A stretch of 64,000 nucleotides of DNA, taken from sequence record PP129558, one strand, 5' to 3'. This DNA is from Escherichia phage vB_EcoM_01. This document shows, in pieces, positions 1-64,000 of this stretch. Each line of letters starts with the position of its first letter. Positions within the stretch are counted from its first letter, which is position 1. The notes under the pieces are model-generated. The model saw nothing but the letters and a program-made list of their open reading frames with translations. It did not search any database and was not told where the DNA came from. Both the position numbers and the translations under genes were made by a program.

Positions 1-236
<236 letters not shown>

Positions 237-682
237 GATAAATAAGTGTTTGTGTGATTTATAATCAGGTGGCCCACCTTGTCGCTATGTTGGCATGAGC
301 CTTGCATAAGTCATTGAATACGAATGATAATTATTCTCATTCGCATGATATTTGGGAATTGTCGCTGCGTGGACCTGACGGCCCGAAAATTCGCGTTAAG
401 CACTTCTTACGTATGCGCCATGATTTTTGCCATATGATATTGATTCTATTAGATATTCTTGCCATGATTGCCATGAAACAGGGTGTCCCGAAATAATCTC
501 TCCCCGTGGATATTTTGGGTTACTTTTTATACAAGAGTGGGGTGTCAAAAATAATCGGTATATATGGGATAATTGATAGGAATCCCCTATGATAATTCGA
601 TTGTAATTCCTTAAGATTGATCGTATGATGTTGGTGATTGATGATTGCCATGAAAGATGGCTAACGATGAGAGGAGATTATC
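237..682 (+). promoter_or_regulatory. Non-coding leader with repeated ATGATTGCCATGAAA-type motifs upstream of the first gene
   Basis: 15-nt motif at 464-478 and 641-655, related copies at 417-438 and 459-470; no ORF with RBS. Confidence 0.35.
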
Positions 683-1057
683 ATGCAAGAGAGTAAAAAT
701 GTTCCGTTGAGTAGTGCAACATTACTTCGCTTCTATAAAGCATGGATTGCCAACTATCCTGCAATGAATCGCACAACGAGTGGCTTATGTGGTTGTCTGG
801 TAGATTATGTAAATGATTTTGTTGGTGAGACACCTAGAGAAGAAGATAGAAAATGGCGTGATCATTTGTTGGACCGTTTGAAATATGAAATGAGGAAACA
901 ATTTACATGTGCAGGGCTGGACTACAATCTTCCGTTCAATGTGGATTGCATGGATTACCTTTCAGAGTGTATAAACTTGGCGTGTCATACCAACACGTTA
1001 CGTCTTCAGTGGGTGAAAGATCGGATTGAAGATGCAAATAATGCTTGCATTGAATAA
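683..1057 (+). CDS. Hypothetical protein; member of 5-copy paralog family (GLCxCL ... GL..PF ... RxxWVKxR)
   Basis: GAGGAG RBS; motifs shared with ORFs at 4886, 8106, 11403, 12708. Confidence 0.5.
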   Translation: MQESKNVPLSSATLLRFYKAWIANYPAMNRTTSGLCGCLVDYVNDFVGETPREEDRKWRDHLLDRLKYEMRKQFTCAGLDYNLPFNVDCMDYLSECINLACHTNTLRLQWVKDRIEDANNACIE

Positions 1058-1106
1058 AGATGTTTGTATAATGGATGACATAACAGATAGCCAATGAGGA
1101 GATGAA

Positions 1107-1316
1107 ATGAAGAATTTGAAAACTGTCACAATGTTCTTGACTGATCCTACACGTGTGCAAGCACTGGCTAAAGCCAGCCGTGTAGCTGTAGAATTCCAAA
1201 ACTTTAAGCCGTCCGTTGTGACAGGCAGTGAAACGTGTGTTATCGATTTCATTAACGAATACTTCCGAGGGAATCCGGTTGGTCGTTACTTTATTAAGGG
1301 TCTGAAGGATGCATAA
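1107..1316 (+). CDS. Hypothetical protein
   Basis: ORF with GAGGAG RBS. Confidence 0.4.
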   Translation: MKNLKTVTMFLTDPTRVQALAKASRVAVEFQNFKPSVVTGSETCVIDFINEYFRGNPVGRYFIKGLKDA

Positions 1317-1539
1317 TATGAAACGCATGAAAATTCGTATTGAGAATGATGGTGGTTATAAAGGATTGGCACATGCAAAATTTCCACTTGTGTTGGAAGC
1401 TACAGTGGAATACAGTGGGCTTGCTCATGTACGATTCTCGAAGATGATGGAAGTGCAGGAATGGTTTTGGGACGAGATAGATGCACGAGAAGGGGAAGAT
1501 TATGTTTTCTTTCCTCATGAATATAACATTGTTTATTAA
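1309..1539 (+). CDS. Hypothetical protein; C-terminal W-F-W-D-E-I-D...DYVFFPHEYNIV motif shared with ORF 5596..5817
   Basis: ORF; paralog similarity read by eye. Confidence 0.4.
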   Translation: MHNMKRMKIRIENDGGYKGLAHAKFPLVLEATVEYSGLAHVRFSKMMEVQEWFWDEIDAREGEDYVFFPHEYNIVY

Positions 1540-1542
1540 AGG

Positions 1543-1791
1543 TTGTGTGCAATGATCACACCACAACAGAACGCAGCAGCAATGGATCTTCTTGATAGTT
1601 TGTATTTCGATAATTGGTACTCTGAATGTGAATGGATGAATATGCAAACTCTGAAAGAGAAGACAGAAGCGTTGATTACAGTAGATCAATTTCTTGCAGA
1701 GACGGAAAGAATGAATTATGATATGGCATCTCGCGCACGACGCGTTTCCATTTTCAATAAAATGTTAGCATTATGGGGAGGTAGAAAATGA
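1543..1791 (+). CDS. Hypothetical protein
   Basis: ORF in dense same-strand array. Confidence 0.4.
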   Translation: MCAMITPQQNAAAMDLLDSLYFDNWYSECEWMNMQTLKEKTEALITVDQFLAETERMNYDMASRARRVSIFNKMLALWGGRK

Positions 1792-2249
1792 GACAATTCA
1801 CTGTACTGGCAGCTTATGTGCAATGTGTTCACGACTATGTTAGTGCTCATACAGGTGTGCTGGAAGTTACCAGTAAAATTGAAGGTAATATGGGTACTGT
1901 CTGTGTGCAACATACTTTATCCAATGTACCGTTTAAAGTGTTCACTGTTGTAGCTGCCGATTACAATCGTGTAGATGTGCGTTTCTTGGATCATAATTTT
2001 CGTAACGCGCTAGATAATATCGAAGATTATCTTCCCGTGAAACCTTTGTCATTTCCACCAAATCGTGCAAATAATGTAGTGACAAATCTTAATGAAAGGA
2101 ATGTGGCTATGCACAAAAAAGTCCGTCAACTGAAAACGCTGATGGAAATGCAAGAAGAGATTGAAAAAGAACTGAAAGAAGATTTTGGTATGCTTCCAAA
2201 AGACGCTTTGAAATGGTATGATGAGTTAGGAGGAGAGAACAATGTTTAA
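1788..2249 (+). CDS. Hypothetical protein
   Basis: ORF, GGAGG RBS, start overlaps upstream stop. Confidence 0.45.
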   Translation: MRQFTVLAAYVQCVHDYVSAHTGVLEVTSKIEGNMGTVCVQHTLSNVPFKVFTVVAADYNRVDVRFLDHNFRNALDNIEDYLPVKPLSFPPNRANNVVTNLNERNVAMHKKVRQLKTLMEMQEEIEKELKEDFGMLPKDALKWYDELGGENNV

Positions 2250-2691
2250 AGAAGGTCATGTTTACCGTTTCCAGGATGAAGATTATATGCGACTATATTC
2301 TACCTTTGATAACAGTATTGCTGCTATCATCGGAGAGAATTTTTTCGAGGTGTTGAGCACTGATGCAAATGGTAATATCTTGTCAATGGTTGTGATAGGT
2401 ATGAGGGACGGTATTATCACTGCTGGCGATGGGGATCGTTACATAATCAATTCTGCTCATATAGATTATTTTGTTGACGGCGGTGGTCGTGGAAAACCCC
2501 AAGAAGAGCCTGTTGATACAACAAAAGAAGAGTGGTATGTTGTAATGACTGGTGACACCTGTATCTCTGGATCTCAAAGTTATGAAGAAGCTTTGAAAGA
2601 AGCAGCAGAGCATAAAATGACTAATCCTACAGAAGAGGTTGAAGTTTATAAACGTTTGGTTGTTGCTACCATCGGCGTATCTTTTGTTTAA
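2242..2691 (+). CDS. Hypothetical protein
   Basis: ORF with AGGAGGAG RBS. Confidence 0.45.
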   Translation: MFKEGHVYRFQDEDYMRLYSTFDNSIAAIIGENFFEVLSTDANGNILSMVVIGMRDGIITAGDGDRYIINSAHIDYFVDGGGRGKPQEEPVDTTKEEWYVVMTGDTCISGSQSYEEALKEAAEHKMTNPTEEVEVYKRLVVATIGVSFV

Positions 2692-2703
2692 AAGGGGNNT
2701 NTT

Positions 2704-3141
2704 ATGTTNAAAGCTAATGCTGTTTACTGTTTCAAAAGTAAAGCTGCCTGTGAAGCTTTCTCTGTGATCTCGGATGAAAATTTCAAAATGGCAGCTTTGA
2801 TTGAAGGGTCTTGTTTTCGCGTCGAAGATGTTAGTGAATCAGGGTCTGTTTGCTCATTGACTTTATTGGACAGCGGGGATATTATTGAAGCTGGACAGTA
2901 TCCGTTCAGAAGTTGGGAGATATTGTTAGCTCGCGGAGAGCGTAACTTTTTTATGTGCGTGTCTGCGGGGGAAGTTGTGAAAGAAACTAAGGATGTTTCT
3001 GTTTACAATTCTGAATTTATAAGTTATAGTGAGTATCAACATCTGGAAGGCATTGTTGGTCACTTGTTATCTCTGATTGACATTGAATGTGACCTTCCTG
3101 AATCATTGAAAGAAGAGTTGAAAGCATTAGATCTGCTGTAA
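2704..3141 (+). CDS. Hypothetical protein (ambiguous bases near start)
   Basis: ORF; N bases at 2698-2709. Confidence 0.4.
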   Translation: MXKANAVYCFKSKAACEAFSVISDENFKMAALIEGSCFRVEDVSESGSVCSLTLLDSGDIIEAGQYPFRSWEILLARGERNFFMCVSAGEVVKETKDVSVYNSEFISYSEYQHLEGIVGHLLSLIDIECDLPESLKEELKALDLL

Positions 3142-3168
3142 TGTTTCGCACAACGAAAGGAGAATAAG

Positions 3169-3468
3169 ATGAATCTGACTGAACAGTTACGCCGTATTGC
3201 AAAAGAAGCTTCCTTCAACTTCCCTGTTGAAGAAGTGATCGAGACATGTTTTGCTGAAGCACGAGCGGGAAACTCTTCAAGAAATTTCACGCCATCTGAT
3301 TTTGGTCTGGATAATTCCCCTACCCACCCAGGGGCGATCTACAATCAGGTGAAGTGGATGGATGAAGCAGTAGCAATTCTTCGTGAGCGTGGGCTTATTG
3401 TTTATAAAGAAATGGATTTGAACGGGGCATACGAGTGGATCACTATTGATTGGTCGGAGGTGAAATAA
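3169..3468 (+). CDS. Hypothetical protein
   Basis: ORF with AAGGAG RBS. Confidence 0.45.
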   Translation: MNLTEQLRRIAKEASFNFPVEEVIETCFAEARAGNSSRNFTPSDFGLDNSPTHPGAIYNQVKWMDEAVAILRERGLIVYKEMDLNGAYEWITIDWSEVK

Positions 3469-3677
3469 TGGTTACTATCACATTGACAGTTACACAAGAG
3501 CAAGCAGAAGAATTACGTGATGCACTGGCATATATGGGACGCGCTTATTATATGCCTCACAAATCTCAAGATGTTTTTGCTACAGCCGTTGAGAAAGCTT
3601 TAAATAAATACCAAGAAACTCATGCCGTTCCTAAAGTATCAGCGGAAGAGTTTGGCACTTGGCACGAAGTTCACTGA
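3450..3677 (+). CDS. Hypothetical protein
   Basis: ORF with GGAGG RBS. Confidence 0.4.
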   Translation: MVGGEIMVTITLTVTQEQAEELRDALAYMGRAYYMPHKSQDVFATAVEKALNKYQETHAVPKVSAEEFGTWHEVH

Positions 3678-3687
3678 GGAGGTTTCG

Positions 3688-3921
3688 ATGAAAGGTAACA
3701 AGATGAAAGTTAATCAAGTGCCGAGCGCATACACTTTGTGGCTTGCACGAGCGTTACACCAGACGATCAAAAACCCTAAGAAGCCAATGAAGAGCGGGAA
3801 GAAGTTTATGTCTAAGGGCAAAACAACCTTTGGCTTCACTCGTATGTCTGTTAAGATGAAAAGACTGGGGTACAAGCCAAACTACGCTCGTTACCCTTCT
3901 GAATACAACTGGTTTGACTAA
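3688..3921 (+). CDS. Hypothetical Lys-rich basic protein
   Basis: ATG at 3688 preceded by GAGGAGG; table ORF 3622 trimmed to RBS-supported start. Confidence 0.4.
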   Translation: MKGNKMKVNQVPSAYTLWLARALHQTIKNPKKPMKSGKKFMSKGKTTFGFTRMSVKMKRLGYKPNYARYPSEYNWFD

Positions 3922-4019
3922 AAGGAGGAAGATTATGGCTACTTTTCAACAACTGAAAGATGTTTCACGTTTAGTAAGAAAAATCCGAGAAGCAGACGCT
4001 GCTGCTGTCTCTTATACAN

Positions 4020-4609
4020 NNNNNNNNNNNNNNNNNNNNNNNNNNNNNNNNNNNNNNNNNNNNNNNNNNNNNNNNNNNNNNNNNNNNNNNNNNNNNNNNN
4101 NNNNNNNNNNNNNNNNNNNNNNNNNNNNNNNNNNNNNNNNNNNNNNNNNNNNNNNNNNNNNNNNNNNNNNNNNNNNNNNNNNNNNNNNNNNNNNNNNNNN
4201 NNNNNNNNNNNNNNNNNNNNNNNNNNNNNNNNNNNNNNNNNNNNNNNNNNNNNNNNNNNNNNNNNNNNNNNNNNNNNNNNNNNNNNNNNNNNNNNNNNNN
4301 NNNNNNNNNNNNNNNNNNNNNNNNNNNNNNNNNNNNNNNNNNNNNNNNNNNNNNNNNNNNNNNNNNNNNNNNNNNNNNNNNNNNNNNNNNNNNNNNNNNN
4401 NNNNNNNNNNNNNNNNNNNNNNNNNNNNNNNNNNNNNNNNNNNNNNNNNNNNNNNNNNNNNNNNNNNNNNNNNNNNNNNNNNNNNNNNNNNNNNNNNNNN
4501 NNNNNNNNNNNNNNNNNNNNNNNNNNNNNNNNNNNNNNNNNNNNNNNNNNNNNNNNNNNNNNNNNNNNNNNNNNNNNNNNNNNNNNNNNNNNNNNNNNNN
4601 NNNNNNNNN
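4020..4609. other. Assembly gap (N run) with duplicated flanks and adapter remnants
   Basis: 3856-4006 repeats at 4630-4780; CTGTCTCTTATACA at 4007-4018 and ACACCACGTCTG at 4610-4621. Confidence 0.8.
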
Positions 4610-4708
4610 ACACCACGTCTGTTGTNNAGATGAAAAGACTGGGGTACAAGCCAAACTACGCTCGTTACCCTTCTGAATACAACTGGTTTGACTAAAAGGA
4701 GGAAGATT

Positions 4709-4885
4709 ATGGCTACTTTTCAACAACTGAAAGATGTTTCACGTTTAGTAAGAAAAATCCGAGAAGCAGACGCTGCTGTGCGGAATGCACTAACGCCAGC
4801 AGAGCGTGAAGATCTTGAAGAGGAGGTGAAAACAGCCGAGAATGCTTTTGCTGCGTATCTTTCAACACTGTATACAGGAGGTTAA
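4709..4885 (+). CDS. Hypothetical protein (5' end also present in duplicated flank at 3935)
   Basis: AAGGAGGAAG RBS then ATG; 59 aa. Confidence 0.4.
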   Translation: MATFQQLKDVSRLVRKIREADAAVRNALTPAEREDLEEEVKTAENAFAAYLSTLYTGG

Positions 4886-5200
4886 ATGTCAGAGGAACTT
4901 AAAGAATTTTATCAGGTATATCATAACTGGCTATTAGCTGGTGCTCCAGATAATAATCCTTTCTGGCATGATAAAGGGTTATGTAGCTGCCTATATCTTT
5001 GGTCTGGTGGTTATGATGACCTAAATTATGAAATGCAAATGCAATTCCGCGAAGCAGGTTTGTCTGAAGAATACCCGTTTGATGATGGGGATTGGTTTAA
5101 ATATGATTTTGCACAAAGAAACGGGCTGCTACATTTGAATGCTGCTCGTATAAAATGGGTAAAAGATCATGCCACACAGGAGGATGTGCAATGCCTATAG
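4886..5200 (+). CDS. Hypothetical protein; paralog family member (GLCSCL ... GLSEEYPF ... RIKWVKD)
   Basis: ORF with AGGAGG RBS; family motifs. Confidence 0.5.
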   Translation: MSEELKEFYQVYHNWLLAGAPDNNPFWHDKGLCSCLYLWSGGYDDLNYEMQMQFREAGLSEEYPFDDGDWFKYDFAQRNGLLHLNAARIKWVKDHATQEDVQCL

Positions 5201-5391
5201 TGTTTGTTTTCTTGGCAATTGTTATGGTGGTTCTTTTCGCTGCATGGCTTTGGGATTTTGACCCAGGAGCCGCGCAGCAAAGAGCTACAGACTTGAAAGA
5301 ACAATGTATTGTGCTCAAACATGAACGAAATGCGGAGAAATTTCTTGACCTGGAGTGTGATCGCCTTGTAAGATACAAGCAAGATAAATAA
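5191..5391 (+). CDS. Hypothetical small membrane protein
   Basis: Hydrophobic N-terminus IVFVFLAIVMVVLFAAWLW; AGGAGG RBS. Confidence 0.35.
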   Translation: MPIVFVFLAIVMVVLFAAWLWDFDPGAAQQRATDLKEQCIVLKHERNAEKFLDLECDRLVRYKQDK

Positions 5392-5405
5392 CCTTGAGGT
5401 GCAAA

Positions 5406-5594
5406 ATGGTAATTGAGATTAAACTTGAACATGCTGGGGCTGTTGCCTTGATCGCACAAATGCTTGGAGCAAAGATTGAAGAAGTGTATATCAACGCCTG
5501 GAGCGTAGAGATTGATGTTCCTATGGACAACATTGCTAATCGCTTGCTGGTGGCAGAGTGTGAACGCACCAACATAATCTACAAAGGAGCATAA
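5406..5594 (+). CDS. Hypothetical protein
   Basis: ORF with GAGGTG RBS. Confidence 0.35.
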   Translation: MVIEIKLEHAGAVALIAQMLGAKIEEVYINAWSVEIDVPMDNIANRLLVAECERTNIIYKGA

Positions 5595-5595
5595 T

Positions 5596-5817
5596 ATGAA
5601 AATTAGAGTTTGTGATGTATTGGGTTATGTTGGTTTTGAGAATGTTCAGATTCCTTTTGTTGTTGAAGCACATCTTGTTAGTGAGGATATGACAACATTC
5701 TTTGTTACGATAGAAGAAATGTCCAAAGTTGAGGGATGGGAGTGGTTTGAAGAAGATGTTTGGGAAGGTTGTGATTACGTATTTTTCTCTGACGAAGTGA
5801 ATGTTCTTGCGGAGTAG
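5596..5817 (+). CDS. Hypothetical protein; C-terminal DYVFF motif paralog of ORF 1309
   Basis: ORF with AAGGAG RBS. Confidence 0.4.
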   Translation: MKIRVCDVLGYVGFENVQIPFVVEAHLVSEDMTTFFVTIEEMSKVEGWEWFEEDVWEGCDYVFFSDEVNVLAE

Positions 5818-5819
5818 GT

Positions 5820-6026
5820 ATGTCTTGTTTTACAAAAGCAGTATCCATATGTAAGAAACAGTATGAAAGTGATTACGGAATATTTAATATTCCAGTAGAT
5901 CATACAGTGTATTGTTCATGTGGTAGCAGAATGAAGAAAACAGTGATTTATGCGGATAATGGAGATGAACTTGTTCCAGTTATGGTTTGCAAAGCTTGTC
6001 ATTCTGTTAAAACATTAAAAGCGTAA
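5820..6026 (+). CDS. Hypothetical small Cys-rich (zinc-ribbon-like) protein
   Basis: CSCGS ... CKACHS spacing. Confidence 0.4.
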   Translation: MSCFTKAVSICKKQYESDYGIFNIPVDHTVYCSCGSRMKKTVIYADNGDELVPVMVCKACHSVKTLKA

Positions 6027-6121
6027 GGAGTCGGGACACCCGACGATTGGAGCTAAAAATTTTGCGTACAACCCTTTCCGCCCAACAGGGGCGCGTCGGG
6101 TAAATAAAGAGGAGAGTTTAT

Positions 6122-6520
6122 ATGAAAAAGATCATTGTAGGTTTATTGCTACTCGTTGCATCACTTGGAACAGCAAATGCGTCTCAAGTTTATGAGTGTG
6201 TGTCAGATGTGGTTGTTAAAAATCTGAAAGGTGAAGTGATTTCTGGTCCTAAGAAAATGGCTTCTGTTGTCATTAATAAAGATAACTCCTTTATCCTTAA
6301 AAATTCAGGTGGTGCTTTGATGAGTGGCATTCTGCAATACACAGGAGAAAAAAGTAAAGATGGTAGTGCTATGTACGGTTCACAACAATTTATTGGCACT
6401 ACTGAAGTAGTAATGATGCGCACAGAGTATCGAGACACTTTGGCTTGGTTTGCATTTCTAAAAAATGATAAAACAATAACGAATGTTCTTACTCTAGAAG
6501 CTGATTGTACGCAACGATAA
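6122..6520 (+). CDS. Hypothetical secreted protein with N-terminal signal peptide
   Basis: MKKIIVGLLLLVASLGTANA signal-like N-terminus; GAGGAG RBS. Confidence 0.5.
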   Translation: MKKIIVGLLLLVASLGTANASQVYECVSDVVVKNLKGEVISGPKKMASVVINKDNSFILKNSGGALMSGILQYTGEKSKDGSAMYGSQQFIGTTEVVMMRTEYRDTLAWFAFLKNDKTITNVLTLEADCTQR

Positions 6521-6529
6521 GGGGGATTT

Positions 6530-6976
6530 ATGACTAAAATGAGACATTACGCTGTAAACTGCAACGATGTTTGGCGTTTGTGTCCTGATGATCCGACAGA
6601 AGGCACATTTGTAAGATATGAGGATTATAAAGAGTTATCGGATGCTGTAGTCGCATTGTTAACAGATATCCGTTCACGTTATCCAGGACAAGATTTCACT
6701 TGCCCTCACATCAAACTTCTTGCCCTTCTGGTAGAAGGTGAGAAAGAAGTGGAAGATGGCTTCAAGCGTGTAGAGTATCAAGGTGAAACTTTAGAGGTTC
6801 CTGAATTTGTTAATTATATTGCAACAGATTCGAGTGGCGAGCGTTATGGCTACAGCCATAAGCCAGAGATTCCTGATTGGATTCCCGCTTGGAGATATTC
6901 CGTTAGTACCGGAGACTATATCTTCCTTGGTGTAGGTAGTAGTAAGGATTGGCGTTTCTCTTTGACAGAGGTTTAA
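6530..6976 (+). CDS. Hypothetical protein
   Basis: ORF with GGGGG RBS. Confidence 0.45.
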   Translation: MTKMRHYAVNCNDVWRLCPDDPTEGTFVRYEDYKELSDAVVALLTDIRSRYPGQDFTCPHIKLLALLVEGEKEVEDGFKRVEYQGETLEVPEFVNYIATDSSGERYGYSHKPEIPDWIPAWRYSVSTGDYIFLGVGSSKDWRFSLTEV

Positions 6977-6980
6977 TAAT

Positions 6981-7244
6981 ATGAAAGAGACATTGCCAGC
7001 AGCATACCGTTTGAATGATGAACGTATTTGGGAGTGGACCGACGTTTCTTGTTTTTACCCTGAAATAGTTCAATATTGGCGAGCAAAAGGGTGTGTTGTA
7101 GTTATCAACCCTTGTGGACCAGTGGATGAAGATTGCTTGTATCTCGATGGAAAGTGGCACAGTTATTGTCGCTGGCCTTTTGAGTGGATGTGTAAAGAAG
7201 ATCTCCCAGAGGGTTGGGAGTATCCAAAAGCAAATAGGAGATAA
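6981..7244 (+). CDS. Hypothetical protein
   Basis: ORF. Confidence 0.4.
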   Translation: MKETLPAAYRLNDERIWEWTDVSCFYPEIVQYWRAKGCVVVINPCGPVDEDCLYLDGKWHSYCRWPFEWMCKEDLPEGWEYPKANRR

Positions 7245-7245
7245 T

Positions 7246-7608
7246 ATGTCTAAAGATTTTGTTGAAGTGTTTGTCAAAGATGAAGAAACTGGTTTAGGCA
7301 CGGGTTTCATTTGTGAAGAAACTTTTAAACGTGAACAAGAAAAAGCTATCCTTATGCGAAACTATGATCATGCATTAGAACAATGGAAAAATGCAGAACA
7401 AAAATGCAAAAACCTTTATGCAGAAAATAGAAAACTACAAGATCAAATGGAGTTGTTAGCTATCAGTTTACGATCTCTCATTTTGGCTGTAGAAGACGGT
7501 TTTAAAAATCCAGATGGTTTTCCTGTGAGCGATATTGAACATGATTTGTATCTTGCTCGTGGTGCTTACTTTTATGTTAAACAGAAGTCTGTAGAAGGAG
7601 AGAAGTGA
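7246..7608 (+). CDS. Hypothetical protein
   Basis: ATG at 7246 after GGAGA RBS; table ORF 7114 trimmed. Confidence 0.45.
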   Translation: MSKDFVEVFVKDEETGLGTGFICEETFKREQEKAILMRNYDHALEQWKNAEQKCKNLYAENRKLQDQMELLAISLRSLILAVEDGFKNPDGFPVSDIEHDLYLARGAYFYVKQKSVEGEK

Positions 7609-7805
7609 TGGAAGAAAAACTGGAACGTATTATCGAGTTAGCCATGTCTATTGGCTACGACGATTGTTTTCTCCAAACTATTGGAGAAACACAGAACGAT
7701 TACGACTCTTGGGTGAAAGAGTTGGAAGAACTCAAAACTTCCTTGATTGCTGACTTTGCTGAAGCCGAGGATAAAGCAGATCGTTACAACTATCTGTGTC
7801 GATAA
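7608..7805 (+). CDS. Hypothetical protein
   Basis: ORF with GAAGGAGAG RBS. Confidence 0.4.
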   Translation: MEEKLERIIELAMSIGYDDCFLQTIGETQNDYDSWVKELEELKTSLIADFAEAEDKADRYNYLCR

Positions 7806-7808
7806 ACC

Positions 7809-7836
7809 TTGACATTTATTTTATGTATGGTATACA
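7809..7836 (+). promoter_or_regulatory. Sigma70-like promoter (TTGACA-N16-TATACA)
   Basis: Consensus -35 with AT-rich -10 upstream of gene 7868. Confidence 0.45.
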
Positions 7837-7867
7837 TACATTATCAACGTGAGCAAGGTGGTGTAAT

Positions 7868-8140
7868 ATGAATAAAGATCGGTTTCTTTCTTTAGTCGCG
7901 GAAGCTCCTTTTGATGTTCTTGGGGTGAGATTATGGAAAGACAGAAACTATGGGTTAGATGTTCAAACATACTCTCTTTGGTTGGTTGGGGAGCACAGCT
8001 TAGATGAAAGCTTGTGCATGGGTAGGGATTCTCGTTCCCTCTGTTTAAAGTTCAGAAGCTTAGAACGCGCAAACAAAGAGCAAGAAAAACTAACGAGGTG
8101 GCTAAATGAAAACAAGCACAAGGTTGATGGAGTTTTATAA
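7868..8140 (+). CDS. Hypothetical protein
   Basis: ORF downstream of promoter. Confidence 0.4.
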   Translation: MNKDRFLSLVAEAPFDVLGVRLWKDRNYGLDVQTYSLWLVGEHSLDESLCMGRDSRSLCLKFRSLERANKEQEKLTRWLNENKHKVDGVL

Positions 8141-8432
8141 AATTTATCTAGCATGGATTGATGTTGGTGCTCCTGATGGTAAACCTTTTCGGCGGGATTG
8201 TGGTTTGTGTGCCAACTTGTTCGATTATGTGCACAGAGGTAATTACAACCCCATTATAACAACCTTGTCAGATGAAATGCACGCACAGTTTTACCACAAA
8301 GGGTTGAGTCAAGCACTCCCTTTCAATGAGAACTACGATGCATATATCTTAGAATCAGATGCAGAGGTATGTCACCTGAACGTGGACAGGATTAATTGGG
8401 TAAGAGATCGTATTGCAGAGGAGGATGAATAA
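8106..8432 (+). CDS. Hypothetical protein; paralog family member (GLCANL ... GLSQALPF ... RINWVRDR)
   Basis: ORF; family motifs. Confidence 0.5.
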   Translation: MKTSTRLMEFYKIYLAWIDVGAPDGKPFRRDCGLCANLFDYVHRGNYNPIITTLSDEMHAQFYHKGLSQALPFNENYDAYILESDAEVCHLNVDRINWVRDRIAEEDE

Positions 8433-8659
8433 TGTCGGATTATAACTGGTATGAACTTGAGGCTGTTTGTCAGTTTTATGACTCAATAGTTCTGCGTGAT
8501 CCAATCTGTCAAGAATTGAGTCGCCGTGCAAGTGCATTGGCAATCCGTGTTAAAATAAACGGTTGGAACGCAGATTTGGAAAAAGAGTTGGAATTTCTCT
8601 TAGAAAACACGCGGGTCTTCCGCAAAGTGTTCCCTGAATGGTTTGAGATGGAAGAATGA
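8432..8659 (+). CDS. Hypothetical protein
   Basis: ORF with GAGGAGG RBS. Confidence 0.4.
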   Translation: MSDYNWYELEAVCQFYDSIVLRDPICQELSRRASALAIRVKINGWNADLEKELEFLLENTRVFRKVFPEWFEMEE

Positions 8660-8877
8660 TCATGTGGATTGTGCGTCTTAAGTATGATGGCCCTAATCCT
8701 TGGGTGAGAACAGTTTGCGGATGTGATACTAAAGAGTCAGCAGATAAAGCTGGAAGAATGATAAGTGCCTTTTATAATAGTAAACCTCTTTGTTTAGAAA
8801 TGTCTGGTGTGGTTTGTATGAGCATGTTCGAATACTACTCTTATGAGATCAAAGAACACCAAGGGGAATGGAAATAA
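8656..8877 (+). CDS. Hypothetical protein
   Basis: ORF overlapping upstream stop. Confidence 0.4.
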   Translation: MIMWIVRLKYDGPNPWVRTVCGCDTKESADKAGRMISAFYNSKPLCLEMSGVVCMSMFEYYSYEIKEHQGEWK

Positions 8878-8881
8878 ATAG

Positions 8882-8910
8882 TTGACAGAAGGATCTGTCT
8901 TTGTCATAAT
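8882..8910 (+). promoter_or_regulatory. Sigma70-like promoter (TTGACA-N17-CATAAT)
   Basis: Motif upstream of gene 8940. Confidence 0.45.
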
Positions 8911-8939
8911 CATCTCATCGAAACAAAGAGGAGAAAATC

Positions 8940-9395
8940 ATGAAAAAATTTATTTGCACCCGTTCCACTAACAGTGATATCCTTGTAGGTAAGGTTATCA
9001 AAGGAGAACTCTTCCATGCAAACGGTAAGAAATATATTCTGCTGAAAGATTCTTTCAACGGGGAATATCCGCGCTGCACTTTCTTCAATTACAACACTCC
9101 ATTTGCTTTAGAAGGAGATGCTTGGGACTGGGCTGAACTTCATCCTTTCTGTGAAGATGGACAGACAGAAGAGCAGGAAGAATCTACGGGAAGTTTACGT
9201 GATAAACTGCGTAATAAAGCACTGCAAGCAAATTCCCATTTTACTGAAATGGTAGACGCCGTTCTATTAGAGANNNAAGANNGNGCAAATGTTGTAGCTA
9301 CAATGCTACGTGCAAAAGGTTTGGATGTAACATTGGCAACCGCAGAGCACAGTATTTTTGGGATTATCAAACACATCGTTATTAGTTGGAACTAA
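8940..9395 (+). CDS. Hypothetical protein (contains ambiguous bases)
   Basis: ORF with GAGGAG RBS. Confidence 0.45.
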   Translation: MKKFICTRSTNSDILVGKVIKGELFHANGKKYILLKDSFNGEYPRCTFFNYNTPFALEGDAWDWAELHPFCEDGQTEEQEESTGSLRDKLRNKALQANSHFTEMVDAVLLEXXXXANVVATMLRAKGLDVTLATAEHSIFGIIKHIVISWN

Positions 9396-9405
9396 AGGAG
9401 AGAAT

Positions 9406-9705
9406 ATGCAAGTTGAAGACCTGATCCACATTCTGAATAAAGCTAAAGAGAAGGGTGCTATCAAAGACTGGAAACGTGAAACAAGTGAAGATTTATCTCA
9501 TTGTTGCCGAGAGTTTTACATCGAAGGTATTGCTAACGATCATTATACTATCGAATGGTATATCAACTTAATGACCCTTAAGCACGGTTCGTTTGAGGTT
9601 TGGTTTGATGACATTGATGTAAATGGTTTTCATCCTGGCTATAAAATCGCTATGCAGTTATCTTATCGTAGAGAAGTTGTAGCACATTTGGGTTTACATA
9701 ACTAA
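9406..9705 (+). CDS. Hypothetical protein
   Basis: ATG at 9406 after AAAGGAGAG; table ORF 9358 trimmed. Confidence 0.4.
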   Translation: MQVEDLIHILNKAKEKGAIKDWKRETSEDLSHCCREFYIEGIANDHYTIEWYINLMTLKHGSFEVWFDDIDVNGFHPGYKIAMQLSYRREVVAHLGLHN

Positions 9706-9715
9706 GGAGAAAAGA

Positions 9716-10039
9716 ATGCAAGCAGTTGTTAACGAAGCTATTATGAACTTATCCTTCTTGTTGGCTGGTTTAGGAGGTGTTCTCATAGGTTTGGCTCTTA
9801 TCTGGTGTATTCGTCGATTAATCGGGTACCGACAAAAAGGTGTTTCATGTTTTGTATCTTACAATTTTACAACTGCTTACAGCAATGAGGTTGGATCTGG
9901 CAATGCTCAAGCATTTTTACCAACATATCCTCCTACGGTGGAAGATATTCGAAACTTGGAAGTAGAACTTATGGGACTAAGTGATAACTATACATCTCTA
10001 GTTATTCAAAATATTTTTCGACTAAAACAGGAGGCGTGA
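9716..10039 (+). CDS. Hypothetical membrane protein
   Basis: Hydrophobic segment LSFLLAGLGGVLIGLALIWCI; AAGGAG RBS. Confidence 0.4.
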   Translation: MQAVVNEAIMNLSFLLAGLGGVLIGLALIWCIRRLIGYRQKGVSCFVSYNFTTAYSNEVGSGNAQAFLPTYPPTVEDIRNLEVELMGLSDNYTSLVIQNIFRLKQEA

Positions 10040-10252
10040 ATGAAGGTACATTACCCTCATCCCTTTGATCCTAAAAACAAAGCCGTAATTCTTCGTCAGT
10101 GGCAACGGGTTTGTCGTACTAAATGTCCAATCAATAGCCCACACAATGTAGACAAGGACTATCTTGGGACATTTGTTGAATACACTTACATAGACAAAAA
10201 CAAGCGTAAACAACATGTCGAGGAATACTGCTTAAGAGTAGAATGGCTGTAA
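10040..10252 (+). CDS. Hypothetical protein
   Basis: ORF with AGGAGG RBS. Confidence 0.4.
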   Translation: MKVHYPHPFDPKNKAVILRQWQRVCRTKCPINSPHNVDKDYLGTFVEYTYIDKNKRKQHVEEYCLRVEWL

Positions 10253-10264
10253 ATAATAAATACC

Positions 10265-10293
10265 TTGACAAGTGTTTATTCGTTTTGTAAAGT
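10265..10293 (+). promoter_or_regulatory. Sigma70-like promoter (TTGACA-N17-TAAAGT)
   Basis: Motif upstream of recombinase gene. Confidence 0.45.
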
Positions 10294-10322
10294 GAGAATA
10301 CAGCAATGGTTTAGGAGTGGTT

Positions 10323-10994
10323 ATGAAAAAGTTTGTTGTTTACAGTCGTCTTTCTAAACAGAAAAAAGGTGAGGCACAATATGGTATGGAGAGCCAAGAG
10401 AATGATATCCGTTACTTCTTAGACTCTGTGCCTGATGCGGAAGTTATTGGTCAATTTTCTGAATACTATTCGGGTAAGGGCGATTGGAAGCAACGTAAGG
10501 AACTGGTTAAAGCGGTTGAAATGTGTAAAGCTACCGGAGCAACTTTATTGGTAGCTAAAGTTGACCGCTTGGGTCGTAACAACGCCTCCGTAGCAACTCT
10601 TCTAGAAATGATTGATGTTAAGATAGCCATCATGCCAGACGCAGATAAAATGGTTATACAGCTTCTGTCTGTTCTGGCTGAACAAGAAGTTAGAGGTATT
10701 GCTGATCGTATTAAAAAGGGGCTTGCTGTAGCAAAAAGCAAAGGTGTTTTATTAGGCAGTGCTAATCCTAAAACTGCCGCTGCACGTAGAAAAGGAAAAA
10801 TGGAATACAACTCTGTTAAAGCAGACGCTTTTGCAGAGACATTCCGTGAACGCTTGGAGATCCTTAGAGATTTAAATACACCTTACAAAACTATTGCTGA
10901 AAAATTCAATAGTAAGAAAATAGCAACAGCACGTGGTGGTAAATGGGATGCTAAAACTGTTTCTCGTTTGTGTGCCAGACTGAACATTAAATAG
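10323..10994 (+). CDS. Small serine recombinase (resolvase/invertase family) with C-terminal DNA-binding region
   Basis: N-terminal YSRLSKQ (candidate catalytic Ser) and VDRLGRN motifs typical of resolvase catalytic domain. Confidence 0.6.
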   Translation: MKKFVVYSRLSKQKKGEAQYGMESQENDIRYFLDSVPDAEVIGQFSEYYSGKGDWKQRKELVKAVEMCKATGATLLVAKVDRLGRNNASVATLLEMIDVKIAIMPDADKMVIQLLSVLAEQEVRGIADRIKKGLAVAKSKGVLLGSANPKTAAARRKGKMEYNSVKADAFAETFRERLEILRDLNTPYKTIAEKFNSKKIATARGGKWDAKTVSRLCARLNIK

Positions 10995-11002
10995 GAGAGG
11001 AT

Positions 11003-11413
11003 ATGAAACAAGAAAATGAATCTATAGATCACTTAATCATGCTGTCAGCCCTTTTTGCCGGATGGGACGTATTTTTTGAAAATTTGTTCAATTCTGCTAC
11101 AGATGGTTCCGATTTTATGCGCCAGTTTAAACGACGAACTGTTGAGGACTATGCTTTCTATTCAGGTCGGATTGAAAAAGGTTACGAAGATACAAATACA
11201 ACACTCACCATTAAAGTTTTAGATGTGATGTTTAGTGTTATAGATGCTATCGACGAAAGTCTTCCGATCCTAGATAATTGTAATACGAAAGCCTATGTTT
11301 ACAAAATAGCTCGTGCTTATGTGTCTGCAAACAGTTGTCTTCTTTCCACCCAAATTGCGGTGAACAATCTTGCCAACTTGTTCGATGAAGGAGAAACTTT
11401 TTATGACAATTGA
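11003..11413 (+). CDS. Hypothetical protein
   Basis: ORF with AGGAGAGG RBS. Confidence 0.4.
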   Translation: MKQENESIDHLIMLSALFAGWDVFFENLFNSATDGSDFMRQFKRRTVEDYAFYSGRIEKGYEDTNTTLTIKVLDVMFSVIDAIDESLPILDNCNTKAYVYKIARAYVSANSCLLSTQIAVNNLANLFDEGETFYDN

Positions 11414-11768
11414 TTTGAAGTGTAAGAGGATTCTTTTAGATTTCTATAATAATTGGTTAGAACACCTCCGTCTCTTTCCACGAGAAAGTGGTTACGCTGA
11501 TGTTGGCTTATGCCGAGGTCTACGTATGTATATAAGTGATGAATTTCGAGCCGATCATTCTTTAGCATATTCTGTTTATGGTATGCAATTAGCCAGTTTT
11601 GAAAATGCTGGTTTAGATACAACTTTCCCGTTTAACACAGCAAAATCTTTTGAGCAAGAGTGTAAGGAAAAACGTTGCATGTTTAATGAAAAACGTGTAC
11701 AGTGGGTTAAGGAGCGAGTTAAACAACTGGAACAAGAGTTAGATTTCTTCTATGATGAGGCAGAATAA
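11403..11768 (+). CDS. Hypothetical protein; paralog family member (GLCRGL ... GLDTTFPF ... RVQWVKER)
   Basis: ORF; family motifs. Confidence 0.5.
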   Translation: MTIDLKCKRILLDFYNNWLEHLRLFPRESGYADVGLCRGLRMYISDEFRADHSLAYSVYGMQLASFENAGLDTTFPFNTAKSFEQECKEKRCMFNEKRVQWVKERVKQLEQELDFFYDEAE

Positions 11769-12040
11769 TGGATAGACAAACCTTAAAAACAATGGCAGAT
11801 GCCACTAATTCCCCGTACTTTGAAAAAGTAAGTAAATTGGTAGCTCAAGCCGCAGAGGAAGGATATTATAACATAAACATCCACAACCCAAGTCTTATAC
11901 TAGAAATGCCAAGTGATAAGAAGATACAAGAGAGTATCTGTGAAGGTATTGTTAGTTATTGGCGCGAGCGTGGGTGTGGTGCAAACATGGCTTTAGACAG
12001 TGCAAACATTGTAAGATATATAAATATTTCTTGGGGGTGA
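11768..12040 (+). CDS. Hypothetical protein
   Basis: ORF. Confidence 0.4.
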   Translation: MDRQTLKTMADATNSPYFEKVSKLVAQAAEEGYYNINIHNPSLILEMPSDKKIQESICEGIVSYWRERGCGANMALDSANIVRYINISWG

Positions 12041-12044
12041 TTTT

Positions 12045-12656
12045 ATGATTCAATGCACTCATATCCAAATTACTTGGAGAGATGAACTTTACCATTTAGG
12101 ACAATTTACTGTAGGGGAAACATACCCTGTCATTAAACATAATCCTAACATCGCAAACTTTGACAGGATGGTTCTTGTTGAGGACGATTTAGGTCAAACT
12201 TATTCTTTAGATCTAAAATATCCGTTTTCTTACGGCTACGATTGGATCGTTACTTTTGAAGACGTGGAGGAAAATAAAGCAATGAACGAAAAAAATTCTT
12301 GGTATTATCGTTGTGAACTGCCGCCAGTAGGCGAAAAGGTTATCTTTGTTCCTGATTTGGAAAGATATTCTTGGGACAGTTCTTATTCTGTTCCTAAAGA
12401 AGGCACCGAAGTTGAAGTTATTGCACATCGCACAACTTCGCATGGTAACGATGTAGCAGTTGTTTTCTGGGATGATGAAGGCGCTGCTTGTGCAGGTGGC
12501 TTTGTTGCAGGTAATTTTGAACCCCTGCCAGATCCTTTGAAGGAGGCAATTTTAGGCGTAGCTTCTTTTGGACTCTCTTACACATCTGCACAAGAGATCG
12601 TAGAAGGTATTTTAAACGGTACCGTTCCAAACGAAATTTTTAAACAGATTAAATAA
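12045..12656 (+). CDS. Hypothetical protein
   Basis: ORF with GGGGGTG RBS. Confidence 0.45.
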   Translation: MIQCTHIQITWRDELYHLGQFTVGETYPVIKHNPNIANFDRMVLVEDDLGQTYSLDLKYPFSYGYDWIVTFEDVEENKAMNEKNSWYYRCELPPVGEKVIFVPDLERYSWDSSYSVPKEGTEVEVIAHRTTSHGNDVAVVFWDDEGAACAGGFVAGNFEPLPDPLKEAILGVASFGLSYTSAQEIVEGILNGTVPNEIFKQIK

Positions 12657-12661
12657 TAATT

Positions 12662-12690
12662 GCACCCCGTTCTGCGGGGTGTTATTGTAT
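12662..12690 (+). terminator. Rho-independent terminator-like hairpin (CACCCCG-TTCT-GCGGGGTG + T-rich)
   Basis: GC stem then TTATTGTAT directly after stop of gene 12045. Confidence 0.5.
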
Positions 12691-12707
12691 ACGTAAAGGA
12701 GGCGCTA

Positions 12708-13046
12708 ATGTATTACACTGAAGACTACATATTGTATAACTTTTTTAAAGGCTGGTTGGAATGGGCGGAAAAAGCTCCTGTTGGAGATTGTGTTTTTCCT
12801 TGGGACTCTCGTCAAGGTTTGTGTCGTTGTTTGGAAGACTGGCTTATAACCACAAGCTACAATTCAGAGACTAAGAAATCTACATCAAAGAGACTAAAAA
12901 TGTTATTTGAAGAAGATGGTTTAGATCCGATTTATCCTTTCGGTGCTGAAAGCTTCCACAATGGTCTTTTTCTTGGCACTCAACATTATGACAAAGATCG
13001 CGTAGATTGGGTAAAAGAAAAGGTAGCACAGTATGAATGGGGCTAA
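12708..13046 (+). CDS. Hypothetical protein; paralog family member (GLCRCL ... GLDPIYPF ... RVDWVKEK)
   Basis: ATG at 12708 after AAAGGAGG; family motifs. Confidence 0.5.
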   Translation: MYYTEDYILYNFFKGWLEWAEKAPVGDCVFPWDSRQGLCRCLEDWLITTSYNSETKKSTSKRLKMLFEEDGLDPIYPFGAESFHNGLFLGTQHYDKDRVDWVKEKVAQYEWG

Positions 13047-13236
13047 GACTTATCATCGTTGGTTAGAAAGTTATATTAAGAAATGTGAACTTGGTGTTCC
13101 AGGCTATACTTACGACACGGACGAGATTCTTGATGAAATGGAAGTTTGGTTTAAAGAGCCTCGTGAACTATTGGAAAACATTCTAATGGCTTGGGATGGT
13201 ACGGCACAAAGCATTGAAGGAGGTAGAAATGAGTAA
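13033..13236 (+). CDS. Hypothetical protein
   Basis: ORF, weak RBS. Confidence 0.35.
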   Translation: MNGAKTYHRWLESYIKKCELGVPGYTYDTDEILDEMEVWFKEPRELLENILMAWDGTAQSIEGGRNE

Positions 13237-13365
13237 GAAATTGTTTAATATTCGTGAGAACCGTGATGGATCGTTCTCTGTAGTCAATGAGTTTAACGTT
13301 TCGGTTGGGACTTTTATTACTAAACGTCAAGCAGAACAAGTAAGAGATACTTTAAACAAGTAAAT
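13229..13365 (+). CDS. Hypothetical small protein (44 aa)
   Basis: ATG after GAAGGAGG RBS. Confidence 0.3.
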
Positions 13366-13380
13366 TTTTAAGGGGGACTT

Positions 13381-13800
13381 ATGTTAGGTAAGATCAAAGC
13401 TTTTTTCAAACGTATTGTTGAAGGAAGTCCAACAGAAGGTGCATTAGGAAGATCTCTAACAGGAGAACCACTTGCCATAATTTCTATCAGTCGGCATGGT
13501 GGATATTCCATTCGACAAACACCTTTAGGTATAGAAGGTAGTATGCTTTCTTGGACAATATCTCAAGTTGGTGATAACAGACTTGCAGCTATAGCGTTAC
13601 TTCGTGGGGAGTATGACCACTGTTTATCAGCATCTTGTAAGAAGCACCTCATAGAGCACATTAGAGACAGAGTAGAAAGAGAAGGCGGATACTTCTTCGA
13701 AACTAAGAGAAACGAACAAGGAACTCTTGACTTCACTAAGGTTTACTGGGACAATCATACTCGTCAAACTGTTGAACAACTTCTGGAGGAAAGATGTTAA
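13381..13800 (+). CDS. Hypothetical protein
   Basis: ORF with AGGGGGA RBS. Confidence 0.45.
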   Translation: MLGKIKAFFKRIVEGSPTEGALGRSLTGEPLAIISISRHGGYSIRQTPLGIEGSMLSWTISQVGDNRLAAIALLRGEYDHCLSASCKKHLIEHIRDRVEREGGYFFETKRNEQGTLDFTKVYWDNHTRQTVEQLLEERC

Positions 13801-14003
13801 AAGCTTTTGCTGTATACTCTACTGTAGGATTCTTTTATTGGATTATAGTTGTTGTTGGATGTTGGTTGGGTTCTTCTGTTGTGATGGGAGAATGGTTAAC
13901 ATACAATGTATTTGAATGGGATGTAGTTTGTAGATCATTGCTTGTTATATGGACTGCTATTGTTTGTTGGATAACTGTTAGTCTAACATTAGATCTATAT
14001 TGA
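13794..14003 (+). CDS. Hypothetical small membrane protein
   Basis: Two hydrophobic segments. Confidence 0.35.
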   Translation: MLKAFAVYSTVGFFYWIIVVVGCWLGSSVVMGEWLTYNVFEWDVVCRSLLVIWTAIVCWITVSLTLDLY

Positions 14004-14363
14004 TTAATAGATGGTAGATAGATGATCATAGTTTATCTACCTTCACTTACGTTTCATACCTCACTATCGTGAGTAACATGAAACATTATTATATAGAAAT
14101 CTACTACTCGCTATCGCTCGTAAACATATGTTTAGGGTACCATATTTTTTTGAAAAAGTCAATGCTGACTCACCTATCAATTATCTGTTTAAGATAAGTC
14201 TTACCTATCAATCTAACTCTTAACTAGTATTGCACCTATAGTAAGACTATTCCTATAGTTATTAACCATCTTCTTCTGTAGAATGTAATTAGATCCTTGA
14301 CAAACTCACAAAGCTTGTGTTACATTGTGTCTCACAGGTGAATAATACCGAACAGGAGGAAGA
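14004..14363 (+). promoter_or_regulatory. 360-bp non-coding region with repeated CCTATCAAT / CCTATAGT motifs and a TTGACA-N17-TTACAT promoter (14297-14325)
   Basis: No ORF with RBS; direct repeats; promoter-like motif before gene 14364. Confidence 0.4.
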
Positions 14364-14579
14364 ATGAGTTCCAATTTTCTATACAAAGCAAAAGATTCAC
14401 GAGATGGAGAGAACCATTGGTGGTTGATCACAGTAGATGGTGTTATCATCCTACCGTGGGACGGAGAGACGAAAGTTCAAATACTAGAGAAAGTAAAAGG
14501 TGTTAGTTTTAATGTTAGTCATGACATAACAACTTTCAAAGCTTTTGCTATGAATCCTAGTCTTGTTGCTGAATGGTAA
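14364..14579 (+). CDS. Hypothetical protein
   Basis: ORF with AGGAGG RBS. Confidence 0.45.
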   Translation: MSSNFLYKAKDSRDGENHWWLITVDGVIILPWDGETKVQILEKVKGVSFNVSHDITTFKAFAMNPSLVAEW

Positions 14580-14592
14580 TCCAGGAGAAGAT

Positions 14593-14811
14593 ATGACTAA
14601 AATGTATGCAGCCGTTGATAAGCTGGATGGGTCTGATTCTGTTTTTATTTTGAATAAAATGGGTGTCTTAGTTTATGCCCGAACTTCTCAAAACATAGAG
14701 CACCAAGTGGAAGCAGCACAAATTTTAGAGCAAATAACCCCTCCATACCTATACTCAAATGTTGAGCGTTTTAACGATGCACTTGGTTTGACGTTAATAG
14801 CGGAATGGTAA
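14593..14811 (+). CDS. Hypothetical protein
   Basis: ATG after AGGAGAAG RBS. Confidence 0.4.
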   Translation: MTKMYAAVDKLDGSDSVFILNKMGVLVYARTSQNIEHQVEAAQILEQITPPYLYSNVERFNDALGLTLIAEW

Positions 14812-15011
14812 TAATGGCGAAAATGTTGAAAATTGATAATGTCGTAACAATCACTACGTCCATACCTTGTCCTCCTATGTCTTGCCCCTATTGTGGTGGT
14901 GCAGGATATGTTATGGCGGATGTAGGTCAAATTTACGAGTGTAACCCGTGCAAAACCACAGGTTATATCCAAATAGAATCAGAGGAGAAACACTATGAGC
15001 CAAAACGCTAA
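14805..15011 (+). CDS. Small protein with DnaJ-type zinc-finger repeats (CxxCxGxG x2)
   Basis: CPYCGGAGY and CNPCKTTGY motifs. Confidence 0.4.
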   Translation: MVIMAKMLKIDNVVTITTSIPCPPMSCPYCGGAGYVMADVGQIYECNPCKTTGYIQIESEEKHYEPKR

Positions 15012-15444
15012 AGAAAAAGAAGTAATCACGGTAATCCGTCAGATGGAAGGTGCCGAAAACAATGCTTTTGTTACTAAGATTCTTCTTAATATCTTTGAAG
15101 ATGTTATTTTAAACAATCCTGGTCATAAAGATTATCAGTATGATGTTATGATGGGTGCTTTGCTTGAGATTAACAAAAACACTTTTGCTGAATATGAGCA
15201 ACACATGCTTTTACCAGAGGAAGATCAGGATTATTTGTTATCTGGTGCTTTAAGTGCACAAGAAAATTTCTACCACGTTCTTAATATGGCTTATGCAGAT
15301 GAACTTGCTGTCTCCCTTGAAGAGCGGATTCAAATGGTTCGTGACGTAATGAATGAACAAATCCAAGAAGTTGAAGATCTGGTAGCAGAGCCTTTAGCAG
15401 AAATTCGTGCAGCTATTGAAAAACAAAAAGGAACTCAATCATGA
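14995..15444 (+). CDS. Hypothetical protein
   Basis: ORF with GAGGAG RBS. Confidence 0.45.
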   Translation: MSQNAKEKEVITVIRQMEGAENNAFVTKILLNIFEDVILNNPGHKDYQYDVMMGALLEINKNTFAEYEQHMLLPEEDQDYLLSGALSAQENFYHVLNMAYADELAVSLEERIQMVRDVMNEQIQEVEDLVAEPLAEIRAAIEKQKGTQS

Positions 15445-15606
15445 TGCAAGTAGGTGATGTGGTTTGTCTTAAAGGTGCAAACAAACAAATGACAGTAATA
15501 GAAAGTTATGGTGAATCTTGTAAAGTAACTTGGTTTGATGAAAACGGGGAGTTGCAACACGCTATATTCGATCAAAAAGCTTTGAGGAAGGTTGAAGAAA
15601 AAGAAT
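15441..15606 (+). CDS. Hypothetical small protein (55 aa)
   Basis: ATG after AAAGGA; fills gap between genes. Confidence 0.35.
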
Positions 15607-15868
15607 GAGCCATCCGTCAATATTTTTCTGTTTTGTAGATCTTGAAAACGAGTCTTTAATCGTTGATAGTGAGGGTTACTTCACTTATTGGGAATCCGAG
15701 CACGAAACTATAAGTGTAGTGAAAGAAATTATGCAAACCAATCCAAACCTACCAGCGCATAAGTACGGTATTGCAAAAGTGTTTGTTACTAAAACAGAGT
15801 ACACAAAAGAGCGAAGCACTTTGTACCATAATATTGAAGTGATTCACTATTTCAAAGATGTTATTTAG
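15605..15868 (+). CDS. Hypothetical protein
   Basis: ORF. Confidence 0.4.
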   Translation: MSHPSIFFCFVDLENESLIVDSEGYFTYWESEHETISVVKEIMQTNPNLPAHKYGIAKVFVTKTEYTKERSTLYHNIEVIHYFKDVI

Positions 15869-15876
15869 GAGGTTAT

Positions 15877-16485
15877 ATGGAAGAGAAGATTTGGGATGGT
15901 AAAGATCCTTTAGAAGTTGGACACGTAGCGCGTGTCAAAAAATCTACTACAGGTCCTGGTTTTTCTGGTTTGTATCATATACCAGAAGAAGGTCAGCACG
16001 TTACAATTTTGGCTCGTGACAAACAAAACGGAGCAACGCCTGTGTGGATTGTTCGTTGGTATGACAAAGATCTTAACATTTGCTTGTCACCTATTATGGC
16101 TCATTTGCTGGAAGCCCCTTGCTCTGAAGAAGCTCTAATTTTTGTTTCGGCTTTTCAGAAAGCCACAGGTTTAACATTAGATGCAAAAGATGTGCAAAAA
16201 GCATTTGACATTATTCAGGAAGACAACGATACTACATCTAACGACGAACTGGTTGAAGTTACAATCTTATCTTCAGCAGATATCCGAGAGATTGATAATT
16301 GTGATTTTCCAATCACATTTAAAATGTCGCAGAAAGACATGCAGTCATCTGGAAGTTGTTTTGGTATACCTCGTTGGTTTTTTGATTCTATCAAAAATTC
16401 TACTACAGAGGGATCAGACTATGATCAAGATGACATGCTTTGGTTCTTAAAAAACCGAGAGATTGTTCTCTCACCACTTAAATAA
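15877..16485 (+). CDS. Hypothetical protein
   Basis: ORF with AGGAGG RBS. Confidence 0.45.
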   Translation: MEEKIWDGKDPLEVGHVARVKKSTTGPGFSGLYHIPEEGQHVTILARDKQNGATPVWIVRWYDKDLNICLSPIMAHLLEAPCSEEALIFVSAFQKATGLTLDAKDVQKAFDIIQEDNDTTSNDELVEVTILSSADIREIDNCDFPITFKMSQKDMQSSGSCFGIPRWFFDSIKNSTTEGSDYDQDDMLWFLKNREIVLSPLK

Positions 16486-16495
16486 GGAGAAATAA

Positions 16496-16597
16496 TGGTT
16501 TCATTTATCGTAGGTGTAGTTGTAGGCTATCTTATTAACAAATATCAAGACGTTATCACGGCAAAAGTAAAAGACATTTTAGACTCATCTAAATAAT
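16496..16597 (+). CDS. Hypothetical tiny membrane peptide (33 aa)
   Basis: AAGGAG RBS; hydrophobic. Confidence 0.3.
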
Positions 16598-16648
16598 CTA
16601 TCAAAGCTGCATCTTCAATAGGTGCAGCCTTTTAAAAGGAGATATGGC

Positions 16649-16822
16649 ATGACTAAACGCACTGATTTTAAATGTATGCATTGTGGGAAATCTTTTGGGG
16701 ATCATCAAGCTCGCACATTCAACTGTCCACGTAAAGGTCGCGGAAATTTTAAAGGTTTTAATCCCGCACATGTTTATTCTCCAGATTACGATAAGCCAGA
16801 AGAAGAAAAATTTGTTATTTAA
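16649..16822 (+). CDS. Hypothetical small zinc-finger-like protein
   Basis: CMHCG ... CPRKG; ATG after AAAGGAG. Confidence 0.4.
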   Translation: MTKRTDFKCMHCGKSFGDHQARTFNCPRKGRGNFKGFNPAHVYSPDYDKPEEEKFVI

Positions 16823-16834
16823 TAAGGAGGTCAT

Positions 16835-17116
16835 ATGGAACTCGTTCAAGAATTGTATAATGCTTTAGGAGCAAAAGGAAAAGATTGGCCCGAACATGCG
16901 CTTATTGCTATAAGAGACTCCGATGGTGAGATTAAGTTTTCAAGTGTAAGTAAAGAGCACATCGTAGAAACAAAACTGGGTATTTACATGCGTGGAACTT
17001 ATTGCTTATTCAACACCAGAATGGTAGAAGCTCCTGTTATTGAAGATGGAACAAAAGATTGCCCCACAATCGTAACAAAAGCTGAATATGAGAAGTTTTT
17101 CTACGCTAAGGCTTGA
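16835..17116 (+). CDS. Hypothetical protein
   Basis: ORF with AAGGAGG RBS. Confidence 0.45.
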   Translation: MELVQELYNALGAKGKDWPEHALIAIRDSDGEIKFSSVSKEHIVETKLGIYMRGTYCLFNTRMVEAPVIEDGTKDCPTIVTKAEYEKFFYAKA

Positions 17117-17160
17117 CACAGAAACAATACTATAGGATAGTGATCCTATCGTAGCAATAG

Positions 17161-17183
17161 AACCCGCTTCGGCGGGTTTTTTC
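17161..17183 (+). terminator. Rho-independent terminator (CCCGC-TTCG-GCGGG + T6)
   Basis: GC stem, UUCG loop, T run. Confidence 0.65.
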
Positions 17184-17207
17184 ATATCTGTAGCAATAGG
17201 AGGTCGT

Positions 17208-17438
17208 GTGTTAAATAAAATCGAAGAAGGTTGTATGGCATTTTTGGTAGATAACCCGTTTCCCTTTATGGTTAAGGTCCATGTAGGAGAGTATTTAGGT
17301 TATGACGAATGGGATTGTAGTATCAATAGTGAAATGCACCACTACCAACCAACAATACTTAAGACGGATCAAATGGCGCGTATTACAGTAGAGGATGAAT
17401 TGATCATTGAGTTATACGAGAGAGCACTACACAAGTAA
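17208..17438 (+). CDS. Hypothetical protein
   Basis: ORF after AGGAGG. Confidence 0.4.
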   Translation: MLNKIEEGCMAFLVDNPFPFMVKVHVGEYLGYDEWDCSINSEMHHYQPTILKTDQMARITVEDELIIELYERALHK

Positions 17439-17480
17439 GCTAGAACCCACCTAAATCGAACAGAGACGCTCTAAAATAGA

Positions 17481-17509
17481 AAAGGCACCCACTTGGGTGC
17501 CTTTGTTTT
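17481..17509. terminator. Terminator-like hairpin at strand switch (GGCACCC-ACTT-GGGTGCC + T-rich)
   Basis: Between convergent genes. Confidence 0.5.
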
Positions 17510-17780
17510 ATTCTTCGTTAGATTGCGTTTCAGAGGCGTTAAATTCGGTTTCAGTACAGCTTGCTAGGTAACTTATGTTTTGCATCACTACAACTACAGG
17601 TGTTTGAAGTTTATCTTCTAGCCCAGCAGCCACTTGAGCCAAGGCGTTATCAATATTTGATTTCCTAACGCCTGTTCCATGCCCTGTTGCCAAGTAAAGA
17701 TTACCTTCCCCTTTTTGTGTAGCATTGGCAAAGTAGTAAACGTAATGTGCAAGGTAGTAATCACGGATTTCTTCAGTCAT
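17508..17780 (-). CDS. Hypothetical protein
   Basis: ORF with AGGAGA RBS. Confidence 0.4.
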   Translation of the reverse strand: MTEEIRDYYLAHYVYYFANATQKGEGNLYLATGHGTGVRKSNIDNALAQVAAGLEDKLQTPVVVVMQNISYLASCTETEFNASETQSNEE

Positions 17781-17798
17781 TTTATTCTCCTAATAAGA

Positions 17799-17816
17799 AA
17801 GGGGCCGAAGCCCCTT
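17799..17816 (-). promoter_or_regulatory. Intercistronic GGGGCTTCGGCCCC hairpin (UUCG tetraloop), copy 1 of 3
   Basis: Identical 14-nt hairpin also at 29844-29857 and 36012-36025. Confidence 0.5.
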
Positions 17817-17823
17817 GAGTGGT

Positions 17824-18624
17824 TTATTTGTTTAAGTGGTCTTCGACCATTTTAATGAAACCTTCATTGCTGAAGGCTGTTGCAGCTTTTTCTCGGTAAA
17901 CAAAAACTCCACGATCTTCATAGAGAAGTGTTTCTTCGTAATTAACTCCAGGGTTAACTACAACCATTTTTGTTCCGATGTTAAGAGCAGGAAAAAGCTC
18001 CCAGTTAAAATTGATAACTTGATTAGAGCAACCCACTACAATCACCATATCTTGAGCCGTCAAGCCGTCTAAGATGTGGTACATATCGTTATACAATGGG
18101 GCAGTCTCCCCAAAGAACACTACATTGGGCTTCACATACTTGTAATCATCTACATCGATAGCAGCATAGCCAACATCTTTGATGATTCTATTGTCTACGA
18201 TCACTTCAGGCAGGAAGCCGTGAACATGTAGAACATCTTCATGAACAACACCTGCTTGTTCCAGAAGATCATCTACGTTTGTCGTGATGTTGATAACACG
18301 ATCACAGCCGTACTCTTGGAACCACTCTGCGATCTGGTAATGCGCAGCGTTAGGAGACACACTATCCATCTCTACGCGACGTTTATTGTAGAAGTCATGA
18401 GTTTTACGGTAGAGGTTGTATCCCTCTGCATCTAATCCACCAACAGCGCCAGGAACACACTGTTCTTGCTGGTAGCCAGCACGGAAATTGAAAATATCGC
18501 ACACTTCAGAAAGGTCGTATTCATCCCACAAAGCTTTCCCACTATCTGTATCAGTGCGGAAAGTACGTACACCGCTATCGGCGCTTAGACCCGCGCCGCT
18601 GATCACTATTAATCGTCTTGGCAT
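17824..18624 (-). CDS. Sir2-family (sirtuin-like) NAD-binding protein without visible zinc-ribbon module
   Basis: ISGAGLSADSGVRTFR, TNVDDL, HG, VVFFGE, VVGCS motifs; GAGGAGG RBS. Confidence 0.7.
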   Translation of the reverse strand: MPRRLIVISGAGLSADSGVRTFRTDTDSGKALWDEYDLSEVCDIFNFRAGYQQEQCVPGAVGGLDAEGYNLYRKTHDFYNKRRVEMDSVSPNAAHYQIAEWFQEYGCDRVINITTNVDDLLEQAGVVHEDVLHVHGFLPEVIVDNRIIKDVGYAAIDVDDYKYVKPNVVFFGETAPLYNDMYHILDGLTAQDMVIVVGCSNQVINFNWELFPALNIGTKMVVVNPGVNYEETLLYEDRGVFVYREKAATAFSNEGFIKMVEDHLNK

Positions 18625-19112
18625 TCTTCCTCCTCATAATCATCATAATCTTCGTCATCCAAATCGTACACTTCGTCTTGAGAATAACTCACTTCAAAGT
18701 AAATATCAAACTCCGCAAACAAACGTAGAATGTTGGACATGCTGTAATAATTATCGTAGGCAGATTCAGCTTCATAGTAAACATAAAGCAAATGGTTAGC
18801 CTTATCATCTTCCAAATATTTCCCGTCTGCATACGCATAGTCTGCATATGCTTTACCTGCATCTTCCACAAGAGAACGATCAAGCAGAGTAGGAAATGGT
18901 TTCTCTTTTTCTTTTAGTTTGCTCACCAACCAGTGTGCAATATCATGCCAATCTGCATCCTCTCCGCTGAAGCAGCTTGCGACTTCGCCAAACTTGGCAT
19001 CTCCTAAGTCTCCGCTAATAGTGATCATGGTTGAACTATTGTAACCACAAGTCTCGCAATTTGAACAACTGTTGTGCACATGAATTTCTACTTGAAACAT
19101 ATTTCCTCCCAT
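18609..19112 (-). CDS. Hypothetical highly acidic protein, start-overlapped with Sir2-like gene
   Basis: D/E/Y-rich C-terminus; 16-nt overlap with downstream gene. Confidence 0.4.
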   Translation of the reverse strand: MGGNMFQVEIHVHNSCSNCETCGYNSSTMITISGDLGDAKFGEVASCFSGEDADWHDIAHWLVSKLKEKEKPFPTLLDRSLVEDAGKAYADYAYADGKYLEDDKANHLLYVYYEAESAYDNYYSMSNILRLFAEFDIYFEVSYSQDEVYDLDDEDYDDYEEEECQDD

Positions 19113-19114
19113 AA

Positions 19115-19145
19115 AAGAAAAGCCCCCTGAAACAGGAGGCTTTGT
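19115..19145 (-). terminator. Terminator-like hairpin on minus strand
   Basis: GCCTCCTG-TTTC-AGGGGGC + T-rich on minus strand. Confidence 0.45.
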
Positions 19146-19158
19146 TCAGATATCGGCA

Positions 19159-19771
19159 CTATACCAGACTTTCAAGGTATTTGTCAAGGGCTTCTTGATC
19201 ACCTTGACAAACATAGCAACGGAAGTCTTGAGCCGAAGGTTGTTTATTTTCATCCCAGTCCCAATAAACATTACCCTTATAACGTGAACCAGGAAACTCA
19301 AAAGAGGCTGTATGTGTAATGTATCCTGGGCCACCAGTGAAATCACAGAATGAGAATTGAGGATATGCCGCCTTTACTGCCTCAATAAACCAAGCTTTAC
19401 GATCTAAGGCTTCATTGATGCTATATGCATGTCTCTCCATTTCTTCCCAAGTTTTCCAGACACTTCTCTCATCAGGAGAAAAGACAAGCNATTCNGGANG
19501 NGNANNNAGNNGACTCCTCCAGTTTTGAGTAATCAAAAGCAGAATATACCCACCAACCATCCTCCAGTAAGGCTTTGATAGGGACGAAGCCTTTATCAGC
19601 ATATTGATCGAATTGTTTGACACGGTGGCTTGTGCAGTCTTCAAACTCACATTCTAAACGATATGCACCTTTTCGACGAGCCTCAAGACCGTGTGTACTG
19701 AAAATAACAACACTTCCTTCACCATCATTACGATCTACTTGATAAGCAACTACTGGTTTTGAATTTGACAT
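19159..19771 (-). CDS. Hypothetical protein (ORF interrupted by ambiguous bases at 19490-19512)
   Basis: Two table ORFs in same frame across N-containing stretch. Confidence 0.4.
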
Positions 19772-20454
19772 TATTTCTCCTTATCTAGAAGATTGTTAGA
19801 CAAAAACACGGCACGAGCAAAACCACGTGCGGTTAGGGATCTAAGTTGTTTTGTTTTTGCACTAGCTCCACCTAAGCTTTTCCAACCCCAGAAGCAGCCT
19901 ATATGATCTACTGGTTTCTTCACTGGTTGAACAAAACCATTGCCGTGCCAAATACAAGTTTTCTTTGTATACCCATCACGGGTAGGCATTTTAGGATGAA
20001 AGCTTCCTTCCTCTTCAAACAAATACTCACCATACTCATAAGGATCAAAGTAAAAATCGGGTTTACGCCATAAGGTTGAAAGTTTACCTACTGGGTTCTC
20101 AATCATCCAAGGAACATTATATTTGTTACCCAAAGCTTCCACTACACGAATATTAGCTAAAGCTTCATCCAATTCCTCTGTGCTGCGTTCGTGTTTGCTA
20201 CCACTACCTGCTAACATAGTGCAAGGTGGAAATCCAAAAATAATATCGGGTTTAGGTATCCCATGATCTTCAGGGTTGAATGTAGAATCTATCCAGGCAT
20301 TCACATAGGTTATGTTTGGGTGCTCCATCCTAACCTCGTATTTACCGTGATCCCCTTCATCAGCGTTTACACAAAAACACTTGTGACCTGCTTCGGCATA
20401 ACGTAACACCATGATCCCAGATCCGTCAAACATAGACAAAACTGTTTTACTCAT
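19771..20454 (-). CDS. Short DNA (cytosine-5)-methyltransferase-like protein
   Basis: FDGSG (motif I-like), GFPPC (motif IV-like), ENP (motif VI-like). Confidence 0.45.
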   Translation of the reverse strand: MSKTVLSMFDGSGIMVLRYAEAGHKCFCVNADEGDHGKYEVRMEHPNITYVNAWIDSTFNPEDHGIPKPDIIFGFPPCTMLAGSGSKHERSTEELDEALANIRVVEALGNKYNVPWMIENPVGKLSTLWRKPDFYFDPYEYGEYLFEEEGSFHPKMPTRDGYTKKTCIWHGNGFVQPVKKPVDHIGCFWGWKSLGGASAKTKQLRSLTARGFARAVFLSNNLLDKEK

Positions 20455-20860
20455 TACCCCTCCATTCAAGACAAGCCATAACTTTACGCCAATCACTTTC
20501 TGTAAGAAAAATCTCGTTTGCTTTCTTCCACAAATCTAAATCGTGAAGGGTTGGAATACGATATGTTAGTTCACAGAATCTATGCTCTGCTTCTGTAATA
20601 TAACCAAAATGCAGAGCCACATCGTGAAACCAACACCAACCATGCATCTCTCGAACAACATGGTCATGTTGAGACATTATTTTATGCCGTAAACCTAACC
20701 AACAAGGAACAGATACTTTAGTAGTCTTTAATCTGTGTTCAACAGTATTAGAGTATTCAATAATAGCTGTCAGTTTCAATCGTGCTTTTTCTAAATCCTC
20801 ATGCGTCACTTTGAAATAACTTTCTGAAAGATATCCACACATATTAATAACCTCCTTCAA
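20447..20860 (-). CDS. Hypothetical protein
   Basis: ORF. Confidence 0.4.
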   Translation of the reverse strand: MKEVINMCGYLSESYFKVTHEDLEKARLKLTAIIEYSNTVEHRLKTTKVSVPCWLGLRHKIMSQHDHVVREMHGWCWFHDVALHFGYITEAEHRFCELTYRIPTLHDLDLWKKANEIFLTESDWRKVMACLEWRGNE

Positions 20861-21785
20861 AAGGCTTTACTACATGTTGATTAGCTTTAAAACGTTCAAC
20901 ATAGTCGTTTTCGCCCATGTTTTCATATAGCTTAATAACAACATAAAAGTTTTCCCAAGCATATTCCCTAAACCAACCACTAGTGATGGATGTGCAGACT
21001 TTAGATAAAGCCATTATAAAACTTTGCTTAGGGGTTGGACCTCCGATCTCTTCACCGAAAGGAATTTGTGAACGTTCCAAAGCCAAAACACACGCTTCTT
21101 CATAAACACCTAACAGCCGCACATGTTTTGGTTGAGCAAAAAACTTTTCTTTGCTGGTCATAACTTCACTTCCATCTTTCATATAAGATTTATATGCTGG
21201 AGCATCCATTAACGCGATTGCTTCATGGATAGAATCATGATCATAAACATACGGAACCTCGTCACCTTTAAAGAACTCTTTACTTTTTACGTTTAAGTTC
21301 GGATGAGAGTAAGTGTATGTTTCTCTCTCACGCAACTCATAAATACTCTTAAGATTTTCTGGGATCTTTGCGCCCAGTGACCGCATGAAATGAATATCTT
21401 TCATAGTTTTAAAGAAGTGAGGACTATCCTTTTTAAAACGATGACTCATTTTAAGAAGGTAGAGCACATCTAAAGGAGCAACAACATGTCCAGCGTAAGT
21501 TCGACGAACATCATCAGAATCTTCACAATAACTAATCAAAGCTTCTGTGCTATCTCCTTGAGAAGCAATATCGTATTCCAAATGTGCACCAGCTATCATT
21601 TTGACATGGCCTTTGTTCCCTTTACGTTCTACAAGTTCAACAAACTCGTCTTGAGAGAACATTTTTGATAATTCTTCCCACTCTTGTTCTGTACACAGGT
21701 AATCTAAATCTACACAAGGGCGATACAAGTCTTTTCCCATGCCCATAGCATGAATTTGTAATGCACGGCTACCAATTAACACCAT
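20844..21785 (-). CDS. Hypothetical protein with N-terminal GS...DxD motif (possible nucleotidyltransferase fold)
   Basis: LIGSRA ... CVDLD near N-terminus; weak. Confidence 0.35.
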   Translation of the reverse strand: MVLIGSRALQIHAMGMGKDLYRPCVDLDYLCTEQEWEELSKMFSQDEFVELVERKGNKGHVKMIAGAHLEYDIASQGDSTEALISYCEDSDDVRRTYAGHVVAPLDVLYLLKMSHRFKKDSPHFFKTMKDIHFMRSLGAKIPENLKSIYELRERETYTYSHPNLNVKSKEFFKGDEVPYVYDHDSIHEAIALMDAPAYKSYMKDGSEVMTSKEKFFAQPKHVRLLGVYEEACVLALERSQIPFGEEIGGPTPKQSFIMALSKVCTSITSGWFREYAWENFYVVIKLYENMGENDYVERFKANQHVVKPFEGGY

Positions 21786-21845
21786 AATATTTCTCCTCTA
21801 TTGGTTGATAGGTTAAGTTTATCAAGCTTCCAGATTCCTGTCAAT

Positions 21846-21866
21846 AAAAAACCCGCCGAAGCGGGT
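21846..21866 (-). terminator. Rho-independent terminator on minus strand (CCCGC-TTCG-GCGGG + T6)
   Basis: Same stem as the plus-strand terminator at 17161. Confidence 0.6.
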
Positions 21867-21875
21867 TATTATTTA

Positions 21876-22148
21876 CTAACACATTGAGGAAGAAGAGATC
21901 CAAACACCTCTTGTGGTTAAACCATTTTCATCCAACTCTACACCATAATCTTCACAAATGAAATCAATATAGTGATCTGCGGCTGGCGTTCCTGTAGGGT
22001 AATAAGTTTCTCCGTTACCGTAGTCACCTATCCAAGCTTGTTCCTGAAACTGTTCACAAAGTTCTTCAATTTCCTTACGAAACTTTCTTTGTGCTTGTTC
22101 CATCTCTTTAACTTTCTTTTTTATCAGCAGTTCGCCTTCAGACTCCAC
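21876..22148 (-). CDS. Small acidic protein with C-terminal GVWISSSSMC tail
   Basis: ORF; tail shared with neighbours. Confidence 0.45.
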   Translation of the reverse strand: MESEGELLIKKKVKEMEQAQRKFRKEIEELCEQFQEQAWIGDYGNGETYYPTGTPAADHYIDFICEDYGVELDENGLTTRGVWISSSSMC

Positions 22149-22157
22149 AATCTCTCC

Positions 22158-22376
22158 TTAACAGCTACTACTGTGCCAAACGCCTTGAGAATTAACAACG
22201 AAACCATCATCACCTTCACCATAACAAGAAGAGGATTGCCAATCTTCAAAACAGATTGCGTCATCTTCTAAACTAAGACCAAAACCAGCATCTTCAGCTT
22301 CTTTTGTAAGTTCGTCCACCAAAGCCATAATAGCTTGGGCTTTTTCAGTTAATTCTTCAACATTACGATAACTCAT
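22158..22376 (-). CDS. Small acidic protein with internal WQSSSC and C-terminal GVWHSSSC
   Basis: ATG after GAGGAG RBS. Confidence 0.45.
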   Translation of the reverse strand: MSYRNVEELTEKAQAIMALVDELTKEAEDAGFGLSLEDDAICFEDWQSSSCYGEGDDGFVVNSQGVWHSSSC

Positions 22377-22684
22377 TAGTATTTCTCCTCTGGTTGGAAA
22401 ACGGAACGACAGGCCCACATAGAAGCTTCTTTCAACTTAGTCTTTGCTATTGAAATTTGGTCAAGGCGGGTGGATATATTGGTAGACTCTTCCAAATCTT
22501 CACAATCATCCAGTTCAGCCCACAATTCAGACATTAGAGCATCAAAGATTAATCCTAATCGAACTTCAGCATCTTTAATAGCATTCACTTTACCAATTTT
22601 GTCATCGGTATGCGGTTTATAACCTTTGATATCTTCGATTCCCACTTTACCTCCTATTAACAACTTAAAGAAGATGGATGCCAA
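22376..22684 (-). CDS. Hypothetical protein (weakly supported, overlaps neighbours)
   Basis: ORF only; no clear RBS. Confidence 0.3.
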   Translation of the reverse strand: MASIFFKLLIGGKVGIEDIKGYKPHTDDKIGKVNAIKDAEVRLGLIFDALMSELWAELDDCEDLEESTNISTRLDQISIAKTKLKEASMWACRSVFQPEEKY

Positions 22685-22854
22685 TTTGTTCCAGTATTCT
22701 CATTTTCATCTTCTGGATCATAATAACCACCCATCCCATATTCAGGGGAGAAACTGAAACCTTCACCAGTCTCGTCTGCTAACTGCTCTGCTTCCGCTAA
22801 AGCCTCATAAGCTGCTTTTACGGCTTCTTCTACTGTTTTAAACTTGGTCGTCAT
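22657..22854 (-). CDS. Small acidic protein with C-terminal NWHPSSLSC tail
   Basis: ORF; tail motif. Confidence 0.45.
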   Translation of the reverse strand: MTTKFKTVEEAVKAAYEALAEAEQLADETGEGFSFSPEYGMGGYYDPEDENENTGTNWHPSSLSC

Positions 22855-23128
22855 AAAATTTCTCCTCTCCTAAAGACATGTTGACATGAAATGCGCGGTA
22901 TGTAAATTCGTTGTCCGTTGTGTTAGAATAAAACTCAAATTGAACAACACCGTCTTGAGAAGACAAATACATGCCAATTTGAACTGTTCCTTCTGGTACC
23001 AGGTAAGCATACTCTGGGCGTAGTGTTACATTGTAAAAATAAAGTTCCCCAACACCCATTTCATCCCAAGCTTCCCAAGCGGTAACGAAGTTACTTTCAA
23101 AACTTGTTACTGATCCGAACTCTGCCAT
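22838..23128 (-). CDS. Hypothetical protein
   Basis: ORF. Confidence 0.4.
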   Translation of the reverse strand: MAEFGSVTSFESNFVTAWEAWDEMGVGELYFYNVTLRPEYAYLVPEGTVQIGMYLSSQDGVVQFEFYSNTTDNEFTYRAFHVNMSLGEEKFYDDQV

Positions 23129-23619
23129 AAAACCTCCTCAATCTTGTAGTTTGACTCCATCTCCAACACATTTCCACGAACGTCTCTCCGAAGAAAGGCA
23201 TAAGCTTTATTAGGTATTGTAGACTCATATTTAACCATATCTGGCACAGCAAAAGATACTACTACTCCTGCTGGGCTTCTGTCAAGAGCCTTATTAATAT
23301 TTCTAAGGATATCGTTAGCCAAGATTTCTGCCAATTCTCCAAGAACAGTTTCGGTTATATCTTTATATCCCATTAAATATTTGTTGATATCTTTCATCTC
23401 TGTATTGTTCAGAGTATAGTCCAAAGGATAGAAATTCAAAGCGGAGTCACTTTTATGTGTCCACATGAAATGCACCCGATCCGAGCAGAATCGTAACCCT
23501 CTACGAAGAATATCTTCTACAACAGGCAGAATTTCTTTTGTCACATCATTAACCATGTTGTAATCTAAGATTTCTGCCAAGTTTGTTCTTTGTTCACCAC
23601 GTTTACGTCTAGGAATCAC
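23107..23619 (-). CDS. Hypothetical protein
   Basis: ORF. Confidence 0.4.
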   Translation of the reverse strand: MIPRRKRGEQRTNLAEILDYNMVNDVTKEILPVVEDILRRGLRFCSDRVHFMWTHKSDSALNFYPLDYTLNNTEMKDINKYLMGYKDITETVLGELAEILANDILRNINKALDRSPAGVVVSFAVPDMVKYESTIPNKAYAFLRRDVRGNVLEMESNYKIEEVLWQSSDQ

Positions 23620-24187
23620 TTGTTATCGCCCTCATTACCAAAGGTCGTAGAAAATCGTAAATCTCTTGTTTTGTTTTCCCACGAATGTTTAAACAAGGAA
23701 CATTATTGGCTTTAGCTATCTTCCAAGCCGTAGCTGTTCCACCTTTTGCATCTCCATGTTTATCAGTATTAGCACAAGCCAACAAGAAACATGATGGAGC
23801 AGGATTCTCCAAATCTCTGCCTAACACTTGATGCACATTACGTTGGTGCAATTTTCTAGCACCCTGCTTAAGCTTTTCATAAGCTGGGTGAACATCTTTG
23901 ATCCATTGCACAGAGATAGCATAGTTCATTGTATCTGGTTTTGCAAGAACAATAACATCACCTGGAATCTGATTACCTTTGAAATTTTCCCAAGGAACAT
24001 AAATCTCCTTGTTAGTAGGATTTTCAGACTCTTGGACACCTGTTTCAAAAGCAGAATCACTACCCTCTGCCTTCCCAGACCGTAATTTAAACCCAAGGTT
24101 TGAAAGCCATTTCCCTATGCCTACCATCAAAGCCCACTCTTCTTCAGATATGTCCCTACTTCCAACTCCCGTATAGAACAGTTCTGC
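23609..24187 (-). CDS. DprA/SLOG-like Rossmann-fold protein
   Basis: GVGSR ... SGKAEGSDSAFETG ... GGTATAWKIA pattern; GAGGTG RBS. Confidence 0.4.
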   Translation of the reverse strand, partial: AELFYTGVGSRDISEEEWALMVGIGKWLSNLGFKLRSGKAEGSDSAFETGVQESENPTNKEIYVPWENFKGNQIPGDVIVLAKPDTMNYAISVQWIKDVHPAYEKLKQGARKLHQRNVHQVLGRDLENPAPSCFLLACANTDKHGDAKGGTATAWKIAKANNVPCLNIRGKTKQEIYDFLRPLVMRAITSDS

Positions 24188-24197
24188 CATAATCACC

Positions 24198-24506
24198 TCA
24201 ACAAGTAATTTCAAAAGGTGTATAGGGTTCCGTATTTCTCATGATCCAAGGACTGCTAGGATTGCTCGGATCATAAGGACCAAAAGGTTTTATGGTAGGT
24301 TGTGTTTCTTTCTTCTGAATCTCTTCAAAAATACGACGAAGTTCAGAATATTCTTGATCCACCATAAGATTCGGTGCATCTGATTCTACAGCTTGCAGGT
24401 TATCTTCCTTAAGAACAATCTCACGAACAAGATTAACATCTTCTGTTTCTAAGATAACTTCTTTACGGATATTACCTACACTTTGAATAATTGTAATCTT
24501 ATACAT
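24198..24506 (-). CDS. Hypothetical protein
   Basis: ORF. Confidence 0.4.
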   Translation of the reverse strand: MYKITIIQSVGNIRKEVILETEDVNLVREIVLKEDNLQAVESDAPNLMVDQEYSELRRIFEEIQKKETQPTIKPFGPYDPSNPSSPWIMRNTEPYTPFEITC

Positions 24507-25249
24507 TAATCCTCCTCAAGAGTTGAATAAAATTGAAGACCACCGTCCATATCGAAATAAGCAAATGTTAAGTTATTATTGAACACAGATCCAGTATCCA
24601 TATAAACACGATTCGCATTGATAATAGGTGTTTTTACATAAGAGTGTCCATGAAACACATAATCCACACCCATCACAACAGGAAGTTTCATTCCCTCTTT
24701 AGCACAGTCTACCATATCTCTGTCCCACATAAGTGCTTCAGCAAAACGGTTTTCCTGTGTTTTTGTCATCTTCGAAATGTATTCTGGAATATCTGTTACA
24801 GGGAGATATTCCAAAGAAGATGGATACCCACCATGAATAAACGCAAGTTTCATGCCTCTGTAGTTAACAATGAGAACAACAGGTAAATCTTCTGTCATCA
24901 TTGCTAAGGCTGTAGCTCCTTCTTCACCACATTCTTCAAAGACCGTATATCCTCCATTTTGATACCAACACTCGTAGTAGCTACGATCTCCTTCCAGCAT
25001 ACCTTTAATCATCATGTCTTCATGATTGCCACGAATAGCATAGCGATTGTGTTTACGAGTAAATTCTAAAACACAACGAAAGTTTTGCTTTCCACGGTCA
25101 GTAAGATCTCCTAGAGATACAACCACATCTGTATCTCGGATACCTAACTTTGCCTTTCCTTTTTCATACAAATTATAACAACCGTGTAGATCTCCAATTA
25201 TAAAAAGATCTTGATCGCTTTTAACAGTAATTTCTCTGTGTATGATCAC
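24506..25249 (-). CDS. Ser/Thr protein phosphatase (calcineurin-like metallophosphoesterase, PP-lambda type)
   Basis: GDLHGCY, GDLTDRG, GNHE motifs. Confidence 0.75.
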   Translation of the reverse strand: MIIHREITVKSDQDLFIIGDLHGCYNLYEKGKAKLGIRDTDVVVSLGDLTDRGKQNFRCVLEFTRKHNRYAIRGNHEDMMIKGMLEGDRSYYECWYQNGGYTVFEECGEEGATALAMMTEDLPVVLIVNYRGMKLAFIHGGYPSSLEYLPVTDIPEYISKMTKTQENRFAEALMWDRDMVDCAKEGMKLPVVMGVDYVFHGHSYVKTPIINANRVYMDTGSVFNNNLTFAYFDMDGGLQFYSTLEED

Positions 25250-25575
25250 TTATCCTCCTCAAAATCTAAGAAAATAAAAATATTCACCTTTCCTTCAATC
25301 TCTTGTTCTAAAACAAGATCGGCAAATTCTGCATAAGCTTTCTCTTCAACTTTTTCAATATGTTCTGCGGCATCTTTAAAAGGCGTATCCCCATCCACCT
25401 TTACTAATAAGAAAAGAGATCGCATTTCGACGTTTTTACTGTTACGAGGAAGGAAATCTACAGCTTCAACAATTCTCCAACCCAAATAGCCAGGGGTTTT
25501 ATGAATCTCCCCTAAATACTTTTCTAAGATTTTACGACCCTCGTCGATAAGGGCTTGTTCTGTAGTAATTTCCAT
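25246..25575 (-). CDS. Hypothetical protein
   Basis: ORF. Confidence 0.4.
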   Translation of the reverse strand: MEITTEQALIDEGRKILEKYLGEIHKTPGYLGWRIVEAVDFLPRNSKNVEMRSLFLLVKVDGDTPFKDAAEHIEKVEEKAYAEFADLVLEQEIEGKVNIFIFLDFEEDK

Positions 25576-25585
25576 TCCTTCCTCC

Positions 25586-26158
25586 TCAAATTATTAACGA
25601 AACCGCATGACTAAATCTTGGTTCAGATATAACCTCTGCTACAGTCACATATGTATCGTGCAGCCAAAAAGATTCTACTCTACAAACACAAATACCGTTG
25701 ATAATGAAATCTACACAGGCTTTATTATTTTCGCACACTTGTTGACTATAAACAACCCCTAAAGAGTCATAAAGTGATCTCACTGTTGCTACCATTTCAT
25801 CTGTTTCGTCTTCCTGTGAAACAAAGAAAACGAATACAGACAAGTTATTAGCGAAAGTATTGCTATTCTCTACTTCAACCGACTTACAAGGTAAAAAGGA
25901 GTAATATTTACCGTTAGGTATCAATTTCGCCTCAACCTGGTTAAGTATGCTTTGAGATGGTTTTGTTACATAAAAAAGATTTTCTGTTGGGTTTTCAACA
26001 TTACTCCTTACTATGCAACGAGTGGGGTTCGAAGGATCAAAAACATGATCGAAATCGACACACACAGGTAAGTTAACAACTTTAAACTTTTTGCTAAGAA
26101 TGCTTACTGCTGTAAAAATCAAACCAGCATTTATTTTGCCAGTGAAAGTTGAACGCAT
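25586..26158 (-). CDS. Hypothetical protein
   Basis: ATG after GAGGAG RBS; table ORF trimmed. Confidence 0.4.
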   Translation of the reverse strand: MRSTFTGKINAGLIFTAVSILSKKFKVVNLPVCVDFDHVFDPSNPTRCIVRSNVENPTENLFYVTKPSQSILNQVEAKLIPNGKYYSFLPCKSVEVENSNTFANNLSVFVFFVSQEDETDEMVATVRSLYDSLGVVYSQQVCENNKACVDFIINGICVCRVESFWLHDTYVTVAEVISEPRFSHAVSLII

Positions 26159-26172
26159 AACTACTCCTCGGA

Positions 26173-26367
26173 TCATTCTACCAAAGAGAATTCCGCCTCT
26201 TCCAGGTAGATTACAGACCTTGTTGCATGATATTTAACGCTCCAGAAATTACCTTCGCGCCGTAAAAGTATCTCATTCACATCAAGATTGCTTAGAAAAA
26301 CCATATAACTTAAAGCTTGTTGACGCGTTGAGAATTGTTTCTCTAAAAGTTCTTCTCCGCTCTGCAT
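26173..26367 (-). CDS. Hypothetical protein
   Basis: ORF. Confidence 0.35.
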   Translation of the reverse strand: MQSGEELLEKQFSTRQQALSYMVFLSNLDVNEILLRREGNFWSVKYHATRSVIYLEEAEFSLVE

Positions 26368-26412
26368 AATCCCTCCTTAAAATACTCCCTCCGAAAAGGG
26401 AGTATAAGTATA

Positions 26413-26616
26413 TCACGTAGTTGTTATGTTGTCTTCTTGGATTCTAGAATCCACTTCTGCAAACATATCTTCTGCACTGTAATTATTTCCAGTCCAGCGT
26501 GATAAAAGGATAGCACCAATCTCTTTTGCATGAGATTCGGACTCCGCATAAACGTTAGTCCCAGTGTCACCTTTTTTCTTTTCATGTGCATAAATGCAGT
26601 AATAATTGTAAGCCAT
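26413..26616 (-). CDS. Hypothetical protein
   Basis: ORF. Confidence 0.35.
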   Translation of the reverse strand: MAYNYYCIYAHEKKKGDTGTNVYAESESHAKEIGAILLSRWTGNNYSAEDMFAEVDSRIQEDNITTT

Positions 26617-26852
26617 TAATCTTCCCAGTCATTGCCCTCGGTAGAGTGAACTAAAGCTCGCACGATACCACCGTAATCTACTGCCTGATTTGCAGCATGT
26701 TCGGCATAAACTTCAATGGCTTTTTTGAAGAAAAGAGCAGTAGCTGCTTCAATATTATCCATTTCGCCATCTACGTCAGTAGAAAGTGAAAGGTTGAGGC
26801 TTTCATCTACTTCATCAAAATCAATAGCCACTGTCATAATTAGTTTACCCAT
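26616..26852 (-). CDS. Hypothetical acidic protein
   Basis: ORF. Confidence 0.35.
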   Translation of the reverse strand: MGKLIMTVAIDFDEVDESLNLSLSTDVDGEMDNIEAATALFFKKAIEVYAEHAANQAVDYGGIVRALVHSTEGNDWED

Positions 26853-26864
26853 AGTTCACACTCC

Positions 26865-27374
26865 TTAAACAAAATAAAATGGTTGAGAGAGGCCCAAACG
26901 ATTCTTTGGGTCGTATACATACCAAGCGTATGCTGTCTTATCTGTTCCACCTGCAACAAACGAAGGCCGTTCTGAAAGGACTATAAGGTTTGTTGGTGGA
27001 TTCTTTTGATGGAACTCTCGTCGTTTCTTTGACTCCAAGAAGCCCAACCGAAGAAGATAAATACAAACATCCGCCTCTTTTAAGCTCTTTTCCAAGAACT
27101 CCATTGCTAACTTAAATGGAGGATTTGTGATTATAATGTCGGGACGATTTTCCCATTCATGACTAAAATAATCTTTACCTTCTTCAAGTTCGCAATATTC
27201 TGAACCTTCAGGAAAATGGCGATAAATCGCTTCAGCTTCACCTCTGCAAGGTTCTGCAAAAACCCAACCTTCTTCCTTTAGATTTTTGAAATCTATAACA
27301 CTAAACAAACTATTGATTGCTTTTTGCGGTGTCGGATAATAATCGCTCGTTGGGCGATCATAATCTAATGCCAT
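26865..27374 (-). CDS. DNA N6-adenine (amino) methyltransferase
   Basis: DYYPTPQ near N-terminus and catalytic NPPF motif. Confidence 0.6.
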   Translation of the reverse strand: MALDYDRPTSDYYPTPQKAINSLFSVIDFKNLKEEGWVFAEPCRGEAEAIYRHFPEGSEYCELEEGKDYFSHEWENRPDIIITNPPFKLAMEFLEKSLKEADVCIYLLRLGFLESKKRREFHQKNPPTNLIVLSERPSFVAGGTDKTAYAWYVYDPKNRLGLSQPFYFV

Positions 27375-27792
27375 CTAAAATCTCCTCTTTTGTAATATTA
27401 TCCAACTCTTTAAAGGATGAAATCTCGTTTAATAATCCTATTTGATCAGCCTCTAGAGGATAAGTGTTTTTATCTGTTTTTCTAGACAGAATATCTTCAA
27501 CAAACTTATCAATAGCCAAAGAAGAATCATAAAATTTTAAAAGTTGGTAATCCATAGGAGATATTTTGTCATCTCTTAGAAATATTTCTAACATGTTTTC
27601 AGGAGTATCGTGGTTTAGTTTATGTTCACCAAAAATATTAACTTCGTAAACATCTTTGCCAAACCAACGTTTTTTCTTTTCAACAGTATAGGTTTTTGCC
27701 ACCAGACCATCTAAACAGTTTCTTGCCCTCTTACATGTTTGACGGTAAGAGTGGATAGCGCCTTCAACAAACTTAGCAGGAACTTGTAACAT
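27358..27792 (-). CDS. Hypothetical protein
   Basis: ORF. Confidence 0.4.
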   Translation of the reverse strand: MLQVPAKFVEGAIHSYRQTCKRARNCLDGLVAKTYTVEKKKRWFGKDVYEVNIFGEHKLNHDTPENMLEIFLRDDKISPMDYQLLKFYDSSLAIDKFVEDILSRKTDKNTYPLEADQIGLLNEISSFKELDNITKEEILDGIRL

Positions 27793-27837
27793 TATTAATC
27801 TCCTATGTTTAAGAAATGCCCCCGAAGGGGCAGTTTG

Positions 27838-28530
27838 TTAAATAGCGGTTCCTTCGAAATCCGCCACATTTACGAGATTAATATTTTCAGATTTAGAAGT
27901 CAAGTTGTTTTCTGCAACAGATTTTTCTTCAGTATCCGCCTCGTTACCTGCCACGTTACGAGGTTCTTCTTCACCGTAGGGATTACCGAATTTCAAAAGA
28001 TTGATCAATTCTTCTTTGGAGAAGTTTTCTAAATCATCGTCTGTTAATTCAATAATCTCGTCTTGTTCTTCAATAAATGTTTCACCACCAGAAAAAGCAT
28101 CTCGCTTTTTAGCTACTTCCATAGCCTGTTCTGGTGTTGCCCCTGCATCAAGAGCAGCTAAAGCAAAGTCTGACCCACTTCCTACCGCATAATATTCTTC
28201 ATCAATCGGATATGCACGTGTTGGGTTGTTACCTTCGTGCAGGAAAATACGTCCGTCTGGATGAACAACAAGTGCAATAAACTCTTCATCTTCTTTATCT
28301 GGATCAGAGTGAATCATCAAACCAGGGACAGCATCACGTGCTGCTTCGCACTGTAGATTTTGTTCAAACCATTGAAAGAAAGAAAGCACGGAGGTCAGAC
28401 GACCAGCACCACCTACAAGGTAATCTCCAATTTTTCGGACCTTTTTGAAATTAATAGAATCTACACGTCCACCAAAAGTTACCTTACCATCACTCAAAAT
28501 CTTATTTTTGGTTGCAATAATTGTCGTCAC
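27838..28530 (-). CDS. HslV-like N-terminal-nucleophile peptidase (proteasome beta-like) with acidic C-terminal extension
   Basis: MTTIIATKN (Thr after Met), KKVRK, GGAGR, AVGSGSDFALAA resemble HslV. Confidence 0.65.
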   Translation of the reverse strand: MTTIIATKNKILSDGKVTFGGRVDSINFKKVRKIGDYLVGGAGRLTSVLSFFQWFEQNLQCEAARDAVPGLMIHSDPDKEDEEFIALVVHPDGRIFLHEGNNPTRAYPIDEEYYAVGSGSDFALAALDAGATPEQAMEVAKKRDAFSGGETFIEEQDEIIELTDDDLENFSKEELINLLKFGNPYGEEEPRNVAGNEADTEEKSVAENNLTSKSENINLVNVADFEGTAI

Positions 28531-29033
28531 TATTCTTCCTCCTCTGTTAATGTTTTAAGAACCGCTTTCCCACCATTCACATATTTGCAGATGTATTCTA
28601 TCGCACGTAGTGTCTCTTTGTCAACAAAAATTTGATCAGACGTTGCGAGCGGGTTATTAAGAAGATCACTGCAATCACGAACAAGCAGTGCTTTCTTATT
28701 AAACAAATTACTTAAGAACAGTAACTTCGCCTCTTCTTCTGTTATGTGCAGAAGGCTAGGATCGGAGCCAGCTATTCCTATTATACAATCAAACAAGCTT
28801 TCTTTACTATCAGAAAGTTCTTGAAAATGGTTTAAAAGCCAATCTTCTCCTAGACACCAACATTTAAACATTTCCAGTTTATCTCGGAGGGTCATATTCT
28901 CTAAAGTAAGAGCAATCTCTTTTTCAATATGGTTTACACAAATTTGACGAAATTCGTTAGGTTTTACGAGTCCCGTTTGATAGCACTCATCTATACCGCT
29001 TCTTCCGATAGCTATTGTTGCTACACCCATCAA
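28530..29033 (-). CDS. Hypothetical protein
   Basis: ORF. Confidence 0.4.
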   Translation of the reverse strand: MMGVATIAIGRSGIDECYQTGLVKPNEFRQICVNHIEKEIALTLENMTLRDKLEMFKCWCLGEDWLLNHFQELSDSKESLFDCIIGIAGSDPSLLHITEEEAKLLFLSNLFNKKALLVRDCSDLLNNPLATSDQIFVDKETLRAIEYICKYVNGGKAVLKTLTEEEE

Positions 29034-29065
29034 TCCTCCTTATAAATGGCTTCCCTGCCATGTTA

Positions 29066-29824
29066 TTAAATAAACACTTCAGTAATCAGTTTAGACAAAC
29101 GTCCACGTTTATTATCGTCCGTTGTCAGTTCAACGTATCCAATAAAATCTACAATTGGCTCACGAACACCTTCTTCATTTTCTGGATATAAAAGTTCCAA
29201 AATTTGATGCAGACCATTGCTACGTTTTTTAATTGCATATGTCTGGCGAACATCGCCTAATACAATAACATGCGTATTAATACCTGCACGTTCAATAAGA
29301 AGTTTAAGTGTTTCTGTTGACATAAGTTGTGCTTCGTCAATAATGACGATTGTATTATCCAGGGTGGCCCCCAACAAATAGTTAGGAATATTCAATTCGA
29401 TCTTACCTGATCCAATATCGTTTTCCAATTTGTTGGCTGTCATGAATTGCTGGAAAATACGTTTTGTAGATTCATAGTGTGCTGCTAGTTTATCTGTTTT
29501 ATCTCCAGACAAGAAACCAATCTGGTCATCTCCGACTTCAGTAGGGTTCTTGATAAAAAGTAGTTTACGGAAGTCTCCTGAACGAAGCATCTGCAAAGCT
29601 TTCCATAAAGCAACAGAGGTTTTACCAGTCCCTGCCGGAGCATTTACAACAGTCAGATCATTCCAAATCATGCTTTGAACAATCTTATTTTGGTCCCCTT
29701 CAGGCATAAATTCATCTAAACGGTAATCGTCATTACCTACCGCTTTTGCTGCATAACGGCTTTCAATCTTTGCTGAATTAGCCAGTTTCTGCCGTTGTGT
29801 TTTAGCTGCGGTTTTATTTCCCAT
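29066..29824 (-). CDS. phoH: PhoH-like P-loop ATPase
   Basis: Walker A APAGTGKTS; Walker B IIDEAQ; start set at internal ATG with AAAGGAG RBS. Confidence 0.75.
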   Translation of the reverse strand: MGNKTAAKTQRQKLANSAKIESRYAAKAVGNDDYRLDEFMPEGDQNKIVQSMIWNDLTVVNAPAGTGKTSVALWKALQMLRSGDFRKLLFIKNPTEVGDDQIGFLSGDKTDKLAAHYESTKRIFQQFMTANKLENDIGSGKIELNIPNYLLGATLDNTIVIIDEAQLMSTETLKLLIERAGINTHVIVLGDVRQTYAIKKRSNGLHQILELLYPENEEGVREPIVDFIGYVELTTDDNKRGRLSKLITEVFI

Positions 29825-29843
29825 AGTAGCACTCCTTTTAGAA

Positions 29844-29857
29844 GGGGCCGAAGCCCC
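29844..29857 (-). promoter_or_regulatory. Intercistronic GGGGCTTCGGCCCC hairpin, copy 2 of 3
   Basis: Identical to copies at 17803 and 36012. Confidence 0.5.
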
Positions 29858-29861
29858 TTTA

Positions 29862-30362
29862 TTAGTTGTAAGCATCTAAAGTTCCAGAAGTCAGAACTTT
29901 AATTACTCGTTCAGCACGGTTTGGCGTCTGGCTATACCATCGGCTTTTACGCATGTTTTTACCTGCTTGAGTATAATATGCATTGCTGATTAAAGTCAAG
30001 CTATTTTGAAACCCTTCAGCACCTTTTAACCCCAACTGGAAAACCATGTTGATTATTCCCAATTTACGAGTATCACTCACCTTATCATAGATTGGTGATA
30101 AGATAGCACTGTTTTTTATGTCTCTCTTCACTTTTGCAACATCATCAGCAAAGATTTGACGGGCTTCTTTTTCTGTGATAACTCCATTGGTCTTACGACC
30201 AAGAAGATTATCTAAGATTTGAATAGCCTTTGCTTTATCTTTTATTTTAGTCAGAAGGTGTCCTATGCCGACTGTCCAATAACCAAGATGGTCTTGATAA
30301 ACAGTAAGCTTCAGTCCTTCATCGACTCGTAGCATATCAAACTCATCTACTACTTTAGCCAT
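29862..30362 (-). CDS. T4-type lysozyme (endolysin, muramidase)
   Basis: LRVDEGLKLTVYQD ... GYWTVGIGHLLT and SRWYSQTPNRAERVI closely match T4 gene e lysozyme. Confidence 0.85.
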   Translation of the reverse strand: MAKVVDEFDMLRVDEGLKLTVYQDHLGYWTVGIGHLLTKIKDKAKAIQILDNLLGRKTNGVITEKEARQIFADDVAKVKRDIKNSAILSPIYDKVSDTRKLGIINMVFQLGLKGAEGFQNSLTLISNAYYTQAGKNMRKSRWYSQTPNRAERVIKVLTSGTLDAYN

Positions 30363-30364
30363 TT

Positions 30365-30520
30365 ACTTCCTATTCGTCGTCTCCTACTCCGTGATCCAAC
30401 TCATTAAACAACAGGTGTTCTGGAGAAGTTTCACGTTTTGGTTTCGTTTTCTTTATGTTGGACTTCAGCTCATTTGCCAAAGCACGAGAAAAGATCTTAC
30501 GTTTCTGTTTACTTTTCATA
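30365..30520 (-). CDS. Hypothetical small basic protein (51 aa)
   Basis: Small ORF filling gap; Lys-rich. Confidence 0.3.
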
Positions 30521-30524
30521 ATTG

Positions 30525-30785
30525 TTACTCCGCAATTTGAGCCATGAGATCACGCAGTTCGGTAAAACCGCCTACGTATGTTACCTCCCCGTTCACTTCA
30601 GACAGAATTTGTGGAAATGTGCGTGGAGGAACTCCGGTAAGATCAACAACTGTTTTAGTCATTGATTCTAAATCATAGTCTTGGTCAAGACTTAAATATT
30701 CAAACTGTTTATTGCGCATGGTTAATAGTTGTTTTGACATTTCACAAAATTGACAGTTAGGTTTACCAAAAATTACAAATTCCAT
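30525..30785 (-). CDS. Glutaredoxin (NrdH/Grx-like redoxin)
   Basis: CQFC active site, TFPQI, GGF motifs. Confidence 0.75.
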   Translation of the reverse strand: MEFVIFGKPNCQFCEMSKQLLTMRNKQFEYLSLDQDYDLESMTKTVVDLTGVPPRTFPQILSEVNGEVTYVGGFTELRDLMAQIAE

Positions 30786-31627
30786 TACCTCTCCTTATTA
30801 AGTAATACTGCTAAAGACTGTTCAATACCTTTATTTAAATCTGATTTTGTAAGATAGTGACTGGTTACTAGTTGTGACTTCACCGGACGTGCTGCTGGAG
30901 CATTATAGGTTGAAGCTGATACCGCCGATATCTTAACAGGTTCTGGCATCTGTGTCAAGATCTTTTCCGCAAACTCCGCCCAAGAAATAAGATGGCTTCC
31001 TGCAAAATGGTAAGTCTTAACAGACCTTGACCAACCTGTTTTTAATACTTCAAAAATAGCTTCTGCTAAATCTGGAGCATATGTTGGACAAGAGAACTGA
31101 TCAGCAACAATAATAAAATCACGTTGTCCATCATTATAGCGAGACAACATGGTTTTTAGAAAGTTATTTCCAAATTCACTATATACCGAGGCTGTTCGAA
31201 TAATATATGCATTTGGATTAACTCCTCGCACCATTTTTTCACCAAGTTCTTTCGTATACCCATAATTGTTTATTGGGTTAGGTGTAGTATCTTCAAAAAT
31301 AGGATGAGAATAATTAAAAATATAGTCTGTAGAAATATGCACAAAATCAATTCTAAGTTTGCTGCACACTGCTGCAATGTTTGCAGGTCCATACGCATTA
31401 ACAGCCAAAGCAGTAGCAAAATCCTGTTCAGCTTTATCTACAGCCGTATAAGCGGCGCAATTAATAACGCCATCTACATAATCTTCAACAATAGCGTTTC
31501 GCACAGCTTCAAAATTTGTAATATCTACACGTTCTTTAGGATAAATTAAAGATACATTTGAAGGAGCCACTTTACGTAAAGCTTGTCCCAGTTGTCCATT
31601 ACCACCCAATACCAGATATGTTAGCAT
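30785..31627 (-). CDS. rmlD: dTDP-4-dehydrorhamnose reductase
   Basis: N-terminal GGNGQLG Rossmann motif, YGYTK (YxxxK), last in rml gene order. Confidence 0.75.
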   Translation of the reverse strand: MLTYLVLGGNGQLGQALRKVAPSNVSLIYPKERVDITNFEAVRNAIVEDYVDGVINCAAYTAVDKAEQDFATALAVNAYGPANIAAVCSKLRIDFVHISTDYIFNYSHPIFEDTTPNPINNYGYTKELGEKMVRGVNPNAYIIRTASVYSEFGNNFLKTMLSRYNDGQRDFIIVADQFSCPTYAPDLAEAIFEVLKTGWSRSVKTYHFAGSHLISWAEFAEKILTQMPEPVKISAVSASTYNAPAARPVKSQLVTSHYLTKSDLNKGIEQSLAVLLNKER

Positions 31628-32187
31628 ACACCCTCGCTACGTAACTGTTGAAAAGATTTAGCCATTGCATCTTTTGTTGATAGAATAGGTTTAAAACCTT
31701 CGTCAAAAATCATATCGAAGCCCCAATCGATCCCTATATCAGGATCATCCCAACGTAAACTTTGTTCACTAGAAGGGTCGTATGGAGTTGTGCATTTGTA
31801 TTCAAAGATAGCATCCATACTCAAAACTATAAAACCATGTGCCAAACCAGGTGGAAGCCAAAACTGCGTATGGTGCCGTGCACGAAGAACAACACCGTCC
31901 CAAGCACCGTAAGTTGGACTATCTTTACGTAAATCTACAGCGAAATCCAAGACTTCTCCGCTTACACAACGAACAAGCTTACCTTGCGGGTTATTTGTTT
32001 GAAAGTGCATTCCTCGCAAAACACCGAAGTTTGATTTAGACATGTTATCTTGAACGAAAGTTTGTCTACCAATGATATCTTCGTATTTTTGTTCATTATA
32101 TGTTTCTAAAAAGAAACCACGATCATCTTTATAAACATCTGGTTTGATAATTACCGCACCTTCAATTTTTGTTTTTTCTACTTTCAT
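31621..32187 (-). CDS. rmlC: dTDP-4-dehydrorhamnose 3,5-epimerase
   Basis: [15 protein letters not shown] motif; ATGA start/stop overlap with rmlA. Confidence 0.7.
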
Positions 32188-33062
32188 TTTCTCTCCGCTA
32201 ATTTGAGTAGGTATTGCCCGTACTCTGTTTTCTTCAGTGAGTTTCCATGATATACCAAAGTCTCTAAAGAAATCCACCCTTTTTTGAAAGCAATTTCTTC
32301 CAGGCACGCAATCTTCAATCCTTGACGGTTCTCAATAGTCTGCACGAATTGACCAGCTTCCATCAGACTGGCGTGTGTTCCTGTGTCAAGCCAAGTAAAT
32401 CCTCGTCCGAGAACTTCCACTTGTAACTTCCTGTCTTCGAGGTAGCTGCGATTGATATCTGTGATCTCCAGTTCTCCACGCGCGGAAGGGGTTACTTCTA
32501 ATGCACGTTGAACAACAGAGTTATCATAGAAATACAAACCTGTGACAGCATAATCTGATTTAGGATTTTCAGGTTTCTCTTCAATAGAAATAGCTTGACG
32601 ATTACTCCCAAATTCAACCACACCAAATCGTTCAGGATCTTTCACCAAATACCCGAAGATACAAGCTCCGCCACAAACATCTACCATCTCACTGGCGTTA
32701 ATCAGTAGTTTACCAAAGCTTTGTCCGAAGAATAGGTTGTCACCTAAAATAAGAGCAACAGAGTCTTCTCCGATAAAATCTTTACCGATGATGAAAGCGT
32801 CCGCAAGACCTCGTGGCTCGGATTGGATTGCGTAAGTGAGTTTTATCCCAAACATAGACCCATCTCCGAGAAGATACTCAAAGTCTTCCTGATCGCCTGG
32901 TGTGGTGATGATTAAGATATCCTTAATGTCAGCCAACATCAATACCGATAAAGGGTAGTAGATCATGGGTTTGTCATACACAGGGAGCAATTGCTTGCTC
33001 ACACTGCGTGTTACCGGATGAAGGCGGGTTCCACTTCCTCCCGCCAAAATAATACCTTTCAT
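32184..33062 (-). CDS. rmlA: Glucose-1-phosphate thymidylyltransferase
   Basis: [19 protein letters not shown]-terminus. Confidence 0.85.
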
Positions 33063-33070
33063 AACCCTCC

Positions 33071-34063
33071 TTAAATCTTCTCACTCCACCATTGAGGGTT
33101 GTTTAAGTACCATTCAATCGTTGAGTAGAGATCTTGTTCAAATGTAGAGTTTGCACTCCAACCCAGTTCAGACTCTATTTTAGAAGGATTGATTTCATAA
33201 CGCAAGTCATGTCCTTTACGATCTTCAACAAAAGTTATCAAGTTGGAAGAAGGGTAGGTTCCTGCTTCTGGATGTACAGTATCCATGTAGTCACAAACCA
33301 TATAGATGATCTCCATATTGGTTTTGGGATTACGTGTTCCAACATTATACGTTTGACCTGGTTCTCCACCTGTTGCCACTTGAAGAATAGCTCGCGCATG
33401 ATCCTCAACAAAAAGCCAGTCTCGCACCTGATCGCCTTTACCATACACCGGAATCTCTTTATTCGTCAAGATACTTGTGATGATTTTTGGGATCAGCTTT
33501 TCTGGATGTTGATAAGGTCCAAAGTTATTGGAGCAGTTGGTTATCACAACAGGTAAACCGTAGGTACGGTACCAAGCTTTCACAAGATGGTCAGATGCTG
33601 CCTTAGACGCACTGTACGGGCTTGAAGGGGCATAAGCTGTCTCTTCGGTAAAGGGAACGCCAGAGTCTGCCATATCACCGTACACTTCGTCTGTGGAGAC
33701 GTGTACGAACATCTTCAGTTTATTTTTTGGGAGGAGCCTTGCAGCTTCCAATAAATTGTATGTACCAATAATATTGGAGTCGATGAAAACTCGTGGATTC
33801 TTGATAGAATTATCCACATGACTCTCTGCCGCTAAGTGAATGATGAAATCGGGATTGCACTCTACTACTAAACTTTTTACTTGGGCTTCGTTTGCCAAAT
33901 CTGTCATGCTTAGTTTAACGTGAGTGATATCGCCTACATTCTCAATATCTGCTGCATAGCTCATCTTATCAACGACAAAAACTTCGTTATTAGGATCTTG
34001 ACAAAGAGAGCGCACCACGGCACTCCCAATAAAACCAAGACCACCTGTTACCAGATAGCGCAT
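33071..34063 (-). CDS. rmlB: dTDP-glucose 4,6-dehydratase
   Basis: TGGLGFIGS Rossmann motif; YSASK catalytic motif. Confidence 0.85.
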
Positions 34064-34072
34064 CAGTTCTCC

Positions 34073-34399
34073 TTACCAGACGTTTTGTGATACTAATGTT
34101 TCAGTTTCAATATTATACTTATTAAGCAGTTCAAAATAGATCTCATTCGCTTTTTTATTTAAGCTTGTGAGGTCTATGGCACAAGCACCACAGCCGCTAC
34201 ACAGCTTGACACCGAAGACACAATCTTCAGGATCTGCATCGTACCACGGGGAAATGTTGTCCAAGCCCAAACCTTCGCAGAGAAACCAATTAAAGTCCCC
34301 ATCGAACTGGTCTTCAACTTGTGGGTCGTCTCCAAATATTTCTTTCCATTTATCATATGGTGCACCCTGTAACATATGCCATTCGATATCAATACCCAT
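34073..34399 (-). CDS. Hypothetical Cys-rich protein
   Basis: CSGCGAC cluster. Confidence 0.4.
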   Translation of the reverse strand: MGIDIEWHMLQGAPYDKWKEIFGDDPQVEDQFDGDFNWFLCEGLGLDNISPWYDADPEDCVFGVKLCSGCGACAIDLTSLNKKANEIYFELLNKYNIETETLVSQNVW

Positions 34400-34553
34400 T
34401 ATTCATCTCCTCCTCTTCTTGAGCAGCTTTAATAATTGCTTCATAAATATCGTAAGCAATACCTCCACAACATCTAGCTTCGAAAGCTATTGCTTCTGCA
34501 ATGTGATCTGTTAATTCTCGTGGAATGCGGACATACTCTTTTTCACTCTCCAT
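34389..34553 (-). CDS. Hypothetical small acidic protein (54 aa)
   Basis: Small ORF overlapping neighbours at both ends. Confidence 0.3.
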   Translation of the reverse strand: MESEKEYVRIPRELTDHIAEAIAFEARCCGGIAYDIYEAIIKAAQEEEEMNNGY

Positions 34554-34695
34554 CTTCTACCTCCAACCCTTCTTTTTCAAAGACTACTACTCGTCCCTCA
34601 CCATGACAATTCAGGCAAGGAAATGTTACCATAATTTCCACTTCCATCTGTCCCGTCCCACCGCACACAGGACAAAAAATAAGTTTTTCAGCCAC
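34543..34695 (-). CDS. Small DnaJ-type zinc-finger protein (50 aa)
   Basis: CPVCGGTG and CLNCHGEG; GTG start after AAGGAGG. Confidence 0.35.
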   Translation of the reverse strand: MAEKLIFCPVCGGTGQMEVEIMVTFPCLNCHGEGRVVVFEKEGLEVEDGE

Positions 34696-34904
34696 TATTC
34701 CTCCTTAATTATTTCAAACTTGGCAACACCATTTACAATAATATGACCACAAGACATAACTCCTAGCCAAGGATCGCCGTTTTTCTTCAGGCGTTTACCG
34801 AATACATCACAAAAACCATTCTTCATTTCAGAGGCTTCATAAGAAGCCCCTTTGTCAAAAACGTCTTTGAATGTGTCGATTATACCAACACATTTCAAAA
34901 TCAT
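34695..34904 (-). CDS. Hypothetical protein
   Basis: ORF. Confidence 0.35.
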   Translation of the reverse strand: MILKCVGIIDTFKDVFDKGASYEASEMKNGFCDVFGKRLKKNGDPWLGVMSCGHIIVNGVAKFEIIKEE

Positions 34905-35989
34905 TCGAAGTCAAGCTCCTCATCATCAGAGAGATCTTTGTTAGCTGAATTCAATTTGTAGTTAGTTAACTGAATCTCTTGGGCTGCTGACTGAATCAAA
35001 TCAGGATTCAACCATTTTTCCATCCAAGCTAAAGGACTATGTTTAGGTGCTTTAAACTTGGCTTTCATTTTCAATCGACGATAAATAGGGGCAGCATTGA
35101 AATAAACCCACTGTTTAGACAATTCGGCGTTAAGACCTACAATAAAACGCCCTTCACTAAACAGGTAGTCACACCACTGTTCCTCTTGTTCAACAACAGT
35201 GTCGAGAATCAAAGTCAACTCTTCGATATTGTCTTCGTAAATTTTACGCCAAATTGGGTCATGCATCAATGCATCAATTACAGCATAATCCATCTTAACA
35301 TGCAAGATTTCATCTAGCATAATTTTCTGGATCAGTTTACAAGCCCCAACAAACAGTTGTTGTTCTGCCATAGCAAAAGTAGCAGAGAAGGAAGATATAA
35401 ACTGAATACCTTCTAATCCAATCAGGGCTACCATCCCTTTAAGAATCAGCAGTCGAAGTTCATCGTTAGCTTCAATCAATCCTAGAGCATACTTATGACC
35501 AGCTTCTTCCAACTGACCCATGATATCAGCAATGATACCCATACGATTGAAAATTTTATCATTAATCATAATCTGATTGATGACTTCGATTGGATCTGGA
35601 GTACATTGACGGATTATTTCAGAATACGTTAACGCATGGAGAACTTCCATTTCACTCTGCTTCATCATCATAGCACAGGCTTCATTGTTACTCAAGAATG
35701 GAGAGAACAAAGTGATGATTGATTTTGCAAGAGAATCATTTTCCCATTGGAACGATAAGTTTTTAATCATAACATCATAGTTGTTTTTAGAACAAGCTAC
35801 GAAATCTTTACGTGTCTGATCCAGATTGACTTCATTCTCATCCCAATCTTGTGCTTTTTGAAGTTTGTAGAGTTTGTGCATCTCTGGATAAGTTACGTTA
35901 ACAGAATCAAAGATCCCTAATTGTTCCCCTAAAAATACTGGATATTTTCCTGTTTTGTAAACTTCATTGTGTAAATTAATTGCTGCCAT
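34901..35989 (-). CDS. nrdB: Ribonucleotide reductase small (beta) subunit
   Basis: Size and position next to nrdA; assigned mainly by context and family resemblance. Confidence 0.75.
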   Translation of the reverse strand: MAAINLHNEVYKTGKYPVFLGEQLGIFDSVNVTYPEMHKLYKLQKAQDWDENEVNLDQTRKDFVACSKNNYDVMIKNLSFQWENDSLAKSIITLFSPFLSNNEACAMMMKQSEMEVLHALTYSEIIRQCTPDPIEVINQIMINDKIFNRMGIIADIMGQLEEAGHKYALGLIEANDELRLLILKGMVALIGLEGIQFISSFSATFAMAEQQLFVGACKLIQKIMLDEILHVKMDYAVIDALMHDPIWRKIYEDNIEELTLILDTVVEQEEQWCDYLFSEGRFIVGLNAELSKQWVYFNAAPIYRRLKMKAKFKAPKHSPLAWMEKWLNPDLIQSAAQEIQLTNYKLNSANKDLSDDEELDFE

Positions 35990-36011
35990 TTAAAATTCTC
36001 CTCAATAAAAA

Positions 36012-36025
36012 GGGGCCGAAGCCCC
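36012..36025 (-). promoter_or_regulatory. Intercistronic GGGGCTTCGGCCCC hairpin between nrdA and nrdB, copy 3 of 3
   Basis: Hairpin + T-run then GAGGAG RBS and nrdB ATG; duplicated at 37013-37026 by assembly. Confidence 0.5.
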
Positions 36026-36123
36026 TAGTTTCATCACATCTTGCAAGCTTCACAACCACCATCAGAATCTTCTTGTGCTAAAGAGTCTGCTGATTTTGTT
36101 CTACTATTAAGGTAATACAATGA

Positions 36124-36975
36124 NNNNNNNNNNNNNNNNNNNNNNNNNNNNNNNNNNNNNNNNNNNNNNNNNNNNNNNNNNNNNNNNNNNNNNNNNNNNN
36201 NNNNNNNNNNNNNNNNNNNNNNNNNNNNNNNNNNNNNNNNNNNNNNNNNNNNNNNNNNNNNNNNNNNNNNNNNNNNNNNNNNNNNNNNNNNNNNNNNNNN
36301 NNNNNNNNNNNNNNNNNNNNNNNNNNNNNNNNNNNNNNNNNNNNNNNNNNNNNNNNNNNNNNNNNNNNNNNNNNNNNNNNNNNNNNNNNNNNNNNNNNNN
36401 NNNNNNNNNNNNNNNNNNNNNNNNNNNNNNNNNNNNNNNNNNNNNNNNNNNNNNNNNNNNNNNNNNNNNNNNNNNNNNNNNNNNNNNNNNNNNNNNNNNN
36501 NNNNNNNNNNNNNNNNNNNNNNNNNNNNNNNNNNNNNNNNNNNNNNNNNNNNNNNNNNNNNNNNNNNNNNNNNNNNNNNNNNNNNNNNNNNNNNNNNNNN
36601 NNNNNNNNNNNNNNNNNNNNNNNNNNNNNNNNNNNNNNNNNNNNNNNNNNNNNNNNNNNNNNNNNNNNNNNNNNNNNNNNNNNNNNNNNNNNNNNNNNNN
36701 NNNNNNNNNNNNNNNNNNNNNNNNNNNNNNNNNNNNNNNNNNNNNNNNNNNNNNNNNNNNNNNNNNNNNNNNNNNNNNNNNNNNNNNNNNNNNNNNNNNN
36801 NNNNNNNNNNNNNNNNNNNNNNNNNNNNNNNNNNNNNNNNNNNNNNNNNNNNNNNNNNNNNNNNNNNNNNNNNNNNNNNNNNNNNNNNNNNNNNNNNNNN
36901 NNNNNNNNNNNNNNNNNNNNNNNNNNNNNNNNNNNNNNNNNNNNNNNNNNNNNNNNNNNNNNNNNNNNNNNNNNN
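36124..36975. other. Assembly gap (N run) flanked by 148-bp exact duplication
   Basis: 35976-36123 equals 36976-37123. Confidence 0.8.
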
Positions 36976-37034
36976 ATTAATTGCTGCCATTTAAAATTCT
37001 CCTCAATAAAAAGGGGCCGAAGCCCCTAGTTTCA

Positions 37035-39275
37035 TCACATCTTGCAAGCTTCACAACCACCATCAGAATCTTCTTGTGCTAAAGAGTCTGCTGATTTTGT
37101 TCTACTATTAAGGTAATACAATGATTTGCCACCCAGTCTAGCAAAATTCAAAATAAACTGCATCTCAGCTTTCACGGATAAACGTCCACCTACCAATTTA
37201 GAATAATCTAGCCAAGAATCACAAGAAATTCCTTGGTCAGTAAACTTGGTAAAGATACCATACATTTCTGCAAGGTCTTTAGCCGGAGTATCCCAGGCAG
37301 ATTGGTAGAACATTTTCAGTTTTTCGTAGTCTGGAACAATAAATAATACACTACCTTTCTGACTTTGTTTATACATAATGGTATCACGAACAGGATACAG
37401 AGAGTTAGTAGTATTGCTTACCAAACTGCTGGACTCATTAGGTGCAATAGCAGCCAATACACTGTTACGGATACCACCTTGTTCAATGATTTCAGCACGT
37501 AAGCCTTCCCAGTCCATTTTAAGATCAAAATTACCGATACTATCTACTGTTTTAGCATAAGTGTCAATTGGTAGCCAACCTTGAGGCCATTTGGTCTTAT
37601 CGATCCATTCTGCATTACCTTTTTCCTTAGCCAGACGCAGAGAGGCTTTTGCCAACCAGAAGTAATGACGTTCTGCAAGTTCATGCATTAATTTTTTAGC
37701 ATAAGCATCTGAATAATTTACAAAATTACTTGCCAAGTAATGCGCTAAGTTTGTAATGCCTACACCAATAGATCTACGTGCTTTAGCAGTTATTTCGTTA
37801 TGTTTAAATGGATAATCCATTGTTTCAATAACGTTGTCAATTGTCAATACAGTGTAGTATGCAACATCTTCATATTCTTCAGGTAATACACGACCAGCAA
37901 CAATAGAAGATAAGAAGCATAAAGCCAATTCTTGATCTTCTGTATTCTCACCAGTAAAGAGATCCGGCATACTGTGGAAAGCTTTAGTTGGTAAGAAGAT
38001 CTCTTGACACAGGTTTGATTGATACACCGTATCCAGGAAAGGTGTATGGTTGTTAACGTTGTCAGCAAAGAACATGTAAATACGTCCTGTTTCTGCACGT
38101 TGAACAATAATCTCTGTCAGAAGATCACGAGCCTTAACAAATTTTTTCTTAATGCGACGACGGCTTACTTTGTCATAAACTGCATCAAACTCTTCTTCAC
38201 TTTTATACAAAGCTTCATAAAGTTCTGGAGCATCATCACAACTAACTAACATCCAATCTTCGTTTTTTGCTGCTCGACGCAAGAATGAACGGTTAACAAC
38301 AATAGAATAATCCAGTTTGTCTACTCGTTTATCTATAGGTGTTGTTGGATTCTTCAGTCGAATCAGATCGTCGAAGTCTGGTTCAAGTATGGTAAAGGTA
38401 ACTGTAGCACTACCTCCACGGCTTGCTTGCTTCGAAGCTCCAACACTATCTTCCATCCATTTCAGATATGGAAGAAGACCACCATGAATAATACGATTAT
38501 TCTTAACACCTTGACCTGTGGCACGAGTTTGAAGATTAACACCAATACCTGCGTTATTTAACGTATACTCATGAGCTAAGTAATTAGCAATGGCTAAAGA
38601 CTCTGCTGTATCGTCTGCGCGGAATAAACAACAAGACGCACTTCCTTTGATTGGAGTTCGTAGAGTTGTCAGATACGGCGATGGCAGATTAATCTTAAGA
38701 TCGCTAACATAAGTATAAAGTTTTTTAATATCTTCTATACGGCGTTCTTTTGGTTGGATCTCCATAACCTTCATTGCGATACCAATGAAAAGAAACTGTG
38801 GAGACTCATGCACAACATCGTTTACTGCATCTCGAATAAGATATTTATCTACCATCTGACGTAAAACAGAATAACCATAAGTTAGATTTTTATTATGCTT
38901 TACAATCTTACCGATTTCTTTGATCTCTTCATCAGTATAATCCATTTTAGCCCAATGTCCACGTTCTACCATATCATGATAAAAGGTATTCAGTGAAGGG
39001 ATACTGTGGTATCCCCCATGAGCCTGTTTGTAAATCATACCCAGAAGAAGTCTTCCTGCCATATCACTGTAAGCTTGTGTTTTCTTGTCAATACACGCTG
39101 CAATCATTGCTTTATGCAGATCACGTGTAGACACACCGTCATAACACCGCTTCACAGCTTCTAATTCAATTTCAGACCAGTTTAGTTTACCTGCTGCAAA
39201 TTCAGACCACTTGCGAAGTTTTTCTGGATTAAACTCCTCTGTCTTACCGTTAGATTTAGTTACAAAACGAATCAA
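37035..39275 (-). CDS. nrdA: Ribonucleotide reductase large (alpha) subunit, class I
   Basis: 746 aa; multiple conserved Cys including C-terminal pair; context with nrdB and glutaredoxin. Confidence 0.8.
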   Translation of the reverse strand: MIRFVTKSNGKTEEFNPEKLRKWSEFAAGKLNWSEIELEAVKRCYDGVSTRDLHKAMIAACIDKKTQAYSDMAGRLLLGMIYKQAHGGYHSIPSLNTFYHDMVERGHWAKMDYTDEEIKEIGKIVKHNKNLTYGYSVLRQMVDKYLIRDAVNDVVHESPQFLFIGIAMKVMEIQPKERRIEDIKKLYTYVSDLKINLPSPYLTTLRTPIKGSASCCLFRADDTAESLAIANYLAHEYTLNNAGIGVNLQTRATGQGVKNNRIIHGGLLPYLKWMEDSVGASKQASRGGSATVTFTILEPDFDDLIRLKNPTTPIDKRVDKLDYSIVVNRSFLRRAAKNEDWMLVSCDDAPELYEALYKSEEEFDAVYDKVSRRRIKKKFVKARDLLTEIIVQRAETGRIYMFFADNVNNHTPFLDTVYQSNLCQEIFLPTKAFHSMPDLFTGENTEDQELALCFLSSIVAGRVLPEEYEDVAYYTVLTIDNVIETMDYPFKHNEITAKARRSIGVGITNLAHYLASNFVNYSDAYAKKLMHELAERHYFWLAKASLRLAKEKGNAEWIDKTKWPQGWLPIDTYAKTVDSIGNFDLKMDWEGLRAEIIEQGGIRNSVLAAIAPNESSSLVSNTTNSLYPVRDTIMYKQSQKGSVLFIVPDYEKLKMFYQSAWDTPAKDLAEMYGIFTKFTDQGISCDSWLDYSKLVGGRLSVKAEMQFILNFARLGGKSLYYLNSRTKSADSLAQEDSDGGCEACKM

Positions 39276-39291
39276 CTTCTCCTCCCTATTA

Positions 39292-39546
39292 TTAATGCAT
39301 ATTCAAAACATCTACATCATAACCGAACTTCATTTCATTAAAAAGTCCATTAGCATATAGAAAACCTTCAAAATGAGTTATGTCATCAAACCCTTTTGCT
39401 TTTGCTCGACGGTCTGCTTCTTGTCTTTTAGGAGATAAACGTTTTGAAGTGTCTAGAATTACAGTTACATTACAACCAACAGTTTCATCAAAATAGACTT
39501 CGATTTCACAGCCTTCATATTTATTATCAGTCATTGTCCCTCTCAT
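39292..39546 (-). CDS. Hypothetical protein
   Basis: ORF. Confidence 0.35.
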   Translation of the reverse strand: MRGTMTDNKYEGCEIEVYFDETVGCNVTVILDTSKRLSPKRQEADRRAKAKGFDDITHFEGFLYANGLFNEMKFGYDVDVLNMH

Positions 39547-39953
39547 TGATTAGTATCATCTGCTTTCGCAGGATCATAAGAGTTACCGAAATCATCCATC
39601 TTAATATGTGACGCACCCCAACCTGTAAATTCTTCATCACCAAAATGAAAAATATCATTTTCTTGGTAGATTCGTTTAAAACCACAATTAGGTGAAACAG
39701 GGAAAGTGAAAAGCGTTGTATTTGCAAACACTACTCGCTTATCGTTATTGCTTCGGATATTCACATTACGCTCAACAGAATAGTGTGAATCTTCAGCCAT
39801 ACCCAGCATTACAAGCGACGCTCTAATAACAGCATTTTGTTTCTCGTGTGGGATATTGCCATTGTGTTTATTTGATTCTAGTTTCCAGATAGGGGTAGAC
39901 ATTACAGTAGACATGCTTACGGTAGCCCAAGTTGTAGTATTTACTAATGACAT
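39543..39953 (-). CDS. Hypothetical protein in nucleotide-metabolism cluster
   Basis: ATG after AAGGAG RBS; no confident motif. Confidence 0.4.
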   Translation of the reverse strand: MSLVNTTTWATVSMSTVMSTPIWKLESNKHNGNIPHEKQNAVIRASLVMLGMAEDSHYSVERNVNIRSNNDKRVVFANTTLFTFPVSPNCGFKRIYQENDIFHFGDEEFTGWGASHIKMDDFGNSYDPAKADDTNQ

Positions 39954-40051
39954 ATTTTCTCCTTCATTTTGAATGGGAGGACTCACCTCCTCCCAGTATT
40001 GTGCTATATTATACTAAAACTAATACTAAAGTCAATAATTATTTAAACAGA

Positions 40052-41050
40052 TCACCATTTAGTATGATTTGTTAAAAGTTGACGATGTTGAATCCAGCCT
40101 TTGAAATTGCCAGACCAAAACTTACCATTACGATCTACATGGGTAATACCTGGTTCCCAAGAGTTAAAATCCCAAGGAGCATTGATAAACAAATCTTCAA
40201 AACAGTTCTCTCCATATTGTTCGCATGTTTCTTGCATTGGAGTCGCTTGATGTTCAAACGGAGAAGCATGAACCTTGCGCCCAGTCAGCAAACGACCATA
40301 GATATCTAAAGCTTTATCTTTAGTTGCATTTAAACGACGATAGCTAACCTGTGCACAACACGAAGCTGAAATAGCTTTGGCTTCTTCCAAAGTAAGCACA
40401 ACAACTTCTCCAGATTCATCTTGAACGTAGTATCCACCAAAAACAAAATGATCGTCACCTTCTGTGCCAATATTATCATAGAAATGGTCTACATAAGGTG
40501 TGTGCCATTGCCCTGGTTTCAGCACTTCTGGTGTAGATTCTTCATACTCTTTGTGCATCTCTTTAGCCAAAGCTTCGATAGTAGGATCGGCTTCTTTGTC
40601 ATCACGTAGCCACCAGAAATTTTCATATTCTGTTGCTGTCAGAACTGTTTTAATTCGTTGGAAAGGTTCCAGAAGACGGTTTGCAACTTGTTTGTGGTAC
40701 CCTGCCAAAGAGAATTCTTCTGCAAAACGTGCTGCACTAAGCGCGGCAAGATCCCACCACTCTTGAGCAGTATAACCTGCATCAATAAGAGCGTCATGAT
40801 CAACACCTTTATCCTGCATACCAGGTTGGTTAGCCCCAAAACGATAAGGACGAGCAGGTTGATTTCGCACCATTTCAATCAGTGTTTTAACAGGTATAGC
40901 ACGGCTAGAAGCAGCATTACGACTGAACAGGCGGTGAGTCATCAATTCTGAATGAATAATACGTGGATATTCTAGTTCAAAAGTTACAATCTCTTTTCCG
41001 TCTTCAGTGATGGAATGCGCAATAATACTAGCCGAAATCTGTTTTGTCAT
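40052..41050 (-). CDS. thyX: ThyX-like flavin-dependent thymidylate synthase (variant THR in place of RHR)
   Basis: ELMTHRLFSRNAASSRAIP resembles ThyX RHRxxxxxxxS signature; 332 aa is longer than typical. Confidence 0.55.
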   Translation of the reverse strand: MTKQISASIIAHSITEDGKEIVTFELEYPRIIHSELMTHRLFSRNAASSRAIPVKTLIEMVRNQPARPYRFGANQPGMQDKGVDHDALIDAGYTAQEWWDLAALSAARFAEEFSLAGYHKQVANRLLEPFQRIKTVLTATEYENFWWLRDDKEADPTIEALAKEMHKEYEESTPEVLKPGQWHTPYVDHFYDNIGTEGDDHFVFGGYYVQDESGEVVVLTLEEAKAISASCCAQVSYRRLNATKDKALDIYGRLLTGRKVHASPFEHQATPMQETCEQYGENCFEDLFINAPWDFNSWEPGITHVDRNGKFWSGNFKGWIQHRQLLTNHTKW

Positions 41051-41059
41051 TTTTTCTCC

Positions 41060-41668
41060 TTAGTTTTTAAAATTGTTCAAAGTGTTAAAAACATCCAAAC
41101 ATGTTAGCCACTGATCTTCTAAACCTGTGATCACAACATTTGGTTTTTTCTTTAGTTCTTCTAGATGGTTATCTTTATAAGGCGTATTAAAATATATTTT
41201 AACCACTTCATCTGGAAAATATAGTAGGTTATCAGCCCTGTCATCTATTGCTATATCACAAGGCAATAAATATTTTTCTTTCGTAGCAAAAAAGCCGTTG
41301 CCAGATCCTTTGCTAAAATCAATCGTATCTAATGTTCTTAAAACATGCTTATGTTTAGAACTTAAGTGACCACCTTTTGTCACACTTGCGATCAAAAGAT
41401 TGCTACCTTTTCTTGAAACATACTTTAAGAAATCTGGCATACCTGTAACAAAACCCATTGTATCATAGAGATGAGGATTATCCAGAAATCCGTAAGGATC
41501 TATGTTGAACTCTTCCCTGAAACCAGGAAAATAGTTGGTAAGATCGTAATCTGCATTTTTTGTGAATGTGTCGATTTTAACACCAAGTCCACTAATCTTA
41601 TTCAACCATTCTAACCAAGCAACATCTAATGGAGCCACAACTAAATCCCAATCACATACTATCTGCAT
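41060..41668 (-). CDS. HAD-superfamily phosphatase, possible 5'-deoxyribonucleotidase
   Basis: N-terminal VCDWDLV (DxD); context. Confidence 0.45.
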   Translation of the reverse strand: MQIVCDWDLVVAPLDVAWLEWLNKISGLGVKIDTFTKNADYDLTNYFPGFREEFNIDPYGFLDNPHLYDTMGFVTGMPDFLKYVSRKGSNLLIASVTKGGHLSSKHKHVLRTLDTIDFSKGSGNGFFATKEKYLLPCDIAIDDRADNLLYFPDEVVKIYFNTPYKDNHLEELKKKPNVVITGLEDQWLTCLDVFNTLNNFKN

Positions 41669-41704
41669 AAAACCTCCTCTCTCTTTTAGTATAGTTATCT
41701 TATA

Positions 41705-42280
41705 CTAACTTTCAATTTCCTGCAATAGGATTTTGACTATTTGTTTACGGCGTTTAGCTACTGTGCTTTCAGGTTCTATTTTACGCTTCTTCAACCAAGC
41801 TTTATCTTTCTTAGCTCTACACAAAGCTATCGCTTCTTTTTCAGCTTTTGCTTCTTCAAAAGATATGCCTTGCTTGTCTGCATAAGCAAGAATAGAGTTG
41901 CACAATTTACAAACCATGCGCAAATCTTCTTCTTTCACATAGATTAAACGGAAAACAAAAAGAGGAATATCATCAAAACATTGAAGTTGTTTTGCTGCGT
42001 GAATATGATCCACTTGGAAGTCTTTCATTCCTCCTCTATGTCCACATATTTCGCACTCACAATTCCAAACTTGTTTTGGTTTTCCAGTTTTCTTGTCTAT
42101 CATCACATTGCCGTCTTTATCTACGCGATCAACTTTAAAACGCCTTGCATTGATAACCTTAATTTTATTAGGGTGTCTCATCCATGCTTTTCTAAAACAT
42201 CCTCTAAGATAAGTATAAAATTCCGCTTGTGTTTTCCAGGGTGTTCCTTCACCCCACATTATTTTTGGTTCACCTGCCAA
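41705..42280 (-). CDS. HNH endonuclease (free-standing, homing-endonuclease-like)
   Basis: CECEICGH ... VDHIHA ... CKLCNS. Confidence 0.65.
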   Translation of the reverse strand: MAGEPKIMWGEGTPWKTQAEFYTYLRGCFRKAWMRHPNKIKVINARRFKVDRVDKDGNVMIDKKTGKPKQVWNCECEICGHRGGMKDFQVDHIHAAKQLQCFDDIPLFVFRLIYVKEEDLRMVCKLCNSILAYADKQGISFEEAKAEKEAIALCRAKKDKAWLKKRKIEPESTVAKRRKQIVKILLQEIES

Positions 42281-42329
42281 TATTGCTCACCTTTTTAGCT
42301 GTATATTCCCCTGGTGGGATATTGTGTTT

Positions 42330-42357
42330 AAAAAACAAAAGGCGGTCTAACCCCGCC
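42330..42357 (-). terminator. Rho-independent terminator on minus strand upstream of HNH gene
   Basis: AAGGCGG-GGTTAGA-CCGCCTT + T-rich on minus strand. Confidence 0.5.
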
Positions 42358-42447
42358 TTGCACATTGTTTCTGGAATAGTCAAAGTTAGTAAAAGTTTAT
42401 CACCTTTTCGGTTGAATATTTTATAAACTTCTCCTGCTCCATATTGT

Positions 42448-42849
42448 TTAGTATTGCTCGCCACTAATACGTTCCTTAAGTTGTTTAATAGCTTCAACTG
42501 CATCTACATAAGAAGAGTTATACATGTGTTTCAGTGCCACTCGGATTAAAGGATCTTTTGTGAAGAAATCAATAAGAAGCATAGCTTGATCATGTTTAGC
42601 TGCATTTGTCATAGATGGATAATTTTCACGAACCATATACGTGTTATTTTGCATAAGGGTTCTTTCTAGTTCGATACAATGAATAGCTTTATCTAGGTTA
42701 ATCTGACGTTCACCTTTAATACGTGTTGCGTATTTTGCCAATTTGCAAAAACAAGGTGTGCCACCAACCAAATAAGTTAGTTCGATAGGTTGCATTGCCA
42801 TTTTTGTGTAGTGATCACCGTCAACCTGATTATCAAAAGCATTAGACAT
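42448..42849 (-). CDS. Conserved phage protein of unknown function (GDHY motif)
   Basis: VDGDHYTKMAMQPIE N-terminal motif. Confidence 0.4.
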   Translation of the reverse strand: MSNAFDNQVDGDHYTKMAMQPIELTYLVGGTPCFCKLAKYATRIKGERQINLDKAIHCIELERTLMQNNTYMVRENYPSMTNAAKHDQAMLLIDFFTKDPLIRVALKHMYNSSYVDAVEAIKQLKERISGEQY

Positions 42850-43114
42850 AATTTTCCTCCTGAATTCCTACTGCGCCTTCTTCTGGGTAATCTGTATAAT
42901 AAGCTACCCTACCTTGATAGATAACATCACCATCATCATTGTAGATTGCTGTATCTTCTTGAATTGTTATTTTAACGTCAAGTAAATCGGGGTCTTTCTC
43001 GATGGTGTAGTTTAAACCTAACATTTCAAACAGTTCGAAAATTTCGTTACCTGTTAATGTAATGCTCATATTTCCTCCTTTTATTGTGGTTAGCAGAGTA
43101 TACACTAATATCAA
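42842..43114 (-). CDS. Hypothetical protein
   Basis: ORF. Confidence 0.4.
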   Translation of the reverse strand: MILVYTLLTTIKGGNMSITLTGNEIFELFEMLGLNYTIEKDPDLLDVKITIQEDTAIYNDDGDVIYQGRVAYYTDYPEEGAVGIQEENYV

Positions 43115-43155
43115 ATTTTTGTCAATAAAAAAGGGAGCAATAAGCTCCCTGATTA

Positions 43156-44115
43156 TTAGATTCCAATAATAGTTGCTGCTCGTTTATCTTTGGATCTGGT
43201 GTTTGCTCTACTACGTGACAAACCTCCACAAGATTCACAACGAATGATATCGAAAGAACTTACCGCAGTGTGGTATTGTTTACCAGTAACAACGTGAACG
43301 TGATCACTGCCACAACGAGAACAACGGACCTTCTCATCTGGGTAATAAGCGGATAAGTTAGGATGCTGTGGAATCCACGGAAGGATTTTCATATACAAAT
43401 CACGGAGCGAAACAACATCACCATCATTGTAAATCTGCATACGTTCAAAAGCATCACGATCACCTTCACAACATGCTTTCCATAAAGGGAACCCCTCGTT
43501 ATCCAGTTTTTCACTTTCTGTTTCGAAATATGCTCCCATTTCTTTAAGGGAATTGGAAGGAAGTGCAAATTGTTTCTTAGCTGCCTTCAATGTATCAACA
43601 ACTACATAATTAGAAGGAGGAGCCATATCGTGATATGCAAATCGTTGGTTAATGTATGCACGGTCAAACTTATATCCGTTGTGTGCCACAACTACATCTG
43701 CCTCATTCAGAAGGTTCCAAAGATCTTGGCAAAGCTCCCAATCATCTGTATGATCAATATCAAAAAGAGGATAAGAAGACAAGTTCTTACCTTCCACTTC
43801 ACCAGTATACAGGTCGGCAGAAGAGTAAGATAACAAATAACCCCTACGAATTACTTGATCTGGAGAAATGAAGGCTTTGAATCGACGGAAAGTATATGCA
43901 ATCTCTGGTGCAGTTTCAACATCAATAATTTTAATAACTGGTTGTTTCTTTTTAACTGGCTCTTGTTTACTTGCTCCGAATCGTGCAAGGAAATCGTTCA
44001 CTGTGCTTTTTCTTGTTGGACTACCTAAAACAATTGCTGCAATATTGCGAGAAGACATACCCTCTGCACTCATACTAAGGATATCTGCTTTCTGCTCTTC
44101 TGTTAATCTGCTCAC
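43156..44115 (-). CDS. DEDD-family 3'-5' exonuclease with N-terminal HTH-like region
   Basis: IIDVETA, VVAHNGYKFDR, YNDGDVV exo motifs; C-terminal Cys cluster. Confidence 0.6.
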   Translation of the reverse strand: MSRLTEEQKADILSMSAEGMSSRNIAAIVLGSPTRKSTVNDFLARFGASKQEPVKKKQPVIKIIDVETAPEIAYTFRRFKAFISPDQVIRRGYLLSYSSADLYTGEVEGKNLSSYPLFDIDHTDDWELCQDLWNLLNEADVVVAHNGYKFDRAYINQRFAYHDMAPPSNYVVVDTLKAAKKQFALPSNSLKEMGAYFETESEKLDNEGFPLWKACCEGDRDAFERMQIYNDGDVVSLRDLYMKILPWIPQHPNLSAYYPDEKVRCSRCGSDHVHVVTGKQYHTAVSSFDIIRCESCGGLSRSRANTRSKDKRAATIIGI

Positions 44116-45230
44116 TCTGCCTCCTGTTGCGAGATGTATGACTGAAGCATACTCTCAAATGTTGTATCGTCATTATCCCAGCGTTTCATGTATACCAACT
44201 GGAAAATTGTTTCTATCCATTCATCTGTTGTCATATGGACTTCTTCTCCATCCCAAGAAGTAAAATTAACACCATCTGGGAACCATGAGTAGTAAGTATC
44301 TTTAACTGTTTGGAAAAGTTCTGCTTGAGTTTTACAAGCTGAAAGAAGATTAAAACAAGTAATATCTCCGAACTTAATATCAAAATCTTGATAAGGTCGG
44401 ATACTATCTGTTTTATCTCCCATTAGCATCTGATATGCTAACCAGTAACTGCCCCAACCTTTAACTTCTTTCTTTTTACCTTTATCTACGATCCATATGT
44501 CGCCAATAGACTCGTCAATAAGAATTATATCTGGATTTTTAAATACTCCATCCTCTTTGTAGAAATTAAAAAGGATACTAGGAGTATGTAAACTATCTTT
44601 ATCTATAGATACAACGATATAAGAAAATTTACCCGTCCTTTTATAATCTTTATAACCTTGGAAACCATACTTCTCTAACTCATCATCAGCTTCTATTACA
44701 GTAACAACATCACCATTGTGGAACTCCACAAGATAATCTTTGGTTTCTGAAAGCTGGAGTGGTTTGATATCTAATCGTTCAGATTTATATTCTACAGGCA
44801 TTTTGAAGGCGTGTCTGAAAGTTTTTCCTACGCCAATAACTCCGCAATATTTTTCTAAACGTAGATGTTTTAGAATACCTAAGACTTTTGTTTTAGCTGC
44901 TTGGAAGGTGTGTCCGATATCTTCTGGCGGGTATTGCTTATCAATGATTTCGAACTCTTCCTTTGTGAAGGGACGTTTGTTTTTGGAGGCTCTTTCTGCA
45001 TTTGTATCTCCTAGCCAACCTCCAATTTTAGTCTTGCTTTTACCCCAAAACTCTGTCTTATTTTTAAATTCCTTTTGAGCACCTGAAGGGATGTGCTTCG
45101 CAATGATTGTTCTTTTCTCTAATGCAGACGCTGCTTGGAAAGCGATCTGATCGTAATCAATTGCAGCTATTGTTTCTTCGTTGACATATAAATGAAGATC
45201 TTCAGGTTTAATTAAAATATAACCGCTAAT
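44112..45230 (-). CDS. rnh: T4 RNase H-like 5'-3' exonuclease / flap endonuclease; start codon uncertain (no in-frame ATG/GTG/TTG upstream of 44801)
   Basis: IAAIDYDQIA and MGDKTDSI resemble T4 RNase H; ORF open to stop at 45240 with GGGGGG SD and in-frame ATT at 45230. Confidence 0.55.
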   Translation of the reverse strand: MSGYILIKPEDLHLYVNEETIAAIDYDQIAFQAASALEKRTIIAKHIPSGAQKEFKNKTEFWGKSKTKIGGWLGDTNAERASKNKRPFTKEEFEIIDKQYPPEDIGHTFQAAKTKVLGILKHLRLEKYCGVIGVGKTFRHAFKMPVEYKSERLDIKPLQLSETKDYLVEFHNGDVVTVIEADDELEKYGFQGYKDYKRTGKFSYIVVSIDKDSLHTPSILFNFYKEDGVFKNPDIILIDESIGDIWIVDKGKKKEVKGWGSYWLAYQMLMGDKTDSIRPYQDFDIKFGDITCFNLLSACKTQAELFQTVKDTYYSWFPDGVNFTSWDGEEVHMTTDEWIETIFQLVYMKRWDNDDTTFESMLQSYISQQEAE

Positions 45231-45243
45231 ATTTCCCCCCTAA

Positions 45244-45453
45244 TTATTCATCGTCATCCTCTGTTGAGAATGTTTTAGTATACGGACATTGACGACTTTT
45301 CGGGATTGCTATAACTTCATCTTGGTTAGCGTTAGAATAGTAGCAATATTTTGTATTGCCATTAACTTCAGAATCAGACAAGATTAAAGTAATTTGACCT
45401 GCTGCTACTGTGAAACTAAAAGCTAAAAGAACGACTGTCAGAATCTTTTTCAT
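45244..45453 (-). CDS. Small secreted protein with signal peptide
   Basis: MKKILTVVLLAFSFTVAAG N-terminus. Confidence 0.45.
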   Translation of the reverse strand: MKKILTVVLLAFSFTVAAGQITLILSDSEVNGNTKYCYYSNANQDEVIAIPKSRQCPYTKTFSTEDDDE

Positions 45454-45456
45454 AAC

Positions 45457-45490
45457 GCCTCCTAAAAAGCCTACCTCATTAAGTAGGTAG
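45457..45490 (-). terminator. Terminator-like hairpin on minus strand
   Basis: GCCTACCT ... AGGTAGGC + T-rich. Confidence 0.45.
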
Positions 45491-45525
45491 GCATAATATC
45501 ATAACTAATCCCGCAAGTCAAGAAC

Positions 45526-46404
45526 TTATTTAAGGATTGTTGCTTTGGTTAAATCTTCCATCAGACCTCGAATCTCATTGAAGCACAGAAGGACCGAAGC
45601 TTCAATACTACCTTCTTCGTCTGCAAAATATTTCGGAAAACGTAGTTTAGAAAGTTTAAACTCTTTATCCACTACAAAATCTACAACACCGTCATATTCA
45701 AGACCGATTGCAACAACATCTTTACCATCTTCTTTTAGTTCGACAGCTTTAGACTCGTATAGGGATTCTTTACTCCAAACAACAACGCCCTCGCTATCCT
45801 CCATTTTGATATAATTTCCGAGAGTAATACGATCTGCTTCGTGATTCTCCAGCAATTCACCAAAACCTTTCACAATAGCTTCTTCATGCACACTAAAACC
45901 TACCGAAGGGAAAGTCCCCAGAACGGAACGGAGGAAAGAAGTAATCTCTTCTGCAACCTTTTTACTTCCATTAAGAACATAAAGAAGATTCGTAGTTTTA
46001 TCCAGAACCACATAATTGAAGAAATCTTCCGGTTCGGTTTCTGGGAGCAGACCAAATTCAATATCAGCTTTCAGGACTTTCATGTCTTCTTTAGCTACAA
46101 AGAATTCTTGGCCTTGGCTTTCCATATCTACTCGAATTTCTTCCAGGCGTTCATTAAGAAGACGTTTAACTTTCTTCTTGTCAACTTTCTTAACAGATTG
46201 ACCAACCTGGAGGAGTTCCAGATCGGAGAACTCTTTTACGTATTTCCCATCATCTTCAAAACGAACCAGACCAATAGTATGGGCTTGAGATCCTTCGGCA
46301 GGTACAAAGTCAATCGGAAATTCGTTGAACTCGTTCAGAGACGCTACAGAAGCATTATCACCAGCAACCATCGGAAGTGCAGATTTAAAAGATTTAACGA
46401 ACAT
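45526..46404 (-). CDS. Hypothetical protein
   Basis: ORF. Confidence 0.4.
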   Translation of the reverse strand: MFVKSFKSALPMVAGDNASVASLNEFNEFPIDFVPAEGSQAHTIGLVRFEDDGKYVKEFSDLELLQVGQSVKKVDKKKVKRLLNERLEEIRVDMESQGQEFFVAKEDMKVLKADIEFGLLPETEPEDFFNYVVLDKTTNLLYVLNGSKKVAEEITSFLRSVLGTFPSVGFSVHEEAIVKGFGELLENHEADRITLGNYIKMEDSEGVVVWSKESLYESKAVELKEDGKDVVAIGLEYDGVVDFVVDKEFKLSKLRFPKYFADEEGSIEASVLLCFNEIRGLMEDLTKATILK

Positions 46405-46461
46405 ATATTTCCTCCTATTATTTAACTCTCACAATAACCGCCCCGAAGGGCGGCTTACAGA

Positions 46462-47190
46462 TTATTTCTTAGCAATGATTTTTGCAATATCAGGTTTAAC
46501 AAAGGTAGAAGGCTTCATGATCTTACCTTTATCATCAAAGAACACATACACTTTCTGTTTTTCATTATAAACAGCATGAACACCAGTGTATGCCCCTTCT
46601 GGACGATTGGCATTTCGTTCTTCAATTGCAGCGCATTCTTGTGCAATGGCTGAATCGATATCCGAAGTTTTCCAAGTTTTCAGCAACTGTTGTTTAGTTG
46701 GATACTTGGAATCATTACTTTTCAATACCTCTTTAATAACTTTCTTTTCTGGATATTTTGAACGGATTAGAGTGTCACGAGACATACGCATAATACCAGC
46801 AGCCATTAGTGCCATTTGAACTGGCTCTGTAAATGTTTGTTCCAAAGCATCAAAATCAGTATACACAGTTGGAGTAAAAACATCGCCTACAACATAGTCC
46901 AAGAAATTCATCGTATGTTCTTCACCAAAGAACATGTAAGTAAGATAACTGGATACTACAAAAATATCCGCTGCTGCATCCAAGAGTTCTACATGATCGT
47001 TTACTTTCGCGGCTGTTTCATACTCTTTAAGCTCTTCACGAACGAACCCGATTTGGGACATAAATAGCTCTTGAGTGAATTCAGGTTGTTCACCACCTCG
47101 TGCTTTGGCATTCCAATCAATTACGTGCTTTGCTGCATTTTTGAAAAATTCAGTATCGAATTTAATATCTTTAAAAAAATTCTCGATCAT
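46462..47190 (-). CDS. MazG-like nucleoside triphosphate pyrophosphohydrolase (tentative)
   Basis: REELKEYETA (EExxE) and ELLDAAADI (ExxD) motifs. Confidence 0.45.
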   Translation of the reverse strand: MIENFFKDIKFDTEFFKNAAKHVIDWNAKARGGEQPEFTQELFMSQIGFVREELKEYETAAKVNDHVELLDAAADIFVVSSYLTYMFFGEEHTMNFLDYVVGDVFTPTVYTDFDALEQTFTEPVQMALMAAGIMRMSRDTLIRSKYPEKKVIKEVLKSNDSKYPTKQQLLKTWKTSDIDSAIAQECAAIEERNANRPEGAYTGVHAVYNEKQKVYVFFDDKGKIMKPSTFVKPDIAKIIAKK

Positions 47191-47199
47191 TATAACTCC

Positions 47200-47382
47200 T
47201 TATTTAAAATAGCTTTCTAGAAAGTTGCTAATATTTACTACAGACTCACCCATGTAAATCCCTGCGAAACCGAAAACAAGCATACGTGGAATATTGAAAT
47301 ACCATTTATCTGCCGGAAAAGATGCCAGAATTACGATAGCAATTGCTATCAACATCATAAGAATTGTTGCTAAAATTATCAT
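47200..47382 (-). CDS. Small hydrophobic membrane protein (lies in duplicated segment)
   Basis: MIILATILMMLIAIAIVILA; GGAGG RBS. Confidence 0.35.
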   Translation of the reverse strand: MIILATILMMLIAIAIVILASFPADKWYFNIPRMLVFGFAGIYMGESVVNISNFLESYFK

Positions 47383-47622
47383 AAAAATGCCTCCAGGTAT
47401 TTTGCACAATGATAAGCTAAGAACATTTTTCCTCCTTATTCTGCTGGTTCCCAAGTGCCTGGGATCATTTCTCGAATACGATAGCAATTGCTATCAACAT
47501 CATAAGAATTGTTGCTAAAATTATCATAAAAATGCCTCCAGGTATTTTGCACAATGATAAGCTAAGAACATTTTTCCTCCTTATTCTGCTGGTTCCCAAG
47601 TGCCTGGGATCATTTCTCGAAT
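47339..47622. repeat. Exact tandem duplication of ~142 bp (probable assembly artifact)
   Basis: 47339-47480 identical to 47481-47622, includes 3' end of ligase gene. Confidence 0.7.
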
Positions 47623-48708
47623 ACGAACACCAACAGGTTTTGTTGGAATACCTTCATCTGAAAATTCTTCATACTCTATTTCAACGAACTGATTAATCAA
47701 GGTAGAAGCATTCTCTGCTTTACGATAATTGATAGTCTCATGAGCATCTTTACGCATTAAGAATTCGACTACTTTACCATTTTCCATCTCACCTGTCAAC
47801 ACTCCATCACCATTTTTATCACTTTTTGAATTTGTTACTTTAACTTCAAGGGTGTGGCGAGGCTTACGTTTAATAACGTCATAAGAACGTTTATCAAATT
47901 CGTAAACTCCGTGAGCATTACGATATACTACACCTTCAGCTTTCTCAAGTAAAGCTTTTTCATAGAAAGCATCAAACTGTTCTTGGTTTTCAATATACTC
48001 TGTATGAACTACGCAAATAAGCTCGTCAAGACCATAATCTTCAACTACTGCCTTAAGAGCAGCAAGAACATCAACACGTTTTTCAAACGGTAGATCTGGA
48101 ACTGGAATATCGTATACGTAATAATTCAGCAAAGGTGTATTTGCATTATGCTTCTTCCAGGCACTGTTAATTTGTTGCAGACTAAGGACACCTAACCCAG
48201 CAAACACTTCACCATCAAGAGGATGACCAACAACTTCACTAATAAAGTTTGGAATACCTTTCCAATGAGGTGGCAGGTTATACACTTCTCCAGCTTTTGA
48301 TAAACACTCCCCTTTCATGTTAATCATAGAACGTAACCCGTTCAGTTTGTATTGTGCATAACCAGGGAACACAACCCTTTCAGGATAATCTTTATAATCC
48401 TGGCATTTCATTGGTGTGGAAGGAACATGGTTTTCAGCTTCTTCTTTTGTTTTATAATAGCCATTCTTTAACTGTTTTGTCCATTTGGCAAAAGCTTCAA
48501 GTTCAGCTTGTTCTTCTGGTGTTGTTTCATTGGAACGACCGATGTTTTTTGCTTCTGCTGTATAAGATTTTTCTGTGATTTTTCCACCTACCCTTCCATG
48601 AGCTACAGTAACAACTGCACCATCTGTATACACTGTCCACTGTTTAAGTTTTCCTTTTGAATCTTTACCATACAGCGTTTGATTTGTTTGTTGCATTAGT
48701 CCTCCCAT
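47581..48708 (-). CDS. ATP-dependent DNA ligase
   Basis: KLNGLR adenylation motif, DGEVF, 375 aa. Confidence 0.6.
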   Translation of the reverse strand: MGGLMQQTNQTLYGKDSKGKLKQWTVYTDGAVVTVAHGRVGGKITEKSYTAEAKNIGRSNETTPEEQAELEAFAKWTKQLKNGYYKTKEEAENHVPSTPMKCQDYKDYPERVVFPGYAQYKLNGLRSMINMKGECLSKAGEVYNLPPHWKGIPNFISEVVGHPLDGEVFAGLGVLSLQQINSAWKKHNANTPLLNYYVYDIPVPDLPFEKRVDVLAALKAVVEDYGLDELICVVHTEYIENQEQFDAFYEKALLEKAEGVVYRNAHGVYEFDKRSYDVIKRKPRHTLEVKVTNSKSDKNGDGVLTGEMENGKVVEFLMRKDAHETINYRKAENASTLINQFVEIEYEEFSDEGIPTKPVGVRIREMIPGTWEPAE

Positions 48709-48917
48709 TTAAAAACTGAAATTTTCAATCTGTTACACACTTCATCCAAATCTGCGTCGAGTAACGTTGTAGATGTTGCCAACATATAATCAATGCTTGT
48801 GAAACCTTGCCCTTTGGCATAGTCAAGCATATCTTCATACATATCTTCAAGATCACCGTCATCAAAAGTAGCTAGAAAATCCTCGTCCCCACTACGAACA
48901 TAAAATGCAGTACTCAT
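48696..48917 (-). CDS. Hypothetical acidic protein
   Basis: ORF. Confidence 0.35.
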   Translation of the reverse strand: MSTAFYVRSGDEDFLATFDDGDLEDMYEDMLDYAKGQGFTSIDYMLATSTTLLDADLDEVCNRLKISVFKWED

Positions 48918-49102
48918 TCATCTTCATCCCAAGATTCAAAAACGCAGCAATCATCGGTTTCTATAATACCAACACGTCCGCAGGTATTGCAAGTGATTTT
49001 ATCACCGTAGAATAAATAATTTTTATCACCCTCTGTGTTTACAGTTATGTCATTACTACCACAAGGGCAAGTCAGCCAACCAACAACGATATCTTTTTTC
49101 AT
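48914..49102 (-). CDS. Small zinc-ribbon protein
   Basis: CPCG ... CNTCG. Confidence 0.4.
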   Translation of the reverse strand: MKKDIVVGWLTCPCGSNDITVNTEGDKNYLFYGDKITCNTCGRVGIIETDDCCVFESWDEDE

Positions 49103-49111
49103 AATCCCTCC

Positions 49112-49438
49112 TTAAGCGTTCAGTTCGTTGTTGAGTTCGTAAATCTCTTCTTGAAGAGCATCAATCTCTTCCTCCAAACGGGAGATCTCTTCTTTTAGAT
49201 ATACCATTTCTGATTCTTTCTCTTCTAATTCATTTTCAAATTTTACTTTATTCGCCTCATTTTCATAATGCAGTTCAGCGTAATCATCACGCATTTGTTC
49301 AATAAGATGAATCAGAGATAAGATATAGTTATCCCCAGTTTCATCTCGCCACTCTTCCCCGTGGCGCAAGATTGTGATTCGTCCAGTATCTTCATCTAAA
49401 ATTGTCTCATATTTACGATCATCTGTATAAATCTGCAT
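49112..49438 (-). CDS. Hypothetical coiled-coil protein
   Basis: Heptad-rich E/L C-terminus. Confidence 0.4.
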   Translation of the reverse strand: MQIYTDDRKYETILDEDTGRITILRHGEEWRDETGDNYILSLIHLIEQMRDDYAELHYENEANKVKFENELEEKESEMVYLKEEISRLEEEIDALQEEIYELNNELNA

Positions 49439-49447
49439 TATTTCTCC

Positions 49448-49852
49448 TTATTGAAGTTTAAGTGAACCACGAAGACGCTTCTCTTGCTGATCACGAATAT
49501 ATTGTGGAACCTCGTGAATTGAATCATTACCGTGCCTATTTTCAACAACTAAAGAGATAACTTGATAACCAAACTCTTCAGCAAGAGTTAGATAAGGTTT
49601 AAGTTCTTTCTCTGTGGTTGAAGTGTTAGAAACAATAATCTTGTTAAGATTAGATGCCATAGCATCACGAACAATACTCTGACACCATGCGTGTGCTTTA
49701 CCTACATTTTCTGGCTTCCAATCGTAAACACCACTTTCTGTGTAATGATATTGATCTGCCTCACAGATAGGCCAATAACCTTCAGAAATAATTTCTGCTA
49801 CTGTAGATTTACCAGCACCTGAAACGCCACGTAAAATGATAAGTTGTTTCAT
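49448..49852 (-). CDS. Polynucleotide 5'-kinase (T4 Pnk kinase-domain-like P-loop kinase)
   Basis: Walker A GVSGAGKST at N-terminus, ~134 aa, adjacent to ligase. Confidence 0.6.
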   Translation of the reverse strand: MKQLIILRGVSGAGKSTVAEIISEGYWPICEADQYHYTESGVYDWKPENVGKAHAWCQSIVRDAMASNLNKIIVSNTSTTEKELKPYLTLAEEFGYQVISLVVENRHGNDSIHEVPQYIRDQQEKRLRGSLKLQ

Positions 49853-50785
49853 TTATCCTCCAAAGAAGTTTTCGATTTTTTCACGTCGCTCTTGCTGATT
49901 TAAAGCAGCCCATTGAGTCTTCGTAAAATTATTTCGAATCCATTCTAACAAAGCGTAATATTCTTCGTCAACAATTTGTTTGGCATTTTTTGGATTATCC
50001 CAAATCAGATCCCACTTTTTATCTCCACCGCGCATAAGAAACTTCTTAGTAAGATAGTGTGGTGATTTAATTTTTAAAAGTAAGTTGAACGGATAGTTTG
50101 TTTCACGAACTACAAACCCTTCGTGTTTACAATGCTTAGACATTTCAACAACATCTGAAAACTTAACCATTGGATGAACTTCAGGACGCTTAAATTTGGT
50201 GACAGAAGCAATCCCATCAAGAGCACCTTCAGGTAACATAAAACTTGTCCCATCAGGATTTTGAATTCTGGCACCAATTAAGTATGCACCTGGTTCTTCT
50301 TCGACAATATGTGGATCAGAAGGATCACAGATTTCAAAAAGGAAAGTTGCTTTTGCACTCTCTGTCCATTTGATGAAATGTTCTATGTCATCACACTCTG
50401 AAACAATACGATTCTTTGCAATACTTGCAAAATCTGATTCAAGGCTTCCTGTTGTCGATACAATAAGCTGACCTTTATATACACCTACAGAGGCCATAAA
50501 ACCATTTACTTTACGAACCACATCTACAAATTCATCCGCTGGTAGATCTGTGCCATTCTCAAAACGATTAAAAATCTTAGTGAAAGGCCAAATAACAACA
50601 TTGTCATCAGCGTCAACAACGATTCCGCGACATTCTAGAAGACGAGAATCAATGTTCCACAGGTTATCCCAGAAAACTTTGTTCTTATACTTAAGAACAG
50701 ATAGACCAGAATACTCTCCTTCTTTATATGTTTTCTTATGAACTAAACCTTTTTCAACCAAATCGTCGCAATTAAATTTAGTCAC
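49853..50785 (-). CDS. Nucleotidyltransferase-type ligase, probable RNA ligase
   Basis: KVNGFM (KxNG), EGFVVRE, LLKIKS motifs; RNA assignment from operon context. Confidence 0.5.
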   Translation of the reverse strand: MTKFNCDDLVEKGLVHKKTYKEGEYSGLSVLKYKNKVFWDNLWNIDSRLLECRGIVVDADDNVVIWPFTKIFNRFENGTDLPADEFVDVVRKVNGFMASVGVYKGQLIVSTTGSLESDFASIAKNRIVSECDDIEHFIKWTESAKATFLFEICDPSDPHIVEEEPGAYLIGARIQNPDGTSFMLPEGALDGIASVTKFKRPEVHPMVKFSDVVEMSKHCKHEGFVVRETNYPFNLLLKIKSPHYLTKKFLMRGGDKKWDLIWDNPKNAKQIVDEEYYALLEWIRNNFTKTQWAALNQQERREKIENFFGG

Positions 50786-50786
50786 A

Positions 50787-51338
50787 TTACTCTCCTTTGA
50801 TTATTTTGTGATGGTCTACAGTTACGATATCTCGTTTACTCATCATAGAAATTATCTCATCAAAATGTAAGATTTTTCCATGTGCATCCCAACCCACATC
50901 TAACATTTTACCATAAGCTTCATCAGGGAAAGATCCGTGGGAATGCCCATGTAGCATGATTGATCCACGACCTTGTTTATTCCAGGAGGCCATAGGGTAA
51001 TGGCTTAAGACGAAGAACAGCTTCTGATATTTCACTTCGTCATAATACACCACTTCTCCATACTCTGCAAGCACTTCTCGGTGTTTGCTGTAATCATGGT
51101 TCCCAACACAATAAGTGATATCCCCTTGGAGGCGGGAAGCAATCTTACGGGTATCTTCTTCAGTCCCGAAACAGAAGTCACCCAAATGCCACATCTTGAC
51201 ACCTGGACTCGTAGCGCATTTATTCCATGCTTCGATCAGTGCTTCTGTCATGTGGTCCATATCTTCCCACGGTCGATATTCAGGAGCAAACTCTCGTATA
51301 CGTTTGTGCATAAAATGCAAATCACTTGTAATAAACAT
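50787..51338 (-). CDS. Calcineurin-like metallophosphoesterase (candidate 2',3'-phosphatase of repair cassette)
   Basis: SDLHFMH, GDFCFG, GNHD, HGHSH motifs. Confidence 0.6.
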   Translation of the reverse strand: MFITSDLHFMHKRIREFAPEYRPWEDMDHMTEALIEAWNKCATSPGVKMWHLGDFCFGTEEDTRKIASRLQGDITYCVGNHDYSKHREVLAEYGEVVYYDEVKYQKLFFVLSHYPMASWNKQGRGSIMLHGHSHGSFPDEAYGKMLDVGWDAHGKILHFDEIISMMSKRDIVTVDHHKIIKGE

Positions 51339-51694
51339 TAGTATAATCCCTCGCTAAATAGGTCACGATCATGACCATTACGTTCGTAGTCAATCTGGTC
51401 TGCGTGTTTTGCAATAATGTATGCATCTTCACGACTCCACCAATTGTAGTATTGATCAATAAAACCTTGATTGTTTGGAAGACAATGCACTTTATCAAGC
51501 ACACCTGCTTCTTTCAATACATTCAATTGTGCTGATAATACAGGATTTGCATGTCGAACACAAGGAATAATTAACTCTTCACCATTATTCAAAATATATT
51601 TATTCGCAGCACAGACGATAACACGTTGCGCATAATGACCCTCACCAATCCAGGTAAGAGGTTGGTAACAAATGTTCTGATCAATACTACTCAT
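51338..51694 (-). CDS. Hypothetical protein
   Basis: ORF. Confidence 0.4.
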   Translation of the reverse strand: MSSIDQNICYQPLTWIGEGHYAQRVIVCAANKYILNNGEELIIPCVRHANPVLSAQLNVLKEAGVLDKVHCLPNNQGFIDQYYNWWSREDAYIIAKHADQIDYERNGHDRDLFSEGLY

Positions 51695-51912
51695 TAAGTT
51701 TCTCCTTAATAGTGAACACGAATCATTTTAATACCATAACGCAGCATGGATTCTTTTGCAAGCATATAACACGTTGCGCATAATGACCCTCACCAATCCA
51801 GGTAAGAGGTTGGTAACAAATGTTCTGATCAATACTACTCATTAAGTTTCTCCTTAATAGTGAACACGAATCATTTTAATACCATAACGCAGCATGGATT
51901 CTTTTGCAAGCA
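51619..51912. repeat. Exact tandem duplication of ~147 bp (probable assembly artifact)
   Basis: 51619-51765 identical to 51766-51912. Confidence 0.7.
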
Positions 51913-52210
51913 TGAATTTATCCCCAGCGGCGGGGTTAGAAGTATGCACGAAAATGGTAGGTGAACCAAAGCAAGGTTTACCAAACGCCAGAAGTTCTTC
52001 CAGGTACAGGAAAACATCATACCCATCTTGGTCTGACTCCATACCCAAATCGTTGTCAAAATGCCACTCGTCTACAAAACGATAACCCTTCTGCACCTCA
52101 TTCATGTAACGAGAGGCAAGAAGTTCCTGTGAGGTTTTAAACCAGATTGCATCTGGACAACCATAATCTTTTGGATCACGTAAATCATCAAGCCAAATAA
52201 TAGTACCCAT
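51854..52210 (-). CDS. Hypothetical protein with N-terminal IIWLDDxRDP motif
   Basis: ORF. Confidence 0.4.
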   Translation of the reverse strand: MGTIIWLDDLRDPKDYGCPDAIWFKTSQELLASRYMNEVQKGYRFVDEWHFDNDLGMESDQDGYDVFLYLEELLAFGKPCFGSPTIFVHTSNPAAGDKFMLAKESMLRYGIKMIRVHY

Positions 52211-52220
52211 ATAACCTCCT

Positions 52221-52691
52221 CTAAGCTGGCATTATTAAAAAAGAACTCTCCACTTCAAAATGCCAATCATCCACAAGCCCTGATTCCCAATCCTTCTCTT
52301 CATGGAAAGAGCAAATCCAACGGTACATACCTGGCGGTGTATTCTCAACATCTTCTGGCAACCCGTAATCCAAAGCTGTCAAACCGTTCTCTGTAAAACT
52401 AGGATGGAGATTAGGAGCTTTCAATACAGAAACCATGCCTCCAACATCTACAGCCACAATCCACTCTGTCATGTATGGGCTGTCATATTGAGGCTCATCA
52501 GAACCTACCTCAACAGCCTCTGTGCGTAAGATGATAATAGCCTGCTCTGTGATTGGGGCTTTGACAATATAACCTTGGTCCTCAAAAAGATCGATAACCT
52601 CGAACTCATCGCCGTTTTCGACACCATAACTCTTATTCAAAGAGATAAACTTCGGGTTATCATCGTAAGCTTTAGTTACTTTAATTTTCAT
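52221..52691 (-). CDS. Hypothetical protein
   Basis: ORF. Confidence 0.4.
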   Translation of the reverse strand: MKIKVTKAYDDNPKFISLNKSYGVENGDEFEVIDLFEDQGYIVKAPITEQAIIILRTEAVEVGSDEPQYDSPYMTEWIVAVDVGGMVSVLKAPNLHPSFTENGLTALDYGLPEDVENTPPGMYRWICSFHEEKDWESGLVDDWHFEVESSFLIMPA

Positions 52692-52912
52692 TTTTCCTCC
52701 TTCACTTTAACCTCAAATTCTACAGGCTTACCCTCAATGTAAAAACACTGATACTCTGCCTTATCATCCTCATCACGAGGCCAAGTTACCAAGGAGTTAT
52801 AGCAATCTTCTGGTGCTTTGAAGATGGTTTTAGTCTCCACAGTAACATTCCCATTAAGTGTTGCCAATACCACCCAACCAGCTACAGGGATCATAGTGTC
52901 TCCACTTTCCAC
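52688..52912 (-). CDS. Hypothetical protein
   Basis: ORF. Confidence 0.35.
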   Translation of the reverse strand: MESGDTMIPVAGWVVLATLNGNVTVETKTIFKAPEDCYNSLVTWPRDEDDKAEYQCFYIEGKPVEFEVKVKEEK

Positions 52913-53073
52913 GTTTTACCATTATCAACCAAGGTCTTTGCTACAGCATACTCCTTCCCATTAACAAGGAAATAATAAACTATAAAAGATTTCCCGATTG
53001 TTACTGTCTTAGTAACCTCTACACGTTTAACACCTTGCATGTATTTTGCCTTACCGGAATAGAGTAAAATCAT
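52891..53073 (-). CDS. Hypothetical protein
   Basis: ORF. Confidence 0.35.
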   Translation of the reverse strand: MILLYSGKAKYMQGVKRVEVTKTVTIGKSFIVYYFLVNGKEYAVAKTLVDNGKTWKVETL

Positions 53074-53351
53074 TTTGCATTCCTCTTGTTGTTGATAACA
53101 TCCATAGCAGTATATGGTTTATTAGTGCCATGATACTCCAGAATCATTGGAGAGCCTTCTTGCACTACTTCAAAGATACCATAAACAGAACTTTCAGCAA
53201 ATACCATTTGCTTCGTGCCTTCATCGTTTACAACGAGAGAAAACTTCTTGCCTGTCCCGTTGAGGATCTCGTATTTCTTGCCAGCAGTGAATAATCCAGA
53301 GTACCACTCATTATCTGTTGCTTTTACACACTTCAGGAAAGTCTTGATCAT
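53070..53351 (-). CDS. Hypothetical protein
   Basis: ORF. Confidence 0.4.
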   Translation of the reverse strand: MIKTFLKCVKATDNEWYSGLFTAGKKYEILNGTGKKFSLVVNDEGTKQMVFAESSVYGIFEVVQEGSPMILEYHGTNKPYTAMDVINNKRNAK

Positions 53352-53463
53352 TTCTTTTTGCTCCTCTTTTTAGATTTCTCATACAAACCTAACACAGCCG
53401 CTTCTTTTGCACAAGTAGGAACTGAAGTCATTCCTCTTCTTTTTGCTTCTGGCAGTTGCAAAG

Positions 53464-53844
53464 TCCATATTCNGTCTCTTATNNNNNNNNNNNNNNNNNN
53501 NNNNNNNNNNNNNNNNNNNNNNNNNNNNNNNNNNNNNNNNNNNNNNNNNNNNNNNNNNNNNNNNNNNNNNNNNNNNNNNNNNNNNNNNNNNNNNNNNNNN
53601 NNNNNNNNNNNNNNNNNNNNNNNNNNNNNNNNNNNNNNNNNNNNNNNNNNNNNNNNNNNNNNNNNNNNNNNNNNNNNNNNNNNNNNNNNNNNNNNNNNNN
53701 NNNNNNNNNNNNNNNNNNNNNNNNNNNNNNNNNNNNNNNNNNNNNNNNNNNNNNNNNNNNNNNNNNNNNNNNNNNNNNNNNNNNNNNNNNNNNNNNNNNN
53801 NNNNNNNNNNNNNNNNNNNNNNNNNNNNNNNNNNNNNNNNNNNN
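53464..53844. other. Assembly gap (N run) with duplicated flanks
   Basis: 53322-53463 repeats at 53860-54002; AGAGACAG adapter remnant at 53845-53852. Confidence 0.8.
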
Positions 53845-53879
53845 AGAGACAGCTTTTACACACTTCAGGAAAGTCTTGA

Positions 53880-54233
53880 TCATTTCTTTTTGCTCCTCTT
53901 TTTAGATTTCTCATACAAACCTAACACAGCCGCTTCTTTTGCACAAGTAGGAACTGAAGTCATTCCTCTTCTTTTTGCTTCTGGCAGTTGCAAAGTCCAT
54001 ATTCCCCACCAATAGATTTGGTCTGCCGTGAGTGGTTCAGCCATTGGATCTGCCTCCTGCTCCTCAAGACGTTGCAACGCTTCTTCAATCTTCTCGATTG
54101 GTGTGTCAAAGACGAATGCCTCCGTATCAAACTTATCTTTCTTAGGAACTGATTTGGCTACTTTGAGAACCTCGTTTTTCGGTTTCTTAGTAACGTTCTT
54201 TGGCTTTGATAACTTCTTCGGTGTTTTCGCCAC
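53880..54233 (-). CDS. Hypothetical Lys-rich protein
   Basis: ORF. Confidence 0.4.
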   Translation of the reverse strand: MAKTPKKLSKPKNVTKKPKNEVLKVAKSVPKKDKFDTEAFVFDTPIEKIEEALQRLEEQEADPMAEPLTADQIYWWGIWTLQLPEAKRRGMTSVPTCAKEAAVLGLYEKSKKRSKKK

Positions 54234-54426
54234 TTACTACCTCCATACGATCTAAAAAGTCATTCACAAATCTCCAGTAACGTTGACCTGTTCTAAGATC
54301 TTCATAGATAACCACAGGATCAAACACTTTAGATATTCCGGCAGGTTTTGGAAATTCCACTACTGTATATAAACCACCTTTTGCTACACAAGAATAGGTT
54401 ACGCCTGTAATTGGATAGTTGCTCAT
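54187..54426 (-). CDS. Hypothetical protein
   Basis: ORF. Confidence 0.35.
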   Translation of the reverse strand: MSNYPITGVTYSCVAKGGLYTVVEFPKPAGISKVFDPVVIYEDLRTGQRYWRFVNDFLDRMEVVSGENTEEVIKAKERY

Positions 54427-54617
54427 TTCTTTACGTACTCCATGATTGGGGTATGGTCGCCAGTAAGCGTAACACGGCTGTAGGACACATCTTGTGTCTT
54501 CAATGTATCAATCCACTCTAAGAAGTGTTCTTTAGCTTCTGTGTAGTTCTGTGTGCCTTTAACAACGTGTATACCATCTAGCGTTACACGGAATACCATT
54601 TGAATAACGTCTTTCAT
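54423..54617 (-). CDS. Hypothetical protein
   Basis: ORF. Confidence 0.35.
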   Translation of the reverse strand: MKDVIQMVFRVTLDGIHVVKGTQNYTEAKEHFLEWIDTLKTQDVSYSRVTLTGDHTPIMEYVKK

Positions 54618-54730
54618 TTCTTACCTCCTTTGTTGTCAAAGTAGCTTACCAGAACATCGTGAACCACACACATGGCAAAAATCAGAACAATTGTTGCCAG
54701 GATTGGGTTCTCACTAATTAGTGCTATCAT
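54614..54730 (-). CDS. Tiny membrane peptide (38 aa)
   Basis: ATG after GGAGGTGG; hydrophobic. Confidence 0.3.
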   Translation of the reverse strand: MIALISENPILATIVLIFAMCVVHDVLVSYFDNKGGKK

Positions 54731-55037
54731 CTTTAACCACCTCCAATTGCCTTTCGAGTTTGACTCTGTTTGAGAACTGATAATGACACAACTTACATTG
54801 CATGTCAACAATCTGATCGTGATTTAACCCTACAATTTTAACTTCCTTTGCACCATCCCACTCCAAATACTCAAAGCCATCTAAATGATTACTCTTGTCC
54901 AACAGGAATGCTATCTGCTGCCATTCAATCTGAATATCATTTAAATGATATGCTGCACAGAAGATATCCTCATAGTAAAAGACGATCATTGTCATTGCTT
55001 CGTCTAGTACAACTACCTCTTGTCTTGTAAATCTCAT
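54714..55037 (-). CDS. Hypothetical protein (first gene of minus-strand block)
   Basis: ORF with GGAGG RBS. Confidence 0.4.
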   Translation of the reverse strand: MRFTRQEVVVLDEAMTMIVFYYEDIFCAAYHLNDIQIEWQQIAFLLDKSNHLDGFEYLEWDGAKEVKIVGLNHDQIVDMQCKLCHYQFSNRVKLERQLEVVKDDSTN

Positions 55038-55049
55038 TCTAGCCTCCTA

Positions 55050-55517
55050 AACGCGTCTCTGACACACTTTTTATATATAAGATGATAAATCACCTTACCT
55101 AGTAAGTAAACTTGCTCTACGAGCCTCTTATGAAGCTTATGTTATAGGCTATACTATTACTACCTGTTTAAGCAAGGTTTTGCACACAGAAATAATTTTT
55201 TAATAAAACTCTTGACTTTTGTGTTCGAAGTATGCTACCCTAGAAATCTATTAACGAGCGCAGCGAGTTAAGGTTTTAGGTTGTTGATGTAGTACTCTGT
55301 ACTCAAGTACTGTACTCCGTACTAGATTAATAATTATTAAATATTAATAATAAATAATTATTAGATCTAACAAACAGGTACAGTGTATCAGAACTGGTAC
55401 GTACAGATCAACTTCTATCAATTAAAAATAAAATAATAAATTATTATAAATAATACTTGATCTATAGATCAGTATGAAGTACAGTACGTAACATCTTAAC
55501 AAGAATGGAGGTGTGCA
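55050..55517. promoter_or_regulatory. AT-rich divergent intergenic control region with GTACT(C) iterons and a perfect palindrome
   Basis: Five GTACT repeats 55292-55324; palindrome TGATCTATAGATCA ~55458-55471; no ORF. Confidence 0.5.
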
Positions 55518-55703
55518 ATGATTAGTGAGAATCCGTGCAAATGGCATCATGTGCCTATTAAAGATTGTATGTCTTGTAATCCACGTTCTATTTATAACAT
55601 TGCATCTTATGATGATGACAATGTGTTAGACGATGATGAAGGCTGGGAGGATTTAGATTGGACTGGTTATGAAACCAAAAGGGATAAAATTATTCCTAGT
55701 TGA
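55518..55703 (+). CDS. Hypothetical small Cys-containing protein
   Basis: ORF with GGAGG RBS. Confidence 0.4.
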   Translation: MISENPCKWHHVPIKDCMSCNPRSIYNIASYDDDNVLDDDEGWEDLDWTGYETKRDKIIPS

Positions 55704-55740
55704 CTTAAGATATCCTTCGTGCTAAACTAGAAGTGAGGAG

Positions 55741-55992
55741 ATGCCGATCACTCCCCATTTGGGGTTCGAAGGATATATGCAAAATAGCTTTTATTTTAGG
55801 TGCCGTGCTTGTAATAGGCATTTGACAAACCACTCCAGACGTGATAAAAATGGAGTCATCAAGGAATCAGACCTCTGTTCTATTTGCACAGGTTTGGCTT
55901 TTGATGATAGTCCCGAAAGGGTTTATCAGCATCAATATATAACAGACGTTCTCGTGTCAAACTTGGTAGAGGACGAACAACTAACAGATTAG
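55741..55992 (+). CDS. Hypothetical zinc-ribbon-like protein
   Basis: CRACNRH ... CSICTG. Confidence 0.4.
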   Translation: MPITPHLGFEGYMQNSFYFRCRACNRHLTNHSRRDKNGVIKESDLCSICTGLAFDDSPERVYQHQYITDVLVSNLVEDEQLTD

Positions 55993-56000
55993 GAGGAACA

Positions 56001-56249
56001 ATGTCTCTATTAGAAAAACACGTGTTTGAAGATGGTAACGGCAATGCAGTTTTTCTTTTCCATCCAGAAAAATACACATCTGAAAATAATGGTACAACTT
56101 CTATTGTAATCACTAAAGATGTTAAAGTTATTGATTTCTTGGCTCTGATGCGAGAGATGGATCTTGAAATTAATACTTTTAACGCAGAAGCTTTGGTTGT
56201 TGCTCTTCTGGAAAAGAAAGATAGTGAAGAAGTAGCAGAATATGCTTAA
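56001..56249 (+). CDS. Hypothetical protein
   Basis: ORF with AGGAGG RBS. Confidence 0.4.
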   Translation: MSLLEKHVFEDGNGNAVFLFHPEKYTSENNGTTSIVITKDVKVIDFLALMREMDLEINTFNAEALVVALLEKKDSEEVAEYA

Positions 56250-56256
56250 ATAACTA

Positions 56257-56286
56257 TTGACAAACGTATCCTTCATATGTTAGGAT
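56257..56286 (+). promoter_or_regulatory. Candidate sigma70-like promoter ahead of ncRNA/tRNA region
   Basis: TTGACA at 56257, TAGGAT 18 nt downstream. Confidence 0.35.
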
Positions 56287-56299
56287 ACGTTCATCAAGT

Positions 56300-56490
56300 G
56301 TGGTAACAGGGTCGTTGATTTTTGTTAAGAGGGGCTTGCACTGCGGTAGTGTTAGAGACTACTTCTTCAGAGGTTAGCTACCAAAGAGGAAAAGGAATAG
56401 TCTCGGCTCAAGAACTTTTACGCTGAAAGTTGGGCTTGGTCTTAGAGAATGTAGCGATTCTCTACAATCGTCAGCGTCTCTGTTACCACA
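56300..56490 (+). ncRNA. Candidate structured small RNA closed by a long-range helix
   Basis: GTGGTAACAG (56302-) pairs with CTGTTACCAC (56480-); internal hairpins GAGACTA/TAGTCTC and AGAGAAT/ATTCTCT; no ORF. Confidence 0.35.
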
Positions 56491-56495
56491 TTTAT

Positions 56496-56570
56496 GGCCC
56501 TGTAGCTCAATGGGAGAGCTGTCGGCTCATAACCGATAGGTAGCTGGATCGAAACCAGCCAGGGCCACCA
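56496..56570 (+). tRNA. tRNA with CAT anticodon (Met, or Ile via lysidine)
   Basis: Hand-folded cloverleaf: acceptor GGCCCTG/CAGGGCC, anticodon loop CTCATAA, CCA encoded. Confidence 0.65.
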
Positions 56571-56572
56571 AC

Positions 56573-56647
56573 GTCTTTATGGTGTAATGGATAGCACAGG
56601 AGTCTTCTAAACTCTTAGTCAAGGTTCGATTCCTTGTAAAGACACCA
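56573..56647 (+). tRNA. tRNA-Arg (anticodon TCT)
   Basis: Acceptor GTCTTTA/TAAAGAC, T-arm CAAGG-TTCGATT-CCTTG, loop CTTCTAA. Confidence 0.6.
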
Positions 56648-56844
56648 GAACATTTTAACATGAATTAGCTCAAGTGATTTGAACCCACTACTGATCATGG
56701 TGGCAGAGAATGAGGCAAGTATGTCAGACATTATAAACAAAGGCCACGGTTATATTAGAAGACATAAATGCTCGAAGAGCACCGTTCGTGGAGAGCGGGG
56801 GTTGGTGGAGTCACCATTCATGGTAAAATGTTTTAAAAAACTAT

Positions 56845-56879
56845 TGACAACTAACATTATTTTATGTTAGATTATAAGT
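56845..56879 (+). promoter_or_regulatory. Sigma70-like promoter upstream of tRNA-Ser genes
   Basis: TTGACA at 56845; TTAGAT/TATAAG -10 candidates; upstream A tract. Confidence 0.4.
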
Positions 56880-56881
56880 AT

Positions 56882-56972
56882 GGAAGGGCAAATCGACGTG
56901 GCGACGAAAACGGTCTTGAAAACCGCCGAGCTTGAAAGAGCCTTGGGAGTTCGACTCTCCCTCCTTCCGCCA
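56882..56972 (+). tRNA. tRNA-Ser (anticodon TGA), long variable arm
   Basis: Acceptor GGAAGGG/TCCTTCC, loop CTTGAAA, T-arm GGGAG-TTCGACT-CTCCC; D-arm irregular. Confidence 0.55.
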
Positions 56973-56977
56973 GATTA

Positions 56978-57063
56978 GGTAGATTGGTGAAATGGTAGCC
57001 ACGACAGTTTGCTAAACTGTAGTCGGAAACGGCGTGTAGGTTCGAGTCCTACATCTACCGCCA
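56978..57063 (+). tRNA. tRNA-Ser (anticodon GCT), long variable arm
   Basis: Acceptor GGTAGAT/ATCTACC, anticodon arm ACAGT-TTGCTAA-ACTGT. Confidence 0.7.
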
Positions 57064-57193
57064 AGTTCTTTTTAATGTAGCTTACTTTAGCAGAGTAAAT
57101 CTTCGGCAAGTGGCGGTAACCACTTTACCGATACCTCATAGTTAGTGGTGAGAACACTGGCTATTTTAAAAAGAATTTAAATATTAGTATTTA

Positions 57194-57281
57194 GGTGAGT
57201 TAATTCCGTAGGGGTAGCGGGGCAGACTGTAAATCTGTTATCATTGCGATTCGGGTGGTTCGACTCCATCACTCACCACCA
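57194..57281 (+). tRNA. tRNA-Tyr (anticodon GTA), long variable arm
   Basis: Acceptor GGTGAGT/ACTCACC, loop CTGTAAA. Confidence 0.6.
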
Positions 57282-57287
57282 AATTAA

Positions 57288-57373
57288 GATGAGTTGGCTG
57301 AATGGTTTAAGCGGCGGACTGTTAATCCGTGTTCGAAAGAACAATATAGGTTCGAATCCTATACTCATCGCCA
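57288..57373 (+). tRNA. tRNA with long variable arm, anticodon uncertain (best fold reads GTT)
   Basis: Acceptor GATGAGT/ACTCATC, T-arm ATAGG-TTCGAAT-CCTAT; D-arm poorly formed. Confidence 0.45.
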
Positions 57374-57463
57374 GAATTATGGACTTGTAGAGTTAAGGTA
57401 AACCCCCAGTCGCCAATAGGCTTCTGGAATTGCAGGTATCGAATCCTGCCGAGTCCCAGCATT

Positions 57464-57538
57464 GCTCCTATAGTATAATGGCTATTACAACGGTTTTGTA
57501 ATCCGTGGATCTCTGTTCGATTCAGTGTGGGAGCACCA
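57464..57538 (+). tRNA. tRNA-Thr (anticodon TGT)
   Basis: Acceptor GCTCCTA/TGGGAGC, loop TTTGTAA, T-loop TTCGATT. Confidence 0.55.
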
Positions 57539-57811
57539 ACACAACATTAAGAGCACTGTGATTGATCGTCGTATCCTGTGCACAAGGTCTGCTCGAAAGA
57601 CAGTGTTCTTAGTATTGTGTTGATCACAAAAAGAGTCACCCGAAACTTGACCGGAGTAGGGTTGGATGGGGCAAAATGAGAAGCGGCTCTCCCATCGACA
57701 GCAACGAAGAATAATATTTGACTTTGGTTTTGTATTATTTTAAGTTAGCTTACCGAACGTAGGGCTAGTCACCCAACGGGATACTCGTCACTGTCCCAAT
57801 CAATAAAAGTC

Positions 57812-57840
57812 TTGACAACAAATAGTAAAATGTAGTATAG
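57812..57840 (+). promoter_or_regulatory. Sigma70-like promoter (TTGACA-N16-TAGTAT) inside tRNA region
   Basis: Motif upstream of tRNA-Gly. Confidence 0.45.
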
Positions 57841-57852
57841 TAAATATATAGG

Positions 57853-57926
57853 GCGTTCTTGGTGTAGCGGTAGCATTCCGTCCTTCCAAGTCGGCGGCAC
57901 GAGTTCGATCCTCGTAGAACGCTCCA
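57853..57926 (+). tRNA. tRNA-Gly (anticodon TCC)
   Basis: Acceptor GCGTTCT/AGAACGC, T-arm ACGAG-TTCGATC-CTCGT, loop CTTCCAA. Confidence 0.6.
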
Positions 57927-58024
57927 AATTATTTAATAAAGGGTTGCCAGAAAACTTTCTCTTTTACTCATGGTTTTCTCCTTCTCTCACACTTCTTCTG
58001 GTTGCCCTTCATTAAATGATTTAT

Positions 58025-58100
58025 TGGTTTGTAGTGTAGTCCGGTAGCACACGACACTTTGACTGTCGTAGGTTTGGTTCAAATCCAGACAGACCAGCCA
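58025..58100 (+). tRNA. tRNA-Gln (anticodon TTG)
   Basis: Acceptor TGGTTTG/CAGACCA, anticodon arm CGACA-CTTTGAC-TGTCG. Confidence 0.65.
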
Positions 58101-58267
58101 TATAACGGAATTTAGCTCAGTTTGGTAGAGCGTACGCTTTGGGAGCGTAGGGTCGCAGGTTCGAATCCTGCAATNCNGACAGACCAGCCATATAACGGAA
58201 TTTAGCTCAGTTTGGTAGAGCGTACGCTTTGGGAGCGTAGGGTCGCAGGTTCGAATCCTGCAATTCC
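58088..58267. repeat. Exact ~90-bp tandem duplication spanning tRNA-Gln 3' end and tRNA-Pro, N bases at junction (probable assembly artifact)
   Basis: 58088-58177 equals 58178-58267; Ns at 58175 and 58177. Confidence 0.7.
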
Positions 58268-58272
58268 GACCA
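58196..58272 (+). tRNA. tRNA-Pro (anticodon TGG); a redundant copy at 58106-58182 lacks a proper 3' end
   Basis: Acceptor CGGAATT/AATTCCG, anticodon arm TACGC-TTTGGGA-GCGTA, T-loop TTCGAAT. Confidence 0.65.
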
Positions 58273-58278
58273 ATTAAA

Positions 58279-58352
58279 TGTTTCGTAGTTCAATGGTAGA
58301 ACCCACGACTGATAATCGTGAGACACAAGTTCGATTCTTGTCGAAACAACCA
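58279..58352 (+). tRNA. tRNA-Ile (anticodon GAT)
   Basis: Acceptor TGTTTCG/CGAAACA, anticodon arm CACGA-CTGATAA-TCGTG. Confidence 0.7.
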
Positions 58353-58430
58353 GTTTCCCGTTAGACTTACAGGATAAGAGATCCACAATTTATTGTGACG
58401 CTGGTTCGAATCCAGCACGGGATACCTAAT

Positions 58431-58509
58431 AGCGGGATAGAGGAGTCTGGTCGTCCTCGCCAGTTTCATATGCTGGAGATCATTGGTTCAAATCCAATTC
58501 CCGCCTCCA
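58431..58509 (+). tRNA. Second tRNA with CAT anticodon (Met/fMet or Ile2), A1-C72 mismatch
   Basis: T-arm ATTGG-TTCAAAT-CCAAT, anticodon arm CCAGT-TTCATAT-GCTGG. Confidence 0.5.
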
Positions 58510-58623
58510 AATATCGCTTGCCAGCGGTATCTTTGAAGACCTTGCCTGGTTCCTTCTAAGATGGAGGGGTGCGACTCCTTAACGCACAATTATAATAAAT
58601 CATTTCAAATTAACAGTATTTAT

Positions 58624-58650
58624 TAGCCTCCTTATTGGAGGCTTTTTGCT
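58624..58650 (+). terminator. Rho-independent terminator after tRNA cluster
   Basis: AGCCTCC-TTATT-GGAGGCT + TTTTT. Confidence 0.55.
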
Positions 58651-58666
58651 ATCTATTGAATAAAAC

Positions 58667-58695
58667 TTGACTTATTATTTTTTATATGTTAAGAT
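58667..58695 (+). promoter_or_regulatory. Sigma70-like promoter (TTGACT-N17-TAAGAT)
   Basis: Motif upstream of gene 58717. Confidence 0.4.
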
Positions 58696-58716
58696 AAAGT
58701 TTAGGAGGATTTTATT

Positions 58717-59013
58717 ATGCCTAAACTAAAACGTGGTCGTGGAAGACCAACAGCCGAAATGCAACAGATTTACGCAATGGATGCGGCGCAAGCAAGTGTA
58801 AAAGAATTATTTGCAGAGCATTATTTAGAAGCTATGCGGTATATTGTTGAACTTGTTAATGATAAGGATGCAGCAAAACCTCTCCGCTTCCAAGCAGCTA
58901 AAGCTATTAAAGAGCAAGTAGAAGAATGGTTAGAAGAACATTATGAAGCTATGGAAGAAGAAACCCCTGCCGTGCAGAATACAGATGACGTTCCTAAAAA
59001 GATCGTAATCTAA
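58717..59013 (+). CDS. Hypothetical protein with N-terminal RGRGRP basic motif (possible DNA-binding)
   Basis: AGGAGG RBS; KRGRGRPT AT-hook-like motif. Confidence 0.45.
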   Translation: MPKLKRGRGRPTAEMQQIYAMDAAQASVKELFAEHYLEAMRYIVELVNDKDAAKPLRFQAAKAIKEQVEEWLEEHYEAMEEETPAVQNTDDVPKKIVI

Positions 59014-59153
59014 TCCCTCTCCTCTCTTGGGGCTTTGCCCCTCCTCCTTGTTATTTTTAACACCCCTCTCCGAAAGGTTAGGGGCTTTTTTATTTTTAAT
59101 GCTTGCAATTGTATATCATTTTATGATAAGATCAGATATGAGGAGGATAAAAT

Positions 59154-59324
59154 ATGCGCAATTTTGTAGTTAAAAATGATTTTAACCGTTCTTCTTATCA
59201 TAAAGATAAAAAGAATGATTACACACGGGTTTGGAACTTGGAGGAAGAACTTTATGATGACAGAGAAGACTTGGGAAGAGATCCTAGCGGAGGCTCAACC
59301 AATGGAAGTGAAGAAGATAGTTAA
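59154..59324 (+). CDS. Hypothetical small protein (56 aa)
   Basis: Strong GAGGAGG RBS then ATG; preferred over out-of-frame table ORF 59176..59391. Confidence 0.35.
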   Translation: MRNFVVKNDFNRSSYHKDKKNDYTRVWNLEEELYDDREDLGRDPSGGSTNGSEEDS

Positions 59325-59374
59325 CAACGCCCCTTCTCTTCCTAAAATAAAATTTTATGAGGAAGTAGAAGATA

Positions 59375-59767
59375 ATGAATCTAAAGACTAAAACTGTATT
59401 AAGTTTTGTTTTAATTGTTGTTCTTATTCTTGCCGGAATGTTTGCTTATAACAAGATACGTGAGTCTGGCTACAAAGATGGTGTTGCCTATCAAACGCAA
59501 GTATATCAAGCAGCCCAAGCAAAAGCAAAACAAGATTTTGATGTTCTTCAAAAAAGAGCAGATGAAGAAAGAGCATTATTAAATACTCAAATAAACAACT
59601 TGTCTAAAAACAATGCACAATTAAAAGCAGATTTAGAGAAGAAGAAACAAACGATCAATGAGGATACAACGAATTATGCAAAAACTAATTCTGGCAGTAT
59701 GTCTTGCTTTGCCCCTAATGATGACGGGTTGTTCATCATCAACAAAAGTTTCCCCAGTTCTTATTGA
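59375..59767 (+). CDS. i-spanin (Rz-like): N-terminal TM anchor plus coiled-coil periplasmic domain
   Basis: TM segment VLSFVLIVVLILAGMFAY; charged coiled-coil; contains nested out-of-frame lipoprotein ORF. Confidence 0.55.
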   Translation: MNLKTKTVLSFVLIVVLILAGMFAYNKIRESGYKDGVAYQTQVYQAAQAKAKQDFDVLQKRADEERALLNTQINNLSKNNAQLKADLEKKKQTINEDTTNYAKTNSGSMSCFAPNDDGLFIINKSFPSSY

Positions 59768-60002
59768 TGAGTGTAAGGCTGTAGCCATAGAAAAGGTTAA
59801 AGGTCCAGATTCGGACTTGATGGATAAAGTATCGACACCTGTGCCATACACTAAAAATCAAATTGCAAAAGGGGTTAGTAGATCTGAAGTTGTTAACAAC
59901 CAAACTCAAAACAATGCTCTTTGGGAGCAAGATAGACGAAAGGTTCTAGGTTTACAAACATATATTAAAACACTGCAAGAAAAAGGTATTATTGCTGAAT
60001 AA
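59676..60002 (+). CDS. o-spanin (Rz1-like) outer-membrane lipoprotein, overlapping Rz in another frame
   Basis: Signal peptide with lipobox-like LMMTG-C; GAGGAT RBS; 92-nt overlap with Rz 3' end. Confidence 0.5.
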   Translation: MQKLILAVCLALPLMMTGCSSSTKVSPVLIDECKAVAIEKVKGPDSDLMDKVSTPVPYTKNQIAKGVSRSEVVNNQTQNNALWEQDRRKVLGLQTYIKTLQEKGIIAE

Positions 60003-60011
60003 GGAGGGAAT

Positions 60012-62087
60012 GTGGCAAAGAAAAAGGCAGCAGGTAGTTTAGCTGGAGTAGATATTGAAGTAAAGGCTCAACCAGGTAAACAGACTCTTGCAATGGATTT
60101 AATGCCAGAAGTTATGATTTATGGTGGTGCCGCTGGATGTGTTTCGGCTGAAACGGAATATCTTACAAAAGATGGTTGGAGGCAGATTAGTGAATATTCG
60201 GGAGAGGATATTTACCAATACAATCCTAAGAATAAGCGTTTAGAATTGGTAACACCTTATTTTGTAGAATATGATTTAAATGGAGATAACCTATACAGAA
60301 TAACAAATGGTGTAGGATTGTTCCAAGAACTTAGTATGGAACACCGTTTTGTATTCTATAAGAAAAAGAAATCAAAGAAACATTTCGAGATTCTTGTAGG
60401 AGATCTTATTGCATTACAGCAAATAGGAAAACCCCTGCAAGGTTATGTAGAAAATCCATTCGGTAAACGTGTTCCTTTTAACATACCTGGTAAAAAGAGC
60501 ACTTACTTAAAAATACACGAGGTTATTTCAACAGATGATAAGAAATATTGTTTTGAGACTCCAAGCAGCTATATTGTCTTTAGACGTGGCGATCACTGCT
60601 TCGTTACTGGGAATAGCGGCAAGTCTCGTCTGCTATTGCTGAAAGCTTTAAAATACGCCTACAAAGACCCTTTGTTTGGTGGAATACTTTTCCGTAAGAA
60701 CACCACTGCTCACCGTAAACCAGGTGGTCTGTTTACAGAAGCAAAACGTTTGTATCTTCCTTTACAACCACACGTAAAAGAAAGTACAATGGATATCATT
60801 TTTGAAGCCACTGGTGGTGGAACCCTCAAATTTGACCATTTGGAAAATGATAACGTAACAGCAGAAACAAACCATCAGGGTACACAGTATTCAATGGTAG
60901 GTTTTGACGAGTTAACCCACTTCACACAATATGAAATGCTCTATCTTCTGGGACGTATGCGTTCAGAGTCAGAAACAAGTTTCATGTTGTGCACATGTAA
61001 CCCTGACGCAGATAGTTGGGTTTTGAATTGGGTGTTACCTTATCTTGATGAGGGTGGTTATCCTAGAGAAGATATGTGTGGTAAACAAAAATATTTCATC
61101 ATTGTTAACGATGAACCTGTTTTTGCTGACACACCTGAAGAACTGAAAGAAAAATATCCAGAAAACTGTTTCATGGAAAACCCTAATACAGGGGAGACAG
61201 TTGTTATTGAACCACAAACTTTCGTATTTATTGGTGGGACAATATTTGATAACCCAGAACTCATTAGGCTTAACCCTAATTACCTAGCACAGCTTAAATC
61301 ACAAACAGCGATCAAAAGAGCACAGCTTCTGGACGGTTGTTGGTTTGCACGTATCCAGAAAGAATCTTTCTTTCAACGTGAATGGTTACATAAAATATCT
61401 TATAAAGATGTTCCTAACAATCTTAAACTAATGCGAGCATGGGATAAAGCTGTTTCAGTTCCTACAGAAACTTACCGTTATCCAGACTATACAACATCTG
61501 TCAAAATGGGTAAAGATCAAGATGGTAATATCTACATCTTTGGCGACTATGATTATGATGCTGTGGATGAGAAAAGTAAAATTTTCGGAAGGTTTCGAAG
61601 ACTACCTGGGGAAAGGGATAATTTGATTCTAAATCAATGTAAGATTGATGGACCAGAAGTTACAGTAGTGCTTCCTAAAGACCCATCTGGTGCTGGGACA
61701 ATAGAATACACAGAGTCTGCAAAGAAACTTATTCTAGAAGGTTTTGTTGTTAAACCAGATGCTATGCCAGGTAACAAGAAAAAGCTTCAGCGTTTTATGC
61801 CTTTTAGTAGTGCGTGTCAAAACGGCTTTGTTTATATTGTTGAAGATTCTTTCCCTAATGTGGAAACTTTAACCCACTTTTATAAAGAATTGGAATCTTT
61901 CAATGGTGAAAGATCTACAGCCACTATTAAAGATGACATTCCCGATGCTGCTGCCTCTTGTTTTAATACTCTGTCAAAAGAGAATACTTTCAAAGCAGTA
62001 GCAATCCCTACAACAACAAATGCTCCTACAGGATACAGTAGAATGAACAGCGGATTTCACCAACCGTATAGTGTCCGTAAAAGATAA
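60012..62087 (+). CDS. terL: Terminase large subunit (ATPase + nuclease), interrupted by a probable mini-intein
   Basis: Walker B MVGFDE; P-loop GGAAG / SGKS split by ~159-aa insert; GTG start after AGGAGGG. Confidence 0.75.
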   Translation: MAKKKAAGSLAGVDIEVKAQPGKQTLAMDLMPEVMIYGGAAGCVSAETEYLTKDGWRQISEYSGEDIYQYNPKNKRLELVTPYFVEYDLNGDNLYRITNGVGLFQELSMEHRFVFYKKKKSKKHFEILVGDLIALQQIGKPLQGYVENPFGKRVPFNIPGKKSTYLKIHEVISTDDKKYCFETPSSYIVFRRGDHCFVTGNSGKSRLLLLKALKYAYKDPLFGGILFRKNTTAHRKPGGLFTEAKRLYLPLQPHVKESTMDIIFEATGGGTLKFDHLENDNVTAETNHQGTQYSMVGFDELTHFTQYEMLYLLGRMRSESETSFMLCTCNPDADSWVLNWVLPYLDEGGYPREDMCGKQKYFIIVNDEPVFADTPEELKEKYPENCFMENPNTGETVVIEPQTFVFIGGTIFDNPELIRLNPNYLAQLKSQTAIKRAQLLDGCWFARIQKESFFQREWLHKISYKDVPNNLKLMRAWDKAVSVPTETYRYPDYTTSVKMGKDQDGNIYIFGDYDYDAVDEKSKIFGRFRRLPGERDNLILNQCKIDGPEVTVVLPKDPSGAGTIEYTESAKKLILEGFVVKPDAMPGNKKKLQRFMPFSSACQNGFVYIVEDSFPNVETLTHFYKELESFNGERSTATIKDDIPDAAASCFNTLSKENTFKAVAIPTTTNAPTGYSRMNSGFHQPYSVRKR
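60138..60614 (+). other. Probable mini-intein (159 aa) in terminase Walker A motif
   Basis: Starts with Cys (CVSAETEYL), ends ...FVTGN followed by Ser; removal restores GGAAGSGKS. Confidence 0.55.
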
Positions 62088-62090
62088 TTG

Positions 62091-62119
62091 TTGACAAAAG
62101 TCACTTTAAAGTGTATTAT
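62091..62119 (+). promoter_or_regulatory. Sigma70-like promoter (TTGACA-N17-TATTAT)
   Basis: Motif between terL and downstream gene. Confidence 0.5.
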
Positions 62120-62188
62120 AACTAGATAGGTGAGGTTGTATATAATACAGCCTTGCCTTAACGATTTTATACCTGACTGGAGGAACAA

Positions 62189-63754
62189 GTGTCAACAGGA
62201 AAAAGAACGTACACTAAAAAGTCAGAATACTGGGACAAAGGTGCTGCAAATAAAGCTGCTCTCTCTCCAACAAAAGAGGCAGAGAAAGAGAAAACGTTAC
62301 TCCTGTCACCTGAAATAGGAACGATCGGATTAAACTCAATCAAAGCATTTACGAATTTCATGCAACCTTATGAGACTCGTTTCCCAGAATGTATTCGCAC
62401 TTTTAAAGAGATGGGTGAAGACCCTGATGTAGCTACTGCTCTTGATGCTACATATATCTTTGTAGATAGAGCATTCTTTGATTTCAAGATAAAATACAAT
62501 GTAAACTCGGCAAAGTCAAGAAAAGCTGCTAAGTTTATTGATTACATGTTACGCAATATGCAAGCCCCTCTACGTCAATATGTTAGATCACTTTTGACAT
62601 ATAAGCAATATGGTTTTGCATTTGCAGAGAAAGTTTATGAGTTGGATGAAGATCCTAAAAGTCCTTACTTTGGGTATTGGCGATTAACCAAACTGGCTTT
62701 TAGACCACAAGACACTCTTCACATGGCTCAACCTTTTACATATTCGGCAGACGGACGTTCTATTCTATCTGTTAACCAGAATATCACCAATACGATGTTA
62801 GCTCCAGGCAATACAACTTTAGAAACTGGTATTAAAGAAATTCCTTTCAGTAAAGTTTTATTTGTTGGTAGCAACATTACAGAGAATAACCCACTAGGAG
62901 TTAGTCCGCTTTTAGCTGTATATCGTAGCTGGCGTGAAAAATCTCTTATTCAGGAATTTGAGGTTATTGGGGTATCTAAAGATTTAGGTGGTATGCCAGT
63001 TCTTAAGGTTCCAAGTGACATTCTAAACAGGGCATCTTTAGATCCTGCTGGGGATGAAGCACAATCTCTTCGAGTTCTCCAAGCCAACATCGCTAACCTG
63101 CACTCTGGTGAGCAAGCCTACATGGTATTGCCTTCAGACGTTTATGAAGGCACAGTGATGCGTCAATACGATCTTGTATTCCAAGGTGTTGATGGCACAG
63201 GTAAACAGTTTGACACTCAAGCACTAATCAAACAACGCAAGCTAGATATTTATAACCGCTTTGGTGCGGGTGTGTTGATTATGGGTGATGGTGATGCAGG
63301 AAGTTTTGCGCTTTCTGACAACAAACAAACACTATTGTCTCATTTTATTGAGCGAGATGTAGATATTGTTGTAGAAGCTATAAACTCTCAACTGATCCCT
63401 CAAACACTACGACTAAACAATATCTTCCTTTCTGATGAAGATATGCCTAAGTTTGTCAGTGGTGAAATGGGTGATCCTGATATTGAAGTAAATGCTAAAG
63501 CTATTCAGCAGTTGGTAGCCTCTGGTGCAATACCTTTAACCCCAGAAGTTATTAACGAGTTCCTTGAAAAAATTGGTTTTGAATATCGCATCCCTGACGA
63601 TATTGTTGCCAATAAAGAGAAATTCTTTGAATTCATGGATAACTATATGCCTGACAAAACTTCACGATCAGGAGATGGTTTAGCTACAGCGGGAACTGGA
63701 ACATCTGATACTGTTTCTGCTTTAGATCCTTCAGCACAAAACCTGTCGAATTAA
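62189..63754 (+). CDS. Probable portal protein
   Basis: 521-aa ORF directly after terL; assigned by position and size only. Confidence 0.5.
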   Translation: MSTGKRTYTKKSEYWDKGAANKAALSPTKEAEKEKTLLLSPEIGTIGLNSIKAFTNFMQPYETRFPECIRTFKEMGEDPDVATALDATYIFVDRAFFDFKIKYNVNSAKSRKAAKFIDYMLRNMQAPLRQYVRSLLTYKQYGFAFAEKVYELDEDPKSPYFGYWRLTKLAFRPQDTLHMAQPFTYSADGRSILSVNQNITNTMLAPGNTTLETGIKEIPFSKVLFVGSNITENNPLGVSPLLAVYRSWREKSLIQEFEVIGVSKDLGGMPVLKVPSDILNRASLDPAGDEAQSLRVLQANIANLHSGEQAYMVLPSDVYEGTVMRQYDLVFQGVDGTGKQFDTQALIKQRKLDIYNRFGAGVLIMGDGDAGSFALSDNKQTLLSHFIERDVDIVVEAINSQLIPQTLRLNNIFLSDEDMPKFVSGEMGDPDIEVNAKAIQQLVASGAIPLTPEVINEFLEKIGFEYRIPDDIVANKEKFFEFMDNYMPDKTSRSGDGLATAGTGTSDTVSALDPSAQNLSN

Positions 63755-63782
63755 AAATATTTAATATTTTTTAATTTTTCTA

Positions 63783-63811
63783 TTGACAAAACAACAAATA
63801 TCCTGTAGACT
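63783..63811 (+). promoter_or_regulatory. Sigma70-like promoter (TTGACA-N17-TAGACT)
   Basis: Motif upstream of partial gene. Confidence 0.4.
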
Positions 63812-63847
63812 AAGATTTATGGGATATCTGTTTTTAAGAGGTTTCAA

Positions 63848-64000
63848 ATGGAACTCAATAAAGATACACTGTGGGAACTCTTCAAAACCTTCGCTGGTTT
63901 TAAAGAGAATTCTGAATCCCAACAAGATTCTATACCATCTCAAAAACCTGAAACTCTAGTCAAACAAAATAAATTTGATGAAGAAAAGATGCAGGTTATT
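63848..64000 (+). CDS. Hypothetical protein, 3'-truncated at window end
   Basis: ATG after AAGAGG RBS; ORF open to window edge. Confidence 0.4.
   Translation, partial: MELNKDTLWELFKTFAGFKENSESQQDSIPSQKPETLVKQNKFDEEKMQVI

Follow-up and report, generated by a model that had tools for sequence, protein, structure and literature searches.

Phage DNA does not occupy the first bases of the 64-kb stretch of Escherichia phage vB_EcoM_01 analysed here (record PP129558; called the window below, meaning the whole of that stretch). Bases 1-230, to which no strand is assigned, are by direct reading an artificial contig end, as the earlier note had recognised. They consist of poly-C (bases 1-155), followed by adapter and masked N runs, and bases 171-226 read ATACGGCGACCACCGAGATCTACAC-ACCACGTCTG-TCGTCGGCAGCGTCAGATGTG, which we take to be the Illumina P5/i5/Nextera read-1 adapter. 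The phage sequence begins at 231, and matches to phage records start at 231 or 232. Read-through into adapter produced this junction, which lies near the physical end but does not mark it, and for annotation the first 230 bases (adapter plus poly-C) are to be trimmed.

A megablast search with bases 231-2700 as the query retrieved 117 phage records, the best of which are 97-98% identical across the full query, with KKP 3954 as the top match. The records that were checked are Phapecoctavirus (Stephanstirmvirinae), e.g. ESCO25 and Ro121lw, and by this comparison the window is Phapecoctavirus DNA, phAPEC8/ESCO13-like and about 97% identical. In ESCO25 and other records in which the locus is internal, the region forms the right part of a 1.46-kb non-coding stretch. 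The description of about 440 bp without a convincing gene was found to be sound, since the single open reading frame of at least 60 aa is broken by indels in relatives and most records annotate nothing here. This 64-aa frame (302-496, TTG start) straddles the boundary of the terminal repeat described below, is interrupted in the alignments of relatives by indels of various lengths, and was rejected as coding. A terminator scan of 231-1400 found none. An Rfam search of 200-1500 at a permissive threshold gave a snoRNA model inside a gene as its sole match (E = 0.97), and no family in that interval was matched at or near its gathering score.

The first gene to the right, here called gene 1 (683-1057, + strand, 124 aa, PHROG 2510, function unknown), is preceded by the Shine-Dalgarno sequence GAGAGGAG at 669-676, the two together occupying 669-1057. 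In both Ro121lw and Schickermooser no CDS is annotated between the terminal repeat and gene 1, which opens a tight run of small + strand genes, the first six of which all fall in PHROGs of unknown function. Judged by its gene content, this leftmost operon is probably early. Transcriptome or early-promoter mapping for this phage group was not found in the searchable literature.

The direct terminal repeat, its boundary and its palindromes

Genomes of the Stephanstirmvirinae end in direct terminal repeats (DTRs) (PMC12695924), and a terminal repeat of 328 bp has been reported for Schickermooser by Korf et al. (PMC6563267). In the Schickermooser record the first and last 329 nt are identical, and window positions 231-398 (+ strand) align with its positions 162-329 as well as with the DTR of phi92, the last 25 nt of the Schickermooser repeat mapping to the window so that they end at 398. 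The phi92 record annotates a 343-bp repeat as DTR-L at 1-343 and DTR-R at 148270-148612, and its edges, TTGTTG^AGCC and CGCGTTA^AGCAC (the caret marks the DTR boundary), occupy the same alignment columns as the Schickermooser boundaries. For BME3 a terminal repeat of 342 bp was obtained with PhageTerm (PMC12210895). However, BME3 supports the existence and length of the repeat only, not its exact boundary, since its annotated repeat is shifted by 73 nt and a 415-nt piece is duplicated at the end of the record.

Set against these DTRs (343 bp in phi92, 328/329 bp in Schickermooser and 342 bp in BME3), with the inner part of which 231-398 aligns, the window holds one genome end only; it has 168 nt of a repeat of about 329 nt and lacks the 161 nt on the left. 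Its status as a repeat is given here by homology to relatives, among them one in which the repeat is present at both ends. The right boundary, CGCGTTA^AGCAC at 398^399, is kept in all lineages aligned; the left edge lies outside the contig. At least 10 of the listed records (11 with ESCO37) start or stop at a DTR boundary. The left boundary is the record edge in 7 of them, and in Mt1B1_P17, WPEC1 and WPEC2 the record edge is at, or within 1 nt of, the right boundary. On this homology we place the right boundary of the DTR at 398^399, which would put the left physical end 161 nt ahead of the first phage base in the contig. The earlier suggestion that the region is near a physical genome terminus is thus supported by the homology of 231-398 to the inner DTR of Schickermooser and phi92, and the comparison with terminal regions of relatives, which had been proposed as a check, maps their boundaries onto the window; this reading is right but was already known for relatives in the subfamily. 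Annotation should treat the genome as linear, not circularly permuted, with a terminal repeat of about 329 bp, and the contig as starting 161 nt inside it.

Terminase is the enzyme that cuts and packages phage DNA. The best candidate for a terminase cleavage or recognition site in this region is a conserved block across the right DTR boundary (381-405, + strand, GCCCGAAAATTCGCGTTA^AGCACTT), a function suggested by the alignment of three lineages, since AAAAT(T)CGCGTT(A/C)^AGCA is kept in Phapecoctavirus, the phiWec group and Justusliebigvirus. The sequence GTTR^AGC is read at both DTR boundaries. When the contexts of the two boundaries were aligned locally, the score did not differ significantly from shuffles (p = 0.31-0.41), and a common cut-site motif was rejected; the fixed-register GTTR^AGC is left as the only lead.

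The DTR also contains a Fur-box-like palindrome (320-345, no strand). E. coli Fur boxes are represented by GATAATGATAATCATTATC or by the 7-1-7 form TGATAATnATTATCA, and the palindrome core at 325-339 (TGATAATTATTCTCA) agrees with the latter in 13 of 14 positions, being the sole match with one mismatch or fewer to TGATAATnATTATCA in the 64 kb. Scored against the 19-bp consensus, the window site reaches 14-15/19, a level to be read against about 0.47 hits per shuffle of the 64 kb at 15/19 or better (0.43 at exactly 15 and 0.03 at 16). The homologous site in phiWec190 (box 2) has 17/19, as has, in phi92 and ESCO32, a second palindrome (box 1) located about 175 nt upstream in relatives. The palindrome at the window site is kept in all lineages aligned, and it overlaps the promoter-like TTGCAT(302-307)-18-GATAAT(326-331). 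As in E. coli Fur boxes, the consensus match is made up of overlapping hexamer-phased matches on both strands, which overlap promoter-like hexamers. Unlike E. coli Fur boxes, the sites are part of a virulent phage's terminal repeat, and GATAAT also resembles -10 elements. In E. coli, 296-362 had a single match (23 of 25 bases, present in 827 genomes), namely a perfect Fur box that precedes an FTR1 iron permease gene on a plasmid by about 70 nt. A search for Fur boxes in lytic phages gave no relevant report in the searchable literature. Resemblance of this kind points to the palindromes as possible Fur operators, a reading that we consider tentative and, on balance, rather doubtful.

Repeats and promoter-like elements of the unique leader

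The 15-mer ATGATTGCCATGAAA is present in two exact copies on the + strand, at 464-478 and 641-655, just as the earlier note had stated. When up to two mismatches are allowed, the 64 kb has just two further matches, at 25022 and 48313, each with 2 mismatches; shuffled sequences had on average 0.21 matches at this level, and 0 of 100 reached four. A repeat search extends the pair to 20 nt at 90% identity, and by direct reading, with a 2-nt gap, the similarity is TTGCCATGATTGCCATGAAA (459-478) against TTG--ATGATTGCCATGAAA (638-655). The distal copy (459-478, + strand) is a perfect tandem of a 9-mer, TTGCCATGA twice (459-467 and 468-476), followed by AA, and the proximal copy (638-655, + strand) reads TTGATGATTGCCATGAAA. 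Exact TTGCCATGA is found three times in the 64-kb window, at 459, 468 and 645, all in this leader. The related copies that had been pointed out nearby could also be read directly at 417-437 (+ strand), as GCCATGA at 417-423 and the degenerate TTGCCATGA-like TTGCCATATGA at 427-437, with TGCCATATGA at 428-437. These degenerate copies vary among close relatives (ATATGAT is ATATCAT in ESCO25, Schickermooser, DE16 and Ro121c4), and the phiWec group is without them.

The repeat pattern is broader than first described, in that ATGAT, CATGA and TTGCCA are over-represented as well. On the + strand, 231-700 has eight copies of ATGAT, where the rate over the whole window predicts 0.75 (P about 1e-6), and this is the densest ATGAT stretch in the 64 kb; the same interval has 6 CATGA against 0.45 expected and 4 TTGCCA against 0.24 expected. 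The reverse complements ATCAT and TCATG are not enriched in 231-700.

The 15-mers are both found past the right boundary of the DTR, by 66 and 243 nt, in the unique leader (399-682), and are spaced by 177 bp, by direct reading near 17 helical turns. Replication-origin iterons were considered and rejected, the exact copies at 459, 468 and 645 being too few and irregularly spaced; no DnaA-box consensus was seen on reading 231-682.

A sigma-70-type promoter-like site, TTGTAA-17-TATGAT at 601-629 (+ strand), keeps its hexamers and spacing in all three lineages, the homologous sites having the same -35 hexamer and spacing in phiWec190 (with TAAGAT), PsgM04F (TAGGAT) and ESCO32 (TATGAT). It is a candidate for the proximal early promoter of gene 1. 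A second site, TTGCCA-18-AATAAT at 468-497, uses as its -35-like hexamer (468-473) the second TTGCCA of the distal copy. Both sites show sigma-70 hexamers at the 16-18 bp spacing of early promoters, and the hexamers of 601-629 are kept in diverged relatives, those of the other candidates being not so conserved. The count of promoter-like matches, 10 against 5.1 in shuffles (maximum 12), is not significant by itself.

Two G-boxes complete the leader. G-box A (CAGGGTGTCCCGAAATAATC, 479-498, + strand) has a paralogous box, GGGGTGTGTCGAAATAAATC, at a similar position in Justusliebigvirus, and G-box B with its near-invariant block (TGGGGTGTCAAAAATAATCGGTATATATGGGATAATTGATAGG, 538-580, + strand) is the most conserved leader element across the three lineages. 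The pair has the form GGGTGTC-n2/3-AAATAATC, at 481-498 and 540-556, the second being followed by the near-invariant GGTATATATGGGATAATTGATAGG. The region of G-box B includes TATACA-16-AATAAT (528-555) and an extended -10-like TGgGATAAT (565-573), and we infer a promoter role for this block from its sequence. A search with the block gave 175 matches, of which about 126 were in Stephanstirmvirinae-like phage records and the remaining 49 were chance-level Liberibacter matches. The elements conserved throughout the subfamily are the DTR boundary block, the two Fur-like palindromes, the G-box pair and one promoter-like site.

Probable histories of the two copies and predicted mRNA pairing

The two copies differ in their distribution over the alignment. 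It covers three lineages, namely window-type Phapecoctavirus, the phiWec/PsgM04F group and Justusliebigvirus, with 26 sequences at most; scanning IMG/VR and metagenome contigs for the pattern yielded only 3 loci from each source. The proximal 15-mer is unchanged in 13 window-type leaders and is this lineage's form of a conserved motif, ATGnnTGnCATGAAA, of which every lineage with gene 1 has a single copy, placed 33-42 nt ahead of the start codon of that gene. The motif is carried by phiWec181, phiWec190, PsgM04F, EF1-1, ESCO32 and metagenomic relatives, and other lineages have the variants ATGTTTGTCATGAAA, ATGGTTGTCATGAAA and ATGTGTGGCATGAAA. In phi92 and VEcB gene 1 and the ATGnnTGnCATGAAA motif are both absent and the DTR is kept. 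Because ATGnnTGnCATGAAA accompanies gene 1 in all lineages, the proximal element appears to be old and tied to that gene.

The distal copy is lineage-specific and mutable. It is found only in window-type genomes plus EF1-1 and ZCKP1, and only genomes of window type have two exact 15-mers. Unrelated sequence replaces the distal copy in the phiWec group, PsgM04F and Justusliebigvirus, all of which share the DTR boundaries. In Schickermooser the copy reads TTGCCATTA twice, with both G changed to T, and single changes are seen in OBRO01 (T to C) and Ro121c4 (C to T). Since it is both restricted to the window lineage and mutable, the distal copy would have arisen recently within it, through duplication or gene conversion of the same 18-20 nt. 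Elsewhere the -10/ATG segment has been duplicated locally and independently, in the phiWec-type leader (TAAGATGTT...TACGATGTT) and in IMGVR_3300014004 (TCATGAAAC twice), which fits a leader prone to slippage.

Folding together with the alignment predicts an mRNA helix (641-684, + strand) in which 641-649 (AUGAUUGCC) pairs with 676-684 (GAUUAUCAU), so that A683 and U684 of the gene-1 start codon would be buried; an inner hairpin of 647-651 with 657-661 is also predicted. The fold of the window sequence, whose register is shifted by 3 nt from that of the consensus helix, has a minimum free energy of -12.2 kcal/mol (z = -2.83). In an alignment of 11 sequences 90% of cells pair, three of the eight pairs show double changes and the covariation score is above all but 1 of 500 shuffles; in an alternative register 3 nt away 75% of cells also pair. 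Positions 645/680 change stepwise from U:A to U:G to C:G among near-identical genomes, with C:G in Ro121lw. Single-sequence folds of phiWec190, PsgM04F, ESCO32 and Ro121lw were no better than shuffles (z -1.1 to +1.8), and our confidence in the helix model is lowered because the folds from other lineages give this result. That the 5' half of the proximal copy pairs with the start-codon region of gene 1 in the mRNA may be regarded as a speculative model with perhaps a minor share of the probability.

The predicted arrangement can be compared with genes e and soc of T4, in which, as McPheeters et al. reportedly found in 1986, the translation start of long early transcripts is concealed by a hairpin in the mRNA. 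Similarly, the 5' half of the proximal 15-mer is complementary to 9 nt ending in the AU of the start codon. In PsgM04F-/ESCO32-type leaders the -10 hexamer directly abuts the motif (TAnG-ATGnnTGnC-ATGAAA, with hyphens at the junctions), and, as in T4, transcripts from the proximal promoter would lack the arm and read-through transcripts would contain it. The window lineage has a duplication of about 12 nt that separates the -10 hexamer from the motif. Unlike in T4, the -10 hexamer of the window is 11 nt upstream of the arm, so that all transcripts would carry it, and thermodynamic support for the helix is weak outside the window type. We give the idea of ATGnnTGnCATGAAA as an anti-start-codon arm the same guarded, rather doubtful status as the Fur reading, from which it is separate.

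A probable early leader beside the terminal repeat and alternative roles of the repeats

With a probability of roughly 60%, we read 231-682 as the left end of a linear Phapecoctavirus genome, in which the inner part of the DTR is followed by a promoter and leader region and the 15-mers are not terminus signals. After infection, the sigma-70 RNA polymerase of the host would start at promoter-like sites in the DTR or just to the right of it, the best conserved start site being the one at 601-629, and transcription would then proceed rightward through the long run of small genes of unknown function. The proximal 15-mer, situated between the -10 hexamer and the ribosome-binding site of gene 1, would be part of the start of the transcript, and its 5' half could pair with the start-codon region of the gene-1 mRNA. 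The distal duplicate would have landed beside a similar ATGAAA-G-box junction, thereby giving a -35-like TTGCCA to the second promoter-like site.

Such an organisation bears similarities with the left end of T7, which according to Dunn and Studier (1983) reportedly comprises a terminal repeat, short repeat arrays and the host-polymerase early promoters A1-A3. In both, a short DTR is followed in order by non-coding DNA with short repeats, sigma-70-type promoters (here predicted) and small early genes on one strand. The two are without sequence relationship, the window phage being a 150-kb myovirus, and in place of the 12-copy heptamer array of T7 its leader has 2-5 copies of a 9-mer.

The earlier note had proposed that the repeats act as protein-binding sites, and one version of this idea survives as an alternative, namely that the 15-mers are operators of a phage early or middle regulator, or of a host regulator, which would shut off or modulate early transcription, possibly by looping over the 177 bp. 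The identity of the two copies and the strict conservation of the proximal one in the 13 window-type leaders are consistent with operators, as are the overlap of the distal copy with a -35-like hexamer, the position of the proximal copy just downstream of the -10 hexamer at 624-629, and a spacing of about 17 helical turns, which suits a looping regulator. However, the motif has no dyad symmetry, the pair is absent from other lineages, and the third-position-like conservation, with positions 4, 5 and 8 free, fits RNA pairing at least equally well; we know of no named operator that the 15-mer matches. We consider an operator role unlikely.

Slightly less probable still is that the repeat is a neutral by-product of slippage or duplication in a fast-evolving AT-rich leader. 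The two tandem units of the distal copy have changed together in Schickermooser, as slippage or conversion would have it, and the duplications in the phiWec-type leader and IMGVR_3300014004 show the same tendency. This is difficult to reconcile with the proximal element, which is kept in three lineages whose flanks have diverged beyond alignment, and with the enrichment of ATGAT/CATGA on one strand only. Neutral duplication is a plausible account of the distal copy alone.

The packaging-protein version of the binding-site proposal, in which the small subunit of terminase, or else a different protein of packaging or end processing, would bind the 15-mers or TTGCCATGA repeats, fared worse, and we regard it as improbable. 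The repeats lie within 66-260 nt of the right DTR boundary, are strongly over-represented and strand-specific, and have a precedent in T7, where short repeat arrays immediately inside each terminal repeat are said, following Dunn and Studier (1983), to have a suspected role in concatemer processing. Yet both copies are outside the DTR, and the conservation among relatives with the same termini that recognition repeats should show was not found: the distal copy is gone or altered in relatives that keep the DTR boundaries and mutates even in close ones, and the proximal copy tracks gene 1 and not the DTR, as phi92 and VEcB illustrate. The blocks at the DTR boundaries are far better conserved than the repeats and, on that comparison, are better packaging candidates than the 15-mers. 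The idea of the repeats as terminus or packaging sites is thus not supported.

Least probable is that the repeats are starts of tiny leader-peptide uORFs, MIAMKQGVPK (464-496) and MIAMKDG (641-664); both copies do open with ATG followed by a short open frame, and the motif is in frame with gene 1 in phiWec-type and Justusliebigvirus-type leaders. Against this, both ATGs of the distal copy are replaced by ATT in Schickermooser, variation across lineages falls on the first and second positions of codons and spares the third (the opposite of a coding pattern), residues after MK are not conserved, and in each lineage a strong Shine-Dalgarno sequence precedes the annotated start of gene 1 itself. 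With the ATG lost and the variation of a non-coding kind, these peptides were rejected.

Overall, what 231-682 presents is probably an early leader of an ordinary kind, though neatly structured, beside a known DTR. Its map, consisting of the boundary block, the Fur-like boxes, the G-box pair, the promoter-like site and ATGnnTGnCATGAAA, provides targets for work on phAPEC8-like therapeutic phages. If ATGnnTGnCATGAAA is indeed an anti-start-codon arm, translation of gene 1 would depend on the promoter that made the transcript. Only the Fur-like boxes might alter current thinking, for if they are real a lytic phage would be reading or manipulating the iron regulation of its host from its terminal repeat. 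As functional Fur operators they would either make the onset of transcription in a virulent E. coli phage dependent on the iron status of the host or, with four boxes per genome multiplied by replication, titrate Fur and so switch on iron uptake by the host.

Edges of the terminal repeat and quality of the records

The sequence GTTR|AGC, with the bar marking the repeat edge, is common to both edges of the direct terminal repeat (DTR) in Schickermooser (edge sequences L004 and L003) and in phi92 (L015 and L014), and corresponds to window positions 395-402. The edges read GTTG|AGCA and GTTA|AGCA in Schickermooser and GTTG|AGCC and GTTA|AGCA in phi92. GTTR|AGC may be a motif at which the terminase cuts both edges. 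When the wider contexts of the two DTR boundaries were compared by local alignment, the similarity was not significant (p ~0.3-0.4).

In the BME3 record (PP239276.1, ends L033 and L034) the positions equivalent to phi92 1-415 are present twice at one end, 861 nt apart, and the feature annotated as DTR-L is displaced by 73 nt from the DTR of phi92; the duplicated end and the shifted feature look like an assembly or annotation artefact. Short N runs in the window itself (227-230, 2699-2712 and others) break the junction between adapter and phage sequence as well as at least one coding region (the ORFs at 2639-2767 and 2704-3141 contain X residues), and presumably represent masking or low-quality bases of the source contig. 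Several near-identical genomes in the sequence-search match lists were deposited as Campylobacter, Acinetobacter, Pseudomonas or Klebsiella phages. For what is a lineage of E. coli phages, such labels either claim a very broad host range or name the wrong host.

Fur-box-like palindromes within the repeat

Two palindromes resembling Fur boxes, matching up to 17 of the 19 consensus positions, lie within the terminal repeat and are kept in Phapecoctavirus, the phiWec group and Justusliebigvirus. The window copy is at 320-345, and a second box is found in relatives at 72-96 of L003 (Schickermooser), 74-92 of L014 (phi92) and 1091-1109 of locus L011. The palindrome at 320-345 agrees in 23 of 25 bases with a perfect Fur box that precedes an FTR1 iron permease gene on a plasmid.

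Sequence flanking the repeat, gene 1 and its leader

Upstream of the DTR and outside the window, ESCO25 has a strikingly A+C-rich stretch with runs of CAACAAACAA... (L001 3000-3640), which carries no annotated gene. This stretch is the part of the 1.46-kb intergenic region that, at the right end of the genome, comes before the DTR. The gene 1 family (window 683-1057) differs among relatives in the number of its tandem paralogous copies, which ranges from 0 to 3, with two in ESCO25 (L001 4453-5155), three in phiWec181 (L006 1903-3008) and none in phi92 and VEcB, where the gene is reduced to a 3' remnant.

Within the gene 1 leader, a block of ~43 nt at 538-580 (GGGGTGTCAAAAATAATCGGTATATATGGGATAATTGATAGG) shows almost no variation subfamily-wide (~126 records), while its flanks diverge. 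On sequence comparison, this conservation is greater than a plain promoter would need.

Follow-up and report, generated by a model that had tools for sequence, protein, structure and literature searches.

Five diverged N4 gp3-like proteins dispersed through the small-gene block of a Phapecoctavirus genome

The window analyzed here, a stretch of 64,000 nucleotides from Escherichia phage vB_EcoM_01 (record PP129558), belongs to a Phapecoctavirus (a phAPEC8-like E. coli myophage) and contains a ~17-kb block of small genes on the plus strand. Within this block lie five dispersed plus-strand ORFs of related sequence, all present as a preliminary description of the sequence had located them (Table 1). 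Each of the five has a good Shine-Dalgarno sequence ahead of its ATG, and all five starts coincide with annotated starts in phAPEC8. Paralog 3 overlaps the upstream ORF (7868-8140) by 35 nt, paralog 4 overlaps its upstream ORF (11003-11413) by 11 nt, and a terminator-like hairpin (12662-12682) lies upstream of paralog 5. The block ends in a bidirectional terminator. Sigma-70-like promoter matches lie in its intergenic gaps; the promoter-like count is not above chance (56, compared with 46.4 +/- 6.6 in shuffled sequences), and the best match of the block (8882-8910) falls inside the empty site listed in Table 1. The larger proteins encoded in the block match PHROGs without known function and one resolvase, and nothing else. 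From its layout only, we infer that the block is the early region.

Table 1. Members of the family in the window and a site occupied by a further copy in related phages
Feature	Coordinates	Strand	Length (aa)	phrog_2510 E	Leave-one-out HMM E	pN/pS	Remarks
Paralog 1 (p683)	683..1057	+	124	3e-25	3e-17	0.17	First gene of the small-gene block; Shine-Dalgarno gagaggag 5' of ATG
Paralog 2 (p4886)	4886..5200	+	104	3.6e-28	1.2e-19	0.02	
Paralog 3 (p8106)	8106..8432	+	108	6.6e-32	2.3e-21	0.32	Nearest of the five to the family consensus
Empty site	8877..8940	+					Extra family copy here in phAPEC8 (gp219), Ro121lw and phiWec188 (HMM scans of the loci)
Paralog 4 (p11403)	11403..11768	+	121	4e-26	2.5e-18	0.12	ATG is the phAPEC8 gp214 start; Shine-Dalgarno AAGGAG
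Paralog 5 (p12708)	12708..13046	+	112	1.4e-26	3.7e-14	0.11	ATG is the phAPEC8 gp211 start; most divergent of the five

That the five ORFs form a paralogous family, as had been proposed from a set of short shared motifs, is borne out over nearly their whole length. Pairwise BLASTP aligned the copies near full length at 22-40% identity (E 1.7e-22 to 5e-4), paralogs 2 and 3 marking the upper end (40%, E 1.7e-22), and HMMs built from four copies recovered the remaining one with E-values of 3.7e-14 to 2.3e-21 (48-72 bits), compared with a top score of 9.3 bits among 500 shuffles per left-out protein; the similarity is well above what chance would produce. Six-frame translation of the window gives 665 ORFs, and apart from the five copies not one was hit by the leave-one-out HMMs at E<=100; BLASTP and HMM scans found no sixth copy within the window. 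When the ~50 plus-strand ORFs of the block were compared all against all, these five copies were the dominant paralog family, and the only second group was the pair 1309-1539 and 5596-5817. The five-copy alignment contains 17 invariant columns, among them those of F-Y/F..W in the N-terminal part and those of G-L-C, G-L..P-F and R..W-V. The ordered motifs that had been described do lie in invariant columns, but the specific forms "GLCxCL or GLCRxL" and "WVK" are not universal, because the p8106 copy reads GLCANL and WVRDR.

Profile matches place the five proteins in the widespread, phage-restricted family of phage N4 gp3 (PHROG 2510, pVOG VOG7392). All five match the phrog_2510 profile over their full length (E 1e-25 to 1e-32); the profile has 219 positions, as many as a two-domain member would have, of which the window proteins cover ~5-113. 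In the closely related phage nepoznato, depositors have tagged nepoznato_135, _125, _113, _104 and _101, whose proteins are 94.6-100% identical to the window copies, as VOG7392. At E<=1e-3 the family comprises ~1,560 representative clusters (50% identity), and tblastn with p8106 found matches in 255 phage records, which cover N4-, T1-, T7- and rV5-like phages and further phages that infect Proteobacteria; outside such phages the family was hardly found. N4 gp3 (family HMM E 1.3e-23), Ea9-2 gp07 and Sf12 gp18 are all members, while the family HMM found none in phage T1 itself. Conjugative-plasmid leading regions are a place where many anti-defence genes are found; the family is absent from such regions near oriT among 72,556 plasmids searched. 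The sole plasmid with a match (1/72,556, tblastn) is a non-mobilizable 92.8-kb element carrying Phd/Doc, which is probably a phage-plasmid. The family also contains two- and three-domain fused relatives (e.g. P0037, P0040), and the only partner to which its domain is fused is DUF551, in one protein (P0121). Neither the five proteins nor 127 members scanned singly matched any Pfam-A or NCBIfam family at cut-off. PADLOC-DB yielded a chance-level PifA fragment for one protein (E 0.02, 11.5 bits) and no other match, homologous-protein searches from two alignments returned names that were all "hypothetical protein", and no functional study was found in the searchable literature on phrog_2510, VOG7392 or N4 gp3.

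The five copies had earlier been attributed to repeated duplication and diversification. Recent gain and loss do occur, but by sequence comparison the copies are ancient lineages spread across unrelated phages, as far from one another as from their homologs there. Paralog 2 scores as high with T1-like Sf12 gp18 (46% identity) as with its best in-genome paralog (72.8 bits), paralog 5 scores 49.3 bits with N4-like Ea9-2 gp07 compared with 42 bits for its best in-genome paralog, and for each copy 13-66 external cluster representatives beat the best paralog in the genome. The scores suggest that, in a phylogeny of the family, members from other phage families would fall between the Phapecoctavirus copies. 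The earlier evolutionary reading, recent in-genome duplication followed by rapid diversification, would account for adjacent tandem copies in phAPEC8, 536P1 and phiWec188, for a deletion between such copies in the window, and for the many metagenome variants of paralog 1 at 50-90% identity, several of which start MQESKNVPLSS. It is nevertheless quite unlikely, as the in-genome paralogs, only 22-40% identical, are no closer to one another than to T1-like or N4-like homologs and pN/pS is only 0.02-0.32.

HMM scans of the early blocks of six Phapecoctavirus genomes counted 5 to 9 copies. Two sites in the window bear on this variation. Compared with phAPEC8, the initial ~33 nt of paralog 1 come from gp245 and the remainder is gp244; since window 232-715 aligns with L001 1682-2165, and window 702-2510 with L001 2480-4288, ~315 bp have been deleted here between two tandem copies. 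At the empty site, the alignment breaks between window 8727/8871 and L001 9737/10187. As part of the overall explanation that we tentatively favor, the number of copies would shift as related phages gain, lose and recombine them.

Among orthologs in close relatives, the median pN/pS is 0.12 (0.14 for neighboring genes), which points to purifying selection like that on the neighbors, with no sign of current diversifying selection. Because this applies to all five copies, each is maintained. The orthologs carry no arms-race signature, an observation that runs against a panel of effectors. Small size and absent annotation, and nothing else, would fit chance ORFs or decaying remnants, which are extremely improbable in view of the strong profile matches, good ribosome binding sites, purifying selection, confident predicted fold and conservation in hundreds of phages.

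The proteins are predicted to be soluble, mildly acidic, single-domain, five-helix proteins of ~100-125 aa. AlphaFold2 produced a confident model of p8106 (pLDDT 92.9, pTM 0.85) with helices at 5-19, 34-43, 50-64, 77-85 and 93-107. No solved structure resembles the predicted fold, and searching PDB sequences with two profiles gave nothing meaningful. For the two-domain P0037, modeled as a possible fixed pseudo-dimer, the second domain was modeled poorly (pLDDT 73, pTM 0.59) because the alignment covered domain 1 only. C35, P72, F73 and R95 (p8106 numbering, used throughout) are invariant across 127 diverse members, are present in all five copies and recur in all repeats of the two- and three-domain fusions that were inspected, P0037 and P0040; in the DUF551-fused P0121, Lys replaces the Cys. 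Gln61 and Asn92 are near-invariant, and Glu57, Tyr80, Glu83 and His90 are frequent. The model places the lone invariant Cys at the N-terminal end of helix 2 and the invariant Arg where helix 5 begins, and helical periodicity on the DSSP helices suggests that both occupy the hydrophobic, inward-facing sides of these helices. The invariant residues may also be purely structural, which would weigh against an effector panel.

Several candidate activities were rejected or lacked support. A zinc site (CxC...CH), as in a zinc-binding anti-sigma-like protein, does not agree with the absence of both C37 and C89 from 86/200 domains, with the lack of association between the two (Fisher p 0.87) or with the presence of a single Cys in 22/200 domains. 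The proteins do not show the combination sought for a HEPN RNase, an Rx4-6H motif where the last helix begins and a four-helix HEPN fold. A DNA mimic is unsupported, as the pI values of the five proteins (4.5-5.4) are merely mildly acidic. Alternatively, the domain could be a small enzyme that depends on the thiol, or it could bind a metal or a small molecule, for instance as a sponge that takes up a signaling molecule of the host; the paralogs would then differ in substrate or ligand and not in protein target. The lone Cys and the Arg, together with the six other conserved polar residues, an unusually large number for a 100-aa helical domain, speak for such an activity, as does their retention in all repeats of the fusions inspected; moreover, the Cys needs no disulfide or Cys partner, because 22 of the 200 domains have only one. 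We nonetheless regard this alternative as doubtful: there is no sequence or fold match to any enzyme or sponge, His90 is substituted in ~28% of domains (Met in paralog 4), the Cys itself is lost in P0121, and 5-9 copies per genome would be unusual for a metabolic enzyme. The strongly conserved polar core suits a panel of protein binders no better than it suits an enzyme or a binder of small molecules.

The genomic settings of the family vary. N4 and Ea9-2 have the family gene upstream of their early RNAPII genes, JG068 carries it as gene 5 in the early region, and in T1-like Sf12 gp18 lies among replication and recombination genes. No gene neighbors are common to the different phage-family contexts, so the proteins appear to be stand-alone modules. 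An accessory role in the phage's own programme (early-to-middle transcription, replication or DNA entry) in place of one against host defence would suit the position of N4 gp3 directly after gp1 and gp2, the N4 RNAPII cofactors, the surroundings of the Sf12 member, and an ortholog conservation like that of the neighbors. Such a role seems unlikely, since the N4-, T7-, T1- and rV5-like carriers use unrelated transcription and replication strategies, neighbor genes are not conserved, phage T1 lacks a member, and copy number differs between near-identical phages, as expected of an accessory gene and not of a core one.

By analogy, the family members are plausible, though unproven, host-interaction or anti-defence proteins. 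The preliminary description had likened them to host-takeover or anti-defence effectors, which fits their presumed early position, shared with N4 gp3 and with members in N4-like and T7-like early regions, but is not backed by any homology or structural match. Sequence, profile and structure searches gave no homolog of known function or structural neighbor that would indicate an activity; no solved phage anti-defence or host-takeover protein resembles the family in fold or sequence, and no link was found to Dap2 of PaoP5. Our preferred reading, put forward tentatively, is that the ancient N4 gp3-like copies form an early accessory panel acting on host or defence targets. All five copies would keep a common internal site, Cys35 and Arg95 flanked by Glu57, Gln61, Tyr80, Glu83, His90 and Asn92, while the remaining surface differs from paralog to paralog. 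Because the site is common and the surfaces differ, a shared elementary act on different targets may be envisaged: each copy would bind or chemically engage one type of ligand or partner, the same type for all copies, on different targets in the host during early infection, and the copies together would constitute a set of host-takeover or anti-defence accessory proteins. A more specific and rather speculative proposal is that the domain is a new-fold early effector that binds or modifies its targets through a buried Cys/Arg site, with large virulent coliphages carrying 5-9 specialized versions, each of which would neutralize a different host defence or factor.

Among small phage proteins that are uncharacterised, this family, with ~1,560 clusters but neither a Pfam entry nor a solved structure, is one of the more widespread. 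It is a well-defined target, being multi-copy and variable in number in therapeutic-type coliphages (phAPEC8-like, rV5-like), located in early regions and marked by an invariant Cys and Arg, and gp3, the only copy in the model phage N4, offers a tractable system. Were it an anti-defence or host-takeover module, thousands of hypothetical genes would gain an annotation, with a possible bearing on phage-therapy host range; were the new-fold effector proposal true, it would be a new and very widespread family of this kind. Little would change if it were a structural oddity of early operons.

Polyimmunity-type arrays, for example of SUKH-type immunity proteins, may offer a parallel; they consist of diversified small binding proteins with multiple diverged paralogs per genome. 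The N4 gp3-like family likewise has many diverged paralogs per genome and tandem two- and three-domain fusions; in contrast to the SUKH type, it is all-helical and not alpha+beta, dispersed and not arrayed, has a strongly conserved polar core and has no toxin partner. To T7 Ocr, T7 gp2, T4 AsiA and the Acb2-type sponges the likeness is one of context and general properties only: small, soluble, acidic, early, accessory and widely exchanged. A closer comparison is with N4 gp3 (EPNV4_gp03), which has the same domain and a similar size (104 aa) and shares 51% local identity with paralog 1. Transcription of N4 early genes depends on the injected virion RNAP and not on host RNAP (PMC4496689). The gp3 gene is found at the left (early) end of the N4 genome, before the RNAPII genes, and in its early-region position would resemble the window copies; N4 has a single copy, whereas the window has five.

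All five ORFs that the preliminary description had grouped as one paralogous family are present at its coordinates, each with a good Shine-Dalgarno sequence before an ATG that agrees with the gene calls of phage phAPEC8. The copies align end to end with 17 invariant columns, and the motifs listed in that description fall within these columns, although the 8106 copy (paralog 3, 108 aa) reads GLCANL and WVRDR. The predicted paralogy extends beyond these short motifs: pairwise BLASTP gave 22-40% identity (E 1.7e-22 to 5e-4), and when every copy was left out in turn, a profile of the other four recovered the fifth at E 3.7e-14 to 2.3e-21, with 500 shuffles per protein scoring at most 9.3 bits. Searched against 665 six-frame ORFs of the window, the leave-one-out profiles matched nothing else at E<=100, and no sixth copy was found in the window. 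The five copies form a genuine family with clear boundaries. The only other paralogy among the ~50 ORFs of the block is a pair of ~75-aa proteins; both orthologs in phage nepoznato carry the pVOG VOG6032 tag. The members of this pair lie 2-3 genes downstream of paralogs 1 and 2, respectively, and these positions hint at an old segmental duplication.

Features of the small-gene block and its flanks (window coordinates)
Feature	Position	Strand	Remarks
Part of stretch without annotated genes	1-682		
Paralog 1	683-1057	+	
Paralog 2	4886-5200	+	
Paralog 3	8106-8432	+	
Paralog 4	11403-11768	+	
Paralog 5	12708-13046	+	
~75-aa pair, first member	1309-1539	+	phmmer E 4e-12 between members
~75-aa pair, second member	5596-5817	+	
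Segment with N-run	3914-4885		N-run 4019-4609
Copies of one gene start	3914; 4688-4885		
Indel site	8877-8940		
Promoter-like site	8882-8910	+	best sigma-70-like match of the block; TTGACA-17-CATAAT, extended-10 TG
Serine recombinase/resolvase	10317-10994	+	Pfam Resolvase E 5e-18
203-aa ORF	12045-12656	+	directly upstream of paralog 5
Bidirectional terminator	17481-17504		perfect 10-bp stem; end of + strand block

All five proteins match phrog_2510 (E 1e-25 to 1e-32), which PHROG labels 'unknown function', with weaker matches to phrog_6418 (all five) and phrog_27059 (four of the five), and their orthologs in nepoznato are all tagged pVOG VOG7392. HMM searches identified as family members gp3 of phage N4 (E 1.3e-23; NC_008720 1214-1528, an early-region ORF), Ea9-2 gp07 and Sf12 gp18, and found none in phage T1 itself. 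By sequence similarity the five proteins are assigned to PHROG 2510 / pVOG 7392 as homologs of N4 gp3. They matched no Pfam, NCBIfam or PADLOC model and no PDB sequence, nor did any of 127 diverse members, scanned singly, match a Pfam or NCBIfam family; membership in Pfam/NCBIfam, HEPN, zinc-site and structurally known anti-defence families was rejected. When 1.84 billion representatives were searched exhaustively with a profile, 1,560 clusters were matched at E<=1e-3 (558 at E<=1e-10), mostly single domains of 100-125 aa; the proteins fetched include 21 with two family domains and one with three. Fusions are rare among the metagenomic relatives: P0121 carries a DUF551 domain N-terminal to a family domain in which the elsewhere invariant Cys is Lys, and in P0090 and P0145 a ~120-aa unassigned region separates two family domains. 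The searchable literature held no paper on the family, whose members appear in genome reports only as 'hypothetical protein' BLAST matches. The five copies belong to a very widespread, apparently unstudied family of phage proteins whose fold appears to be new and helical.

The AlphaFold2 model of the 8106 protein is confident (pLDDT 92.9, pTM 0.85) and has five helices (residues 5-19, 34-43, 50-64, 77-85 and 93-107). Foldseek against predicted viral structures returned uncharacterised phage proteins only and, together with the PDB sequence searches, suggests that the modelled fold has no solved relative. In 8106 numbering, C35, P72, F73 and R95 are invariant in the 127 diverse members, while L7, F10, Y11, G33, L34, Q61, F62, L67, N92, W98 and V99 reach 90% conservation or more; E57 (81%), Y80 (81%), E83 (77%), N74 (72%) and H90 (72%) are frequent in 200 domains. 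The Cys, Pro-Phe and Arg recur in every repeat of the two multidomain proteins inspected, the two-/three-domain proteins P0037 and P0040. Neither the second Cys of 'GLCxC' nor the Cys preceding H90 is obligatory, and their occurrence is uncorrelated; both are missing in 86/200 domains, and 22/200 have a single Cys, so a structural zinc or disulfide site was rejected as a family feature. By helical periodicity in the DSSP helices, C35 shares a face with L38 and V42, and R95 lies between W98 and V99; C35 and R95 are likely to face the interior of the bundle, and E57 and Q61 to occupy the flanking edge of helix 3. With pI values of 4.5-5.4, the proteins count as mildly acidic. In the main alternative to the reading we prefer, which is set out below, this conserved site would be either catalytic or a binding site for a small molecule or metal, and the family would consist of thiol-dependent enzymes or sponges; we regard this as somewhat unlikely.

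In a tblastn search with the 8106 protein, 255 phage records were matched, all from phages infecting Proteobacteria. Carriers comprise rV5-like and phAPEC8-like myophages (2-8 places per genome), N4-like podophages (Achromobacter, Erwinia, Delftia and G7C-like), T7-like and phiKMV-like phages (Ralstonia, Klebsiella and Burkholderia JG068), T1-like siphophages, Rhizobium and Acinetobacter phages, and PhiW-14. The left end of N4 and Ea9-2 carries the gene, ahead of the RNAPII genes; in N4 it is the injected virion RNAP that transcribes the early genes of this region (PMC4496689). It is gene 5, in the early region, of JG068 (PMC3765740), and in Sf12 it sits amid small genes adjoining helicase and nuclease genes. 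These contexts and the block in the window have no neighbour gene in common, bar one weak match (phmmer E 1e-4) between the 203-aa ORF and Sf12 5970-6182, ~700 bp downstream of the family gene, a likeness that may be due to chance. The lack of a common neighbour suggests that the family gene moves and functions as a self-contained module. A regulatory role intrinsic to the phage might be read from the N4 gene adjoining gp1 and gp2, but variable copy number and the spread over phages whose transcription and replication machineries are unrelated argue against it, and we consider it improbable. Among 72,556 plasmids only one matched, a 92.8-kb non-mobilizable E. coli element (NZ_CP148392.1) encoding a 159-aa member at 5971-6450, which places the family outside the plasmid leading-region anti-defence repertoire. 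This element, probably a phage-plasmid, carries Phd/Doc, dUTPase, a DUF2829 protein and further phage-like genes, so the family is not strictly limited to virulent phages.

Megablast of window 5000-14000 against the phage collection matched 62 records at 95-99% identity and at least 80% query coverage (best, 536P1, 98.9%), nearly all Phapecoctavirus (phAPEC8-like E. coli myophages, Stephanstirmvirinae). The family lies inside a ~17.5-kb plus-strand block; gene orientation and GC skew switch at the terminator and switch back near 55-56 kb. From this layout we infer early expression of the block in Phapecoctavirus. Its intergenic gaps hold the best sigma-70-like promoter matches, although the overall count of sigma-70-like matches does not exceed that in shuffles (56, versus 46.4 +/- 6.6). 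Block genes of deposited relatives are all 'hypothetical' except the serine recombinase, which is kept in relatives, annotated as resolvase or serine recombinase, and sits amid the early small genes of a virulent myophage. The window begins within a stretch of ~1.5 kb without annotated genes (phAPEC8 625-2132), which in phAPEC8 lies between a terminator and the first family gene; early promoters or other cis elements may be located there. Upstream of paralog 2, an N-run separates two copies of one gene start, MTKRRKIMATFQQLKDVSRLVRKIREADAA, and phAPEC8 5616-5779 is matched twice; a local duplication or else a masked insertion accounts for this, and related phages carry extra small genes at this position.

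The homologous block holds five copies in the window and in nepoznato, six in 536P1 and Ro121lw, seven in phAPEC8 and nine in phiWec188. Loss of ~315 bp between the tandem phAPEC8 copies gp245 and gp244 gave the window's first gene a gp245-like start followed by gp244; variants of paralog 1 at 50-90% identity, several with the same N-terminus, are numerous in metagenomes. At the indel site, where phAPEC8, Ro121lw and phiWec188 carry a copy, the window has none, and the promoter-like site falls exactly there. The five copies are as far from each other as from T1-like and N4-like homologs; for each copy, 13-66 external representatives score higher than its best in-genome paralog. Comparison with four close relatives shows all five genes under purifying selection (pN/pS 0.02-0.32, median 0.12), to a degree indistinguishable from that of their neighbours (median 0.14; Mann-Whitney p 0.86); the five genes' synonymous divergence is higher, but not significantly (p 0.085). 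Sequence comparison thus indicates that the copies are old, long-established and individually kept paralogs among which gain, loss and recombination continue. The proposed duplication and diversification holds to that extent; a recent burst does not fit.

An uncharacterised paralog family in a 150-kb phage is no surprise in itself. The reading we judge likeliest, still tentatively, takes the family as a panel of early accessory proteins. Each copy would be a soluble single-domain early protein acting alone and keeping an internal polar site around Cys35 and Arg95, while the rest of the surface varies between paralogs that are themselves each conserved; a common mode of engagement would be applied to different host targets early in infection. 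Several copies persist in large virulent phages, a single one in small phages. Such a panel would reasonably be placed in host takeover or anti-defence in the broad sense, as first guessed. Breadth, the invariant Cys and Arg, variable copy number and the handle offered by N4 gp3 make the family a good experimental target, for which N4 gp3 provides a single-copy model system.

Follow-up and report, generated by a model that had tools for sequence, protein, structure and literature searches.

Near the start of the window, by which we mean the whole 64-kb stretch of phage DNA that was analysed, a long run of Ns is flanked on both sides by the same sequence of about 150 nt. Does this arrangement represent direct repeats around an unsequenced insertion, or was it created by the assembly? 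A previous sequence-only reading had proposed an artefact, with a repeat at 3856-4006 and 4630-4780 and an N run at 4020-4609. Both elements are present, and their exact bounds are given among the features of this region, site 1:

3688-3921, plus strand: gene for a 77-aa hypothetical protein, real, intact after collapse of the duplication
3854-4004, plus strand: left copy of the 151-nt unit, 100% identical to 4628-4778
4019-4609: run of 591 N, placeholder columns
4610-4627, plus strand: right adapter remnant, ACACCACGTCTG followed by garbled TTGTNN
4628-4778, plus strand: right copy of the 151-nt unit, continuing into the intact 58-aa gene
4709-4885, plus strand: gene for a 58-aa hypothetical protein, real, identical to AV126 WPK38227
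3914-4633, plus strand: spurious X-filled ORF of 239 aa across the gap
3939-4649 and 3971-4726, minus strand: spurious X-filled ORFs of 236 and 251 aa across the gap

In the 151-nt unit, the 3′ end of the 77-aa gene is followed by 13 nt of spacer and then by the initial 69 nt of the 58-aa gene. The 77-aa protein differs by one substitution from AV126 WPK38226 and by one from its KKP 3954 homologue. When the unit is collapsed to a single copy, the 77-aa and the 58-aa genes are both intact, and the earlier suspicion that the X-containing ORFs are not real is borne out. The ORF at 3914-4633 follows the real protein precisely up to the point where the adapter sets in (...READAA/AVSYT).

A repeat search across the whole 64-kb window (minimum 40 nt) revealed only six families of direct repeats, all of the artefact type. 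Three of them enclose the long N runs of the window (n = 3; 591, 852 and 362 N) and constitute sites 1 to 3. The remaining three, D4, D5 and D6, are gap-less pseudo-tandem duplications, which had gone unmentioned in the sequence-only reading. Apart from site 1, the repeat search and the N runs delimit the following features:

35975-36123, minus strand: left copy of the 149-nt unit of site 2, exactly equal to 36976-37124
36124-36975: N run of site 2, 852 N, placeholder
36976-37124, minus strand: right copy of the 149-nt unit of site 2
53320-53472, minus strand: left copy of the 153-nt unit of site 3, exactly equal to 53852-54004
53483-53844: N run of site 3, 362 N, placeholder
53852-54004, minus strand: right copy of the 153-nt unit of site 3
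47332-47476 and 47477-47621: D5, gap-less duplication, 2 x 145 nt
51618-51765 and 51766-51913: D4, gap-less duplication, 2 x 148 nt
58082-58171 and 58172-58261, plus strand: D6, gap-less duplication, 2 x 90 nt

At sites 1 to 3 the two flanks of the gap are identical, as is the case for an artefact in which the true gap is zero or negative. Site 1 shows an 11-nt microhomology, and the unit of site 2 holds the start of nrdB, a spacer with a terminator and the 3′ end of nrdA. Sites 2 and 3 had been placed before at 35976-37123 and 53322-54002; the duplication and the N run are indeed there, with coordinates one or two bases off, but the adapter that had been assigned to site 2 as part of the same pattern is missing. 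The earlier count of three artefact sites proved too low, as the window has six junctions and a terminal adapter block.

Part of what separates the copies is library sequence. Directly after the left copy of site 1 lies CTGTCTCTTATACA (4005-4018, plus strand), a Nextera mosaic-end read-through, which confirms the transposase mosaic end described there; this 14-mer has one match in the window against 0.00 expected from 100 shuffles. The sequence reported in front of the right copy could be confirmed and assigned as well: ACACCACGTCTG at 4610-4621 consists of the P5 tail AC and the sample's 10-nt i5 index ACCACGTCTG. This 12-mer occurs only twice, at 4610-4621 and at 194-205 inside the full adapter (0.00 expected). 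At site 3, remnants are found on both sides:

53473-53482, plus strand: left tail, mosaic-end read-through remnant NGTCTCTTAT
53845-53851, plus strand: right head AGAGACA(G), the final bases of the forward mosaic end

Library sequence thus borders the blocks at sites 1 and 3, whereas site 2 (35975-37124) has no adapter remnant. Mosaic-end 10-mers at 16902 and 56063 were considered as adapter and discarded, as they represent ordinary genome and occur no more often than by chance; the 10-mer at 16902 is also present, unchanged, in phage ESCO5.

A complete adapter is located at the left end of the window, in a block of poly-C and adapter that the sequence-only reading had not mentioned:

1-230: non-genomic start, poly-C and adapter; phage sequence from 231
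167-226: full Nextera i5 adapter
167-195: P5, GATACGGCGACCACCGAGATCTACAC
196-205: 10-nt i5 index, ACCACGTCTG
206-219: Nextera read-1 adapter, TCGTCGGCAGCGTC

The order within 1-230 is CCT, 152 C, P5, i5 index, read-1 adapter, AGATGTG and NNNN, and the alignment of AV126 to the window begins at 231. The 152-C run indicates a reverse-complemented poly-G read-off. The poly-G suggests two-colour chemistry, and the 152-C run together with the 149-153-nt units suggests a read length of ~151 nt.

In adapter-contaminated contigs, the adapter has been reported in forward orientation at block ends and reverse-complemented at block starts (Moeller et al. 2024, BMC Genomics 25:1033; PMC11536531). The adapter orientation in the window is the same. 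Further likenesses to these assemblies are the location of the adapter at contiguity breaks and the finding that trimming lets the pieces merge. In contrast, that study concerns the TruSeq universal adapter, whereas the window contains Nextera sequence (mosaic end, P5, i5 index); moreover, its blocks are joined by N runs within one record, and it is broken at template-specific segments only (see below).

The window belongs to Phapecoctavirus and represents a phAPEC8-like E. coli myophage of ~150 kb, with dozens of relatives at 96-99% identity; the best identity in the phage collection is 99.1%, and a chimeric 33-mer of genome and adapter has 0 hits in IMG/VR. For each site we compared a collapsed query, i.e. 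one copy of the unit and no gap, with independent genomes. At every site, some relatives gave one unbroken alignment with a span equal to the query length and 98-100% identity. The as-assembled site 1 query of 3201 nt covers 2427 nt (3201 - 774) in AV126, phAPEC8 and others, and window positions 4004 and 4778 fall on one AV126 base. Site 2, when collapsed, aligns over 1599/1599 nt at 99.6% in KKP 3954 and phAPEC8_ev052 and at 99.3% in Schickermooser, and dozens of further records behave in the same way. Full-length collapsed junctions were also recovered at site 3 (1518/1518 nt in more than 35 records), D5 (1455/1455 nt in nieznany, tuntematon, phAPEC8 and others) and D4 (1452/1452 nt in SF1-1, EF1-1, DE16 and ZCKP1), and the D6 junction aligned over about 1510 nt in KKP 3954, ukendt, AV126 and others. 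AV126 as the sole comparator was insufficient for site 2, D4 and D5, because it has insertions of its own there (two ORFs between nrdB and nrdA, and ~140-150 nt extra at D5 and D4); it was the search against all records that decided these cases. At site 1, it is KKP 3954 that carries an additional ORF.

Independent de novo contigs from Logan show nrdA and then directly nrdB. One of them, L015 (run DRR831830), matches the collapsed junction of site 2 at 100% over 799 nt and contains the unit once; its two alignments to the window share exactly 149 nt at this site. Overall, this contig is only about 98-98.7% identical to the window. The NrdA protein of the window is common to at least 63 blocks of contigs in an exact-protein lookup. 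In dozens of relatives' genomes and in the Logan contigs, nrdB and nrdA are directly adjacent, as they are in the window once site 2 is collapsed. Junctions that are single-copy in independent genomes thus go together with intact genes restored by the collapse, and the N gap with its ~150-nt identical flanks is an assembly artefact, not biology.

The gap-less duplications D4, D5 and D6 share this origin with the gapped sites 1 to 3. At the D5 junction, relatives have either nothing or an unrelated segment of ~140-147 nt, and at the D4 junction either nothing or an unrelated segment of 148-149 nt (a 47-aa ORF in ESCO5). For D5, D4 and D6, the segments of carrier relatives measure +147, +148 and +90 nt, compared with repeat periods of 145, 148 and 90 nt in the window. 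At D6, two tRNA-Pro genes are predicted, 58106-58180, a Pro/Gln hybrid, and 58196-58272, where AV126 and ESCO5 have one. Collapse restores a single tRNA-Pro; the extra one is false. The tRNA-Gln tail AATCCAGAC and the tRNA-Pro tail AATTCCGAC disagree at two positions, and exactly these, 58175 and 58177, are written as N; an N here therefore marks a read conflict. A real tandem duplication should be independent of the architecture of other genomes and should give plausible products. D4, D5 and D6 show neither, since their periods equal the segments of relatives, reads conflict where the junctions have Ns, and one of the two tRNA-Pro genes, the first, is a hybrid.

Judged by these sequence comparisons, the true genome would contain each unit once and without a gap. 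Nothing in the sequenced phage corresponds to the N runs, and the genome is shorter by the full copy-to-copy spacing, i.e. by 774, 1001 and 532 nt at sites 1 to 3 and by 145, 148 and 90 nt at the gap-less duplications. The expectation that it would be shorter by the duplicated lengths was therefore right in direction but not in amount, as the whole spacing (duplicate, adapter and Ns) has to be subtracted, not the duplicates alone. Non-phage sequence in the window adds up to about 2.9 kb (2307 nt gapped, 383 nt pseudo-tandem and 230 nt adapter).

It is important to note that the duplicated units always straddle points where some relatives have extra DNA. In relatives, the six junctions contain 0 or +82 to +1058 nt, and the nrdB-nrdA spacer alone varies across Phapecoctavirus between 0, +321, about +670 (HNH endonuclease) and +996 nt. 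One genome, that of phage ESCO5 (KX664695, version KX664695.3; NC_047776), has an extra segment at 6/6 sites. The ESCO5 segments that are missing from the sequenced phage, and the distances between the flanking aligned blocks, are listed below:

Site 1: ESCO5 3616-4380; distance 764 nt in the window, 766 nt in ESCO5
Site 2: ESCO5 35709-36765; distance 1062 nt in the window, 1058 nt in ESCO5
D5: ESCO5 47122-47260; distance 138 nt in the window, 140 nt in ESCO5
D4: ESCO5 51399-51547; distance 151 nt in the window, 150 nt in ESCO5
Site 3: ESCO5 53063-53626; distance 564 nt in the window, 565 nt in ESCO5
D6: ESCO5 57804-57885; distance 85 nt in the window, 83 nt in ESCO5

The spacing at the six sites is thus equal to that of ESCO5 within 1-4 nt. 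Throughout the 64 kb, the window-minus-ESCO5 offset stays at 292-322, unlike the offset against AV126, which jumps by hundreds of bases. Within the aligned blocks there are 83 indels relative to ESCO5, every one of 9 nt or less, and no window insertion of 10 nt or more was found in these blocks across the 64 kb. Two properties that would be expected of a template, collinearity with one reference across the missing segments and the lack of large indels resolved against it, are therefore found with ESCO5, and the former is not found with AV126. Base 1 of ESCO5 corresponds to window position 323, with 92 nt of genomic sequence and the 230 nt of adapter and poly-C to its left. This end, the only one of the record that the window covers, is no clean match to the start of ESCO5 but would agree with read overhang followed by extension. 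A search for a template record beginning at window 231 found none; ESCO5, MRostami-2023b and ESCO37 begin at window 323, and ESCO37 is without the site 2 insertion. An N-riddled stretch at 19490-19511 adjoins a 41-nt indel relative to AV126.

A second record has the same property. OQ031492.1 (Escherichia phage MRostami-2023b), an UNVERIFIED record of a partial genome, takes base 1 of ESCO5 as its first base and measures 149,246 nt compared with 149,268 nt. Its N runs at 3865-4394, 36061-36761 and 53076-53586 correspond to the same three ESCO5-specific segments as those of the window. It is an independent case of an ESCO5-frame consensus in Phapecoctavirus and resembles the window in having the ESCO5 coordinate frame and N at reference segments without coverage. 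It differs in being another strain, with 80-99.6% identity to the window depending on the block. Overhang duplications of ~150 nt, remnants of adapter and pseudo-tandem duplications with no gap are features of the window that go beyond the description of OQ031492.1.

From these data, we consider it very probable that the record is a short-read assembly from a Nextera library, in which ~151-nt Illumina reads, trimmed of neither adapter nor poly-G, were arranged in the coordinate frame of an ESCO5-like template. The most likely product of this kind is a template-guided consensus, because the six spacings equal the ESCO5 segments and the window stays elsewhere within 9 nt of the ESCO5 frame; here we infer the use of a template as well as the behaviour of the aligner and the consensus caller. 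The coincidence of the artefact sites with ESCO5-like extra segments of equal length argues for such a consensus and against a plain de novo mis-join.

The process may be pictured as follows. The sequenced phage would be without six accessory segments that are present in the template. Reads across a true junction would be put on either side of the segment, and their unmatched remainder would be retained rather than clipped or gap-aligned. The consensus would then overrun the junction from both sides, so that a unit roughly as long as a read appears twice. If each read were placed once, on the better-matching side, the two furthest overhangs would sum to one read length; only under this condition would the units of sites 1 to 3 all lie within 2 nt of 151. 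The break-points are indeed located near the middle of each unit. Untrimmed adapter would become visible at the thinly covered outer edges of the overhangs, and template columns without reads would be turned into N. With absent segments of about 90-148 nt, which a read exceeds in length, the overhangs would meet, and the result would be a pseudo-tandem duplication whose period is the length of the segment. Duplicated gap flanks are also left behind when scaffold gap-filling tools extend a mis-sized gap from its two sides. Such duplications resemble the window in that the same sequence stands on both sides of residual N, where the true gap has a length of zero or less. In the window, however, the gap sizes would come from the template and not from read-pair mis-estimates, and in the gap-less cases the period is as long as the template segment.

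Several observations do not fit a plain version of this scheme. The window spacings are 1-4 nt off those of ESCO5, and site 2 is without adapter. Three equal-length blocks (9147-9391, 18779-18937 and 34117-34284) are too divergent for megablast against ESCO5, yet carry sequence. Moreover, the 322 nt to the left of ESCO5 base 1 exceed one 151-nt read, so that a chaining or extension step is needed beyond a plain one-pass mapping consensus. In view of the spacing offsets, the three divergent blocks and the 322-nt left extension, the exact template may have been slightly unlike ESCO5, or the pipeline may have involved iterative mapping and local assembly or extension.

Could the same structure have arisen without any reference? 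In a purely de novo assembly, contigs broken by adapter would overlap by approximately one fragment, and a scaffolder that missed the overlap would have inserted the Ns. The adapter found where blocks begin or end agrees with this scenario, its orientation being the one typically seen in contigs broken by adapter (PMC11536531). So does the 230-nt start of adapter and poly-C, a start of the kind that is typical for the ends of de novo contigs, and adapter bounds the unit on both sides at sites 1 and 3. Paired-end estimates, however, would show an overlap and not 362-852 N, and ESCO5 segment lengths reproduced within 1-4 nt at 6/6 sites would not be expected. Nor does a de novo assembly give a reason for breaks only at ESCO5-specific segments, and it explains neither the gap-less duplications with periods matching the segments of relatives (+147/+148/+90) nor the absence of indels of more than 9 nt relative to ESCO5. 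We therefore regard a reference-free origin as unlikely.

Two related ideas address the unit itself. A single library fragment of ~152 nt that was read from both ends would agree with the adapter that flanks the unit on either side at sites 1 and 3, but reads would have to exceed about 163 nt, and the location of the units across template break-points is left unexplained. A de Bruijn origin with a unit length of 2k (k = 77) was rejected: given the 11-nt microhomology at site 1, it predicts a unit of ~143 nt instead of 151, and it does not account for adapter at the edges of the unit.

Another explanation involves a mixed lysate, in which a majority phage without the segments was accompanied by a minority ESCO5-like phage whose sequence was too thinly covered and was turned into Ns. 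The junctions are truly polymorphic among Phapecoctavirus, the nrdB-nrdA spacer being an example, and the scattered short N clusters suggest some read conflict. These clusters, however, lie at indels and overhang conflicts, not at SNP-like sites, and no segment base was called in 1805 N positions. As the flanks of every gap show the left and right sequences directly joined, and as the template accounts for the spacing without a second phage, we judge a mixed lysate to be very improbable. A slightly smaller chance still is left to the notion that the N runs hide minority ESCO5-like segments, e.g. the HNH-endonuclease cassette between nrdB and nrdA, and hence an ongoing gain/loss (homing) polymorphism within the lysate.

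Real direct repeats of ~150 nt around an unsequenced insertion (a mobile element or a homing-endonuclease cassette), together with real tandem duplications, would match the bare repeat-gap-repeat pattern and the insertions that relatives do have at these points, but they can practically be dismissed, as library adapter lies inside the structure, the unit itself holds the unbroken left-right junction, the left flank does not continue into an insert but runs into the right flank and then, at site 1, into adapter, no relative has such repeats (carriers of insertions have unrelated sequence and single-copy flanks), the two copies of each of the six units agree at 100% when Ns are left aside, and one of the duplications makes a hybrid tRNA.

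The record contains false features, namely several X-filled ORFs, truncated duplicates of several genes and an extra tRNA-Pro. Since it very probably follows the frame of a template, insertions unique to the sequenced phage may be missing from it. A repeat about as long as a read, in combination with adapter, with or without a run of Ns, and with a spacing equal to the segment of a relative, may serve as a diagnostic for similar records; OQ031492.1 illustrates that the problem recurs within Phapecoctavirus. The significance of these results lies in data quality only, and they contain no biological novelty. The six sites themselves correspond to real polymorphic junctions, at which Phapecoctavirus genomes genuinely differ in whether they carry small accessory ORFs or genes for HNH endonucleases, whereas the duplications and N runs of the window are not part of that biology. 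At all six polymorphic junctions the sequenced phage has the 'empty' allele, with no further biological content, and comparisons of gene content, synteny, tRNA count or genome length that are based on the record as it stands would be wrong.

Besides the three N-gap sites of the sequence-only reading, each lying between exact duplicate flanks, the window contains three apparent tandem duplications that lack a gap and are missing from that reading:

47332-47621, gap-less duplication of 145 nt
51618-51913, gap-less duplication of 148 nt
58082-58261, gap-less duplication of 90 nt

These duplications share their origin with the N-gap sites, i.e. they are assembly artefacts, and the second tRNA-Pro is a false gene produced by the 90-nt duplication. 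The Ns at 58175 and 58177 reflect a conflict between overhang reads, that is, junction-spanning reads that run past the true junction. They belong to a set of short scattered N clusters:

157-159, 227-230, 2698-2709, 9274-9284, 19490-19511 and 58175-58177, short N clusters

The cluster at 2698-2709 surrounds an RBS and start codon, and that at 19490-19511 adjoins a 41-nt indel relative to the related phage AV126.

The window also opens with foreign sequence, and its first phage base is 231:

1-230, non-genomic block (CCT plus 152 C, a complete Nextera i5 adapter, NNNN)

The adapter comprises P5, the 10-nt index ACCACGTCTG, TCGTCGGCAGCGTC and AGATGTG. The poly-C run implies that poly-G was read off by an Illumina instrument with two-colour chemistry.

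With regard to the inferred template, phage ESCO5, the first base of a public record labelled 'UNVERIFIED partial genome' (OQ031492.1, Escherichia phage MRostami-2023b) coincides with ESCO5 base 1, and the record carries N runs (3865-4394, 36061-36761, 53076-53586 and six more) where ESCO5 has segments of its own. This record, too, is apparently a consensus templated on ESCO5. Three blocks of the window gave no megablast alignment to ESCO5:

9147-9391, length nearly equal (244/245)
18779-18937, length similar (158/167)
34117-34284, length equal (167/167)

These blocks probably represent divergent allelic cassettes, the first of which includes the N cluster at 9274-9284, and they argue for a template that is not exactly ESCO5, or for local read assembly.

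A region of about 1.35 kb (49448-50800, RNA ligase/metallophosphatase) is present in the window and ESCO5 and missing in AV126, which is ordinary accessory-gene polymorphism. These E. coli Phapecoctavirus genomes share 97-99% identity with records labelled Campylobacter phage B15, Acinetobacter phage vB_AbaM_ABPW7, Klebsiella phage ZCKP1 and a Pseudomonas phage; the host labels of these records look doubtful.

The Phapecoctavirus nrdB-nrdA spacer (window 35990-36035) is an insertion hotspot, in which relatives carry no insert or one of +321, about +492, about +647-672 or +996 nt. The insert of about 647-672 nt is annotated as an HNH endonuclease, and its position may parallel that of T4 mobE, a free-standing HNH endonuclease gene between nrdA and nrdB.

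Follow-up and report, generated by a model that had tools for sequence, protein, structure and literature searches.

The gene described here lies within a 64,000-nucleotide stretch of DNA (hereafter the window) from the genome of Escherichia phage vB_EcoM_01, a member of the genus Phapecoctavirus, a lytic E. coli myovirus with a genome of about 150 kb. All 70 phage records that match the 4-kb stretch around the gene (90-99% identity) are phAPEC8-like phages of this genus within the subfamily Stephanstirmvirinae, the top match being OZ035728.1 with 99.2% identity. The window is a raw draft assembly which starts with a poly-C run and a Nextera adapter; following the adapter, it continues within the phage terminal repeat at the equivalent of base 163 of the Schickermooser repeat. 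The latter has been reported to be 328 bp in length by Korf et al. (PMC6563267), and 329 bp were obtained when this direct terminal repeat (DTR) was recomputed here. Collinearity between the window and phAPEC8 extends over the entire length of the former with zero minus-strand segments. The window contains N-runs and read-length duplications which are absent from phAPEC8; none of the assembly artefacts (N-runs, duplications, adapter) is located within positions 10265-10994. Some 10 kb separate the recombinase gene, which lies among a number of small genes, from the left end of the linear genome, and the following features were assigned to the locus:

10255..10280, no strand assigned: 26-bp imperfect dyad AATAAATAC-N8-GTGTTTATT over the -35 box, 8/9 complementary, a speculative operator or binding site
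10265..10293, plus strand: predicted sigma70-type promoter (-35 TTGACA at 10265-10270, 17-nt spacer, -10 TAAAGT at 10288-10293), from the sequence and the comparison of lineages
10313..10317, plus strand: ribosome-binding site AGGAG, 5 nt ahead of the ATG
10323..10994, plus strand: serine recombinase coding sequence, 223 aa and TAG stop
10323..10757, plus strand: catalytic (resolvase) domain and long E-helix, aa 1-145, from Pfam, alignment, AF2 model and Foldseek
10353-10355, plus strand: codon of the catalytic Ser11, within YSRLSKQ
10563-10577, plus strand: codons of D81, R82 and R85, within VDRLGRN
10758..10991, plus strand: C-terminal DNA-binding domain, aa 146-223, an HTH of the large-serine-recombinase (LSR) 'recombinase domain' type, from the PF07508 and SprA profile matches

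The open reading frame extends from 10317 to 10994 on the plus strand and encodes 225 aa if a GTG start is used, while the alternative ATG at 10323, which is the start annotated in phAPEC8 (16627-17298), yields 223 aa; the length of about 224 aa given in an initial annotation of the sequence was therefore right. The same annotation had classified the product as a small serine recombinase based on resolvase/invertase hallmarks including a presumptive catalytic serine, and this classification is fully supported by our searches. The Pfam domain Resolvase (PF00239) matches residues 5-142 far above the cut-off (E 5.2e-18; 66 bits vs 23.3), PHROG_125 'DNA invertase' is matched with an E value of 2.6e-32, the sequence matches in the PDB are Tn3 and gamma-delta resolvase, and no other fold was returned by profile or fold searches. 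The motifs YSRLSKQ (residues 7-13) and VDRLGRN (residues 80-86) both align with gamma-delta resolvase, at Y6/R8/S10 and D67/R68/R71, respectively. Across a family alignment of 40 members with 31-81% identity to the window protein, all of which match PF00239 (40/40), there is no variation at residues Y7, R9, S11, Q25, R58, D81, R82 and R85 and almost none at E120, E122 and R129, which are intact in the window protein. The core catalytic set was again invariant in an 11-sequence alignment which additionally included ICP1, Shewanella phage 1/40 and two plasmid homologues. Structural modeling from the alignment using AF2 (pLDDT 88.9) suggested a mixed alpha/beta catalytic fold followed by a long helix at residues 109-139, and a Foldseek search with this model identified Bxb1 as the top match along with Sin, gamma-delta and TP901-1 (E 1e-6 to 1e-5). 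The domain order of IS607-type serine transposases, in which a MerR-like HTH at the N-terminus precedes the catalytic domain, does not apply, as the catalytic domain is N-terminal here. NCBIfam returned far-below-threshold matches only (YneB, XisF, Mpi, CcrB), and the defence-system library of PADLOC gave zero matches to the protein. Based on these comparisons, the gene is predicted to encode an intact and catalytically competent short serine recombinase.

With regard to the C-terminal part, the statement that no integrase-type large C-terminal domain is present holds, as the protein, and likewise the AF2 model, ends after a helical domain of 78 aa. The supposed C-terminal basic region, in turn, is better described as an HTH of the type occurring in large serine recombinases. 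When the 40 family members were scanned one by one, PF07508 ('Recombinase') was identified in 23/40, while the classical HTH_7 domain of resolvases and invertases was absent from all 40 members scanned; in the window protein itself, PF07508 covers aa 187-216, corresponding to profile positions 19-48 of 102, with a sub-threshold E value of 0.003. Alignments of a whole-family profile with small recombinases end at around residue 150-170, whereas those with the large serine integrases Bxb1 and SPbeta SprA extend through residues 202-216. Similarly, a profile of the C-domain only, compared to the PDB, matched a single natural protein, SPbeta SprA (aa 206-244, E 1.7e-4), the remaining matches being designed helical repeats. 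The C-terminal motif, IA..(F/L)N..(K/G)I.T.RGG.W....V.R, has IA..LN..GI.T.RGG.W....V in common with the first HTH of the recombinase domain in Bxb1, SPbeta SprA, phiC31 and TP901-1. Unlike these large serine integrases, the protein comprises 223 aa and has neither the remainder of the recombinase domain nor the zinc ribbon and coiled coil found in large serine recombinases of about 450-700 aa, and the phage is not temperate. In large serine integrases, zinc ribbon and coiled coil control the choice of att sites and directionality. Taken together, the PF07508 and SprA matches, the lack of HTH_7 and the length of 223 aa indicate that the protein is a 'short' serine recombinase with an LSR-type HTH, and its C-terminal 78 aa are predicted to correspond to the first HTH of the recombinase domain of large serine recombinases, an assignment which is new here. 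The window protein displays the features of a phage/plasmid/MGE clade of such short serine recombinases, which we define here by a length of about 210-260 aa, PF00239, a C-terminal 'IA..LN..G..T.RGG.W' HTH and full-length collinearity, and for which 93 protein clusters were obtained.

At least 60 GenBank phage records share the protein with 100% identity at a DNA identity of the gene of 97.3-100%, and 884 indexed blocks of an assembly collection contain exactly this protein. The isolation hosts of the phages with this invariant protein are E. coli, Shigella, Klebsiella and E. fergusonii. An alignment of 12 copies (the window, phAPEC8 and ten independent contigs) was used to compare the recombinase gene with its neighbours:

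10323-10994, plus strand: recombinase, 31 variable nucleotide sites in 10 DNA alleles, 0 variable residues
9716-10036: neighbouring gene, 20 variable nucleotide sites, 6 variable residues
10040-10249: neighbouring gene, 10 variable nucleotide sites, 4 variable residues
11003-11410: neighbouring gene, 32 variable nucleotide sites, 12 variable residues
11768-12037: neighbouring gene, 16 variable nucleotide sites, 5 variable residues
12045-12488: neighbouring gene (partial), 14 variable nucleotide sites, 5 variable residues

Within the recombinase gene, 29/31 variable sites are third codon positions. The finding of 31 synonymous nucleotide changes and not a single amino-acid change argues against the gene being a decaying remnant, and the earlier suggestion that it represents the remnant of a mobile element is to be rejected in this sense. 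Rather, the pattern points to extreme purifying selection on the recombinase in a strictly lytic phage subfamily. The broken copy in Schickermooser was considered as a sign of dispensability; it carries about ten deletions of 1-7 bp within 260 nt, which looks like a sequence-quality problem.

A different picture emerges when more distant lineages are compared. The proteins of phiWec181 and the window are 95% identical over residues 1-145 and 37% identical over residues 146-223, the latter value being as low as that between genera; for phage Tr1, the corresponding values are 84% for the catalytic and 36% for the DNA-binding domain. In their DNA, the window and phiWec181 are homologous over positions 10255 to 10756 (81%), the homology ending exactly at the domain border, while the genes flanking the recombinase are 37-48% identical or unrelated between the two phages. 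By this comparison, the catalytic module is by far the most conserved element locally, and the DNA-binding module diverges like the surroundings. The combination of a conserved catalytic module with a diverged DNA-binding module implies that the lineages differ in target specificity, and the contrast of 95% to 37% is suggestive of a fast-changing target, which would fit a target in the host or in a competitor at least as well as a conserved cis-element of the phage. What is out of the ordinary is the degree of constraint in a lytic phage together with a frozen core whose reader has been swapped.

The gene is preceded by a gap of 70 bp, which holds the promoter and the weak 26-bp dyad, and its stop codon is separated from the next gene by 8 nt. 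The initial annotation had proposed that the recombinase has its own promoter, TTGACA-N17-TAAAGT, and this element is indeed present at 10265-10293 with a 10/12 match to the consensus. As promoter-like sites were observed 30 times in 10 kb compared to 27.8 expected from shuffles, such a match is not above chance and proves nothing on its own. The support is provided by an equivalent -35/-10 pair, with a spacing of 16-18 nt and located 25-75 nt before the start codon, in 11/12 divergent lineages, given that about 0.1 promoter-like sites per 60-nt gap are expected by chance from the site density. The lineages compared were the window, three metagenomic relatives, phiWec181 and Citrobacter phage Tr1, as well as two Justusliebigvirus phages, Klebsiella phage FBKp34, Shewanella phage 1/40, Vibrio phage 277E43-1 and ICP1; most of the 11 with a promoter possess a perfect TTGACA within DNA that is otherwise unalignable. 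This comparative evidence strongly suggests that the gene forms a self-contained transcription unit with a predicted sigma70-type promoter. The dyad at 10255-10280 may, speculatively, serve as an autoregulatory operator or binding site; it is weak, with AT-rich 9-bp arms, and lacks conservation in phiWec181. In most lineages, dyads lie over the promoter; they differ between lineages and have no common motif, and some pair with the ribosome-binding site and resemble RNA hairpins.

The position of the gene is fixed within the genus in all assemblies, and its immediate context is identical in ten independent assemblies, whereas other genera display different arrangements. In the Justusliebigvirus phages alia and FKP3, the recombinase is part of a block consisting of an HslV-like peptidase gene, a methyltransferase gene, two small genes, the recombinase gene, a further small gene, a 'HisRS-like' gene, a phosphatase gene and a DprA-like gene; in Shewanella phage 1/40 it is likewise located between HslV-like and DprA-like genes. 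phAPEC8 and the window possess the HslV...DprA block without the recombinase, which is found about 15 kb away and on the opposite strand relative to the block. Genome comparison identified the corresponding gap:

26382..26405, minus strand: putative 'empty' position, a terminator-like hairpin in the HslV...DprA gap where Justusliebigvirus has the recombinase

No flanking repeats or target duplication were found at the filled and empty junctions. The recombinases of the phAPEC8 type and of the sister genus are 57% identical, at the low end of the 59-85% range of neighbouring orthologues and hence compatible with vertical descent and relocation; the simplest reading of the genome comparison would be the relocation of a vertically inherited gene. 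A third gene context, behind a terminator, occurs in Klebsiella phage FBKp34. In ICP1, the recombinase was found in two 2017 isolates from the DRC within a block of genes that lack legacy 'GP' numbers, which suggests a variable region. The small ORF downstream of the gene was considered as a partner or directionality factor; its homologues are confined to the Stephanstirmvirinae, and it stays at the old position in phAPEC8.

The catalytic domain, the E-helix and the catalytic residues are the same as those of the Tn3, gamma-delta and Sin resolvases, which are similar in size (about 185-225 aa) and the best single-sequence matches in the PDB. Unlike in these proteins, the C-domain is not an HTH_7 (0/40), the alignment ending at about aa 150-170; moreover, no res site adjoins the phage gene, and the host is a lytic phage rather than a transposon or plasmid. 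The closest full-length relatives outside phages are stand-alone recombinases of small plasmids and other mobile genetic elements (Paracoccus, Synechococcus, Klebsiella, Hymenobacter, Rhodobacterales), which are collinear two-domain homologues with 33-41% identity over 95-99% of the length. Full-length homologues with 35-40% identity were identified on 110 plasmid records. Many of these plasmids are merely 5.7-7 kb in size (Synechococcus, Marinovum, Klebsiella), and the recombinase is one of about five annotated genes. In the two plasmids inspected, a dyad-containing non-coding stretch of about 650 bp lies upstream of the homologue, as opposed to 70 bp in the phage, and in the Klebsiella plasmid a 34-bp dyad is located 35-65 bp before the start codon. 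Judged from this context, the small-plasmid homologues are presumed to be multimer-resolution enzymes; no experiment on their function was found in the literature. A scan of bacterial genomes yielded at least 524 homologues (32-41% identity), the neighbours of which revealed no conserved partner gene upon clustering. By eye, the commonest neighbours were integrases, methyltransferases, ParA/ParB-like proteins and a small terminase, placing the bacterial homologues in a mobile-element context.

On which DNA, then, does the enzyme act? The initial annotation had put forward inversion for host-range switching, concatemer resolution or a mobile-element remnant, and among these three roles we consider resolution-type recombination the most plausible. 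A DNA invertase which flips a phage segment to alter host range or gene expression, as Gin of Mu, Cin of P1 and Hin do, might be expected from the name of the best PHROG ('DNA invertase'), from Gin being the top profile match in the PDB and from the wealth of tail fibres and tailspikes in phages of this subfamily. Gin, Cin and Hin are likewise small serine recombinases borne by phages or prophages. However, the two inverted crossover sites flanking a segment that an invertase uses were found neither in the window nor in the whole of phAPEC8. The 64-kb window contains no inverted repeats beyond terminators and look-alikes of ribosome-binding sites, and self-BLAST of the complete phAPEC8 genome, assembled from three sequence segments, gave no inverted pair apart from terminators. 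A genome-wide count of exact dyads in phAPEC8 (6-8-mers, 0-24 nt spacers) retrieved only terminators and GCGGCA-N4-TGCCGC as recurrent elements, the latter occurring seven times in direct orientation in the far early region, where these copies are annotated as PHIRE 'promoters'. Neither the comparison of the window with phAPEC8 nor that of phAPEC8 with a Justusliebigvirus genome, which are collinear, revealed an inverted segment, the tail-fibre genes are located about 60 kb from the recombinase gene, and the DNA-binding domain differs from the HTH_7 of invertases. The enzyme would thus be an invertase without anything to invert, and we regard DNA inversion as very unlikely. Similarly, no res site with crossover and accessory sites adjoins the gene, the upstream gap of 70 bp being too short for a classical three-subsite res; the single weak dyad next to the gene, considered as a res site, has no conserved counterpart in phiWec181. 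As no related pair of sites occurs in the genome, the site would be present once per genome if phage DNA is the substrate. One candidate for such a site lies outside the window, where three dyads are clustered 230-370 bp ahead of the 329-bp terminal repeat; this cluster, the strongest palindromic region of the genome, includes its best and third-best palindromes and is conserved with compensatory changes across genera. It was rejected as a demonstrated target: the cluster is conserved between phages with differing recombinase DNA-binding domains, Justusliebigvirus has a 26-bp palindromic insertion in the middle of a dyad, which would be intolerable for a crossover site, and numerous further 'intergenic' blocks show the same degree of conservation across the two genera. 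The cluster looks more like an origin or packaging element.

The lack of a related site pair in either orientation and the occurrence of the closest non-phage relatives alone on plasmids of 5.7-30 kb make a resolvase-like reaction the likeliest. It might be hypothesized, tentatively and at somewhat less than even chances, that the protein is an early-expressed, resolvase-type recombinase which acts at one site of replicated or co-infecting phage DNA and possibly represses itself. Accordingly worded as a sequence of events, host RNA polymerase would transcribe the gene immediately after infection; the protein, as dimer and tetramer, would cut by means of Ser11 and exchange strands at a specific site read by the C-terminal domain; and recombination would occur between copies of one single-copy site, which come together solely when phage DNA is replicated, multimeric or co-infecting. 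Early products of replication and recombination may in this way be monomerised or untangled, or genomes may undergo site-specific exchange, and the recombinase may bind the dyad over its own promoter and thereby repress itself. A functional analogy, and no more than that, is provided by Cre/loxP of P1, a phage-encoded recombinase with one site per genome acting in the context of terminally redundant or multimeric phage DNA; unlike the recombinase described here, Cre is of the tyrosine type and stems from a temperate plasmid-prophage, and no lox-like site was found here. It weighs against the resolvase reading that a phage with short terminal repeats packages its DNA from concatemers, so that a reduction of concatemers to monomers seems counter-productive.

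Alternatively, the enzyme might be directed against the host or a competitor, excising, inverting or breaking DNA of the chromosome, a prophage, a defence island or a rival phage early in infection as a means of take-over or anti-defence. A host-type promoter among early genes, the lack of a cognate site pair in the phage genome, the apparently variable region that houses the ICP1 copy in the two 2017 DRC isolates and, in particular, the arms-race-like replacement of the DNA-binding domain between close lineages at 95% identity of the catalytic domain are consistent with this reading. However, PADLOC gave no match, no candidate host site was found, and an arms race predicts something other than a protein that is invariant across phages of E. 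coli, Shigella, Klebsiella and E. fergusonii; we consider a host- or competitor-directed role, which is the main rival to the resolvase reading, rather unlikely. The more specific idea that the frozen core with its exchanged reader constitutes a weapon which attacks foreign DNA, i.e., host defence or mobile elements or a competing phage, in the first minutes of infection is decidedly improbable at present; if true, it would represent a new class of phage counter-defence or take-over functions built on site-specific recombination. Promoter and gene might also form an autonomous, 'moron'-like or selfish cassette which persists by moving or by being difficult to lose, without contributing to the phage life cycle. 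The presence of an own promoter throughout, the sporadic distribution in Vibrio phages and the different positions and orientations in Phapecoctavirus, Justusliebigvirus/Shewanella phage 1/40 and FBKp34 would be in line with such a cassette, which we nevertheless regard as quite improbable given the lack of flanking repeats or target duplication between filled and empty site, the fixed position within the genus, the compatibility of 57% identity to the sister genus with vertical descent and relocation, and the zero amino-acid changes, which argue for a function selected in the phage. Finally, the promoter-overlapping dyads in most lineages, which differ as the DNA-binding domains differ, would be expected if the protein were mainly a DNA-binding regulator, an autorepressor or a regulator of early genes, with recombination chemistry as a secondary property. 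A pure regulator would, however, not need the full set of catalytic residues that is invariant down to about 30% sequence identity, and the dyads share no motif, some of them resembling RNA hairpins that pair with the ribosome-binding site; we hold a mainly regulatory role to be very improbable. Compared with these alternatives, a resolvase-type reaction on phage DNA is the reading that we favour.

Phages of the genera Phapecoctavirus and Justusliebigvirus have repeatedly been proposed for therapy or biocontrol as being free of recombinases. Two papers on such phages state that no recombinase is present (PMC5374246, PMC10269720), the former making the claim explicitly as an argument for application. 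In contrast, every isolate examined encodes an intact, strongly selected site-specific recombinase, and it is the substrate that decides between harmless processing of phage DNA and an ability to rearrange bacterial DNA. A serine recombinase of 223 aa with an exchangeable DNA-binding module could also be of interest to builders of molecular tools. Our search of the literature retrieved no experiment on the recombinase protein, only speculation, such as the guess that a resolvase is 'keeping concatemers as single genomes' (PMC10282059). It should be noted that the recombinase belongs to a well-known enzyme superfamily, an affiliation which several public records already give: the labels for the gene in GenBank include resolvase, invertase and serine recombinase, while at least ten GenBank records carry the mislabel 'methionine ABC transporter ATP-binding protein'.

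The protein encoded by the recombinase gene (window 10323-10994, plus strand) is invariant, and the labels under which it has been deposited in GenBank vary, ranging from hypothetical protein, resolvase and serine recombinase to DNA invertase and recombinase family protein. A propagated mis-annotation, 'methionine ABC transporter ATP-binding protein', is attached to the same protein in at least ten GenBank records. Two further features concern the position of the gene, one its upstream neighbour and the other the place that the gene occupies in Justusliebigvirus, the sister genus:

10040-10252, 70-aa gene directly upstream of the recombinase
26382-26405, minus strand, terminator-like hairpin ATACTCCCTTTTCGGAGGGAGTAT

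Precomputed annotation places Pfam DUF7202 on the 70-aa upstream gene in all ten independent contigs, and in a more distant relative (L033) a DUF7202 gene also occurs upstream of the recombinase, three genes away. The ATACTCCCTTTTCGGAGGGAGTAT hairpin fills exactly the gap in the HslV...DprA block that holds the recombinase gene in Justusliebigvirus.

In one record, that of Schickermooser (MK373788.1), the recombinase gene has about ten deletions of 1-7 bp each clustered in its first 260 nt. The remainder of the gene is clean, as are its flanks; the deletions probably reflect a local sequence-quality problem.

Schickermooser 10290-10560, clustered deletions, equivalent to window 10355-10560

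The window itself carries several marks of its assembly:

1-231 (within), poly-C of about 155 C at the start of the window, then Illumina/Nextera adapter (...AATGATACGGCGACCACCGAGATCTACAC...TCGTCGGCAGCGTCAGATGTG)
3849-4778, 35975-37124 and 53320-54004, N-runs with duplicated flanks of about 150 nt
47332-47621, 51618-51913 and 58082-58261, tandem duplications of 90-148 nt

After the adapter, the sequence continues within the direct terminal repeat of the phage, from the equivalent of base 163 of the Schickermooser repeat onward. As an untrimmed draft, the contig starts near a physical genome end. The duplications are of read length, some of them around N-runs, and each duplicated sequence is single in phAPEC8, where both copies map to overlapping coordinates. 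They represent scaffolding artefacts, or contig overlaps left unmerged, and not biology.

In the homologous gene of the Vibrio phages ICP1 and 277E43-1, the ribosome-binding site is complementary to an upstream stretch located inside the promoter spacer, the pairs being CCCTCTG...CAGAGGA in ICP1 and ATCCCCTGA...TCAGGGGAT in 277E43-1. With this arrangement, read-through transcripts could mask the ribosome-binding site, and those started at the gene's own promoter would leave it unmasked; this resembles the T4-type control in which translation is set by the transcript start.

Near the right genome end of phAPEC8, outside the window, dyad-symmetric elements are clustered:

phAPEC8 6039-6200, three dyad-symmetric elements spanning about 145 bp, 230-370 bp before the terminal repeat

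This cluster includes the strongest palindrome of the whole phAPEC8 genome, GCAATAATTGCAAGCGTAATTACGCTTACACTTATTGC, together with four occurrences of AT(C/T)ATTAGC, and is kept with compensatory changes in phiWec181 and in Justusliebigvirus. The cluster probably serves as an origin of replication or in packaging; a tie between it and the recombinase was looked for and not shown. Also outside the window, at 143.7-147.6 kb and 0.5-3.2 kb of phAPEC8, GTAGGGCGGCAATGGTGCCGCTCAC (stem GCGGCA/TGCCGC) occurs in 7-10 copies in direct orientation. The copies precede small early genes and are labelled PHIRE 'promoters' in the phAPEC8 record; they look like conserved 5'-leader hairpins.
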